A stretch of 64,000 bases of DNA from Mytilus trossulus. Taxonomy: Eukaryota. Shown here piece by piece: positions 1-64,000 of this stretch (within the stretch, counting starts at the first letter, position 1; each line of letters opens with the position of its first letter). The position numbers and the translations under genes are program-made. The notes under the pieces were generated by a model. The model saw only the letters and a program-made list of their open reading frames with translations. It did not search any database and was not told the origin of the DNA. Location: assembly GCF_036588685.1 (NCBI RefSeq), contig NC_086373.1:66030001-66094000 (forward strand), written 5' to 3'.

Positions 1-274
1 ACGTGAGGGCATTATCCTGAGCCAATGGTATAAGTCTATAGATTGCTTAAAAGCAATCGTATCCCAAAAACAAATAGCTAGATTTTTTTTTTTTAATTTC
101 ATAACATTAATTTCAAAATTTCAAAATCTATTTTATAAAATATAATATTTATTTAAAGATTTATTTGTGTACAAGGGTGTGTGGGTATTTGTCCATGAGA
201 CTGCAACCTAACAACAAAATATCCAAATATTTATTATGCCAAATTTTAGAATAATACAGATCTATATTACTTAC

Positions 275-422
275 TTGTCCTTTCAGTAAAGGTCCTCGAT
301 CATTGATGACATCACAGAAAAGTTGTCCCTCTCTGACAGCTATATCTACATTGATGAAGATACTGGTCAGGAACTGTCGTAACAATACAGGAGAAGTCAG
401 GCATACTACTTTCTGGTTTAAT
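275..422 (-). CDS. CFAP54: CFAP54 exon 17
   Basis: LNQKVVCLTSPVLLRQFLTSIF..LFCDVINDRGPLLKGQ, donor GTAAGT. Confidence 0.85.
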
Positions 423-3400
423 CTGAAATAACAGAAAATTACAATGATTCAGTGTCTTAGTGTCCATGATGGATATTCAGCTGTAAATATGTCATTCTTC
501 TTAAAACACATTGTTTTACAGAGTGGAAGATATGTCCATTTGTAAGCTCAATTTGGTATTCCCATTTCTTGTTTAAACTAAAACAAGAACTTTAAGTTTA
601 ATAATTTTTAATAGGCACGTCTCTATATTTGATGATCATGTGTTGTTACTTTGCTCTCCAAATAATGTAGCCCCACAGCTCCTTTTCATTCATTTGGGGG
701 AAAAAATAAGTTAAATGATACTTACTTCATCAGATCTATAGCAAAGGCTCCCTCTGACTGTGTATTGTAGGTCACTTTCTGTGGTTCTGGAGGCTCAGCA
801 ATGAAATGGTCCCATAAAACATTACAGGCCTGTTTAGCTATGTCATAACATCCAACCTGGTAGGCAATCTAAAATACAAATTGTATGTATATTAAAGTGG
901 GTTTTTTTTCAAAATCTTATAGATGCATTTATTATTGCAAATCTTTCATTTTAATATTATTGAAACATCATTTATAAACCTAATAGAATTTCTTGGATAA
1001 TTTTAAAAACTTTTTACTCTTGAAAAGTATTCTGTAGTATATGTAATATTAAATCCATCAAGATAATTTCTGATTTCTCATTACCACAAATAACAAATAT
1101 ACACATTTTCTCACATGAAAGTCAAAGTCATATGAATGAGAAAAAAATCTACTTATAAATTTAAATGTAAATTATATCATAAATTTCATTCTGTTATGGT
1201 TGTCACTTAACAGTCAGAGCTCAGACATAAACAAGTCTAATTTTGTTTTTGACTTAAATAAGTCGAAACATGTATTTATTATAAAAATGTAGTTTCAATT
1301 TTAGACTTATCTAAGTCAGAAAATGACAGACTTGTTTAGGTCTATTTATGTTGGTGAAAAAACTTAATGTTACTTTGTGGCCAAACTACACCACCTATGA
1401 CAGCAAAAACCTGTATGAGAGTTCACAAGGACTTGAGCTATCTATATTTAATTATCTAATTAAACATCCTTACTAAACACAGATGTTTTTACCTCATTAA
1501 GTGTGATTCCAGGTGGTTGCATTGTAAGGTTAATTAACATTATCTCCGATTTTTTAGACTCTCAATCATATTTTTCTTTTGAAGGCAAAGCATTGGCTTT
1601 CAATGTTGTCATTATTTGATTTAGATGCATGACCTCCTTATAAATATGCGTGGGTCTTGAAGTTAACCAATTTTGATCACTCATGGACTTGTAGGAGTCG
1701 ATATTTGCAACTTTTTGTATCTGGTCAATTATTTCTTGTTTAACAAAATTAGACTTATTCAAGTCGTATTTTGTCTTACATTAAAGGGAGACAAATCCTA
1801 AAACTTACAAATTTAGACCTCTATGAGTCAAAAGCAGATTCAGACTTATTTATGTCTGAGCTCTGACTGCTTAAGTTATTGAAGATTCACTTCCAAAAAT
1901 TTGCAATAGAACTTATTTTAGAAACATCCTTTTCAATAAGGATGGCAAATCTTAATTGAGTCAGTATAAAACATTCTTTTTTTGTACAATTATCTAAAAT
2001 ATAATTGCAGTCACTTACCTGGCTAAGGAAAGCCCAAGTAATCAGTACAGGTAAGGGACTTGATGCTAAGATTGGTTTAGAGCTATCTCCTATCCCTCCT
2101 CCTATGACCTGAAAACTTAATGAAGTAACTTACCTGACTAAGGAAAGCCCAAGTCATCAGTACAGGTAGGGGACTTGATGCTAAGATTGGTTTAGAGCTA
2201 TCTCCTATCCCTCCTCCTATGACCTGAAAACTTAATGAAGTAACTTACCTGACTAAGGAAAGCCCAAGTCATCAGTACAGGTAGGGGACTTGATGCTAAG
2301 ATTGGTTTAGAGCTATCTCCTATCCCTCCTCCTATGACCTGAAAACTTAATGAAGTAACTTACCTGACTAAGGAAAGCCCAAGTCATCAGAACAGGTAGT
2401 GGACTTGATGCTAAGATTGGTTTAGAGCTATCTCCTATACCACCTCTTATGACCTGAAAACTTAATGAAGTAACTTACCTGACTAAGGAAAGCCCAGGTC
2501 ATCAGTACAGGTAGTGGACTTGATGCTAAGATTGGTTTAGAGCTATCTCCTATACCACCTCCTATGATCTGTCCATCACCATTATAAGCTGCTACGGCAA
2601 AAACATACTTCTCATCTGGTTTCAAACCTGATACTCTTAGCTCTGATTGGTTGCTTGGCACCTAATAAAGATGAAAAATACTGTTAGATGATGCAGAAAC
2701 TGGTGATTATCAAAAATAACTTAGTGATGAATTATAACTTTGGTAAATAATGTGCATATATAAGATTTTACATACATATATCAGCTATAAATAAAAACAT
2801 TTTTCACCTGATCAACTTTTGTCTTTAAAATTTATCAAAATCACAAACATGAATTTGAAGTTGTATTTATTGCGAATCCTATCATAGTTTTCAACAGATT
2901 CACCTGCAAGTTACCTGTCCATTTAAACTTTTGTAAGTTCTATTGTCCAAACTAACAAATACAACACCTTTTGTTCTCTGTTTAGTTTATTCAATGGGAC
3001 ATTTAAATTTCTTGCAAGAGAAATCTATCAGTCACTGATTAATTTACCTGAACAAAAAATTGAACTGTCAATGATGGAAATACATGTACAAATTTGTAAT
3101 TATAAAACTGCATGTGATGTTGTATTTATTCAATCAATATCACATTTTCAATTTATTTGATATAAACACTGATTTCAAAATTAAAAGTTGATTTCTGATC
3201 AAATTTCAACCTTTTTCCCATTAAAATTTGCTATTTTTTAGTCTGTTCATAAATAAAAACTTAAAATGATAATGTTTAAATAAAGGTCTTCATAAATGTA
3301 TTCTTCATAACTGAAGAACCATGAAAAACATGCAGATTCTTTGAAACATAAATGCATGCAGTACTTAAAACTAGAGGCTCTAAAGAGCCTGTGTCGCTCA

Positions 3401-6400
3401 CCTTGGTCTATGTGCATATTAAACAAAGGACACAAATGGATTCATGACAAAATTGTCTTTTGGTGATGGTGATGTGTTTGAAGTTCTTACTTTACTGAAC
3501 GATTTTGCTTCTTACAATTATATCTATCATGAACTTTGCCCATTAGTAACAGAGAACTATATTTGGTAAAAATTTACATAAATTTACCAAATTAATGAAA
3601 ATTGTTAAAAATTGACTATAAAGGGCAATAACTCCTTAATGGGTCAATTGACCATTTAGGTCATGTTGACTTATTTGTAGATCTTACTTTGCTGAACATT
3701 ATTGCTGTTTACAGTTTATCACTATCTTTAATAGTATTCAAGATAACCAAAAACGGCAAAATTTCTTTAAAAATTACCAATTGGAGGGCAGCAACCCAAC
3801 AACCAGTTGTCCAATTCATCTGAAAAATTCAGGGCAGATAGATATTGACTTGATTAACAATTTAACTTCTTGTCAGATTTGCTCTAGATGCTTTGGTTTC
3901 ATAGTTATAAGCAAACTAGAGGCTCCAAAGAGCCTGTGTCGCTCACCTTGGTCTATGTGAATTATAAACAAAGGAAGCAGATGGATTCATGACAAAATTG
4001 TGTTTTGGTGATGGTGATGTGTTTGTAAATCTTACTTTACTAGTCTTGCTGCTTACATTTATCTCTATCTATAATGAACTTGGCCCAGTAGTTTCAGTGG
4101 AAAATGTTAATAAAAAATTTACAAATTTTATGAAAATTGTTAAAAATTGACTATAAAGGACAATAACTCCTTAGGGGGTCAATTGACCATTTCGGTCATG
4201 TTGACTTATTTGTAAATCTTACTTTGCTGAACATAATTGCTGTTTACAGTTTATCTCTATCTATAATAAAATTTAAGATAATAACCAAAAACAGCAAAAT
4301 TTCCTTAAAATTACCGATTCAGGGGCAGCAACCCAACAATGGGTTGTCAGATTCATCTGAAAATTATAGGGCAGATAGATCTTGATCTGTTAATAATTAT
4401 ACCCCGTGTTGGATTTGCTCTAAATGCTTTGGTTTTTGAGTTATAAGCCAAAAACTGCATTTTACCCCTATGTTCTATTTTTAGCTGTGGCGGCCATCTT
4501 GATTTGATAGTCTGGTCACCGGACACATTTTTTAAACTAGATACCCCAAAGATGATTATTGCCAAGTCTGGATTAATTTGGCCTAGTAGTTTCAGAGGAG
4601 AAGATTTTTGTAAAAGATAACTAAGATTTACGAAAAATGGTTAAAAATTGACTATAAAGGGCAATAACTCCTAAACGGGTCAACTGACCATTTCGGTCAT
4701 GTTGACTTATTTGTAAATCCTACTTTGCTAAAAATTATTGCTGTTTACAGTTTATCTCTATCTATAATAATATTCAAGATAATAACCAAAAACTGCAAAA
4801 TTTCCACAAAATTACCAATTCAGGGGCAGCAACCCAACAACGGGTTGACCGATTCATCTGAAAATTTCAGGGCAGATAGATCTTGACCTGATAAACATTT
4901 TTACCCCTGTCTGATTTGCTCTAAATGCTTTGGTTTTTGAGTTATAAGCCAAAAACTGCATTTTACCCCTATGTTCTATTTTTAGCCGTGGCGGCCATCT
5001 TGGTTGGTTGACCGGGTCAAGCCACACATTTTTTAAACTAGATACCCGAAGGATGATTGTGGCCAAGTTTCGTTAAATTTGGCCCAGTAGTTTCAGAGGA
5101 GAAGATTTTTGTAAAAGTTAACGATGACGGACGACGCCAAGTGATGAGAAAAGCTCACTTGGCCCTTCGGGCCAGGTGAGCTAAAAAATCAGAAAATTCA
5201 ACTTTTTATTATAAAATCAGTGCTTATTTTGAACAGATTGAATATATATTATTGACATTGAATAAATACTGTATCACACGCAGTTTATGTGAGTTTATAC
5301 ATGTATTTCAATCAACAAAGAAGATATTTTTTTGGTCAGGCAAATTAATCAATGAGTGATAGATTTCTCCTAGAAGAAATTTAAATGTCCAAGTGAATAA
5401 ACTACAAATAGAACAATAGCTATTGTATTGATTCAATGGGACAGGTATTAAACTTGCAAAAGTTTAAATACCTTGGTAAAGAGCAGACGACTCTGTGGAA
5501 AACTTTCATTTGGTTCGCTATAAGTGTGTCTTCTAAAATAGTCAAAAGAACACGGCAAAATACTGATTAGTCTGTGTGTAATTATTCACAACTTGGTTAG
5601 ACTCCAAAAACTATGAAATTTATCAAGCTCATTACCAAAATAAGAGAATTAACAAAATCCTGATTTTAAAGTACAAAAGAAAAATTTAAATATCTATCTC
5701 TATTTCATTTTTCAATTTTTTCTTTTTAGACTTACAGATTCTCCAGTTCCTGGCAAGAAATAATCATTGAGCCTCACTTTCACATTACTTCCAGATGATG
5801 ACCTTGCAAACAACTTGTACCATGAAACCTGAATTAAACAATATAACATATTTCAAAATTAAGTATCATGAAAATTAAAACATATAATCACAAAATAAGA
5901 GCAAATATTAAATTTTTACACTATTGTTAAACTTTCTGAACATCTTCTATCGGTAAAGCCTCGTAACAAATTTTTGTTTTCTGGTTTATTGTTTTAAGCA
6001 TAAAACAGGCTGTTTCACTTTTTGTCATGCAGGGCCTTTCATAAAATACTATTCCGTATGGATTTGTCTCATTTTAAAGGCAATTTCATAATCAGTGAAA
6101 CCTTTCAAATAAAACTGTTAAATTGGACACAGGAAATACTTACTTTTGGTTTGTGTGTATTGTTTGTTAGATTCAGATAAATTGATTGTTGTGTTTAAAC
6201 TTTCAGTACAAATATTTCATGAATATTCTCAACAAAGGTAAAATTCAGAATAAACTGAACATTTTTTTTATATAAATAAGGCAGTTAGTTTTCTCGTTTG
6301 AATTGTTTTACATTGTCTTATCTTGGCATTTTATAGCTTACTATGCGGTATGGGCTTTGCTCATTGTTGAAGGCCGTACTGTGACCTATAGTTGTTAATG

Positions 6401-9400
6401 TTTGTGTCATTTTGGTCTTTTGTGGATAGTTGTCTCATTGGCAATCATACCACATCTTCTTTTTTATAGTGTCAAGAAAATAAGTTATAGGTGTAAAATT
6501 CAACATACCTGTTGTCCATCCTCAGATTTGAAAGGTGAAGGTTTAAATATCATCATGGTATCTGTTCTACACAGAAGTATAGGTGCTGTTGGTACTTTGG
6601 TAGGTTTAGGATCAGTAACTACAGCATTATTGACTGTGAATATCATTTTCTCCTCAGTCTGAGCTTTCTGTATACATGCTACGGCATCCTGTATAGTGAG
6701 ATTGTAAAATCATTAAAAACAAAAACAAAATGTGTAATGATATTTATTATCTAAGCCATTAACACTATGTTTTGGTCAATTTTGAATTTAAGGTCAATGA
6801 TTGATAAGAAAGACTTAACAAAAATATTGTTCTTCTTTACATTCTTACATCTTTGTGAATAAACTTTAAACATTTTCATCTTGAACTATTATATTTAATA
6901 TACGGGGGAGGGGAAGGACCCTTATTGGTCATACTCCTTTTAGTATTGAAAGTTTAATATTTTTCATAATGGTCCACATATTCTATTTTTCTTCAAATTC
7001 ATAACATGCATAAGGAACATGTTCTTTTAACATGGAAACATTAGGTATGACAACCCTTTCATTTTTCCTTTATTTAGACTGCCACAATAGCAAAATCTAA
7101 GAACAGAACAGACTTTTGATAAAGAAACAAAATTTAAATCAATCAAAACCTATAAACCAACCAAATCACATTTTGTTTATCAGCTGGAAATAGGCAAAAA
7201 AGTTGGCAATTTTAAGAATCTCATTTCCAAACTTTCCAATTTTTCTACTTTCATAACTCATTTAAAGTCAAGATGTTTTGTTTCAACTGTAAGCAGTTTT
7301 AAAGAAAAAATTAGCAATACAAGCAAACACATAATCATAGCTTCCTACCACTATTTTCTTCTGCATGGAAGATAAATATAAAAGTTAATTGATCTTGTAT
7401 ATATTTTACCTCTAGAAGTTTTTTCTGTTCTTTTGTATATCCTACACCATCACTCAGTAACAGTGACCTCTGCATCAGCAGGAGAGATTTAGATAACTGG
7501 TTTCTATTACATCTGGTTAACAGTTCTTCATAGTTCTCTACATAACTACTCATCATTTCTCCACCCTCTCCCTAAAATAAAAACATTTCTCCATTGGATA
7601 TTTTTTTTATTAGTAAAGTTTCATTTGACTTTTACTTCTTTGAGAATGTACAAATCTGAAGCAAGTCCAGTAAAAATGCAATACCAAAAATCTTAAATTG
7701 TTGTATGGTACAATTTTCAATCTATTTTTAAAAAAAATCATAAAAAATTTAAGCAAGCTGCCTTCAAATAATAAAACGAGTCATTAACATACATGAAATT
7801 ATAGGTTTACCTGTTGTAGCAAAATTTGCAATATTCTAGGTCTGTTTGATTTGTCTTCTCTTTTCTCCTACCCAATAAATAATTACCCTCTTTTCCACAT
7901 CATCAGATATAATTGGTTTCTACAAATATTGACTTACATATTCCATTTTGGAACAGGTTCTCCTTTTAAATGGCTGATTACTCTTAGGTGCTGGTTCAGG
8001 GGCCAGACTGGTCAGTTTAATGCTGACCCTATGATACATCAAGATGAGTTCCAAATGGAGATCTTTAATTGTATTCCATACTGCCATGGCAGAGCCTCTC
8101 ATACTCTCTGGTATCAAGTCCATTTTGCTGGCTTGAGCATCCTCGTCTTTTGCTTCGGTCATTGTGGTTGGTTCCCTTGTTCTTGGTCCTGGCGCTTCCT
8201 CTTCTTTCGTATCTGTTATTTTTGTATTCTCTCTTGTCTGAGGGTCTGGTGTGAAAACATCTTCATTCAAATCCTTAAAACAAAAACATTTGTTTTTCTT
8301 TGACATGCATTTTTATTACAGTGACTTCAAGCCCCAAAATTCCTAAGTGTTTTGAATATGCATGAAATATTTGCCACTGAATTTTCAACAGAGCACAATC
8401 AAGCCAATAAACAAAACTCATCCGATAAGCCAGGTATTTTTTATTTAATTTTGAATCAAAGTTTAAGAAGGTCCATACCTTAATACTAAGGTCAACTAAT
8501 TTGAGACAATAAATACCCTTTTGTTATAAAAGTTTTTGTTTGTCTAAAAAAAAAAAGATATAAATCACAGCCCTACCACCTAAAAAGATATTTTCTCATA
8601 ATTTTATCATTAAGTATAAGAATATAGAGGTTTTGAATCCAAATATCTTTAGATGAAAGATTCTTAAACTGGAGCTATTTTGGCATAAAATGCAAGAAAT
8701 ATAAAACTAAAACTAAAAGGAAAAACAAAAACAAAAATCAAAAATTCTATAAATACTGATGAGACATGGCAAGTGAATGTTTGAATGCTTTTATGATAGA
8801 TTTATAATACTTTTTTTTCTAAACATTTTAAGGAGTCAAAATATTTCAATATTTTATTAAAATTGAGCCTGAAAAGTCACACAAGTTTTCATAAGTGAAA
8901 ACTGAAAATGTTGTCTGCTTCAAATGTTTAAATCTGGTTTTAAATTCTGTCTCTTAAGTTTTACGTCCACACATAAGAAGTTAATCTTTGACATAATATG
9001 GTGCATGAATTGAACAAGACTTTGTTATAACAGTAACAGAACTTAATCACATTCAAGTTCTGTCTAATTTGTTATAAACATTATACCACCACATATTAAG
9101 AACGAACCAACACAAAACAGGTATAACTTCATTGTACCTTTGTTAGAACATATATGGTTAAAAATAACAAAATAAAGTTAAAAACAAATTTCCAAACATG
9201 TAAACGTTTTCAATAACATCTTGTTATTACACATGTTAAGCAATTCAAAAATATTTGTTTAGCTTCACTCTTACTAATTAAATTTTCAAAACATAAAATA
9301 TCTATACTTATTTTTTCATCCAAAAAAGAGGTTAAGAATTGAAAGGTTTTCAATTAGTATTTTCCACCATCAGATATTTGAAGCAATTTCAAAATTTTGT

Positions 9401-12400
9401 TGTAATTTTCTCAAATAAAATTTACTTCCTGTGGAAAGTGTTCATAAACTAGAAATTTCGTTTCTTTGGCCTCTGATGTAAAATGTGTAATAATCACTGG
9501 AGTTAAACCCATAAGTTGGAAGAAGGCAGTTAATTCTCCAGAATAAAGACCTGTTAGAGGATTTGTCTATTCTGTTAAGGGGAAGTCACTCCATACTCAC
9601 TAGAGAACTGGCATTACTGCCAGCTATACTTTGTATTTCTATATCGTCCCTAATCATAGTGGGACATTTTTCCATTTCAGTGTCAAGCTATTAATAATAT
9701 CATATACATATTTTGAACTGTATCAGAAAAGTTACAAATAATCAGTTTAATATCTTATGATTATATTCACAAATAGCAGTGTTGTATTTTCCTTAGGGTA
9801 CAATTTTTCCAATACATTTTTGAATTGAATTTAATACTGTTACTTTTATAGAAAGTAATGCATGCATTTATTCATGTGAATTTTGATTAACATGAATAAT
9901 AGACAAGTTAACCAGATTAATTACTATGCATTCTGAAAATCCTGCATTCCTATATTAAAGAATTCCAAATTTTCAAAACACAGGTTGTAACTATTGCAAA
10001 ACCTTCCCCATTAACCATGATGCCATTTTCTCTGCAAACAAAAATTGTCTTAATTGATGTCAATCAACAGTTTTTATGCAGAATTGGAGCCTGGGCATCA
10101 TTTAAGAGCGGAGGTGCAAACAACACATAGACCTCTATGATAAACTATAGAATCTTGTGTTGCTTCTTTCACATAGCTTTTCATAAAATTAGTGATTTAA
10201 TATCAAAAGCATAAAAAATACCTTAGCCCATGACACATCAGCTATGCTTGTGCCATCTTGCTTAGCACTAGCTTTTCTGGCATATGCAACATTCTGTAAT
10301 CCTAACTCTAGTATGTCGCGAGCCTGGAGGAGCTGGTTACGTGGATTCATGTTGATCATTGACATAGATAACATGGATGTTCGACTGACCAAAAGCTGAC
10401 TGCCATCTGTAGGCTGGGTGTCAGAAAATGATGACTCCTTAATTCCACCAGGATCACCTGAAAAAAAACATATCTAACCTTTAGGATGAGATTAATAATG
10501 GTTGACTTAACAATGCTTAATATGAAATTCATATTTACAACATAAAAATTCATGTGCTTACCCATTCTTCTTCTAGATTGTTGAATCTATTTAGATTAAG
10601 CAAAACTGTAAAACATGTTGCAGTTAAATAGCCTTTTACTATAAATTCAGATATTTTTGTGTGCATTTATCATTGTCAAAAATTATGTTTAAAAAGGAAC
10701 TTTCAATTCACTTAAATAAAACAAACCTTCATCAATATTAGCACTACTCTCTAGTACCAGAGCCAATCTAAGAACAACCTCAGCAGTAAGTGCAGGGTCC
10801 ACACTACTAATACCACACCAACACAAAGCCTTGTGTACAACATCCAGTAGAAACACCCATTTACTAGGGTTTTCCATTTTAGTCAGGTACTTAGGGTTGT
10901 CACTAGAACCTGTCTGGTGTTTCTGGAATACATTCTTTGTCTTATTCCAGAGAATCAGGGCAGCATCTACGATAATGTCTACTTCAATTCCAGAAGGCTG
11001 AAAAGGTCCATTGATCACAGACAGAAGACACTCGGCTGCAAGTATCATTTCATCATTGACATTCATTGACCTTGAAGATGGTACTTGCTGTGTAATCCCT
11101 GTGCCAGTTCCACCAAATGCACTTTCATGATCTTTAAATGAGTGACTGGTGTCCTTGGTTTCTCTATCTTTGCTTGTATCTTTATCATCTTCAACAATTG
11201 ATGTTACTGTTCGCTTGTGACGTCTACTTGGGTTTAATTTCTCAAATGCTAGGAGCAGTTCTAAAGCTTTTTCATCCCAGGAATATTTTTCCTCACCTAT
11301 TAGCTGTTGGAAATATTATGAGATAATTAGCTTTGAAGAGAAATGCACTGATTTACTTACATGACTTAGCATATTGTGTTTATGATTTTTGAAACTAATG
11401 CTTTGGATTCACCATAATTAGTGTGGACTAACAAATTTGCAATTTTCAGTAAACTTGTGGAAAATTGCTTGAAGTCATTTATTAAAAGATTTTGCTTTGA
11501 ATGCCACACAAAAGTATGTGAGAGTTTCAAATAATAGATTCCAACTGTGTATTTTTGAAAATTTTACTCTGGATTCATTTTTCATGGTTATGGTTATCAA
11601 TTTTTGAGATTTCGTTGGTAAAGGTTTACTATGAATTTAAAAGTTCAACGAAATATAATTGTTTTTAAAAGTTTGTTAGCAAACTCAAGGAAAACCAAGA
11701 AATAAAAAATCCAAGTCAAATATGTGTTCATAAAAACCGTTACACATAAAAAAAAAATCGTCAGTGTATACAAGAATCTTAAACATGAAAATAATAAAAG
11801 TAATCTGGACATCTTACCCTTAGATATCCCAAGACACTTTCAATCAATGCATCAAATACATCCCACTGCTCGAAACAGAAGGCCATCTTGACAAGTTTTA
11901 TAGCCCCATCAATAGTAGCTCCATCCTCTCCTTTAGTAGCCATTGCTATCAATGACCTATCTGACACTACTCCGGCTAACGCTGGGAGGTGATAGGGACT
12001 CTGTGGTTTTATTGAGGCTCCTCTCAATCCACCACCTCCTGCTAAGATCTCTTGTCCAGACATAAATAATTCAGCATATACATCAAGGATTTCTACTTCT
12101 CTATCAGCAGCTGGTGGGGATGTTAGTAAGATACGACGATTTGTATCATTCAGGGATTCTAGAATGCACAGAAACTGGGAAGCACTTCCTTCAAACATAT
12201 CAGCTAATAATCTCTCAGTTGGTGTTCTAGGCCATGGCATGTTTTTTGCCTCTACCAAGTTAGCTCTGGTCTTTGGTCTCAACCATTCTTTTGGTTTTCT
12301 TCTTGTTTCATACACAGACCGTTTGAATACCATAACTGCCATCTGAATTTCAAAATTTTGGATTTTATTTTAATAACCAAAAATTCCTTATAAAACAAGA

Positions 12401-15400
12401 TAGAAAATAATGTGCTTGGTCACTTACATGTGCATTTGCAGAGTGAAAGGGTTTTTAAGGGATTTTTTTTGGCTACACTTTCTGAGGTCTTGAAATAAAA
12501 GTGACTTTCTCTTAACTGCTGACATGTCTGTCTTATTCAATCACTTTTCTTTTTTGATGGTTTTAGCTTTTTAAATCATGGACAGCAGTCTGGGGTTCAT
12601 ATATACAATAGATTGACCAATTACCTTACACAATTTGTACATGTATACACTATGAAGCAAAGTTTTGCCTAAAACAATATCAAAGAAATTCTACTTTCCT
12701 AAAATAAATAATTACTCACCTTAACTGTGGCATGTCTGAAGGATTCTGCTGAATCAGCACTTTCAGATGCACTGCTTAAACTTTCTAATTTGTTCAATTC
12801 ATTGATTTTGGCTAATCCTCTTCTTGCAAATGCCTAAAATGAAAGTGTATATGTTAATATCCTCATTAAAGTATTCTATTAGGTTCCTAAAGCCTAGAGT
12901 TAATACTCACCTGGCAGAAATATACCATTTAAAAACAACTATGATCTGTTTGAAATAATTTTAGTTAAATTCCTCAGAAACTATTAAATACATATATCAT
13001 AAATTTCAAGTTTTTCAGAGATTTTTCCAGCTGAAAATTGTAAATCTCTGTTGGAACTTGGTACAAAGTATCTATTGAAAATGCATGTTAGAAGAAAAAT
13101 CCAACTTTCAAACTCAGACTGAAGAGCTTAATACAAATTTCTACTAAGGCCTATGCAAAATAGTTAATCTACACTTATTTTAAGAAGAATTCAGTCAAGG
13201 GTTATAACTTAAATACCTCAGCATGATGTGATGCTTTACAATCAAAATAAGACTGGCAAACAGCTGTGTAAAGTGTTGATCTCCATGGTAAATATTTGAC
13301 AGACAGCAGTGGGACAGACGTCTCCATACACATACATGCCCATAACAGGAATTCTAAAACCTGAAATTAATAAAACAACACTACATTTGTACTTTAAAAC
13401 CATGCATGAATATTTGAGAAATGTAAATTTAAAGAACATATTTTTCATATAATGTCTTATACTCCATGGATCATCTTCAAAACGGTACCAGTATCTTTAA
13501 ATAAACCCACAATAACATCTTTTTACAAGATATCTTGTGGCCTGGGCTGTTGCTCATTTCTGATAATAACGAAGCTCTAAATAATGCTATTTTGGGATTT
13601 TGAAGTTTGGCCGAAAAAAAGTAAGCTAAATTCCAGAATATAAGTACTGAACCGATTAATTTAATTACTGTCTTATGAACATCACTATTTGATTGATTTA
13701 TACTTTTTTATTTTTAAAATCAATGGACTAAAAGACTTTTTTTTATTGAATTGTTGAAAATCAGATTCACCTATGTGAATACACAATAGTTAATTCAATG
13801 CCATGCACTGTATCTTTGCTAGTTTTATACTTACCCTAGCTGAATGACCAAGGGACATCAGATGTCTAGATATACTGTAAATATGGATGGTACCTAAAGA
13901 ATACAAAGTGTTAGAAAATGAAAACAAAATAACTCCTCAGTTACTTTTTATTAATGGATTGATATTAAAAAGAACAATATTCAAGAATCCATCCAGGTGC
14001 TAACTTGCTCATGTTGGTCCAGTTGAAATAATTTGCTCTAACTTTTGAGTATTTCGTACATTGTTTTACAATTCTGACTTTTGTTAAGCTGGAAACACAA
14101 TTATAATAATCTAACTATTTAAATTGTTTGGTGTTTACGGAAAACAGAGTAATAGATTTTACATAAAAAATCTTTATTATTGAAATTCAAACAAGAAGTC
14201 GGGGAAAAAAGGGGTTAGAATATGGCAAATGTTGGGGTTTTTTTTAACCCTTAGTAATAACGAGTATTCTATAATAAAGAAAAAGCTGAACATTATCATT
14301 ACAACATCACTTACCATTGTAAACAAGCCAACATAAAGATTCCTTTGGCAATACAACCTGCATCACAAGTCTAAGAAAAGACAGTATATGTACACATTTG
14401 TCTGTTGACTGTGTATTTTGAAGTTTGGGATCAACCATACGAACTGTTTGGTACATGCTGATACTTTTCCCCATTAATGCTCGAAACTGAAAAAGTAAAA
14501 GTAGAAATTTAAAAATAGTAAATTCTCTTGAAACAAACAAATCAGATTATCAATTTATGATAAATCAACCTTTCTAAGTTAAAAATCAATTAAAATTTAT
14601 GCCTTTAGAATGAAAAATTTTAACCAAAATTTGTCAGTACTAAACTCTTTGATTGGAACATATTCAAATGAATTATTTTAAGTCCTCTGACAGTTATGGA
14701 ATAAACATGTCTGATCTAATAACAGTATTTAAAACTTTTCAATTCAAAAAGGGGTTTGTTTCAGACATATTTACCTACAAATAAAATAATGCAATGTCTT
14801 TCCACATGTAAATGTTTAAAATTTCTTCTAAAAACATTTTCAACTTAAAATCAATGCTGTGTAAAACAAATATCCCTTTTTTAAGACAACAATTGAGAAA
14901 TGGAATAAAATCCTGAGATTTTGCTGTAACCATTAGTTGGTAATTAAAGAAAACACTGATTTTTGCTTGTCTTAAGCTTCATGCAGATTTTTTGTTAATA
15001 TATAAATAAACTAATTAGAAAATATCAGGCCTAAATTTCTTTTCATGTTTATATGTCTTTTTTATTTTGCAGGATTATTTGTCTTGGAGTATGGAATGAC
15101 AGTCTGCCAAAATGTACATGCATGAGTAAAGGTTTTTATTTTTCACTTGTTACTGCATAATTATGTAGTTAGTTGATTGATAATACAATTTGAACACACA
15201 AATAAACATGCATTTGAAATCTACCTACAATTATAGTAACACAATTTAAACATGCATGTTATTTTATTAATTCATTTCATGTTATTTATATCTTCTTTTT
15301 TAAATGACATTTGAAATATGAATACAATCTGTGGCAATCTTTTTCAAAAATATTTTTATTAAACATTAAATATGCACAACAAACATGTATCATGCAGATT

Positions 15401-18400
15401 AAAAGTTTCTGGTGAAAATGAGTTGTCTCCCATTTTGACTAGATTGAAGAAAAAAAACATAATTTAATTATCAGCAAGTTGAATATTTATCAAATAACTT
15501 TATGTTGAATATAAAATTTACTTTAAACTTAATTTGTGTGAGTATCGTGTATAGCATGCATCTTAAGATGACAGTTATCAAAAATTTAAACATTTATAAG
15601 AGGAGACAACTCTGTTTTACACCTGTTTAAAGATAAGTTTACTTTGAATTGTTTAACATACAGTATCAAAGCTTTACGTTAAAATTATACATAAATTTAC
15701 CTGCTTAACAAAAAATTCCCTTTTCTGTAGAAAAGTTAAAATTACTGCTACACATTCAGATTCAAATTGTAAAAATATTTCTATATGATAATTTTTTTTT
15801 TTATAGTCGTAGAAAATTAATTAATTGATGTTTGTGGTAGATCAATCTCTAATTTTCTCTGTTGTTTTTTGTTGACTGTTCTTTAGTCATGTTGTTTTCT
15901 ATCTTTCTTAGATTTATCTTTGTTTACTCCCCTTTTTTTTAATATTTATGGTTGGAACCCTTCAAAATGAGTTAATTCTATTTTAATTCAGATCAATTTA
16001 CATCTACGGTAATGAACTATTACTTAAAGTTCCAACTCCTGTACCAATGGTAGAAAATAATAGTTCCTTATGATGATATATCTCTTTCAGTCTGCATGTT
16101 TGTCCAAATGTTATACAGTTTATCCAAATTATTTGCACTATCAATAACTACCATAGTATTTTATCAAACATATATCTAGTTGTCTCTCAGAAAACAATTA
16201 ATTATCTACTAAAATTTCAAAAATAACAAACAACAAACCTATTTCTTGTTTACATAATATAATTTGCTTGCAATAGGAGCTTGATTTTTGGTTTAATTGA
16301 GTATTGTACATTCTCTTTTCAGTATTAAAATGTTTTTTGGGGTTTTTTTCAGACTTACTGTCAATCCAGCATTCTCACTATCAAAACCTTCTGGAAAAAA
16401 TGTCATTCTAAATATATCAACATCAGTAATCTCTTCCACATTGATGTTACCAAAATGTAAAAGATATCTGTCATAACACTGCCATAATGCTAAACTGTAT
16501 TCCTAAAATATAAAATTCATAAATATAATAAATTGTTAATAGCAGGTTTCTCACTAAGACGTGTACACAAGTCCTGTACTCTGGGTTGTAAATCTTGAAT
16601 CAGTACTCAGAAAACAAAATTTGTGCTTGAAACACCAAATACAATAAGATCTTTTGAAGAACTGTTGGTGACCTTCTGCTGTTGTCTGCTCTATGGTCGG
16701 GTTGTTGTCTCTTTGGCACATTCCCCATTTCCATTTTCAATTTTATTTTGATTGGTTGATCTTTTAGCTTTATTATATGGATAACAGCTTGTGGAAATAA
16801 AATAGGACACTGTTCTACCAGTTCTAAACTGATGAGGGGAAATCAGTAATCAATATAATTATTTTCAGAAAATATAAAGAACTCTAAATACCCGAACAGT
16901 CATCAGAAAATCGCCCATTTGCAGCAATTTTTCCTGGTAGTAAATCTCTGGTAGCTTTGGTTCATATTTGTTCCACAATTCAAACAGGGTGTCTGACCTA
17001 AAAGAAAAAAACAATTTAGAAAACATTCAAATATATTTTTTTTTAAAAGCTGTTTCGATTAAAGTACAGTGACCAGGTGACAGGTGGCATTCATTTAACA
17101 GAAGTTTTCTCACAATGTAAATACAGTGTAATAGACAAATCCCAACATAAAACTTGTTAATTGTTAAATCGTAGAATTAATTCCGATTTTTTTATACGAA
17201 ATAAAAAATTATAATTGGCCATACCCATTACACAGACAGATCCCTTCTAGTGGTTATTATCTTATTCTTCATTTTCAACAACTGATTAGAATAGAGGTAA
17301 CAAATAACAATTCAATAATATTCAAATATTAAGCTCTTCAATGTACTCAACATGTTACATGTTTATCTTACCATAGATCTACCAGTTAATATTTATATAA
17401 ACAAAAAATTGAAAATTGGCATGCACACAAATTTTTTTTAATTTTTTTGTTAGCTTGCACAATTTATTTTTTGTTAACTTCTTTTACAAGTATGAAACGT
17501 GTGCAAATGCAAACATATGTATAGCCAGATGTAAAATATAACCTAGTTTCTTTTCACCATCTAATTTTTTGAGAAAGACATAGATTAGATAGATAAGACG
17601 ACTTACAACTTAACAGGTTGGGCACAACCCACCAAATGGGGAACTGTTCCCCAAATGAGTAACAATCCCACATTTGAGTAATCATTTGGTAGTGCTACAG
17701 GTAAAAAACTAAATTTTCTTTAAACAAGTCTTTTTTATTCAAATGGCACATATTCATGAAAAATACAGCAAATTTTTCAAAAGATGGTTATCCCTATCTT
17801 GATTTTTTTAGAAGATATAAGCCTGTTAAAAAGTTAGAAAATTTTATTATTTTTGGAAGAAGTTGTTCCATTTTCTATAAATTTGTGCCATTTTAACTAA
17901 AAAGACCCATTTTTAGAAAATTTTGTTTTTAGCACTATAAAATGATTACTCAAATGAGGGATTGTTACTCATTTCAGGAATAGTCCCCCATTTGGTGGGT
18001 TGTCCCCAACCTGCTCAAAAGTGGTACATGTATCAGCATGATCAGATCAGTTGCCTTTAGTTCATTCATCCTTAGTTTATTTATCAAAATTTATCAATGG
18101 TAATTAGGTTTTAATATACATCATGTACATACATGTATGCAGATATTTATTGATAAATTTACTTTCTCAAATATATATTATGTTCAAGTTTTTAAAAAAA
18201 AGCTAGCGTATGTTGCATTATGTGACAGTCAAAATGGTATGATCATGATGATAGAAGCAAGTCAACTCTTACCCCCAAAAGTAAAGGTGTACCAACATAA
18301 ACTCATACCACTATGAAGTCATCCCATTAAAAATATAATCAAATTCAATGTATAAATGTTTTATATATAGCTCGAAAAAAACCTTTCAAAACAATATAAA

Positions 18401-19276
18401 TATTGAATTATCTCATTGAATAAAATTCATTTAAGAAACAATTATGACTACCAAAATCTATTCAATGTTACTTAAATTTGTAATGAATTATATTACATGT
18501 ATGGTATGAATTCACTGTGGTACGACTTAGCAGTGGACAAGTTTGCATTGGTACAGGTTTGTTTTTAGCAGCCAAGTTGACATTGGTAAGAGTTTGCAAT
18601 GAGGGGGATAGGACCTTTATCAGGACTCTGGGATCAGGTGTTTTTAAGCTCGGGATTTCAGGATTCACCCTTGAGGGATCCGGGAATTCTTTTTTTCGGA
18701 TTTGGGACCTCGGGATTTCGTATTTTTAAACCCCGGTATATCAGGATTACGTGTTTTTAAACCGGGATTTCAGGATCAGGACCCCTCTTATCTCCCCTCT
18801 GCAATGGTACGATAATTATTATTTGGAATGATGATTCGTGAGGTGGGGGAAGTGTTACGGGATTGCTTCCCTTAGTTGCCGCAAGTGGTTGAGCTAATGA
18901 AGTACTTCTTCAGCTTAGTCCATTTACATACTGCTTTGTAACAAAGTGGTATTGGTGGATACATGCAATTTTGTAATGAAAATCATGCTCTCCATTTACA
19001 AATGCAAGGGGAAGCACCTGCTAGTGCTAATTGCATATCTATGCCTATGGATGGCAATTTACATTATTAAATTTCTTATACTAACGCTCTAGAAGAAGGT
19101 TCGTCTGCAGGCTTTTTGTAGCCAGGGCTATTTCGTTTACGCATATAACCCATAAACTTTTTGATTTCTTGGTCCAGCGACTGGAAAACTGGATTTGTTT
19201 TGTCCTTGCTGTAGAAAGAACTTGGTTGACCCCTGTTTATAGAGGCAACCGCAGCACTCTTCAACAGTGCGGCCAT
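275..19276 (-). CDS. CFAP54: Cilia- and flagella-associated protein 54, 5' part (17 coding exons, ~1171 codons; gene continues beyond left edge)
   Basis: Exons in transcript order: 19086-19276, 16892-16997, 16359-16502, 14315-14486, 13835-13893, 13217-13360, 12720-12833, 11818-12342, 10727-11303, 10222-10457, 7938-8273, 7410-7571, 6509-6688, 5736-5828, 2479-2661, 726-868, 275-422. All introns are GT..AG and phase-consistent with no stops. The spliced N-terminus (TLFELWNKYEPKLPEIYYQEKLLQMGDFL..EYSLALWQCYDRYL..LCWLVYNGTIHIYSISRHLM..SVPLLSVKYLPWRSTLYTAVCQ..AFARRGLAKINEL) matches the CFAP54 N-terminal domain as recalled from the vertebrate protein. Confidence 0.9.
726..868 (-). CDS. CFAP54: CFAP54 exon 16
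   Basis: IAYQVGCYDIAKQACNVLWDHF.., phase 2 out. Confidence 0.85.
1211..1869. mobile_element. Non-autonomous DNA transposon (MITE) with 5-bp target-site duplication
   Basis: Terminal inverted repeats CAGTCAGAGCTCAGACATAAA / TTTATGTCTGAGCTCTGACTG; CTTAA directly repeated at 1206-1210 and 1870-1874. Confidence 0.75.
2019..2568 (-). repeat. 115-bp tandem repeat made of the last 90 nt of CFAP54 exon 15 plus a 25-nt GT..AG spacer (4 extra copies)
   Basis: Exon-like blocks 2019-2108, 2134-2223, 2249-2338, 2364-2453, 2479-2568; spacer GTAAGTTACTTCATTAAGTTTTCAG on the minus strand. Confidence 0.95.
2479..2661 (-). CDS. CFAP54: CFAP54 exon 15
   Basis: VPSNQSELRVSGLKPDEKYVFAVAAY..IGDSSKPILASSPLPVLMTWAFLSQ. 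Confidence 0.88.
2921..5470. mobile_element. Old foldback/palindromic element, split by a nested insertion
   Basis: About 2921-3200 and about 5190-5470 are diverged inverted repeats (e.g. CATTTAAATTTCTT..GAAATCTATCA vs TGATAGATTTC..AAGAAATTTAAATG). Confidence 0.6.
3369..5185 (+). mobile_element. Helentron-type non-autonomous (HINE/pearl-like) element; a complete copy (3914-5185) follows or interrupts a truncated copy (3369-3912)
   Basis: Head AACTAGAGGCTCxAAAGAGCCTGTGTCGCTCACC occurs twice; internal ~500-bp repeated core; GACG microsatellite; 3' hairpin TGGCCCTTCGGGCCA followed by GGTGAGCTAAAAA, the inverse of the head GCTCACC; A-run flanks. Confidence 0.7.
5736..5828 (-). CDS. CFAP54: CFAP54 exon 14
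   Basis: VSWYKLFARSSSGSNVKVRLNDYFLPGTGES. Confidence 0.85.
6275..6467 (+). repeat. Interspersed repeat (SINE-like 3' part); related fragments near 6000-6080, 16660-16745, 20280-20480, 45780-45890
   Basis: Shared motifs GCCTTT.ATAGCT.ACTAT, GTTGTCTC.TTGGCA, CATACCACATCTTCTT and AGTCAGGA.CCTG recur across the window. Confidence 0.5.
6509..6688 (-). CDS. CFAP54: CFAP54 exon 13
   Basis: DAVACIQKAQTEEK..VPTAPILLCRTDTMMIFKPSPF..GQQ. Confidence 0.85.
7410..7571 (-). CDS. CFAP54: CFAP54 exon 12
   Basis: GEGGEMMSSYVENYEELLTRCNRNQLSKSLLLMQR..QKKLLE. Confidence 0.82.
7938..8273 (-). CDS. CFAP54: CFAP54 exon 11
   Basis: DLNEDVF..VWNTIKDLHLELILMYHRVSIKL..SKMEY, donor GTAAGT. Confidence 0.8.
10222..10457 (-). 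CDS. CFAP54: CFAP54 exon 10
   Basis: DPGGIKESS..QLLQARDILELGLQNVAYARKA..DGTSIADVSWAK, phases fit. Confidence 0.82.
10727..11303 (-). CDS. CFAP54: CFAP54 exon 9
   Basis: LIGEEKYSWDEKALELL..IIVDAALILWNK..DPALTAEVVLRLALVLE, open across 577 nt. Confidence 0.85.
11818..12342 (-). CDS. CFAP54: CFAP54 exon 8
   Basis: MAVMVFKRSVYETRRKPK..PWPRTPTERLLADMF..VLGYLR, 525 nt, phase 0/0. Confidence 0.88.
12720..12833 (-). CDS. CFAP54: CFAP54 exon 7
   Basis: AFARRGLAKINELNKLES..FRHATVK, donor GTGAGT. Confidence 0.88.
13217..13360 (-). CDS. CFAP54: CFAP54 exon 6
   Basis: VLEFLLWACMCMETSVPLLSVKYLPWRSTLYTAVCQSYFDCKASHHAE. Confidence 0.88.
13835..13893 (-). CDS. CFAP54: CFAP54 exon 5
   Basis: TIHIYSISRHLMSLGHSAR, phase 1 in, phase 0 out. 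Confidence 0.85.
14315..14486 (-). CDS. CFAP54: CFAP54 exon 4
   Basis: FRALMGKS..LRLVMQVVLPKESLCWLVYNG, donor GTAAGT. Confidence 0.88.
16359..16502 (-). CDS. CFAP54: CFAP54 exon 3
   Basis: EYSLALWQCYDRYLLHFG..FFPEGFDSENAGLT, donor GTAAGT. Confidence 0.88.
16892..16997 (-). CDS. CFAP54: CFAP54 exon 2
   Basis: SDTLFELWNKYEPKLPEIYYQEKLLQMGDFLMTVR, AG/GT flanks. Confidence 0.88.
17616..18012. mobile_element. Palindromic MITE
   Basis: Long terminal inverted repeats CAGGTTGGG..CAACCCACCAAATGGGG..ATGAGTAACAATCCC.CATTTGAGTAATCATT, mirrored at 17941-18012. Confidence 0.75.
18601..18799. mobile_element. Small non-autonomous element with internal CGGGATT repeats and 6-bp target-site duplication
   Basis: Ends GAGGGG / CCCCTC; TGCAAT at 18595-18600 and 18800-18805. 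Confidence 0.65.
19086..19276 (-). CDS. CFAP54: CFAP54 coding exon 1
   Basis: ATG at 19276 (MAALLKSAA..PSSR), donor GTTAGT, phase 2 matches the next exon. Confidence 0.75.
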
Positions 19277-19339
19277 TTCGCAGTTATAATTATTATTATT
19301 CTGTTCAAGTGAGAATTGTCATTTGATGTTTATGTTTTT

Positions 19340-19432
19340 AAAAGTTTACGCCGCCATTTTCCACGCCATGCAGTCGCTATGGAATTAAGGGGAAGTAACT
19401 CTGATCACAAAACTTTAATTTTCCCGCCATTA
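19340..19432. promoter_or_regulatory. Probable CFAP54 proximal promoter (YY1-like CCGCCATTTT, degenerate RFX X-box)
   Basis: Locally CpG-containing segment 70-150 bp upstream of the ATG: CCGCCATTTT 19351-19360, GTCGCTATGGAATT 19373-19386 (one good X-box half), CCCGCCATT about 19423. Confidence 0.4.
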
Positions 19433-21440
19433 AATTTTTTAGCTAAAAATATCTTACCGATTTAATAGTGAACAAAATTTATAGTGTCAAATTATCGTAA
19501 TTTCGGTATTTATTTTTGAATATTGACTTCTGGTAGTAGCGTTACAGATTAGCCAATAATATGAAACGTTTGACGAGAAAAATATTAAAAACCTGATTTC
19601 AACTTTGAAGCCGACGGATACATTTTAAACTGATACATAAACTTAAGGTTTTTTTTTTATCGTTTGGTAAAAAATGAAGACCCTTTTATCACAATTGATA
19701 AGTATATAACACATATTTTTATACTTCTCTATCTTTATGCCTGCTATTTTTCTATATTCTTAATTAAGTTCATATTTTATCTAGACTATCATAGAAAAAA
19801 ACTTCTTTTTTACCATTAAATTGTTGCTGTTTTCCAATTCTTTATTTTTCAGTCCATTTCAGATCGATCACTACTTTTATTTTCAATAGCCCGTGTGATC
19901 TATTCTATAAACCACTTATAGATATGATACTGTATGGCTGAAAGTTTATCCGTCGTCACAATTTAAACCAACTTACTCATATCTCATACCTGCTTAGTTT
20001 TTTACATTCATTCTGTACAGATTGATACTTCAAGATGTTTTGGGAAAACACTTTTTATTTATTAGTCGAAATTGTCTTTAAGGTAGCCGCAAGTACTCTT
20101 TTATCGGTATTATGTGTGGATGTGTGTGTGTTTTTTTGTTTTTGTTTTTGTTTTGTTTGGGCACTGTTGGTCTTTTTTTGGGGGGGGGGGGGCGGGGTCA
20201 CATATCGAGTTAGCTTGTAGTGTTTCGTTCCAATCATTTGCGTTCAGTTATTTGCAACAGATTGTTAGAGTGTGAGCGCTCACAGCCACGTTTAACCGGC
20301 CGAATGCTGCATGTGTCAATCATTAGTCAGGAGCCTGTAACTTAACGCGGTTGTCGTCGGTTATAATTTCTTTCTTATATATTTTTCGTACATTGACAAT
20401 TTGTAACGTATAAACTAGACCGTTATATTTCTCAATAAATAGTTCTATATTTTTCATGTCGGTGCCTTTTACAGCTACTATATTTCAGTAATTTAAAAAT
20501 CTATTCTATCAAATTATTTCTAACGTGTAAAGACGGACATGAAAGCCTACAACTACAACTAGATGCGCAACGTCACAATATGACGAGAACGTTCCCATGG
20601 GACTACTAAGTGATCTACGTTATCTTCGTGCATCCAAAGTAAGTATTTATAAGCTTGTATTTTTCTTTACTTCTGTACTAAGAGAAAAAAATCTAACTTG
20701 GTGGACTGTATACTATGAAGCATATACTAGTAATCAAAATAGAAAACTAATAGCATACATTTAGTGTGTGTAGTTGGATTCTGTATTTTCAGCAATTTAA
20801 ATTTCTCTCTCGTGATTAAACCAGAATTCGCTTGTTGAACGAAATTATAAGGAGTCTGAATGATATAATAATACATAAAATCCTTTTTTTACCATTTCAC
20901 TCGTATCAGATATGATTTTATCATTTTATACAAACGACATTTTTGGTGTTAGATATTGAACGTTGACCTCCTTTATCATCTTCTTCTTTTTCTTCTTCTC
21001 ATTATTCTGACCGTGTAGCTAATCGATCTTAGAGATGAAATGCACTGTCTCTACTGTGCAGGACTGTCCTATTTAGAGTCTCTCTATTTAAAATTCTCAT
21101 AAACCATTTGTGAAGGCTGAACCATTGTCAATTAATTGCGGTTCACTCTGAAAGCAGATATTGTTTGCTTTTTTTTATGTATATACATGTAAATAAATTT
21201 CGAGAATAGTTCAAAATAACATTTCTCGAGTTTGACTGTTTATACTTCGTATGTAAAAGAAAATATGAGGCGTATGCGCCAAGATACAACAATATATAAC
21301 AATTCAACAACCAAAATTATGAGAGAGAAAACCTATACTAATAGACGAAAAGAAGTCCGTCCACATACGGTCTCCATTAATTGGCAAGTGAATTGTTAGT
21401 CAATATCTTAAAAAAAACGAAAATACCACGTTGCAAATTT

Positions 21441-21492
21441 AATGCGTCATAAACACTTTTCTGGATTTATCTTTATTAGGAACGCTAAAAGC
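21441..21492 (-). ncRNA. Heavily decayed type I hammerhead ribozyme relic (retrozyme/Penelope-type repeat)
   Basis: Minus strand GCGTTC CTAATAA AGATAAATCCA GAAA AGTGTTTA TGACGC: hammerhead layout with CTGATGA mutated to CTAATAA. Confidence 0.35.
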
Positions 21493-21725
21493 CGAATATT
21501 TGAAAGCCATGGATGCATAAAACCAAAACAGTTCAAAAGCTTTATAACCAAAAATGATCTGAAATATTTGCCAAATCGTTCTAAGCCAATGAACATTGTA
21601 CTGTGTGTAAATAAAATGGTTGCTTTTATCCCTCATTATTTTTTCTTAGTAACACAGATGAGTGTTTAAAGCATTTGTCATGACAGAAACAGCAATGGGC
21701 TGATGATATGTCCTAAGCTTTTAGA

Positions 21726-24700
21726 ATGACCGGTGGTAAGGAGACGGGGTTTAAAGATGTCAATATTGTAAAACCCAATTCCACGGCTACACAAAACACC
21801 CAGCAGGCAGAAATTGAAGAACCCTTAGCTGGAAGTTCAAATGTTCAACAGAGTCCTACAGGCAGGAGTCCGGAACACATGATAGATCATTGGAAAAGTT
21901 TTCTTGCAGTTTCCTCAAAAGAACCCTCCAAGAATCTTCAACAAAACATCTCTCCTAAAACACAAACATCACAGCTATCGGATATATCACAGTCACAACA
22001 CAATAAAGACCAACAATATAATTACAGCAATGTAGGAACAATCATATCACTACCAAACAATACAGTACAATTTCAAAAATCAGAAACAAGTCCGGTTAAT
22101 ATCGTCACATCTCACGAAAACCGGACTTTAACCGTAGATCCAAAACAATATGGTAATCCTGACTATCAAGTTCATACTGCTGGAAAATTTCAAAATCATG
22201 ATATAAATACCCGACACCAGTCAATAACGTTTGCCAACAGTTCGTCGCAACCAGAGAGCAATGTTTCTTCCCCTGAACACAGATTAGTAATAGCTGAAAA
22301 TATAGAACAATCAGTAGTTCCAACAAAGAAAACAAAAAGTAATGTTAACTGGAATATGGAAAAATTAGTACAAAACGATGCTGATATGTCAACTGAAAAG
22401 AACAAAATACTTACAAATCTTCATAACAACGAAAGCAAACTACATCAAGGTATACTGAAGTCAACACAGCCAGCCAAGGAACAACACAATCGTTCCTATT
22501 TTTATGGAAGCCAAGGAGGTCAGCAAATTTCTGAACCAGAAAAACGGGTAAATCTTATGTTCAAACAACCAGCACAGCAACATGATATGAATACATCAGT
22601 ACAGGATCAACGAAATCTGCAAAAAACGAACTACCAAAGTCCACCATTCACGCTAGCAACTCCACAAAACATCCATCAAATGCAACTGCAATCACAATAC
22701 CTTTATTCTGCACATCAACCTAGTCAGACTCACGGTCAACAGCCTCCTAACCATGAAAATAACTATCCAAATTTACAAGTTAACCAAGAACAATATACAC
22801 CACACAATCCTTTTCAACAACCAAAATATCTACCTAACTTGCCTAATCAACAGCCACATAACCCACCAAGCATTGTCAATCAACATAATCAATATCCACC
22901 GAACACTTCTAACCAAACGTTACAATACCAATCTAACTTGCCTAATCAACAACTACAATACCAACATAACTTGCCTAATCAACAACTACAATACCAAACG
23001 GACACGACTAATCAACATCCTCAGTATTCACCAAACACACCTTATCAACAAGTGCAATATTCACCAAACATGGCTAATCAACAGTTGATGTGTTCACCAA
23101 TTACGGCTAATCAACAGCTACAAAATACACCAACGAACACCGCGTATCAACATCTACAACATGCTCCAACAAACACGGCTAATCAACAGCTACAGCATGC
23201 ACCACAGAACACGGATAATCAACAGCTACAACATGCACCACAGAACACGGGTAATCAACAGCTACAACATGCACCACAGAACACGGGTAATCAACAGCTA
23301 CAACATGCAACACCGAAACACACCGCTTATCAAAAGCTACATTCACCACCGAACACGGCTAATCAGAAGCTTCAACATTCACCAACGAACACGGTTAATC
23401 AACAGCTACAACATGCACCACCGAACACGGGTAATCAACAGCTACAAAATGCACAACCGAAACAAACCGCTTATCAAAAGCTACAACATGCACCACCGAA
23501 AACGGCTAATCAACAGCCTCAATATTCACAAAATACCGCTAATCAACAACTACAGTATTCACCAAACACGGGTAATCAACAACTACAACACACATCAATG
23601 CACATGGCTAATCAACAACCACCGTATTCACCAAACACTGCTTATCAACAGCTATCAAATACGCTTAAAAAACAACCACCGTATTCACCAAACACGGCTG
23701 ATCAATCACAACTGTATTCATCGAATATTACTAGTCAACAACTACTGTATTCACCGGCAAAAGTCGAACAACAGCTACCATATCCTGAAAACATAAGCAG
23801 TCAACAGTTTGGATTTCACGAACAATATCCACCAAACAAAGCTAATGAGGAACAAGTCTCGCAGCTCAAACACGAAAGTTTCAACAAGAATATTGCTGAT
23901 CAACAGGATTTCCAACAGTCAGGACAGAAACATGAAAGTTTTAATACTGACCAACCGCTCACACAAGATAATCATCACCAGCAGGTTGCAAAGATTGAGA
24001 GAGGACAACACGGACAAAATCGTATTGAAATACATCATTCTAATCTAAATATGCAACCAACTGCTCAGCAGATACAAAACCAACAGACTCAAGTTCAAAA
24101 AAGTTCCCTAGTAAGTCAGGAACTTCAGCATACACAAACACAAAATGGAAGTCTATATGCTCATGCAGCTCTTTCGCCGTTTACAAAACAGACAAGGAGT
24201 ACAGGTGGGACTGTTGAAGCTGAAAATCAACATGCCGGACAAAGGTCAACGATATTAGATGTAAAAGTGACAGACGATCATAAGAAAGAGAAAATACAAT
24301 CCCAGAAGAGAAAGATTCAATCAAAGCATACAACGAAAGACAGCATACAAAAGATAGAACTGGATTTTATTGCTTCGCCACCTGTACTATTTACTCCTGA
24401 ATATCTTATGTTGAAAATACCCAAACAAGAGACAACAAATGCAAAAGCAGTGAGTAATGAGATACATAAAAGGAGAGGGCAGTCTCCTGTCGATGGTTCC
24501 GAGAGTTTAGAAGCCGGGCCTGTGAAGAAGCTGAAGTTAGAGGAGGTTAGAATAAGCACTGCGAATATAGATCAGTATCCAGAAAGCGGTGAGTAATATA
24601 ATAGTAATTCAGGAATATGCATCATGATAATAAATGTAATGTGGCGTTTTACACACAATTTTTAAACATGTGTTGGAATCCTTTTAATCGTTTTTTTTTT

Positions 24701-26016
24701 AACGCAAAGGAACATTATTAATCGCATCATACTTTCCGGCCTTGGCTGCATGCATGAATACGTGTAGCAATTCATTAATAAAACGTACACGTTATGCTGA
24801 AATCCAGTGGTATATACACATAAAGCTGCTATCAAGGACATGTAAAAATCGGAATATTCTATTTTTTTTTGTATTAAAACATATACAAATAAAAAAAAGG
24901 TGTGTAACTAATTTGTATCAAGTGAAAGTGCTTGTTTGATCTTAATTTTACTTCTACATGTTGCTTTATACACGATTTTGAATATACTATATATGGTGAA
25001 GTATTTATTGAAAAGAAGTAGTATTGATAGCTGACTCCTAACAGAGAACATTATTTAGTTCATAATTTTGTTTTTAAATTCTAATTATAGAAGAATTCAG
25101 ACGAAGTGTCCAAATAAACAAAAGAGGGTTTAAAAAATATTTATTATCAAAGTATGAAGAGGATAAAAGAATGATAGCACATTCTAAAACTAAAATACAG
25201 TGTGAGAAAACCGGTCCTCCACCAAATAAAGATTCTGTTTTGCATGCAACGTCAAATATACCATTGAAAAGGACATACGCATCATGTGACCTTGCACCAA
25301 AAGGCCCGACACCAGACTGCGTTGGCAATAGCATAAATGAACATTTCGCAATGTCAGTAGCAAACAAAGAGAATACTAAAATATCAAGAAACGACATTAA
25401 TGTAATGTTTGACAAAGAAAAGAACACAGAATCATCAAAACTATGTAACGAGCAGTCCTCCGTTTTAGAACCGATTTTGTCAGACCTAGAAAACACTTCA
25501 ACTTCTTTTCCTACAGAAAATGGAAGTGAAATATCATTGAACCAAATCAGGTTAGATCTGGCAATGTCATCTGACAGTTCAGTGGCTTCAGATCATGAAA
25601 AAAGTTTCAAAAATGACAATGCTTCACAAGGTAGGATACGTAGTGATCCATGTAGTGAAATCGCCGATTGCGCAGATTCCGGACATCTACTAGGACATGA
25701 AGATATTTCTACAAATTCACGTGATAAGAATAACCATACATCGTCAAAACCGGTTACTGTGATATCGACATTCTTCAGCCAAATAACCAATCAAACGATT
25801 TTGAAATCATTTAACCAAGGCAGAAACGTTGGATTTTTAATAGATTTTAATCCGCGGCGATTTGGTATTGTTGAACACGAAGACCATCATGAACAAAATT
25901 TTAATGCGATTCCTGCCAAGCCTACATTCAGCTACAGAAAAATGACAGAAAATCAGCGTTGGAACAATCTTTTGGCAGTCCGCAACACAGCACAAAAATT
26001 TACTCAGACAGTTTAA
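21726..26016 (+). CDS. Uncharacterised Q/N/P/H-rich low-complexity repeat protein, 2 coding exons (21726-24588, 25091-26016), ~1262 aa
   Basis: 2.86-kb open frame ends at donor G|GTGAGT (phase 1). Acceptor TTATAG at 25090 puts AA GAA TTC.. in frame with the 281-aa ORF to TAA 26016. No recognisable folded domain. Possible non-coding upstream exon ending at 20638 (donor GTAAGT). Confidence 0.75.
22830..23780 (+). repeat. Coding minisatellite, 33/36-nt units (NQQLQHAPxNT, NQQxQYSPNT)
   Basis: Recurrent AATCAACAGCTACAACATGCACCA..AACACGG, all in frame. Confidence 0.9.
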
Positions 26017-28169
26017 TAATTTTCCTCATATAAATGATGTATTTTGAATAAAAATGTACAATAAACAAAAAAACACAATGTTAATGACCACGTACACTTC
26101 TCGATGGAATACTTGTAAAGTCGGAGACGGCGTAGGTAGCTTTTGTTTCTTAAAAAACTTAATGTCTAGGGGTTTGATGAAAATATAAAATATACGATTC
26201 ATATGTTTCAACAAGGAGATGTTAAACTTAAAGTAAAATATTCCTCAGACAGTATCTGAAAATGAGAGTACCCTAAGAGTCACTTAAATAAATTAAACAC
26301 ACAAAACAAAACAAGCCCTTTTTGTACTAACCACACAACACCACACTGGATCAATATCTCACTATTGCCACTTTGATGTGGAAGGAATATACAGTTGTTG
26401 AAGAAAAAAAGCCGGCGAATTCCGTGCTTACATCACGTGAATACAATGGATCAGGCTAGAAGACTTAGGGCACATACAACCAGGGCTTATATATACGAAA
26501 ACACCTATTTTATAGATATCTTTATAGAACTGCTGCAGTTTTAAACGCTAAATGAGTTGATAATTATATGCTTAACGTCCAGTGTCACATATTTCATGCT
26601 TATTTCGCAATAGAGCGACACTAAAACAGATGAGTTGATTGGCGTTTTACGTTCAGTGCCCTATATTTCATGCATATTCAGGACACTTAAAATGACGGGT
26701 GGGTTGGTGTTAAACGTTCAGTAGCAAAACAAATACCACATTGACGATGATGACATTCAATTACTAGTATTATAATTTGCTTCATAAAGCTTCTATTTCC
26801 CTAGAAATGAAGAAATGCCTTATCAGAGACACATAATACATTGTATTATTATAGCTCTCTGACTTTATGAAGCAACTGACAATTGTAAAATGTCATATGT
26901 TACTGTCCACGAATTCGTCTACTAAAATGTGTGATTTCATATTGAAACCTTTGTTATAAAACAACTTGACCTATTGCTTATAGTTTTTCAAGGTCAGAGG
27001 AAGCATGCCAGGCAGACATGAACAGCTTTCAATTCTTCATTACAACAAAAAACAATTTACCTGTTGCTCATAGTGTAAGAAAAACAGACCAATAAAAACC
27101 CCAACCAAAACACTGAGCAATGATGAGTAGCAACAATGAACCATGAAAATGATGTTAAGGTCAAATAAAATCTGTAAGACTAACATGTACATTCTAAAAT
27201 ATGTCCATACCCCAAATATAGTTGACCTATTGATATAGTATTAGAAAAACGGACCAAAAACAAAAAAAAACAAACACTGAGCAATGAACCATGGAAATGA
27301 GGTCAAGGTCGCAAACAAAACAGGCAAGACTGACATGTACATCATAAAATATTTCCATACACCAAATATAGTTGACCTATTGCATAGAGTATTAGAAAAC
27401 AGACCCAAACTCAAAAACTTAACTTTGACCACTGAAACTTGAAATTGATGTCAAGGTCAGATGACACCTGCCAACTAGACATGTACATCCTACAATCATT
27501 CCAAACACCAAATATAGTAGTCCTATTGCATACATGAAAAACAGACCAAAATTCAACTAGAGGCTCTAATAGAGCCTGTGTCGCTCAACTTGGTCTATGT
27601 GCATATTAAACAAAGGACACAGATGGATTCATGACAAAATTGTGTTTTAGTGATGGTTATGTGTCTGTAGATCTTACTTTATTGAACATTATTGCTGCTA
27701 ACAATTATCTCTATCTATAATGAACTTGGCCGGCCCAGTAGTTACAGTGGAAAATGATTGTAAAAATTTACAAATATTATGAAAATTGTTAAAAAATGAC
27801 TATAACATGTATAAAGGACTATAACTCCTTAGGGTGCCAATTGACCATTTTGGTCATGTTGACTTATTTTCAGGTCTTACCTTGTTGTACATTATTGTTT
27901 TTGGTTTGGTTAAGTTTGTCTTAGTAGTTTCAGAGAAGATTTTTGTAAAAGATTACAAAAATTTAGGAAAATGGTTAAAAATTAACTGTAAAGGGCAATT
28001 ACTCCTTATAATAATAATAATAATCTTTATTTCAAGAGGGTATGCTCAATTAGTACAAACACTATTCTCCCTTGAGGCCCTCACACTCCACTCACAATGC
28101 AATTCACACAATTTCTTCATAACAAAGAAAAACATTAGAAAACATAAATCAAAGTTGATACATAGTCAT

Positions 28170-31100
28170 TTAAATAGTTCCTGGATTTTCAAGTAAAAAC
28201 TTAAAGCAGTTTGTTTTAAAAGTATTTATGTTTGACATGTGTCTTAGTGCTTCTGGTAGTTTATTCCATAAAGTTGGGCCAGAATATGAAAAAGATCTTC
28301 TAAATGTGTTTGTTCTTGCCTTTGGTATATTAAGTAATTGGGTAGTATTTGATCTAAGTTGCATTCCATTTTTATTTGAAACATAGGAGATTTTGTTAGA
28401 CAAATATTCTGGAACAGATCCATATAAACATCTATGAACATATAAGGCCTTGTGGTAAATCACACGATCAGTAAATCGAAGCCATGATAACTTTTTAAAC
28501 ATTGTATTAGATGGGGTATCATAAGGAAGTTCAAGAATAATTCTAGCTGCTCGTTTTTGAAGTTTATCTAATCTATTTGTATTTTGGTCACTGGTGTTTC
28601 CCCAAATTGTACAACAGTAATCCAAAATAGGGAGAAAATAACCATTAAAGTATAACTTTCGTGTTTCAATGGGTAGGGATTTCTTTATCCTAGACAAAAG
28701 ATTTAGCCTTGTACTGATTTTTGTGCACAAAGTGTCAATTTGGGCTGTCCACTCAAGATTTTCATCAATAAAAACCCCAAGGAGCTTTTCACAATTAACA
28801 TCTCTAATGTGTGAGTTACCAACACTCAAATTTAGAACATGGTCTGTTTTTGCTAGTTTCTGTCTAGAACCAATAACCATAGATGTAGTTTTTGTTGGAT
28901 TTATATACATCTTATTTCCCTTACACCATTCTTCAATTCTTTCTAAATCATTTGTAATGCTGTCCTGGATGGTATTGAGACTACGACCTGTGCAGTGAAT
29001 GGTAGTATCATCTGCATAGAGGTCTGCTTGAGATGAGGTTATATGAAGGGGCAAATCATTAATGAACAATAAAAATAAAAGGGGGCCTAATATGGAGCCC
29101 TGAGGTACTCCAGTTTTTATTTCTAGTGCCCTTGACTTAATTGTCCCATTTTCCACTTGTTGGAATCTATGAGATAGATATGATTTAAACCAGTTACATG
29201 ATAAATTTGAAATTTTGTAGCACTTCAGTTTTTGAAGAAGGATAACGTGATCTACCAGATCAAATGCTTTTTTAAAATCTAGGAAGATAATACCTATAAT
29301 TTCTCCATCATCAATTGCTTTCAACCACTGATCAATAAGTTTTAGTAAAGCAGTATGACAAGAGTGGTAGCTTCTAAATCCAGACTGACTTGCATGAAGG
29401 AGCTTATATTTTAATAGGTATCGGTATAGGTGTTTGCAGACATGCTTTTCAAAAATCTTTGACATAGTAGGCAAAATAGATATTGGTCTATAGTTGTCGA
29501 CAGTATCTTTAGGACCCTTTTTATGGCTTGGCATGACACGGGCATTTTTAAGCTCAGAAGGAAATATACCAGCAGTGATACTCCTATTTATAATATAAGC
29601 TATTGACGGTGAAATAACTTCTGATGATAATTTAAGTATGCGAGGACTTATCTGATCAATGCCTGTAGCTTTTGCATCATTTAAATTGCTAAGGCAGTCC
29701 TTAACTTCTGCAACTGTTATCAAGGGGATGTAAAACCAAGTATCTTGAGGTACTTTTGCTGCTACCTCCTCATAAATCTTGTTACTATCAAATTTGTATG
29801 ATTGAGATGTTGATAGGCTATCTTTTGGGGCAATATTTATAAAATGTTTGTTAAAAGCATCAACTATATGCTGAGTTTCTGTGATAACACCATTGTGTGT
29901 CTTAAGTTGGGATGGAAAAGGAGAGCTTTTTGTTTGGTTGAGCCCCTTGACATATTTCCATAATTCTTTTGGATTTTTAGCCTGTTCAATGGATGTTTTA
30001 TAAAATTTGTTTTTTGCATTATCTATAAGTGATTTGCTTTTGTTCCTCCAGAACCTGTATCTGTCTAAATCATGCTTTTTATGGTAGTAATCCCTGTTTT
30101 GTCTGGCAGTTAATATTTCAGGGGTTAACCATTCTGGCCTTTGAACATTTTTGACTCGCTTTGTTTTTATTGGAGCATGCTTATTTAAAACATTATTGAA
30201 AAGAGAATACCAGATATTTAAAGCTTTGTCTGTGTCATGTTCTTCTATCACATTATTAAAAGGTTTACATTGAAGTTCCTTTATAAAATTCTCTTCATTA
30301 AACTTTTTAAAACACCTATAAGTTATGATCTTGTGGCTAGAATCAGGTATTTCTTTAACATTTGTTTTTCTTGTAAGGCACACTGGGTAATGGTCACTTA
30401 ATGCCAAATAAGGAACATATGTTTCAATTATATTATCAGACTTATTTGTATAGATATGGTCAATGATCTTTTTACTTTTATCTGTTACTCTTGTTGGATT
30501 ATCAATAAGTTGTGTAAGACCATGGCACTGTATCATATGGGACCATTTGTTGTTACTACATCCTTGAGCATAGTCAATATTTATATCACCCATAATAATA
30601 ATTTCTAAATCTAAGCTTGATGCTTTACTTATTTCTAATTCAAAAGCATCTATCCAGTCTACTTTCATATCTGGTGGTCTGTAAACTGAACACAAAAGAA
30701 TAGGTTTTGTGGATGGAAAATTGATCTGAAGCCAAATTGATTCAACATTACCAATCTCTAAGTCTTTTCTCCTTTCATATGCCATTAAGTTGTTTATATA
30801 AACTAATACCCCACCCCCTGTTTTGTCTTGGGTTTCATGTCTATCTTTTCTTATTGTGTCATAACCATTTACTTCAATTAAATTATCACCTAATTCTGGA
30901 TTTAAGAATGTTTCACATAGACCCAAAATGTGTAAACTTTTCTTTTCATTAAGGGTGAGTCTTATTTCCTCAATTTTTGGCAATATGTGCTGAACATTGA
31001 GATTAGCTATTTTTAATCCCCTTTTTTGAAGACCGAATGAATTAAGCAATTTAGGATCATTAGTGTGTTTGCATTCACTTTGCAGTCCACTTCCTTTCTC

Positions 31101-31277
31101 ACCAACTATTTCACTCTTATTTGCATTGACACATGCATTAGCCTCAGGGAGAACTTCCATATTGGTAATAACACATACAGAGGATTTAGAACATGTTTCA
31201 TTAATGTCAATTAAAAGATTATCATAATCACAAGCACATGCCACTTTGTTACATTCATGACAGATATTACTTAACAC
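28170..31277 (-). CDS. LINE ORF2: apurinic endonuclease + reverse transcriptase (intact, 1035 aa)
   Basis: APE motifs ANLNVQ, GLCETFL, GGGV, YRPP, MGDIN, IDHIY, SDH; RT motifs NYRPISIL, DFKKAFD, GVPQGSILGPLLF, YADD, KLLGV. Confidence 0.95.
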   Translation of the reverse strand: MLSNICHECNKVACACDYDNLLIDINETCSKSSVCVITNMEVLPEANACVNANKSEIVGEKGSGLQSECKHTNDPKLLNSFGLQKRGLKIANLNVQHILPKIEEIRLTLNEKKSLHILGLCETFLNPELGDNLIEVNGYDTIRKDRHETQDKTGGGVLVYINNLMAYERRKDLEIGNVESIWLQINFPSTKPILLCSVYRPPDMKVDWIDAFELEISKASSLDLEIIIMGDINIDYAQGCSNNKWSHMIQCHGLTQLIDNPTRVTDKSKKIIDHIYTNKSDNIIETYVPYLALSDHYPVCLTRKTNVKEIPDSSHKIITYRCFKKFNEENFIKELQCKPFNNVIEEHDTDKALNIWYSLFNNVLNKHAPIKTKRVKNVQRPEWLTPEILTARQNRDYYHKKHDLDRYRFWRNKSKSLIDNAKNKFYKTSIEQAKNPKELWKYVKGLNQTKSSPFPSQLKTHNGVITETQHIVDAFNKHFINIAPKDSLSTSQSYKFDSNKIYEEVAAKVPQDTWFYIPLITVAEVKDCLSNLNDAKATGIDQISPRILKLSSEVISPSIAYIINRSITAGIFPSELKNARVMPSHKKGPKDTVDNYRPISILPTMSKIFEKHVCKHLYRYLLKYKLLHASQSGFRSYHSCHTALLKLIDQWLKAIDDGEIIGIIFLDFKKAFDLVDHVILLQKLKCYKISNLSCNWFKSYLSHRFQQVENGTIKSRALEIKTGVPQGSILGPLLFLLFINDLPLHITSSQADLYADDTTIHCTGRSLNTIQDSITNDLERIEEWCKGNKMYINPTKTTSMVIGSRQKLAKTDHVLNLSVGNSHIRDVNCEKLLGVFIDENLEWTAQIDTLCTKISTRLNLLSRIKKSLPIETRKLYFNGYFLPILDYCCTIWGNTSDQNTNRLDKLQKRAARIILELPYDTPSNTMFKKLSWLRFTDRVIYHKALYVHRCLYGSVPEYLSNKISYVSNKNGMQLRSNTTQLLNIPKARTNTFRRSFSYSGPTLWNKLPEALRHMSNINTFKTNCFKFLLENPGTI

Positions 31278-31334
31278 CTCAAACCTTGTAAATGTTTTTA
31301 CAGTAATTTCGGCTTCCTTATCTTTGCCACATCC

Positions 31335-32911
31335 CTAATTGTTTTTGGAATTTTTTAATTTATGTCCCAGATAACCACATTTATAACACTCAATTTTATG
31401 TCCAAAGTTACAGTTTCTAGTACTATGTCCACCTTCTCCACAGTTAAAACACTTGTTGCTTCTGCTGTTATTTTGCTTCTGTTTTAGGATTGGAATATAA
31501 CTATTATAAATTTTCAGAAGTTTAGCTGTTCCAAAGTCCGTCAAGTGTATTCCATCATACCAAAATAGTTTTCGTCTATTCACTCCAAATTCTTTTTCTG
31601 TTTTGATTTGAACGGCATCATAGTTTTCACATGTTTGTTTTATTATTTTGTTTATATCCGCCACATCACAATCTATCCTTGGTGTTGCTTCTGCTATGAA
31701 AACTTTTGTGTCTTGTGACCTATCATGAATATTCATAACAATTTCCTTTAAATCCTCTTGAACGGAAACCAGATCTCTCTTTTGACTGGCATCATTTCCA
31801 CCTGCTTGTATTATGATCTCGCTGCAGTTTTCAATGTTGATATTTTGCAGTTTGGTTCTAATATCCCTAAAATTTGCACCTCGGTTTGTTGAGACTTTAA
31901 TACTACGATCCAATCCTCTCAAATTAATTCTTTGCAGGATAGAACTGCCAATTATAATTTTGTTCTTTATTCCATTTTCATCTGTACCTTTTGAAGTTCG
32001 GACCGATTGACTTGGTACTGATTAACTTGCTGTTGAGGACTTTTGATTCTGTTAACATTTTGTGCTTCCTCAATTGTATGCTCAGTTTGCACTGATATTT
32101 CATGCCTACTCATCATAATTAAGTCTTTGTTAGGCTTTTCTATTTCTGTTTGAGTTGATGAGTCTCTCATTTCATTTGAGCACTGAATTTGCTTATCAAT
32201 AAGAGTTGGGGTGTTTATATTAGCTTTCTCCATAAGAGTTGAAACCAGTTCTTTTAATTGATCTATTTCCGATCTTAACATTAGTTCCAAAGACTGCTTA
32301 GCACAGGGTGTTGATGTCAGTTGAAAAGCAGCACTAGGATTCAATTTGTTGTTTTCTACTTCAGATTCATTAAAAGAACTTGTAGCTGACACCATATCTG
32401 AGTGTTCACTTATGTCGAACTCTAAATGTTTCATTTCTGTTTGGGAACTTTCCAATTTGAGCTCTTGAGTATTATTGTCTTTTGGTTGAGATGCAGCTTC
32501 AAACATCTCAGTGTTTTCATTTACTTTTTCAATCAACATTTTTGCAATGTTGTTGAAATAAGTGTCAATCCACTGTTTGCAACCTTTTCCTTGGACATGA
32601 AAAGTACATGTTTGTTTGTATATATGAAGAACTGTCTTCTGTCCATTTATAAAGGTGTTAAATACAAAACCATTATTTTCCCTGTCTTCAAAAAGTGTTT
32701 GGTCAAAACTTGTGAATAGAATATTTTGGAAAATATTGAAGATTGCATGAGCTTTAAATGTAATGACATATGAGCATGATCTGTCTGTACAATCTCTAAA
32801 GTCATAGTACTCACAATCTTTTGTGTATTCATTAACTTCCTCCAGATTAAATCCACTAAAATCTCCAATAAATGATGAAATGTTTTGGAAAAATGATGTA
32901 GTTATATCCAT
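31335..32911 (-). pseudogene. LINE ORF1 (N-terminal domain, coiled coil, SGNH esterase, two zinc knuckles), split by one frameshift near 31970-32020
   Basis: SGNH blocks IIIGSSIL (in frame upstream of the 195-aa ORF), GGND and DGIH; CFNCGEGGHSTRNC knuckle; second knuckle CYKCGYLGHKLKNS lacks its last Cys. Confidence 0.8.
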
Positions 32912-34990
32912 GTTTACTTAATGTTATTAATTTAAATCATGATTTGATCCTTAATATCAATAGTAAAAGCACTTGTACTGGAGCTCTAAAACACTTGTAC
33001 TGGAGCTCTAAAACACATCAGCAATGTCACAATGTCTCTGAATCACAATCACAAATTGATAACACATGATGTTGCATTGGAATGTATTTTGTGTATATCA
33101 GTTAAGGCGTCAACTGATCATTTTGGTCATGTTGACTTATTTGTAGATCTTACTTTGCTGAACACTATTGCTGTATAATTTTATCTCTATCTATAATATT
33201 ATTCAAAAAGCTAAAAACTTCACTTTGACCACTGAACCATGAAAATTTGTTCAAGGTCAGATTATACCTGCCAGCAAGTCATGTACACCTTACAATAATT
33301 TCATACACCAATATAGTAGACCTATTGCATAGGGTGTAAGATAAGCATACCAAAACACAAAAACTTAACTCTCACCACTGAACTATGAAAATGGGGTCAA
33401 GGTCAGATGATACCTGCCATTTGGAAATGTACACTTACAGTCCTTCCATACACCGAATGTATTAGACTTATTGCTTATAGTATCTGAGATATGGACTTTA
33501 TCACCAAAACTAAACCTTGTTCACTGATCTATGAAAATAGATTGAGGTGAAGTGAAAACTGTCTGACAGGCACAAGGATCTTGCAAGGTAAGCACATACC
33601 AGATATACTTATCCTATTACTAATAATAAGAGAGGAATTAACATTACAAAAAATATTAAGTTTTTTTCAAGTGGCCACTGACCCATTAAAATGAGGTCAA
33701 GGACAATGGACATGTGACAGACGGAAACTTGGTAACATGAGGCATCTTTATACAAATTATGAGGCATCCAGGTCTTCCACCTTCTAAAGTAAAAAGCTTT
33801 TAAGAAGTTAGATAAGCCATCCCTTTGTCGAGCTTTCTGTGACAAATGTCGCAGGCTCGACAAAAATGACAAAATCCTCATATTAAATGCATGCAATAAT
33901 TTCTGAATTTACAGCAATCAAAAGTTAGCAAACACCACAGCGGACATGTTGATGAATCCACCCTTGCCAATTTAAACAAGACCACGACACCTAGGTAAAT
34001 AACCGTTCAGCTAGACAGATAAAACTTTAAACATTTCTATAGACACAAATGTATTTCTTGAATAACCAGCAGAAACCTAGAAACTGAACTTAATGTTGAC
34101 GATTTAAGCATTTCAAGAAGTCAAAGGTCAGGCGACTCCTGTCTGGTTATCAGGTTCACCTTATATGTTCACCTTATAAAAGTTACTATGAAATTGTCCT
34201 CAGCATTGATACTGATCAAGAAAATTTTACTTTGAACCATGAAAATATGGATTAAGTCAAGTGACTCCTGTCAGACAGACATGCACCTTACAATGAGTCT
34301 TGACATCCAATATTGCTGACCTATTACTTAAAGTAGCACAGTCAGTCAAGACTTTCAAGGATTCAATGATGAAACTGGATTAAATTCTGAAAATTTGGGG
34401 GTATGGGGTTCTATATGCTAATAAAACCCATGGCAGTACTTTCCAGTATGTTTGTTTTGACCATGCCCGTTTTGGAGGTGTTACATCTTACAAAGACTAT
34501 CTGACTTATTGTGCAAAGATTCTACGGACACCAATACTAGGGGCCATCTTAAACTCGCAGTGAGGTGAAAGATTTTTTTAACCTTGTTGAAGGCCTTATT
34601 GTGACTTTTTCTTATACTTAATGGTACAGTTACAACTTAAAGCAAATAAAACACTTGATTTATAAAATAACAAATCTAAAACTTCAATAAATTTATTAAA
34701 TATAATTATTATATCTTTACATAATTCTAAAAATTCTTTAAACAAACATGCCCCCTTTTTTTTTTTAATAAAGAACAATCAACGAACAACAGTCTAACTA
34801 TTCACAAACTTTAAGTAAAATATCACAGATTCTAATACTAAAGAAAATTCAAAGGCGACCATTTTCTTACAAGAGGTCTTTTTTATAAGCCCCATTATAA
34901 ACTGTTAGCTAAAGAAAGGAAAATTGCTCAGGTGTCTCTAAAAACTTTCATTTGCTAAAATCATTCCTGAACAATTTAAATTTCTAGTTA

Positions 34991-35170
34991 CTGTGGATTT
35001 ATTTTGGTGGGTACCAATTTTCGCAATAAATTTGCATTTTCTTCAATATCTAATTTCTTGGTTCAGCTGAAGTCTGCATACAAGCATTTATAAAATTTGA
35101 TAACATTTAATTTCGTGGTTCCAACAAAATCCACAAAAATTGGTATCCCAAAAATAAAATGAATCCCTAG
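34991..35170. mobile_element. Small palindromic TA-flanked MITE; second copy 36799-37000, older copies about 11400-11650
   Basis: TA CTGTGGATT..GGGTACCAATTTT / AAAATTGGTATCC..GAATCC(A)CAG TA. Confidence 0.6.
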
Positions 35171-37109
35171 TATCAGTTCTTACAAAGGCTTTAATGAATT
35201 GTACCACTTTCAAGATAAATGACTTTTTTTGAGATCAGCATTATACAACCACTTCATTTCAACATATACAAAAGTATACATAAATAAGGCAATAAGTAGA
35301 CACAGTATTGTTCTTGACCTAGTAATGTTCAAGCTATAATACCTGTATAATGTAATAGGAATAAGAATTGACAAAGTAATCATTGAGTATTAATCAGCAA
35401 TTTGTATATTTTCTCTTTGATCTTGCAACAAATTTTGAAATCCTTGAAAAAAGTATGCTATCACATGACATATCAGCTTGCTTAATATTCTTGCTGATAA
35501 AGTCCGTATATAAAAAAAGAAAGATGCAATTATTCTACATATATATATTCAATGTATTAAGAGTGTGTATCAACATGATGATACACTATACTACGTATAT
35601 GATACAGCTGCAAAAGTTGCCATCAATTAAAACTGATTAACAAATAACTAGACTTTGGTTTTACGGGACAAATAATCACACAATCTGTATACTATATGTA
35701 ATTTTGACTTAGAATACTCATTGTTTTTTTTTAAATAAAAATTATACAAATACTTTTGTATATTATTGTAAAATAGGCCTCAACACACTAAACATCTTAT
35801 CTCTAACAGGATGGCTTACTAAGAATAGCCTGTAAAATCCACTTTAAAAGTGGTACTTCTGATAATCTTTGCTTCATTTGACTTCGAAGAAGCACATGAT
35901 GAAGTAAGGAAATAATAGCTTTAATTCAGTAAAAAGTAACACACAATCTGATAAAAAATAGAGATCCTGTGTTCACTTTCTGTTCTGGTGTTAACCCAAT
36001 CAGCCAAGCAAAGTCTAGCCTTCACATTTTTAAAAGTTAGTTTCATTTGGAAAAAAAAGATGATTCTGAAAATTCTCTTCAACAGAATGTCAGATTTTTA
36101 TAAGTAAAGCGGGGATACAGCATGAGTACTTTTGGAACTAACATTTTTCAATATTAGTTCCATCTTATACAGAAAGACATACAGTATTCAACATTCAAAT
36201 AATATTTTGAAGTATATGAAAACTTTCCACTAATTCATTTTTCTACACTAAACTACATCAATTAAAACAAATTAAAAACTTAAACAAATAAATTAACAAA
36301 ATAAACAAAACATATATATATTAATGACTGAAGCACCATACAAGCTTTAAATAAATAAATGGCACAATATCTAATATCACAATATGCTCTTTTTCAACAA
36401 AGTACAAAGACTCAATTTCCATTTTAGTACCAATAGAATTTGGATGTCTTGAAAACATATACTCCCACTCTTAAGGAGGCAAGGACTTAAATATTTGCCA
36501 ATTAAATTAAGTAATTTTAACTACAACTATGAGCTATATCATTCTTATAATGGCATCCTAAAACTATTGAATATATTTTGGTTTAAGCATAATTTCTTAT
36601 CACATCTAATTTTGTTGGGAGTTAGACAAAAGCTGCTTGGAATAAAAGACCCTTGTTTATCCAAACACTATTTAGAAATTTCATGCACCAGTAGTAAAAA
36701 TTGTCTGTTCTAAGATGCACATGTTTTTATGAAAATATTCTATTGCTTTTATTCAATATTTTAATTAATTTGTAACTTTCATTGCAAAAACAACATAACT
36801 GTGGATTCATTTATTTTCATGGGTATCAATTTTTGTGGATTGAGGAAAACTTGGCTGTTTGTGAATATTTGATTTTGTGATTTAGCAATTGCTGTAAACT
36901 AAGCTTATTTAAAATTTGTAATTCAATTCATTTGGTGCACCTGTACCCATGAAACCTGCAAAAATTGGTATCCATCAAATATTAACTAATGAATCCACAG
37001 TATTTGTTTTGCATAGCACTATGATTAATTAATTTAAAGCAACAATATTCACCTTTTTGTCTTCAATTGGAGATCATCAGGAAGAATACAATCATTTAAT
37101 TATTTTTAA

Positions 37110-37797
37110 GGATGTTTGCTTGTCATGTTTGGGAATTTTTGTCATTTTTTTTGGAATCTTCTGGTTTTATCAATTTGAATGCATTAAACTAATTTGCCCA
37201 TTGACCCCCATTTACTCTTTATAAATCTTTTACATGTATAATTATAAGCCATCTGTAAATTCTTGTAAAATCTTTGTTATTTTTTAATAATATAATTTTG
37301 GATGTTACACGTCTTCTGATTGGCTGACGTTATTTTGTTATGAGCCTCTAAACATAATTTAGTCATGTGACCATGACGTCATCAACTTTTTTTCATGGTT
37401 TTCTACGGGTTAAAATGGAATTTAGAATTAAATTATAAGAAATGACTGTAATATTTTTTCTGTCTATTCGAAATAACATAAAAAATGTGGTGCACACTGT
37501 TAAATAACCCTCTACGCCCATTATTCAGTGTGCACCAAATTTTTTATGTTATTGCTTCATAGACAGAAAAAATATTACAGTCATTCCTTAAATAATTTTT
37601 GATTTTGAGAATTTTGATAAAGTTATGAAAAATCAAGAGAGAACATTTTCTTGACAAAATTTCAATGGCTAATATCTCGAAAACAAGCACATTGACCTAT
37701 ATTATGCTTGTGCTCTTTTGGTTCTTTAATAACCCCCTATCAATGTATACTGGTGTCCTAAAAAGCTTGTCCCTTTAAAACTGAGTAGCGAACCTCC
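37110..37797. mobile_element. TTAA-flanked non-autonomous DNA transposon (Kolobok-like) carrying a nested hairpin element
   Basis: TTAA GGATGTTTGCT ... AGCGAACCTCC TTAA, imperfect terminal inverted repeats. Confidence 0.55.
37291..37591 (+). mobile_element. Terminal-hairpin non-autonomous element H1 (Crypton-like?)
   Basis: TATAATTT..AAATTATA short inverted pair, then a ~70-bp-stem hairpin 37436-37590 ending ATTCCTTAA. Confidence 0.65.
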
Positions 37798-38112
37798 TTA
37801 AAAGCCATAAAAACCTATGGGGACTTTTGTCCTAGATGCCCTGTTGTTACTGGAGCTTAACACTAACTTTTTTGGATCATTGCCAAAACCTGATATACTA
37901 TAAAACGGTTATATATATATTACACATACAATACTAAAACAAAAGGATTAAGAAGTTGTTTGAGCCAAATATTTTTTCAAGTATTAATAAAGTGACTTAT
38001 GTAAACAGTTTTCAACAATTTTGAGAGTATCTATGAAGTATTTTGAATCATAACAAAATTTGATTAATGTAACATGTATAAAATGTCTAACAAATATGAC
38101 AATGACACAGTT

Positions 38113-38431
38113 TTAAACTTTTGGAGCACTTCTATCATTAGTGGTTGCTTTCTTCAATCTCATTCCATGTCTGATATCTCCTAAAAGAGCACTTCTTTCA
38201 TTGGAAGCTGCAGGAGCATTCACTGCTGGTGGAGGAGGTGGACCTTTAGCAGGTGGTGGAGGTGGAGCTAATAATGGAGGGGGTGGAGCTTTAGGTGGAG
38301 GCGGAGCTACTGGAGCAGGTGGTGCTTTTGTGGGCTGAGCTGAAGACTTGGATAAAGATTTTGAAGATGAGTACATTTTAGCTTCTTTGGAACTTTTTTC
38401 TATTGATGTTGTTTTTCGTAAGGAAGACTTT
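38113..38431 (-). CDS. Polyproline + WH2 actin-monomer-binding motif (WIP/verprolin type); terminal exon, possibly the whole CDS from ATG 38376 (87 aa)
   Basis: PPPP tracts then ERSALLGDIRHGMRLKKATTNDRSAPKV*, matching the WH2 helix-LKK-NDRSAP signature of WIP; acceptor TTTCAG at 38432; AAAATG context at 38376. Confidence 0.75.
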
Positions 38432-38876
38432 CTGAAAGTATAAATTAAATGCATTATATATAAACAGATATGAAAATTTGCAGAAGTTAAACTCTTTTGC
38501 AAAAATCTGTACTCTCTCTTTACAGGAGAAATTAAAGAACCTGCTTATTATGGATTATTCTATTGTTTTGCTTTTAGTCTGTTAGGTACTGGTTTGTCGT
38601 CTCAATTTATTTATTACTCATATCTTTTTTTATTCATACTCATAGTTACTGAATTATTTCAATACATCTTAGGCTTTTAACTTTTAGCACAGGTCTGATT
38701 AAAAACATGTCTAGATGAATAGCTTCAACATGTTGAAACAACTTTTGTATGTTCAGTTAAAAATCAGTCAAAATGAGTATGACTGACACTCAAAATTTCT
38801 AAATTGCAATAAAACCTCTAAGATTAATCCTCATAATTGTTTTAAAAAACTAAATTTGATGGTTTCCTAATGTTAA

Positions 38877-39778
38877 GGTGGTACCTAACACTACAGGGAG
38901 ATAACTCCGTAAAATCAGCTAAACGTTTTAATTACGTTGTGTTGTAAAAGGAATATTCTAATGCAATTTGGATGTAACAATTTTTTTCATTGGCTAAAAG
39001 TTGCCGTCAAATCCACAGTTGATTAGGCGTAACTAAGGCGGGACCAGCCATTTTGGATTGGTGAATCAACAAATGTTCGATTACTACTATATAATCGAAA
39101 ATAAAACAACACCTACCTCGAATTCGCCGTTTTAATGTAATTTTATTCAATTTGAAGCGTACAGGTAACGTAATAACCTCCAGTTTGCAAGTTTTCATTT
39201 GAATGACATCACGTTTAGCCATGACGTCTTTGTGCCAAAATCATTCAAGAAGTTTCGCGGATTTTTTTTATTTCACATATTTAGACATTTTTTCAAGTTT
39301 TATCGGATTTTTTCTTTTTGTAATGCATTAGAATCAGAATAACAGTACTGTAGTTGAAGAGTTGCCACCGTCAATTTTGATTTGACGGTCGCAAATCTCC
39401 GTTTTACTGTCTCCCCTACGCATCGCCAGTAAAACTGCATTTGCGACCGTCAAATCTACAATTGACGGTCGCAAATCTCCGTTTTACTGTCTCCCCTACG
39501 CATCGCCAGTAAAACTGCATTTGCGACCGTCAAATCTACAATTGACGGTGGCAACTCTTCAACTACAGTACTGTTATTCCTTAATTAAGCTTCTCAATGA
39601 TCAAAATGAGTGTTTGTCAAACTGCTATATAACCAGTGTAACTTTTCTGATAAAACGGTTGGTTCAAATCTTTTGAAATTTTTATATTTTTGTCAAAGGG
39701 TCAAAGTAAATACTTTGTATAAATTTCAAGAAAATTAAACGAGCCAAATTAATTTTAGTTAAAGTGTTGGGTACCACC
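38877..39778. mobile_element. TTAA-flanked non-autonomous DNA transposon (Kolobok-like) carrying a nested hairpin element
   Basis: TTAA GGTGGTACCTAACACT ... AGTGTTGGGTACCACC TTAA. Confidence 0.8.
38955..39584 (+). mobile_element. Terminal-hairpin non-autonomous element H2
   Basis: ATTCTAATGCA (38955) / TGCATTAGAAT (39324) pair; hairpin 39337-39579 with an exact internal 80-bp tandem duplication; ends ATTCCTTAA. Confidence 0.7.
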
Positions 39779-40479
39779 TTAATTTTGCAATGCTAATTAT
39801 ACAAAAAAAATATTAGAGTGACCACATATATTTACTTTGATAGCTGTCTGCCTTTCTTTACTGTTTTCAGTAATGACTTCATTGGTTGTGAGTAGCTGAT
39901 CTACAAATATGAATAAAACAAATTTATTTCAAAGAACTGTGAGTGAGTGTGTCACACTAATAACATGTATAAGCCAGAGTGGCTCAGAATTCAAATATCA
40001 AATTTGTACAAAATGTTCTTTGATCTTTATGACAACTGAATAATAACTTATGATGATCACTGAACCTGAATTAAAATATTAAATTGTAACAGAAAAAAAC
40101 AAAAATCGAAAATAATTATTATTCACCATTAACATGATGATTATAATGTCATGAAATACCAAATGTTTTATCAAATATTTTGTAAAACAAAAATAAATGT
40201 CATTTTAACTGACTGGTATTTTGTCATGGACAAATCATAACCAAAAGTTATAATAACTAAGACTTACAGGTGCTGGATTAAATTTGGCAAGCTCTAATAA
40301 TTTTTCATGACAAAAGAAGTCTAACTCAGAAATCTGAAAGATAAAAAAAAAATGATTCTTTGTGAGCATGCTCACATACCACACAATATCACATTGTCAC
40401 TGGATAAACAAATCTCAACAGATTCATATCTCTACAAATGTCAACTGGTAAAATTTTTCTTTTTTCTTATGCACATTGA

Positions 40480-41372
40480 CATGTTATGTCCTCATTTTAA
40501 CGACCAGTTTCATGAAATTCTGTTGAGTGGTTTCAGAGGAGTTGCGATTACAAACTGTTGCAGTAGTAAATTCAGGCCAACATTCTTAGTTCAAAGGGCA
40601 TATATAACTCTTAGAAAAAAAACTGAATCATAATTTCCTGTCGATACGCCCATCTACATAGTATGCTTTTATTATCTACAAAGTTTCGTGATATTCTGTT
40701 GTGTGGTTTCAGAGGAGTTGCATTAATATATTTAAAGGGCATAACTCCTAGAAAAAAATTGAATCATAATTTCCTGTTAATATGCACATCTTCATAGTAT
40801 GCCCTTATTATCTAAAAAGCTTCATGAAATTCTGTGGTGTGGTTTTAGAGAGTTGAGATGAAACTGTTGCACTAGTATAATGAGCCAAATAAATTCAAAG
40901 AGGCATAACTCCTTGAAAAAAATTGAATCATAATTTCCTGTTGATATTCACATCTACATAGTATGTTTTTATTATCTATTAAGTTTCATGAAATTCTGTT
41001 ATGCGGTTTCAGAGGACTTGCAATGAGAAGAATAGGACTGACAAACAGACAGATCATAAACATGAGTTTGAACATAAGTAGCATATTGTTTTGTTTAAAT
41101 CATAAACCAGAAGAATTTGTTTATACTACAAGATTATCATTTTTTATTTTCAGTGGACCATGAAATTGAGTTCAAAATTCTAATTTGGCTTTAAAATTAG
41201 AATTTTGAAACCGTAAAGAACATGTGTACTAAGTTTCAAGTTAATAAGACTACAAATCTACCAAAAACTACCTTGGTCAAAAACTTAAACCTGAAACCAG
41301 ACAGACGAACAAACGGAAGAATGAACAGATGCAAATACCAAAAACATAATGCCCATAAATTGGGCATAAAAA
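40480..41372 (+). mobile_element. Decayed Helentron-type satellite elements (two adjacent)
   Basis: Tandem units AAGTTTCATGAAATTCTGTT..GGTTTCAGAGGAGTTGC at 40500-41030; 41150-41372 resembles the 62161 element (ACAG/ACGG microsatellite, AACATAATGCCC..GGGCATAAAAA). Confidence 0.55.
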
Positions 41373-41840
41373 TCATCATTTTTTTTAAAGCATCTTTAGA
41401 TTTATTGTTGCATGACAGAGGAGTGAAATTACAGATTTTCATTTACATGATTTAATTTGTGTGGGAAACAAGGGTATTTCATTGCAACCAATGTGATAAT
41501 ATTATTCTTTTTTTTAGCAAAAGAGTTAACTTTACCATTGCTTCAATTACAAAGGATTTAATACACTTTTCAAACCATATTGTTAGATTTGTAATGAATG
41601 TACATTTTAATTTGTGTTGCTCAGTTTTCAGTTTTGTATACTGTTTTTTGTCATTTTGTCTTTCACTATTTTTGCCAATGTGTTGTCAGTTTATTTTGGA
41701 CATTAGTTTGAATTTCCCTTTGGTATCTTGTGGATCCCTTGTCTCTTTTATTACACTGAGTTTTAAATAGTTATAATAATTACCTTAAATTAGCATACAG
41801 CATGACAAGAAAGAGTTTTTTCTTAAAGTAACATACGTAC

Positions 41841-41894
41841 CTCTTTGATTGATGGATATTTTCCACTACTATTTTCAAATATATAATTTAAAAC
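41841..41894 (-). other. Candidate upstream (probably untranslated) exon of the WH2 gene; a second candidate lies at 42329-42392
   Basis: Pyrimidine tract + CAG acceptor and GAG|GTACGT donor; a stop falls in the phase needed to join the WH2 frame. Confidence 0.35.
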
Positions 41895-43178
41895 CTGAAA
41901 TTAAAATAAAGAACTTAATAGGTCATCTACATATAACACAACTGATTTCTCCTAAGGAACAATGAATTAAAAATGTTTTTACAATTAAATATCAATACAA
42001 TAGAAAAGAAAGCTGTGAAATATAGCTTTATTTCTTAGCTTTATTTCTTAGCTACAATAGCAAAACAATCGTAAATATTGCAAATATTGCAAATAACATA
42101 AAGCTTGTGAATATAAAAAAAGCCTTCCTAAAAAGTTGCAGCATAATACAAGAGTACTGAGATGGTATGGGATTCAAAGAAAAGTGGATGCAACATTTGA
42201 CTCTTAACAAATTTAAGATTCATATTTGAAGAATTACAGCAATGTAGTTTTCACCTTTAAATGGGGGATTCAACTGTGGCAAACAGATATTAACTGCATG
42301 GTAATTAGAATCAAGAAGTGACACTTACAACTCTTCAACTTCAATGCATTATAAAAAGAAATAGTGATAAGTATTAAAAGAAGCGTTTAAATCTAAATAA
42401 GACAGATTTCCATGAAATTTCATGAAGTATTTGGTGCATTACATCATGGCAAAATATTTCATCATACAAGTGAGGTTTAAAACAATTTGATTGTAAAAAT
42501 TGGTCAATCTGTTGATTATGGCAAGTTTGCATGGCTGCTTCATGTCATGCTAATTTTGAATTTGACTTTAAATAGTAGCCTTTAAAACATGACACCCAAG
42601 AGAGCCTGATTCTGACTTGCTTGCCTGTGTAAATTTTACAAACAGCAAATTTTGCTGATAATGTTTGCTGTTTACATTTTCAAGATAAAGATCAAAGGAC
42701 AAGTAGAACACAAAAGATATTCATTTAGTTACGTTAATTAGGCAAAGACCAACAAAGCATGTAACATTCTTTTTTTAAAAGCCAGCTTTTAAAGGCAATA
42801 ACTCATAAAAGGGATCAATTGACCATCTCAGCAGCTTCACCCTCTTTAGTTCTATTTTGAGTAACAGTGGCCATTTAATTTGTTGGACAATATACATTGA
42901 TGAATAGTCATCCTTACAAATTATTGCAATAACGAACATATGTCCGGAAATCTAGACCACCTTTTCATTTTAATTCTTTCGTAGGAAATTATTAATCTCA
43001 AATTTTTCAATCGTTTAGTACACTTTTAGCCTTATCAGTCCTTTAAATATTTGCATGTTAAAAACTCAAGTTTGAATGTATTGTTTGACCTTGTTGTCAA
43101 TATACCTGCAAATGTTATCTTATAATGACGAAGTAAAATATATTTTAAATCACTCATATAAACTGAATACATACAAAA

Positions 43179-44883
43179 ATGGCGTTTTCACAGTCAATAG
43201 GGAAAGCACAGACTCCAGCTCTGTGTCAGTTCTGTGAAGAATCACAAGAAATTAAGTGGAAGTGTATAAACTGTGAACTATTTCTTTGTCAACTATGCTG
43301 TTCAAAGATACATAGTAAAATCAAGGCATCTATGGAACATGAAATTATAAATGTAAAAGATTTTGAAATGGTAGATTTTGCCACTTCAATGCGGAAAGTT
43401 GACCTTGAAAACATGGTATGTACAATCCATGACAAACAGAAATGTTTTGTTTTCTGTAAAGACTGCAGTGTGCCGTCTTGTTCTAAATGTTTAATGGAGA
43501 CTCATAAATTGCATGACTATAAAGACCTTGATGAAGAGTATAAAGAAATATTCTCTGAAATGGAAGAACTAATAAAACAATTTGAAGCCAATCTAAAATT
43601 CATTAGTAATGAAAAGAAATACTTGCAAGAAAAGCTTTCTGATGGTGATGACAATTTCAAAGAAACAAGGGATTTAATTCTGCAAACAGAGAAAAAAATG
43701 AAAGACTTTATTTCAAAACATGCTAAAGACCTATTACAAGAACTTGAGGCAAAATGGAAGCAAACTGAAAATATCATAAAAAGAGAACTTTCAGCCATCA
43801 CAAAAAATGAAGAGGAGATTAAGACCAGGAAGAAAAATCTATACCAAGCTCTGCAGTCTCATCAAGCCATTGACATTTTCTCTACAAGTAAAACTTTAGA
43901 AAAGTTATTGCCACATTATTCAGTTAAAAAAATCAAAGAAAATAAAACAAAGTTTATTCCCACAAATATGGAAGTGAAAAAAGGAAGTCAGTCAGTGTTA
44001 GGCGACATTTATACAATTCTGGACTTGGAATTAATAAACACTTATCCGAGTGATCTTGAAAATGTGACAAACATAGTATTCTGCAGTGACAAAACAGCAG
44101 CTATAGGAAGCCTCAATAGTTCAAAAATACAAAATAAAATTTGAAACTAATACATGTAATATCAAAGTAGAAACAGAAATTCAGATAGAGGTTAACGATA
44201 TGGCAAAATTTATCGATAATGAAATACTTGTGGCAACAGGACAAAGTGGCCTTACACTATATACCAAAGATGGACAATTTACCACATTTAAGTCATTTTC
44301 CCACTTAAAAACTGCAAGTGTTCATGTAACTAAAGACAGTAAAATAGTAGTTGGTTTGGTGGAATATACTCTCGATATATTTAGAATTGCAAAAGAAAGT
44401 CACAGAAAAGTTGTAATTATGAACCTGGATGGTGACATACAACATACAATTGAATATAACAGGGACAATCAGAGACTGTTAACATGTCCTTATAGAATCA
44501 ATAGTTTAAAAGATAGGATAGTAGTTGAAGATATTATGAACAAGAAACGGGAGGGGAGGGTTGTAATGTTTGATTATGGGGGACAACTCCATTGGACCTA
44601 CAATGGATGTAATAGAATCATTTCTGATCAGGTTAAGTTTTACCCAAGAGATGTGTCAATAACCTCTACAGCAATGATTTTAATTTCTGACCAAATCAAT
44701 CATGCAATACATGTAACAACTCCTGCTGGGGAGGTTATTGTATGTTATGATGTAAAAGTCTTAGGTATAGAGTTACCTTTCAGTCTTGATATTGACAATA
44801 ATGAAGTTTTATGTATTGGATGTGACACATGGGAGGAAGACAAAATTAGAAAGGCCAAGATCATCTGTGTTAAACTAACTTGA
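43179..44883 (+). pseudogene. RING-less TRIM-like protein (2 B-boxes, coiled coil, beta-propeller) copy 1, frameshifted
   Basis: ORFs 43179-44144 and 44200-44883 are colinear with intact copy 3; 2-nt loss in an A-run at about 44131 (CAAAATA vs CAAAAAATA in copy 2); a homopolymer sequencing error is not excluded. Confidence 0.8.
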
Positions 44884-45042
44884 GGACGTTTGCTGCTCAG
44901 TTTCAAAATAAATAGTTTCCCATAACACTAGTATATATTGATAGGGGATTAATTGAGGAATCAAAAAAGCATATGGATAGTCAGTGATCTTGACACAAAT
45001 GTAGATAAACTCATCAAAGATACCAGGACTAAATGTTGTGTA

Positions 45043-45087
45043 TAGGCCAGACACGCGTTTTGTCTACAAAACACTCATCAGTGACGC
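45043..45087 (-). ncRNA. Decayed type I hammerhead ribozyme inside a retrozyme-like repeat (about 45001-45215)
   Basis: Minus strand GCGTCA CTGATGA GTG TTTTGTA GAC AAAA C GCGT GTC TGGCCT: intact CUGAUGA, GAAA changed to AAAA, GUC site, stem I partly pairing. Confidence 0.6.
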
Positions 45088-46176
45088 TCGAATCAAAATA
45101 AGGTAAAAGGCCAAATAAAAGTATGAAGTTGAAGAGCAGTGAGGACCAAAATTCCTAAATAGTTTTGCCAAATACAGCTAAGGTAATCTATGCCCGAGGT
45201 AGAAAAGCCTTAGTAGTTTATCAAATAAAGGAATATCTCAGCAGTTTTAGTTCATTGGTGCACTTTGAAGGCCAGTTTGAGCTAAAACATTTTGCATCTA
45301 TTGTTTCTATATCCGTAGAATGTCTGTAAACATTGAATAATTCATTTTTTGACTGAATCCACTGATTGAATCATTGTTTCAATCTATTCACCTTGTCATT
45401 CAACTAACATCTGATGTTAAAAGAAAGAAAATTTCGAAAACACAGGCAAAAATGTTCCATTCAGATTAAAATTAACTATAGGTGTCTGTACATTGCCAAT
45501 GCTCCCATTTGTAGCCTAAGTGGTAATTCATATGACAGGCAAGGTGTATCAGGGAGATAACAATATGAAACTGAGAAATTAAATTTTGGGAAAAGATAGA
45601 AAAACCTGAATGACAAATGTTGATTAAAGAAAATTGAATGGCCAACCCAAGTGGCAAAAATAAGACAAATATCAAATTAATTTGTTTGGTGTATGTTTTC
45701 TTGTTTTGTTAATATTTGGTTTTGGTCGAGTTAATTGATATTTCATATTGTGTCTTTCTATTTTGTAATGTTAAACTACTGTTTCAGGTTAGGTTGAAAG
45801 TTGTCGCCTGTTAAAAGCCTTCAAAATACTGCATTTGTTTGCACCTGTCTTAAGTCAGGAACCTGCTGATCAATGGTTGTGGTATGTTGATAGGGTTCAT
45901 ATGTTCACAAGGAAGTTATGAAACCAAGAGTTGCAAGTGGTACCCAGTGAAGATGAAATCATCCCTTTGTAAATTTTACAGACGCTATCACGAGTTGAGT
46001 GACTGTTATGGAATATCCCTCTTATAGATGATAGGTAGCAGATATGTTTCGTAATGTTATAACTACAATCCTGCCCTTTTTCCCTGAATTTGACCAACAA
46101 AATTGATTTTTTTGCCCAGTTGTTACTTACATGAGCAACACAACGGATGCCACATGTGGTGCAACATCTGCTTATA

Positions 46177-46440
46177 CTCGTGCCAGTTGAGTGACTGTTA
46201 AAAGTCTTGGTATCCAGTATTTGTTTGCAAGTCAAACATTGTTTGTTTCTGCAACCCTTGCAAGAGCCCATAGATGAAGAGCCTTCTTGAGAGGATAAAT
46301 CAGCTCTCACCAGCAAATCTTTAAGGCTTTTGGGCCTATGGAAAGCCAGTACAGATGGCTCGGGAAAGATCTTGGATAGTTTAGAATGTTTTTCGATCTC
46401 TTTCCAATTTTCCCGGATTAGGTGAGATAAGTTGTCAAAT
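46177..46440 (-). mobile_element. Penelope-like retroelement fragment (RT-thumb to GIY-YIG linker)
   Basis: IFPEPSVLAFHRPKSLKDLLVRA..CKGCRNKQCLTCKQI..F.S..TG, the Cys-rich linker that precedes the GIY-YIG domain in Penelope-like elements. Confidence 0.8.
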
Positions 46441-46547
46441 TTTCTTATATATATAACTCGTCTAAACATCAACCCAACAATGTTAGATCTGTAAATGTGC
46501 TTTCGCAAATTTTTGGTTCTTCCCTCGATTCAATATATATATTTATA

Positions 46548-47283
46548 TTGTTAGTCAAATGCGTTTTGTTTAAATATGCTTTTTCACTATTTTGGTCTTT
46601 TGGAAAATGTTGTTTGTGCTGTTTTTAGACCCTTCTACAACGAAATTTGTTTTGCATGCACACATATCAAAATTTCGGTTTTTATCCAACGCAATCATAG
46701 GTTTGAACGTAGTTCTCAATTTAGACTCGTTTATATTTTTTCGTTTGGGCTTGTATCATATTTTCCCTCCGGTTTATAAGATCCTTTCATCCTATAATGA
46801 CTCTCAAAATTCAAGAGTTTATCTAAAAATCAGGGTACTTTTTATATGGCCTTCCTAATACCGTTTCGATCCCTAACATCACTAAAAAGACATTTATTGT
46901 CGAAATCTAGATCTGGTGTACTAAAATTATTGACACCTCATGTTTGTGGCAAAAGATCTTGGCCACAAGTTTATTGTTTTCTGTTTAGTATTAAATATTA
47001 AGATCCATTTTGTTACATCTTGTGATCAATTTTATTTGGCAATCGCCAATGGCAGTCAGCAGGGTTATAGAACATCAGTTGTTCGACCTGTTAGTCAAAT
47101 GCGTTTTGTTAATACATGTATATACTTTTTCACTTTTTTGGTCTTTTGGAAAATGTTGTTTGTGCTGTTTTTAGACCTTTCTAAAACGAAATATGTTTTG
47201 CATGTACACGTATAAAAATTGCGGTTTTTATCCAATGCAATCATAGGTTTGAACGTAGTTTTCAATTTAGACTCGTTTATATA
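46548..47283 (+). mobile_element. Partial tandem (about 540-nt unit, about 1.35 copies) containing a hammerhead: retrozyme or Penelope pseudo-LTR
   Basis: About 190-bp direct repeats at 46548-46737 and 47088-47283 (TGTTAGTCAAATGCGTTTTGTT..TTAGACTCGTTTATATT) flank the hammerhead relic. Confidence 0.65.
46876..46919 (+). ncRNA. Decayed type I hammerhead ribozyme
   Basis: ACATCA CTAAAAA GACA TTTAT TGTC GAAA TCTAG ATC TGGTGT: stem I ACATCA/TGGTGT, perfect stem II, GAAA, palindromic stem III, AUC site; CUGANGA core reads CUAAAAA. Confidence 0.6.
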
Positions 47284-47394
47284 TTATATAAAGACCACTA
47301 TAATAAATGTTTTTGTGTATAGAAATCAATAAATATATAAAGATCACTATAATAAATCATAACATACCGGAAATGTTGGATTTATTAGTAATCT

Positions 47395-47580
47395 ATATAT
47401 ATATATATATATACAACTCATCTAAACATCAACCCAACAATGTTAGATCTGTAAATTTGCTTTTGCAAATTTTTGGTTCTTTCCTCGCTGGGATTTGAAC
47501 CCATGCTACTGTAATATCGTGACACCAAATTGCCTGCACTGCAGCCGCCGTCCCGCTAGACCACACAACCACTTTGGCTC
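47395..47580 (-). mobile_element. tRNA-derived SINE (truncated second copy about 46447-46530)
   Basis: Minus strand A-box TGGTCTAGCGG and B-box GGTTCAAATCCC; (AT)n tail at 47395-47412; body duplicated at 46455-46527. Confidence 0.7.
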
Positions 47581-48323
47581 TACAAAAATTAGAGCTTTCG
47601 CTGGCCGTGTGTTACCTTTTCACGTGGATTTTAATCTAGCAGTGTAATGCAGTACATGATATATAAGGCATGCAGTGTTTCAATGAATAATAACAATATC
47701 TTATAAATAATATTAATTCAAAATTGCATTTACATTATTATTGCACATGTAAAATGCCCTTCTCAGGATTGGCACCCTGCCAGTTTGAAATCCAAGCTGG
47801 TTCATGTGTAGTTGATGGACCATTTTTATCCCAAGATAAACTTTTCAAACTGCTAAAATTCCTGTGGAACCAGTCCAAGAAAATTTATAACATTTGGCCT
47901 ATAAGTTTCAGAAATGAAGATTTTATCAGAAGTTTATGACAACAGGCTGTCCATGACGAAAAGTGATGACAATATATAATAGGTCACATATCCTTTTATG
48001 ACAGGTGAGCTAAATTCTTCTAAAACAGAATATCTTTCCTTACAAAAGAGAAATTCTCAAATTTTGTAACCTCAATTGCTACATTCGACCTCCTTACATA
48101 CTTAAAACTTTTGTCTGCAAATATTTGGTTGAAATTACACAATGGTTCACTACACATAAACTTTATAAAAAATTACTAAAATATTGAATGACAAAAACTT
48201 TTTATAGGTAGACCAGGTAAATGTATTGTATGACTTTGATATCAATTTTCCTGTAAAAATTGTCTTTAACATCACACAGAAAATAATATTTTTAAATCAC
48301 TTAGTCACTGAATACGTATAACA

Positions 48324-50027
48324 ATTGCTTTTTATCAGTCAATAGGGAAGACACAGACCCCATCTGTTTGTCAGTTCTGTGAAGAATCCCAAGAGATAAA
48401 GTGGACATGTACTATAAACTGTGAACTATTTCTATGTCAAGTATGCTGTTCAAAGATTCATAATAAAATCAAAGCATACATGGAACATGATATTATAAAT
48501 TTAAAAGATTTTGAAAAGGAGGATTTTGCCACTTCAGTACGTAAAGTTGATCTTGAAAACTTAGTATGTACAATCCATGACAAACACAAGTGTTTTGTTT
48601 TCTGTAGGGATTGCAAAGAGCCCTCTTGTTCCAAATGTTTAATTGAGACTCATAAATTGCATGACTATAAAGACCTTGACGTTGAATATATAGGAATAAT
48701 CTCTGAAATGAAGGAACAAATAAAACGATTCGAAGCCAAACTTAAAATTTTTAGTTATGGAAAGGAACTACTACAGAAAAAGCTTTCTGATGCTGCTAAC
48801 AATTTTAAGGAAACAAGGAACTTAATTCTGAAAACTGAGAAAGAAATGAAAGAGGTCATTTCAAAAAATGCAAAAGACCTCTTACAAGAACTTGAAGCAA
48901 AATGGAAACCATTAGAAAATATCATCAAAACAGAACTTCTGACAACCACAAGGAACATAGAGAAGATGGAAACCGAGAAGAATAATATGTACCAAGCATT
49001 GCAGTCTCATCAAGCCATAGACATTTTCTTTACAAGCAAAACTTTAGATAAGTCATTGCCACAATATTCACATAAAAAAATCAAAATAAATAAAACAAAT
49101 TTTATTCCCGCAAATATGGAAGTGAAAAAAGGAGGCCAGTCAGTGTTGGGTGATATTTATACAATTCTGGACTTGGAACTTATAAACACTTATCATAGTA
49201 ACGTTGAAAATGTAACAAACATAGTATTCTGCAGTGACAAAACAGCATTTATAGGAAGTGCCATTGGTAAAAAAATACAAAAAATAATATTTGAAACTGA
49301 AAATATCAAAGTAGAAAGAGAAATTAAAACAGAAGTATATGATATGGCCTTGATTAAGGACCATGATATGCTTGTGTCAACTGGAAAAAGTGATCTTTTA
49401 ATATATACCAAAGATGGACAATTTACCACATTTAAGTCTTTTCCCACCTTTATTACTGTAAGTGTTCATGTTACTAAAGACAAAAAGATAATAGTAGGGT
49501 TAATAGAAGATAGTCCTGATGGATTACTTATTACAAAAGATAGTCACAGAAAAGTTGTTATTATGAACCAGGATGGGGACATACAACATACTATTGAATA
49601 TGATAGGAACAATCAGAGATTGTTAACATTTCCTAATCGAGTTAAAAGTTTCAATAATAAGATAGTAGTTGTAGATATTATGAACAAGGAATGGGAGGGT
49701 AAGGTAGTAATGTTTGATTATGGGGGACAACTCCATTGGACCTACAATGGATGTAATTGCATCATTTCTGATCAGGTTAAGTTTTACCCAACAGATGTGG
49801 CAATAACCTCGACAGCAATGATTTTAGTTTCTGACCAATACAATTATGCTTTACATGTATTAAGTCCTGCTGGAGAGCTAATTGTATGTAAAGATGTAAA
49901 AGTTTTGGGCATAAAATTACCTATCAGTCTTGCTATTGACAATAATGAAGTTTTATGGATTGGATGTAACACATGGACAACAGATGAAATTAAAAAAGCT
50001 AAGATAATTTGTGTTAAACTAAGTTAA
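48324..50027 (+). pseudogene. RING-less TRIM-like copy 2; ancestral start ATG is ATT, frame otherwise open (first ATG 48480, 515 aa lacking B-box 1)
   Basis: ATT GCT TTT TAT CAG TCA ATA GGG AAG aligns with MAFSQSIGK; a 3-nt insertion makes CTINC in B-box 1. Confidence 0.7.
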
Positions 50028-50333
50028 GGATGTACTTAACTCAGGTTTAGAAATTTTTGTCAGTTTTAGATGTCTTGATTTGTAATAGGGCCTGGTGAGT
50101 TAAAAATGTTAATCAGTCATCTCAGCTAGTGTAAGAAAAGGGTTTATCATTCAAGTTTTTTATAAGCCATATTAGTGTTAGAACAGTTATTTATTTGTCA
50201 TATATATCAGCACTAGAAACATGTTTATTTATCATTAGTCACATAACAAGTAATGTTAGTGTTAAAAAACCGTTTATTAGCCATGTTAGTGGTAGAAAAG
50301 AGTTTAATGGTCGTGTTAGTGTTAAAAAAATTT

Positions 50334-51001
50334 GTAAGGGTTCCGCGGAACCCAGTGTCTCGCCTACTTTTGCTGTAAATCACAGGCTAAACAAAAATGA
50401 GGAAAAAAATCAATAAAAATATTCCTCTTGATACTATCTTATGATTGTAAGAAGCTTCTGTCCAAGTTTGGTAAAAATCTAGAATAATTGATGAATCTAA
50501 TAAATGTTTTGAAAACTTTAACTGCAGACTGTATGTAATGTTCACTGGAAGAAAATCGAAGTCCATTTAAAAGTAAAATACAGAAAAAATGGAGTTGTCT
50601 TTTTACAAAATTTACTTCTGGATACTATCTAATGATCATAAATAAGCTTTTGTCCAAGTTTAGTACAAACCCAGGATAGTTTAAGAAAGTTATTAAAATT
50701 TTAAAAACTTTTACCACAGAGTGAATGTAATGTTTCCCCGACAAAAAAACTAAGTCCATTTATAAGTAAAATACAGAAAAAATAGAATTTTATTTTTACA
50801 AAATTTACTTCTGGATACTATCTTATGATCATAAACAAGCTTCTGACCAAGTTTGGTAGAAATCCAGTATAGTTTAAGAAAGTTATTAAAATTTCAAAAA
50901 CTTTAACCACAGAGTGAATATTTGTGGACGCCGCCGACGACGACGGAAAGTAGGATCGCTTAGTCTCGCTTTTTTCGACTAAAGTCGAAGGCTCGACAAA
51001 A
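50334..51001 (+). mobile_element. Helentron-type satellite-bearing element
   Basis: Head hairpin GGGTTCCGCGGAACCC + GTCTCGCCT; about 185-bp tandem units (GATACTATCTTATGAT..CCAAGTTTGGTA); GCC/GAC microsatellite; 3' TTCGACTAAAGTCGAA GGCTCGACAAAA. Confidence 0.7.
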
Positions 51002-52288
51002 AGGATATAGTCATGTGGGTGTTAGAAGTCAATTTAAAAGTAAAATATGGAAAAAAATAGAATTTTATTTTTACCAAATTTACTTATGATCATAAAGATA
51101 AGATAAGATAAATGTATTTGATTAAAGTGTTACGTATTGAAACTAGGTGCAATGGATTGTTTCAGTTTGGTAAGGTCTTTTGAGTCTTGCACTGGTCATT
51201 AAAAGCAATAAAACTCAACCATCAATTTAACCTTTAATTCAAATAAATTTTATGTATTATGATAAATACAAAAAACAAGCGAAAACTTTGGAATATGTTT
51301 GCACTGCGTTTATAACAAAAAATTAAGGTTATAACTGTCACTTCTGTCAACATGAACATGTCTTGAGTGGATCCATCTCATAGAACAGCATTAACCATTT
51401 TTTGGAGTTTCATTTATTCCTTGTGATACCTAAAAATATAATTTTAATCATAAAATATTCTTTAAATCATGTCCTTACCACAATTACGGTAAGAAACTAG
51501 TGTTGCTTACGATTACCGGTAAACCAGACTTTTATTCAATTTTGATAGATTTGATATAAATTTATATTGAAATCATTAAATAGTTATGTTTTCTTTTAAA
51601 ATGTCGTGTTAATTAATTTGACAGATGATTGTCCAGTATATTGATTGCTATTCTTAATCCAAAAAAATAAAATTCATTACAACTTGTCTCTTCGCTCGGG
51701 GCAAGATCATAAGGGAACATAATTTGTATACATTTACTTCATTATTTCATTTTTGTTCAGACCTAAATCTGAATTTGAATCATTTCAAATTGAAACATTA
51801 CACATTATTTTCAGAGAAAAGAAGTAAATGAAAGAATCATCGGTTTCAGACATTTAAAATTCTGGGAGATCAAGATTTTTTTCCAATCTGAAGTTAGTAC
51901 AAACGCCGTAGTTCATATGGTGTATTTGATTATTAAAAGTCAAATTTCACCAGGAATCTTCACAGACAAGCCTTATAATACCAAAGAACAAACTTCAATT
52001 CATCATATTAAAAAAAACGTATTTCATGTCTGACTTTGACACTGACACTCATACCACATCTTCTTATATCAATATGTAGGGTACTATAGATAAAGCCTTC
52101 AAACATCATCTTAAACTACCGGTTAGCTGGTTAATCAGTCGAACAATTATCCGAGTAACCAGTTAGACAAAAGTGAACGATTTGACAACACTATTAAAAA
52201 CTTTAGTGGGGTTATGCATGTTAACTTGGTACTTATTTTAAGGGGAAAACTTGCGCAATCAAAAGTAATCTGTTAAATCACAAATGAA

Positions 52289-54010
52289 CCCCTACAGAAA
52301 AAAAAGTTGAGGGCCAGTTGATGACCATGTGGCAGACAGTTGAGGGCTAGCTGTTTTAAGCAAAATGGTTGAGGGCTAGGTGTTGAGCATCTTAGCTCAA
52401 CTCAAACCTGGCCAAGCACTGTATGTTGGATAGATGTCGCTCAACTGGCCCTCAACTGAAGCTGGCCTTTAAGTTGAGGAAAAGTTGAGCAATTGATCTT
52501 TGATTTTCATATAGTTGAGCAAAAGTTGAGCTTTCAGACTTTGAAATTATTGTAGTTGAGCAAAAGTTGAGCATTCAGACTTTGAATTTTTTGTAGTTGA
52601 GGAAAAGTTGAGCGTTCAGACTTTGAAATTTTTGTAGTTGAGGAAAAGTTTAGCGTTCAGACTTTGATCTTTTTTTATAGTTGAGCAAAAGTTGAGCAAT
52701 TAGAAATATGACCTGGTGATATAAATGTTATGTGCCATCTGTTTTATATGTCTTTAGTGCAAATGGACAGGAAGTATATTATAAATGTACACAAAAGTTT
52801 GAGGCAAAATTAAAGGAAGCACATGTTTTCAATTTTATACATTTTTTTTGTATTTTAACTTAACTACATCTTTGACATAAAGATAAAAAACAAACAGTAT
52901 TTCTTTTATTATAGAACATATAAAATATTTAAGATTTAGGTAATTAACAATTATTAGTAGGGGTAAATCTCAAAGTGATCACACTGTCACAATACCCAAA
53001 AGAACCTCAAACATTTAAAATTTGAACTGGGTTTGAGCATGCACATGGCAAGCAAAGATGTCTTCTAACTATCATGAATAAAATATAACTTTTACAATGA
53101 AAGTAGAAAAGTGCAGTGTATTCTTCTGATGACATGACTCTTGGATTTAGGAAGATTGATGTTTAAACACATATTCTGGAAACATCTGTTGGTAAGTTCA
53201 TTGGATTAGATTTTATTACCACCATTTTGAAAAAGTGTATAATTATGCTCTTTTAGGTTAAAATAGTGATATTTATAGTGTTTTCTTTATAAACTTAAAA
53301 GAGTGAAGAAAAAAATTAAACAATATATTTATGCATTAATTTATATTTTGTCAAAATGTGTAAGACAGGAGACATGTTTGTTTTATTATTAAGACAATTT
53401 GTTTTAGAAAGTATAACTAATAAAATAAGAATATTCTAATATGAATTTGGTATAAAACTAGAGATCTATTTTTGTTTGCTAGATAAATTCTAAAAAGCAA
53501 GGATATAGCATTTATGTAGTCTGTTGTGAGATAAGATCTTTCAGCAGTATTTTGGCTATAAAAATACACAAATACACAATTTAAATATGTTTTTCTACAA
53601 TGTGTAGTCATCAGTTTGCAATCACCACATAATGCTCAACTTTTTAAGACCTAGCCCTCAACTTTTAATGACCTGGCCCTCATCTTTTGGCCACCTAGCC
53701 CTCAACTTTTAATGACCTGGCCCTCAACTGTTAGCTAGGTAGCCCTCAACTCTAATTGCTCAACTGTTAGACACCTAGCCCTCAACTATGATATTTTCTC
53801 AACGTTGCTCAACTCATTTGCATAAAGTTGAGCATTGATAAGTTGAGGGCTACCTAATTTGCATGGCAAAAATCCAGCTATCCCTCAACTGGCCCTCAAC
53901 TATTTGCTCAACTGATGGCCAGCTAGCCCTCAACTGTCCCTCAACTGTTAGCTCAACTGGCGGCTAGTTGAGCAATGCAGTTAGCCTAGTGATCATTTTT
54001 TCTGTATGGG
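52289..54010. mobile_element. Non-autonomous CACTA/EnSpm-like DNA transposon
   Basis: Terminal inverted repeats CCCCTACAGAAAAAAA / TTTTTTCTGTATGGG, AA on both flanks (2-bp duplication), dense subterminal GTTGAG (left) and CTCAAC (right) arrays. Confidence 0.8.
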
Positions 54011-54229
54011 AAAATGTTTATTTGGAATGCCTGAATTCTAACAAAATATTATTTCCTCTTCAAAATCCTGGATTCACAATTGGTGTTTTAAACTGAAGAA
54101 TACATTTCAACTCATTTCTGTGCTGTATGTACTAGTCCCAAGAAACTAGTGCATGACGTTTAAAGATTGTTCCAGTCTTTGTCTTGAATATTTGATTTTC
54201 ATAACCTTGTATATAAATGTCATCATGGG

Positions 54230-55411
54230 TATTGTCCATGTTTTTAGATCTTCGTTTTGATATGTAGTTTGTTATAAAGATACAGTTTTAAAATTTTTTA
54301 CTGATCTATGTTTCATATGCAACCATTTCACAGATCTTAAATTTTATAACCAAGTTACTGTATTAGTTATTAGTTATCAGTATAATACATTATACAGCTT
54401 GTCTTGTTTTACACAATCATATTATAAGTGTAAATCTACTATATAGTAGGTATTTTCATTATGTTATTATGTTAAACTAAAGGACCCTGTGCACAATCAA
54501 AATGGTGGTATCTAATTCAGTGTACTTACCAAAAGATATGCTCCTAAATCCAACAGTCAATGCAAGTCATCAGAAAATAAATCTGCACTTTTAATGTCAA
54601 GAACTATTTGGAACTATTTCATCTTCATCCAATATAAACTACATTTTGTTCAGGAGAGAAGACATCTTTGCTTGTTGCCTGTATATCCATTGCAAGTTCA
54701 AATTCTAAATGTGTTGGTGGTTGTATATAAGGAGTTATAAATCTGATTTCTTTGAAAAATGCCCCAATTGAATAATGTTTATAGTTTCCTATATCTTGAA
54801 TATTTTATATAAATTGTATATCATAATAAAAAATTATCTATTTATTGTTTATCTGTATCAGTGTATGTTTTAGTAATAATAATAATTGAACAAAAATGTA
54901 TAAATCCATGTTCTACCCTACATTTGTCCTCACACTGAATGTTCATGTCATTTCCTGTCCAGTTCACAAAGATTAATGAAATGCAGATGGCAGTGGGCCG
55001 GTCTTTACATTTCTTTGACATGTTTAATTGATGATAAAGAATTAATGCATGAAAATAATTTGTGTATACATTTTTTCCATGATAAAGTCATCATTCAACA
55101 CTCTTTCCATCACAAAAATATTCTAAGTCAAGATTCCATCCTCTTTTCCATTTTGAACATTATTTAAGTCCACTTTCCATCTACAAAGTTTTATTAGTCT
55201 ACTTTCCATCCCAAAAGTATTTTTTCCATGGAATTCCATGGACAGTTGTCCATCTTATCAAGAAAAAGGATGGAATAAGTTACACATATAAGTTTTCCAT
55301 CAGTGATAGAATATTTTTCCATTTAATTCCATGGAAAAAAAACAAATTTCCATTATTTTCCATCATTTTATCATGGAAAAAGTAGAGCTGCATGGAAAAT
55401 CTAGGGATGGG
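54230..55411 (-). mobile_element. One-ended CACTA-like element with TTTCCAT subterminal array
   Basis: Many TTCCAT/ATGGAA motifs at 55070-55400, terminus CCCATCCCTAG on the minus strand, interior homologous to the 52289 element; other end not found. Confidence 0.55.
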
Positions 55412-56944
55412 CTATTATATGAAGTTTGTAGATCATAAATGATGCTTATCTTTGTAGATAGTCATTGATCATTCCCATACATATTTTTGCTGAGCTAATA
55501 AAAGAATATCTGATCAATATTCAATAAATGTTTAACTCTTTCATGTCATCTGGAGCAAAGAGCCAGTGTGAGCTAAAATACTGTTTTTGGCATCAATTAT
55601 TTATGTCCTAGATGTCGTTCAGCTGTAATCCAAACTTGATCCATATCATCCTAGTCAATCATCAAATGTTGATGTTACATAAACTAGAAGCTCTCACATT
55701 TGATGCTACATAAACTAGAACTAGAGGCTCTCAAGATCCTGTGTCGCTCACCTGTATCTACTTGGTGTTTTGGAATTCATGTAAAACAAGGTTTAAATCA
55801 CAATAAATTGTATTAGTTACCCTAATAATGATTGAGGCACTGGTTTATTTGGCCCAGTAGTTGAATTAAGAGCAGGTCATCCCACTAGACTCACAATAGT
55901 TATGGAGTCTAAAGAACCCTTATCATTATCTAAATTAGTTTTCAAGTTGTGACCATTTGAATTTGTTTTTTTACAATTTTCCCTTCGACTTCTATAGTAA
56001 ATCCCTATGTTCTATTTTAAGCCATGGTGGCCATGTTAGTTGATTGGCAGTCATAGGATATATTATTGAATTAAGATACCAATTGAAAATTGTCGATAAG
56101 TTTAATTGGACCTGTATATTCAGTGGTGGATCCATAAATTTTCATAAGAGGAGACCCACTGACTGCCTAAGAGGGGGCCAGCTCCAGTCATGCTTCAGTG
56201 ATTTCCTCATAGAAAATGTCAATGGAGGTCCAGTGGAATATCAGTGGATTCCACTGGATTCCAGTGACTCATTGGAATTCCACTAGTTAATCATATAAAA
56301 CTAAAAATTCCAGTCAAATTCAATTAGTGATTCTTCTGGAATGACATTGCAATAATGACAATGGAAAATTTTACCACTGTAATTCCAATGGAATACTATA
56401 TACATTTTTCCTTGATTTAAATATATACATGCATTTATAACTATTTTCATGCAATTAAACATGTTAAAATACCTTGGAAAACCAAGTGTACATAAAAAAA
56501 GCTCATGAGTAGTTTGATAATTGAGTGATGATAAACAATGAAAAAAAAAACCTGGAGTGCACTTTAAAAGATTGTTTCCAAAAATTGAAGCAAGGTTGCA
56601 TGATTTATCATTACAATACTGATGGTCATTAAATGTTTTTGATAGAAAAAAAGTACTGACATTAAATTCTAATAGCTATTATCAGTACAATTCATTTGTA
56701 CCTAGTCCAAATAATTATGATGCCTTGAAAGGCTATTTAATTGTTGTTTAGACACCTTCTGTAGCAACATGCAAAGCCAAACAATTATATTGCCATTCTG
56801 TTGAAAAAAGTTTTTAATGCAACTCAAGTGTGTAGCATGATATGAAAAATGATCACAAAGGAAAATGCACAAAATAGCGATAACAATATTTAACATGTTC
56901 AAGAATGTGACCAACCGGAATTAGACTATTTACCAATCACATAA

Positions 56945-57168
56945 GCAACACAACAGGTGCCACATGTGGAGCAGGATCTACTTACCCTTCCGGAGCACCT
57001 GAGATCACCCCTAGTTTTTGATGGGGTTCGTGTTGTTATTCTTTAGTTTTCTATTTTGTGTCATGTGTACTATTGTTTGTCTGTTTGTCTTTTATATTTT
57101 TAGCCATGCGTTGTCAGTTTATTTTAGATTTGAGTTTGACTGTCCCTTTGGTATCTTGCGTCCCTCTT
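56945..57168 (+). repeat. Interspersed repeat (also about 46130-46175)
   Basis: GCAACA.AAC.G.TGCCACATGTGG.GCA..ATCT.CTTA shared between 56945 and 46135. Confidence 0.6.
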
Positions 57169-58404
57169 CAATAAAAAACCAAAAACTGCAAAACTTTCTT
57201 AAAATTACCAATTCAGGAGCAGCAACTCAACAACAGGTGTCTAATTCATCTAGAATTTACAGACAATGACAAAAACAAAGGGCTCTGGGCGCCAAGTGAT
57301 GAGAAAAGCTAACATGACCTTTCAACAAAATAATAATAAAACTATAATTTGCTAAAAAAAGATCAACTGGGTTCGGCTTTGAGTCATATGATCAACTGTT
57401 CATTTGTGTGATTCTGGGAAGATTGGATTTACTTAAAAGCAGTTTTACTTAGCAACATTGGTCATGCTAGTTGATGGATCAAAATCTACAGATGTAATTT
57501 TCAAGTTACATTCAGGTGTAGTTCAATAAAATTTTGCCAAATAGATTCATATTTTCAGAGAAAATTATGTTTTGAAATTATGAAGACTGGTAGATCATGC
57601 TAACAAGTGATATATTTCGATCATATGACCTTTTAGATCATATAAACTAAACAACAATTTCTGTCCTTATTAAGTGCACTTTTCAAATGTGTAATTTTAA
57701 ATGCTAAATATGTAGACCTCTTTTTAAATATTTGAATGACAAAAGCTTTCAAAGTCTCTATAAAGTCATGTACATGTATTGTTTGACATTGTTGTAATTT
57801 TTTTTTACAAATTAGAAGTAGGAAATATTTTAAAATCACCTATAGAGTAACTGAATAAAAACACTAGCGGCTGTCAAGTGCCTAAATTGCTAACCTGTTA
57901 TTTTTTCTGCTTAAATCTTTCATCCATGATTATTTATGCTTTTCAATATATATTAATGAGTGGGTTAAACATGCCATTCAAAGTGTCATGCATCTGTCAT
58001 ATTTTCTTCAAAGGCAAATAAATGCAACTTACCCACATATGTTCTATTTTAGCCAAAAACAAGGGGTGATCTCAGGTGCCTAAGGCAATTTCAGTAAAGA
58101 TTTTGTTCTAATGCAATAGAACAATGTAGTTTATTCACATAATAGATCATCTTAGTTGATAGTTAGTTATCATTACACAGTAATCAAGTGTAATTCATGT
58201 TATAAAGAAATATCTCTACATTATCAGTTAATTCTTAGTTACTGGTGCTGGGCAGGGGCCAGTATATGCTTAAAGGCCATCATCTTGCATCCATTGTTCA
58301 TGTCCTCTGTCTCACCAGGAGTAAGTTTGGTAAGGTTTACAATCAATCCCCAATATAAAGTCCATGATATCAGGATAAAAGAGGTTTCATATAGATGAAT
58401 ATTT

Positions 58405-59685
58405 ACTTATAATTACATTAGATGGATGTTTCATTATAATACTTTATTCTGATTGGCTAACTGCACATCACATGTTATTCTTTAAGCAATTGCATATACT
58501 CAATAAAATTTTCATTCATGATAACACGACGTCACAAAATAAAGTGCACAGGTTAATTAAATAACAAGAGACTGTCACAACGACAGCAAACCGGATTTAT
58601 TAACATTTATTTGTGTCCTGGCAATATCACAAGAACCATTACTGATGATTGGTGAAAGTGAAAATCGTCAATATCAAATTTGACCTCTATTTTGTCATCA
58701 GTATCAACATATAAAAATTTGAAAAGCTTTGGTTGAACGGTTCATGAGAAAATGCAAGGACACGACTGGAAACACCATTTTTTCAATCTTTCAAGAACCA
58801 TAACTCCTGAACGGTAAAAGTCAAAATCGTCATTATTGAACTTGACCTCCATTAAGTCATCAGTAATAACATATTAAAATTTGGGAAGCTTTGGTAGAAC
58901 AGTTCATGCGTAAATGCACGGACACGACTGGAAACGCCATTTTACGATATTTCAAGAACCATAACTACTGAACTGTAAAAGTCAAAATCATCATTTTTAA
59001 ACTTGACCTCTATTTTGTCATCAGTAGCAACATATTAGAATTTGAAAAGCTTTGGTTGAATGGTTCATGAGAAAATGCACGGACAAGACTGGAAACACCA
59101 TTTTTCAATCTTTCAAGAACCATAACTCCTGAACGGTAAAAGTCAAAATCGTCATTATTGAACTTGACCTCCATTTTGTCACCAGTAACAACATATTAAA
59201 ATTTGGGAAGCTTTGGTAGAACAGTTCATGCGTAAATGCACGGACACGACTGGAAACACCATTTTTCAATCTTTCAAGAACCATAACTCCTGAACGGTAA
59301 AAGAAAAATCGCCATTATTGAACTTGACCTTCATTTAGTTGTCACTTACAACATATTAAAATTTTAAAAGTTTTGGTTGAACGGTTCATGAGTTAATGCA
59401 CGGACAACATTCGATTGCCGCCCGCCCGCCGAGCATCCCCAAATCAATAACCGACATTTTTGTCACCAAAATCCGGTTAAAAACTTGATAAAAATGGTGT
59501 TTTCAGGATTTTAACTAAAAAATTATAAGTATTGAATGCTTCTTTTTGTAACTTCATAGGGTTGTAAAAGCGTTGACTGTGCGTACATTTTAAGGGTGAA
59601 GCGCTTCCACGCTTCATACAAAATGTACTTCAGTCAACGCTTTTACACCCCAATAAAGTTACAAAAAGAAGCATTCAATTCTTAA
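58405..59685 (+). mobile_element. Terminal-hairpin non-autonomous element H3 (interrupted by a satellite element)
   Basis: ACTTATAATT (58405) / AATTATAAGT (59521) pair; hairpin 59527-59683 with about 75-bp stem; ends ATTCTTAA. Confidence 0.65.
58563..59483 (+). mobile_element. Helentron-type element with ~161-bp satellite (about 5 units)
   Basis: Head AACAAGAGACTGTCACAACGACAG AAACCGGATTT and tail AAATCCGGTTAAAAA; TGACCT recurs at 58681, 58843, 59004, 59165, 59325; CCGC microsatellite. Confidence 0.75.
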
Positions 59686-60197
59686 GTAGAATGTGAAAAA
59701 TGAATTATTTTGTATTGCTTTTCTAATCATGCTTTAACATTTACACTAGGAAAAGGCCTAAATTGGATCATTAAAGTTTACGTTGATGACCAAAAAAGTC
59801 AAGCTGACAAGTGATTGCAATCACTCACTAAAAACTTTTATGTCATAACAGCTATAGGTATAAACTTTTGAAAAAACTGAGTTATTCTATTTCTCTTCTT
59901 TTCTTAGAGATCTTCTCAATAATTCAATCTCAAATTTATGCTACATATTTGTATACCCCTTTTCATTTTAAATCTTTTGTTTGCTAGCACTGTCCTAAAA
60001 CTATTAAATGATTAACTACACATTTAATTTTATCTGCCCTTTACCTTAAACATTTATATGATAAAAACTATTGAAGCATATATATATTTATCATGTCATG
60101 TGATTGTATTGTATGACCTTGTTATCATTTTACCTGTAAAAATCTTACAATAAGGAAATAATTATATATCACCCCATAGTCATTCAATACCTAAAAA

Positions 60198-61904
60198 ATG
60201 GCGTTTTCCCAGTCAATAGGGAAAGCACAGACTCCAGCTTTGTGTCAGTTCTGTGAAGAATCACCAGACATTAAGTGGAAGTGTATAAACTGTGACCTAT
60301 TCTTATGTCAAAGGTGCTGTTCAAAGATACATAGTAAAATCAAGGCATCTATGCAACATGAAACTATAAATTTAAAAGATTTTGAAAAGAAGGATTTTGT
60401 TTCTTCAGTACGTAAAGTTGACCTTGAAAACATGGAATGTACAATCCATCCCAAACAGAAATGTTTTGTTTTCTGTAAGGACTGCAGTGAGCCCTCTTGT
60501 TCCAAATGTTTAATGGAGACTCATAAATTGCATGACTACAAAGCCATCGAAGAAGAGTATAAAGAAATAACCTCTGATATGGAGGAACTAATAAAACAAT
60601 TTGAAGCTAATCTTAAACTCCTCAGAAATGAAAAGGAACATCTAAAGAAGAAGCTATCTGATGGTGGTGACAATTTCAAAGAAACAAGGGATTTAATTTT
60701 GCAAACTGAGAAAGAAATGAAAGAGGTCATTTCTAAACGTGCCAAAGAACTTTTACAAGAACTTGGAGCAAGATGGAGTTTATCCTCAAATGTTATCAAA
60801 ATGGAAATTTCAGCCATCACAAAGAATGAGGAGGAGATGGGAACAAAGAACAATAACCTATACCAAGTACTGCAGTCTCATCAAGCCAGAGACATTTTCT
60901 CTGCAAGTAAAACTTTAGATACATCATTTCCATGTTACTCACTGACAGTAAAAGAAATCATAACAAATAAAACAAAATTCATTCCAACAAATATGGAAGT
61001 GAAAAAAAAATATCAGTTAATGTTGGGTGACATATATACAATTCCAGTCTTGAAGGTGATAAACACTTATCACAGTGATGTTGAAAATGTGACAAACCTT
61101 GTATTCTGTAGTGACAATACAGCATTTATAGGAAACAATGCAATTAAAAAAATTCAAAAGATAAATTTTGAAACTCAAAGTATCAAAATAGAAAGAGAAA
61201 TTAAAACAGATGTAACTGATATGGTGTTGATTAAGGACCAAGATATACTTGTTTCAACTGGAAAAAGTGATCTCAAAATATATACTAAAGATGGACAATT
61301 AACTTCATTTAAGTCATTTTCTCCCCTTAAAACTGTTTGTGTTCATGTAACTAAAGACAATCATGTAATAGTTGGTTTAGTTGAATCTAGTTCTGATGGA
61401 TTAATCATTACAAAAGCAAGTCACAGAAAAGTTGTTATTATGAACCTGGATGGGGACATACAACATACAATTGAATATAACAGGGACAATCAGAGACTGT
61501 TAACATGTCCTTATAGAATCAATAGTTTAAATGATAGTATAGTAGTTGTAGATATTATTAACAAGGAATGGGAGGGGAGGGTAGTAATGTTTGATTATGG
61601 GGGACAACTCCATTGGACCTACAATGGATGTAATAATATCATTTCTGATCAGGTTAAGTTTTATCCAGGAGATGTGGCAATAACCTCTTCAGCAATGATT
61701 TTAATTTCTGAACAGGGTAATCATGCAATACATATATTAAATCCTGCTGGAGAATTTATTGTATGTAAGGATGTTAAGGCCTTAGGAATAGAATTACCTA
61801 TAAGTCTCAATATTGATAACAATGAAGTGTTATGGATTGGATGCAACACATGGGAAACAGACAAAAATAAAAATGCTAAGATAGTATGTGTTAAACTAAC
61901 TTAA
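60198..61904 (+). CDS. RING-less TRIM-like protein copy 3 (B-box x2, coiled coil, NHL-like beta-propeller), intact single-exon CDS, 568 aa
   Basis: CQFC..WKCINCDLFLCQRCCSKIH..H and CTIH..FCKDC..CSKC..H..H B-boxes, heptad-rich middle, propeller-like C-terminus (FYPGDVAIT..ILIS..NHAIHIL..G); AAAATG start context. Confidence 0.9.
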   Translation: MAFSQSIGKAQTPALCQFCEESPDIKWKCINCDLFLCQRCCSKIHSKIKASMQHETINLKDFEKKDFVSSVRKVDLENMECTIHPKQKCFVFCKDCSEPSCSKCLMETHKLHDYKAIEEEYKEITSDMEELIKQFEANLKLLRNEKEHLKKKLSDGGDNFKETRDLILQTEKEMKEVISKRAKELLQELGARWSLSSNVIKMEISAITKNEEEMGTKNNNLYQVLQSHQARDIFSASKTLDTSFPCYSLTVKEIITNKTKFIPTNMEVKKKYQLMLGDIYTIPVLKVINTYHSDVENVTNLVFCSDNTAFIGNNAIKKIQKINFETQSIKIEREIKTDVTDMVLIKDQDILVSTGKSDLKIYTKDGQLTSFKSFSPLKTVCVHVTKDNHVIVGLVESSSDGLIITKASHRKVVIMNLDGDIQHTIEYNRDNQRLLTCPYRINSLNDSIVVVDIINKEWEGRVVMFDYGGQLHWTYNGCNNIISDQVKFYPGDVAITSSAMILISEQGNHAIHILNPAGEFIVCKDVKALGIELPISLNIDNNEVLWIGCNTWETDKNKNAKIVCVKLT

Positions 61905-62160
61905 TTTGGAAGTTTCTGTCACATAATACATCAAACATATTAACAGTAAAATATTCACATATTTGTATTTATCTGAAAAGGCAAATCTATGTTTTGATCT
62001 CTAAATATTTACAATACACAGTATAGTCCAGTCAATCCAGCATACATTTGACCCTAACCTGAAAGTAATTGCAAAGGAAGATTTTTAAGTTTTAATCTTT
62101 AGCATTATACCCCAAATATACACAGAAAAAGTCCCATCAAATCTTACTTGAGGAAGACTA

Positions 62161-62452
62161 AAACAAGAATGTGTCCCCAGTACACAAATGCCCCAATCGC
62201 ACTATCATTTTCCATGTTCAAAGCAATGGACCGTGACATTGGGGTAAAAACTCTAATTTGGCATTAAAACTAGAAAGATCATATCATAGGGAACATGTGT
62301 ATCAAGTTTGAAGTCGATTGGACTTCAACTTCATCAAAAACTACCTTGACCAAAAACTTTAACCTGAAGCGGGACAGACAGACGGACGGACGAACGGACA
62401 CACAGACCAGAAAACATAATGCCCCCCTACTATCGTAGGTGGGGCATAAAAA
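62161..62452 (+). mobile_element. Short Helentron-type element
   Basis: AACAAGAATGTGT..ACAC..ATGCCCC head, GACA/GACG microsatellite, 3' CCTACTATCGTAGG TGGGGCATAAAAA. Confidence 0.65.
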
Positions 62453-64000
62453 TCACCTATGGAGATTTGCATTGAAAAGAGAGACAAAATTACAACTTTA
62501 CCGATTCTATTCATCAGGATGAATTTTGATTTTTTAGTGGTTTTTAAAGTTTTAACACACAACTCTATAGGTGTTTTCATATCTTTTATCAAGCTATAAA
62601 TTAATCTAGATTTCCTATTTCCTTAGTTGAGGGGGAATATTACTATTTTTTGAATTTTTCAACATGTCAAGGTAGAGAATCTCAAATTTAATAAAAATAA
62701 TAAAGCATGTATTCTTCTTTTTGAGGTTGACAGATTCGTTAGATTATAGTTTCTTTAGACTTTGTAAGACTTTGAAAAATATAATATACAAATATAAACA
62801 ATACCAAACTTTCACATTTTTTTTCAAAATGGTCAAAAAGCTTCAAATATGCAATTTCTTTAATTACAAATGCACACACAAAAAAAACTACCCATAACAC
62901 TTTAGTTTTGTACATTTCATGAGCAAAAGATAATATAATTTAGTCAAATACAAAGTACCATACTTTACATATATTTCAAGAAAACCAACCAAAAACTGAC
63001 CAAAAAGAATGATTATTTGCGGAGTTATCTTCCCTTCCATTGTTAATAGGAAATTAAAAATGCTGATTATGAGTTTTTCTCAAGTTAGATTTTATGGGAC
63101 TTTTTTCTGTGTATATTAAGGGCATAATGCTAAAGATAAGAACTAAAACATTTTCTGTTGCAATTAGTTTGAGGTTAAATCTTAGTTTGACTGAACTAAT
63201 AGAGGACCCTTGATTATAGTATTTCAATTTCTTTGAATTGTCTCCACTATGTCAATTGTATTAAATAATCCTGAAATTAGGTATTATATACCAGAAAAGT
63301 TCATGACCTGGGATTATTAGAATGTGATCTCTGAGTGTAGGTTTTAAGCAGAGGCCAATGTAGGTGGGAGCAATGTGCCTGGGACCCCCACCCCTTTTTG
63401 GGGAAAGTTTTGTTGATTATATAGAGAATCAGTTAAGTACACTGAGTAGGGAATGTTTTAGATGTAATTATTTTCATAGAACAATGTAGTTTGTAGTTTA
63501 ATCATGTTCATTTGGTTGGCTAAGTTAGGGATCATCATGTAATTAATGAAATAAAGGAATTTATCAACAATTTTGAGTTCATTCATCCAACGGTCCAGTT
63601 ATAGCTCTAAAGTGCCATCCTTTGCTTTCATAGTTCCTGTCTGTCATTTGTCAGTCAATTTAAAAAAAAAAACATTTTTGACTGAAACTGACAATTGTAA
63701 GGTGTATCCTGGAGAAAACAAGATGAAACTGAGAAATTCATCATGCACTTGTTGAACTAGAAATATTGAACAAAGAAAATTGAAATTCAAACAGCTGTGG
63801 CAATATTTGATGATGGGTTAAATCCATAGTTACAATTTTCAAACTCGATTTACGACTCTCATCATAGTGTCATGACTGAGGATTCAGGTAAAATTTTGCA
63901 TAGTAGTTTCATCAAAGATTCTTTTTTAAAAAGTGAACGATTACAAAGGGAGGATGACAAATGATAACAATAAAACACATGGCCTATTAGTCCAGGTTGG

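Follow-up and report, generated by a model that had tools for sequence, protein, structure and literature searches.

Minisatellites that cross the boundary between an exon and the following intron have been described in lancelets and in humans. The lancelet "mirage" minisatellites are located in Adh3 and in the globin genes BflGb6 and BflGb9, with units of 10 to 160 bp, and the BflGb9 mirage has a 157-bp unit at the 3' boundary of an exon. In the cited part of that account, many units carry AG/GT signals and normal splicing is undisturbed; the interior of a cluster is homogenised with the cluster ends excluded, and mirages have been suggested as a starting point for novel exons and introns (PMC3087553). 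In humans, donor-spanning VNTRs are present in F7 intron 7 (37 bp), LMNB2 (100 bp), PDGF (81 bp), CBS intron 13, and 6-16. The most upstream donor wins, alone, in F7, LMNB2, and PDGF, while nearby pseudo-donors are also used in IFI6 (6-16) and CBS, as far as the excerpt of this source goes (PMC1557585). Sterically enforced mutually exclusive exons, in the portion of the source cited here, have neighbours less than 50 nt apart that cannot be joined (PMC5740500). For ATP2A1, a new intron is reported to have arisen when an AGGT motif was duplicated in tandem, in a text that in its cited section gives about 60 nt as the minimal human intron (PMC3265369).

The locus compared with these systems is located in a window of 64,000 nucleotides from Mytilus trossulus (contig NC_086373.1, positions 66,030,001 to 66,094,000). 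A 115-bp unit, composed of the final 90 nt of coding exon 16 of CFAP54 and a 25-nt GT..AG spacer, is present here in five copies, all in phase. The best explanation, with a probability of roughly three in four, is a donor-spanning minisatellite, the first donor of which is used and the extra copies of which are removed with intron 16. Literature that deals with CFAP54 together with Mytilus was searched for and none was found.

The array works like a mirage. Four of the six features listed for mirages were found: a head-to-tail unit over an exon-intron boundary, a unit length of 115 bp within the range of 10 to 160 bp, repeated splice signals (donors scoring 13.2, acceptors 8.0), and a homogenised interior with a diverged end. 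Unlike the lancelet mirages, however, the CFAP54 units are without exception complete AG-exon-GT cassettes that keep the phase and are separated by gaps of 25 nt, and the host is a mollusc and not a chordate. Moreover, the CFAP54 copies differ mostly silently, a bias that the cited part of the lancelet account does not describe (PMC3087553). As in the human VNTRs, the first unit spans the exon end and identical donors follow behind the real one. The F7 unit contains only 4 exon bases, whereas the CFAP54 unit takes 90 of its 115 bases from the exon and has an acceptor-like site in front of each extra copy; the excerpted source shows length polymorphism for the human loci, whereas the CFAP54 array is known from the sequence of one haplotype plus read depth (PMC1557585).

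The spacer of 25 nt is also within the distance of less than 50 nt that characterises sterically enforced mutually exclusive exons. Those, according to the part of the source cited, are duplicates of whole exons that replace each other and have transcripts, while the CFAP54 copies are half-exon copies, none of which was seen in transcripts (PMC5740500). They comprise 30 of the 61 exon codons, and a protein made with them would gain 30 residues or lose 31, which is not a like-for-like replacement. The array resembles the ATP2A1 case in the one-step creation of new splice-site pairs by duplication. The ATP2A1 duplicate, as reported in the cited section, supplies both splice sites of a new intron, with the old mRNA being restored, whereas in CFAP54 the old donor already removes all copies (PMC3265369). 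The real CFAP54 exon reads CAG/ATC at the unit boundary, so that there is no donor at this position, and an intron gain of the AGGT type was rejected for this array. In the best reading, the array is an ordinary oddity that adds one more donor-spanning minisatellite to those known, and it would permit a clean test of the "first donor wins" rule and of the suggested origin of new exons and introns from mirages.

The array at the end of CFAP54 exon 16

The gene is the CFAP54 gene of a Mytilus mussel, with an exon peptide 98% identical to protein P0002. The window spells residues 1 to 1293 of P0018 letter for letter across 20 exons; this exact chain covers the exons up to number 20, and later exons were taken from tblastn matches. 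P0018 and P0077 possibly originate from the genome of the window itself or from one very close to it, and they were not counted as independent. In the chain, the exon with the array (2661-2479, 183 nt) is coding exon 16, which corrects the number 15 given in the first-pass annotation. The first 30 codons of this exon gave a weak Fn3 match, which with E = 5.5e-5 (Pfam fn3) does not reach the curated cut-off.

A tandem array with a period of 115, 4.9 copies, 97% matches, and 0% indels was reported by TRF at 2009-2571. All five 90-nt segments on the minus strand end with CAG/GTAAGT, share one reading phase, and contain no stop upon translation, while the four 25-nt spacers are identical to each other and each ends with TTTTCAG (Table 1). 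TRF and translation together thus bore out the earlier description of five in-frame copies with GT..AG spacers and without stops or indels. A recount of the variable sites gave the same 7 synonymous and 3 non-synonymous sites as before, 10 in total, with silent changes at unit positions 12, 15, 54, 55, 63, 72, and 87 and replacements at positions 1 (I/V), 7 (G/R), and 69 (M/I). The consensus of 30 codons given earlier showed the M/I alternative correctly, but it hid the Ile at the beginning of copy 1 and the Gly-to-Arg exchange in copy 2.

The intron following copy 5, on which the first-pass annotation does not comment, likewise reaches an AG at +25, yet 7 of its first 25 letters are unlike the spacer. 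Past the donor hexamer, 12 of 19 positions match the spacer, a value equalled in 2 of the 1,075 windows further down the intron. After this AG follows ATAAT, resembling the AG ATCAT of the exon at the unit boundary. The unit was not found elsewhere in its own genome by a DNA search, which gave three matches, all inside the array.

Table 1. Coordinates of the repeat copies, the spacers, and the neighbouring CFAP54 exons in the window
Feature	Position	Strand	Remarks
CFAP54 exon 15, 93 nt, upstream neighbour	5736..5828	-	Exact chain versus P0018
CFAP54 coding exon 16, 183 nt	2479..2661	-	Exact chain versus P0018; spliced contigs of X7 and X12 use donor 2479
Copy 1, 3'-terminal 90 nt of the real exon	2479..2568	-	Starts with Ile
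Spacer 1, 25 nt, GT..AG, beginning of intron 16	2454..2478	-
Copy 2	2364..2453	-	Private: Gly-to-Arg at unit position 7, silent at 63
Spacer 2	2339..2363	-	Same letters as spacer 1
Copy 3	2249..2338	-	Identical to copy 4; 5' sites as in copy 5; sites 55, 69, and 87 as in copies 1 and 2
Spacer 3	2224..2248	-	Identical to the other spacers
Copy 4	2134..2223	-	Same sequence as copy 3
Spacer 4	2109..2133	-	Identical to the other spacers
Copy 5	2019..2108	-	Private: 55 silent, 69 Met-to-Ile, 87 silent
Unique intron start after copy 5	1994..2018	-	Related to the spacer, 7 of 25 positions different
CFAP54 exon 17, 143 nt	726..868	-	Joined to 2479 in the P0018 chain; intron of 1,610 nt

Evaluation of the array needs to consider that reads of two haplotypes may have been strung into a false array by the assembler, as the copies resemble mosaics of two versions and the second haplotype in run X1 is highly divergent in its introns. 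In X1, the contig over the unit had a depth of 95.9, compared to 28 to 34 for single contigs nearby (28.2 to 32.8 where the contigs match the window exactly). A haplotype with the five copies of the window predicts a mean word multiplicity of 2.875 and hence a depth of about 94, with the contig extent taken as approximately 102 nt including the spacer, as read from the end distances. Because the measured depth agrees with this prediction, on a contig that apparently contains the whole spacer, an artefact is very unlikely. The fit to five copies answers the earlier concern about the assembly with the limitation that X1 is perhaps the source of the window and is not independent of it. In run X2, from organism B, a contig with a depth of about 6 stops at 2538, 30 nt into the repeat. 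The word length of the graph behind the contigs was presumably 31 letters, and a second path joining at 2568 would then break the graph at 2538. This is only a hint of a repeat junction in another species and argues weakly against an artefact. Similarly, the X1 depth leaves little room for shared copies on the second haplotype, which is a hint only with respect to copy number differences between the haplotypes. Among 20 runs, four of which were aligned to the locus, word shares were between 0.05 and 0.63; these values do not distinguish an array from one copy, because up to 0.60 would be attainable with a single-copy allele.

The splice sites of the array and their use

All five donors of the array scored 13.2, representing the strongest type in the gene. 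The four internal acceptors scored 8.0 with the gene's own matrices, a value in the middle of the leave-one-out range of -2.7 to 13.6 for 17 CFAP54 acceptors. Neighbouring copies are not plausibly joinable because introns of less than about 30 nt in animals have been reported, in the cited part of the source, only for myxozoans and a dicyemid (PMC13644364); the earlier statement that 25 nt is too short for a usual animal intron agrees with this. The intron between alternate copies would have 140 nt, below all 55 gaps measured in CFAP54, the shortest of which was about 217 nt. When exon 16 is extended to any of the later donors, translation ends at a stop codon 16 codons beyond the regular exon end.

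Two spliced contigs, record 25 of X7 and record 9 of X12, join upstream exons to exon 16 and cover 2479-2659 once. They run on for 131 and 333 letters, respectively, which match neither the spacer nor a second copy, nor anything else in the stretch examined (2454-6760); judging from their length, these letters should be exon 17. The bin depths of 5.38 and 5.04 are those of a single contig in either run (6.51 x 119/144 and 6.09 x 119/144), so that neither spacer nor second copy is present in the X7 and X12 contigs over exon 16. On the protein level, 20 Mytilus proteins from five species by their labels were examined, and all 17 with the motif had a single, identical 30-residue copy; the main cluster has 38 members, 15 of which were listed. 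When 88 proteins were compared by blastp, 84 of the 85 matching the unit had one copy. The exception, P0001, is an unspliced ORF call from another animal and matched the unit twice. None of the 54 long homologs contained an extra copy (blastp). Absence of an extra copy from the two spliced contigs and the 17 Mytilus models is weak evidence against its use, as the array may be absent from those animals and contigs drop rare forms. Copy 2 alters Gly3, which is conserved in 53 of the 54 homologs, and copy 5 has an Ile at a position where none of the 54 does.

These observations bear on the exon-choice or copy-number device proposed in the first-pass annotation. Copies 3 to 5 would serve as in-frame 30-codon cassette exons, with neighbours barred from each other by the 25-nt gap and with selection keeping the changes silent. 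Phase 0/0 without stops or indels, an acceptor score equal to the median of the gene, and a silent excess with p = 0.005 against a neutral null are consistent with such a device, and donor-to-branch distances of less than 50 nt occur in 57 of 629 human mutually exclusive clusters in the part of the source cited (PMC5740500). The extra copy is nevertheless absent from both spliced contigs, the 17 Mytilus models, and 54 of 54 long homologs, copy 2 is damaged, and inclusion would repeat a segment that does not vary among five species instead of swapping like for like. The 140-nt intron is shorter than any measured gap, albeit in this one gene. In addition, the bias exists mostly between the end copies, which in the inferred order were only 25 nt apart as a pair, so that it is probably older than the 140-nt introns. 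A device of this kind is therefore quite improbable. An array that assembled itself into a bank of in-frame cassettes, with alternate copies being spliced in ciliated tissue at a low rate that depends on copy number and with forms of 30 or 60 additional residues being under selection, has very little probability, which is left to it by the in-phase cassette form and by the unexplained part of the silent excess; if it existed, it would show a mirage in the course of becoming new exons.

Alternatively, donors 2 to 5 may sometimes be used with the spacers kept in the transcript, leading to an early stop and nonsense-mediated decay, and the copy number would tune the CFAP54 output. Four extra perfect donors are available, every extension product has the same early stop, and contigs would under-represent such products. 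Within the cited excerpt, CBS and 6-16 employ two pseudo-donors, while F7, LMNB2, and PDGF rely on the first donor alone (PMC1557585). No such contig was present in X7 or X12, and leakage to later donors leaves the silent excess unexplained, which together makes it unlikely.

As another possibility, a mistakenly joined copy could regenerate a donor via AG/GT and be cut out in a second step by recursive splicing, since the A-to-G change at unit position 1 produces AG/GT in copies 2 to 5. The regenerated donor, however, has a score of 1.8, under all 18 real CFAP54 donors (1.9 to 12.7), and the host intron has only 1.6 kb. Recursive splice sites are typical of very long introns. Such a ratchet is hardly to be expected here.

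The first donor is thus likely the sole donor used, with the four extra copies being spliced out within intron 16, and the array is likely a harmless repeat of the kind known from lancelets and humans. With five perfect donors and four plausible in-phase acceptors that carry diagnostic letters, it is a natural test bed of modest value in a mollusc.

Silent differences between the copies

Silent sites comprise about 24 of the 90 positions of the unit, and 7 silent changes at 10 variable sites gave p = 0.005 under a fully neutral null. This null, underlying the earlier statement of an excess of silent change, is too strict, since copy 1 is the working exon. Sites 54 and 72 (window positions 2515 and 2497) are allelic variants of the working exon because the letters of the extra copies stand at these sites in spliced contigs of other animals; they were present in all four runs compared, including both spliced contigs. 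The comparison of these runs over 2454-6760 informs 2 of the 10 variable sites. A partitioned null, in which sites 54 and 72 were given, five private changes were neutral, and three end-to-end changes were treated as working-versus-dead (42% silent expected), resulted in p = 0.076, with a range of 0.03 to 0.14 that depends on whether site 1 is regarded as junction sequence and sites 12 and 15 as one event or two. The working-versus-dead comparison gave p = 0.025 to 0.12, and all of these values need to be read considering that the locus was chosen after the fact.

The end copies may be designated X (copy 1) and Y (copy 5). They differ in the manner of two working alleles, with changes at 6 of 24 silent and 2 of 66 replacement sites and at 7 of 25 intron sites, so silent divergence agrees with intron divergence (Fisher p = 1.0). 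With the difference between spacer and intron start used as a clock, a dead copy 5 is expected to possess 7 to 9 replacement changes and has 1 or 2 (p = 0.002 to 0.036). Working exons are the most likely source from which the silent excess was inherited. The joining of two diverged working alleles, or an exchange between them, has about an even chance of having produced the bias; a working-copy effect plus chance is a somewhat weaker candidate, and selection on the copies an improbable one.

When steady gene conversion was simulated with the first copy anchored, 32 to 34% of the sites were silent, and at least 70% were in 2 of 180 runs with 8 to 12 variable sites; conversion in a steady state was thus rejected as the sole cause of the bias. 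This outcome and the clock estimate for copy 5 both count against setting the silent excess aside. The earlier suggestions of decoy donors and of a sequence reservoir in exchange with the real exon have loose support. In the inferred order of events, the two copies were not joinable, being separated by 25 nt, at the time at which they acquired their silent differences, which are thus poor evidence for splicing of alternate copies. A silent-site excess in partial copies of an exon need not mean that these copies are used.

Origin of the array and repeats in its surroundings

At sites 12, 15, and 54, copies 3 and 4 carry the letters of copy 5, whereas copy 2 agrees with copy 1; at sites 55, 69, and 87, copies 3 and 4 are like copies 1 and 2. 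This mosaic is the pattern that would be expected if the end copies diverged and unequal crossing-over followed. The AG ATAAT of the intron start and the AG ATCAT of the exon are so similar that the initial misalignment was likely directed by this common motif, from which the AG would also originate. A misaligned exchange at this short motif (AG-AT-AT) would have joined intron position +25 to exon position -90, and the motif, not selection, would have put an AG before each copy. That this AG is in phase would be luck, expected by rough estimate for approximately 1 in 40 of such breakpoints. The founders, X (copy 1 with the spacer) and Y (copy 5 with the unique intron start), would have diverged first, with copy 5 and its intron start presumably being a working allele during this divergence. 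Later and recent unequal crossing-over may then have made the middle copies as mosaics of the 5' part of Y and the 3' part of X, carrying the spacer of X.

Our best guess is that the array arose by joining of two diverged working alleles. CFAP54 haplotypes diverge strongly: only 235 of the 774 letters of the second X1 haplotype align, and the similarity ends 7 nt past the exon-14 donor. A single-copy allele with either of the two intron starts was not seen among the alleles compared. Should the two-allele origin be true, the array would record the birth of such repeats in very heterozygous animals. The part of the second X1 haplotype corresponding to window positions 6502-6736 contains exon 14 with 3 differences, followed by 539 letters unlike the window from 7 nt past the donor.

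Duplicates at exon boundaries were present at 2 of the 56 tblastn-defined CFAP54 exons. A second, older duplicate was observed in L006 at about 6660-6770 (G000:C1), approximately 23.3 kb beyond window position 1. It contains the acceptor and approximately the first 57 nt of the exon encoding residues 2091-2154 of P0018, copied 130 to 140 nt upstream; it is 82% identical, has a one-base frameshift, and shows 2 silent and 2 replacement changes as counted on the alignment. In another animal, P0001 has a tandem partial duplicate at the same exon end, which is independent and read through as one ORF, and P0007 has a nearly identical exon without this duplicate. A metagenome scan brought up no Mytilus allele; it gave three loci, 55% identical and with the exon end at the same place, that are too distant to inform on the array.

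In the 934 kb around the window, TRF reported 403 rows, 192 of them with a period of at least 30 and 40 left after removal of multi-copy and AT-rich entries. Seven of the other arrays were read by eye, and none was an exon-boundary repeat. A seed scan of the same 934 kb, based on the sequence alone, returned 26 local duplicates; an exon boundary was identified for the two in CFAP54 and for no other, so that such duplicates do not seem common nearby, and the scans yielded no set of control mirages for the silent bias. A 49-bp minisatellite with about 43 copies and 96% matches is located at L039:3844-5940; it shares little across the 934 kb, and no link to an exon was seen.

Some other features of the window were observed. 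Intron 16 contains, at about 1209-1875, inverted ends of approximately 30 nt flanking a 670-nt stretch that looks MITE-like by eye. The CFAP54 start at 19276 is positioned head to head with a 959-codon open frame at 21717-24593 on the plus strand, which is Gln/Pro/Asn-rich and has a coding tandem repeat of 33 to 36 bp. On the minus strand, 38116-38544 encodes a proline-rich stretch followed by a motif that we take to resemble the WH2 actin-binding domain, and the open frame at 45900-46529, also on the minus strand, presumably resembles the tail of a Penelope-type retroelement before the GIY-YIG domain.
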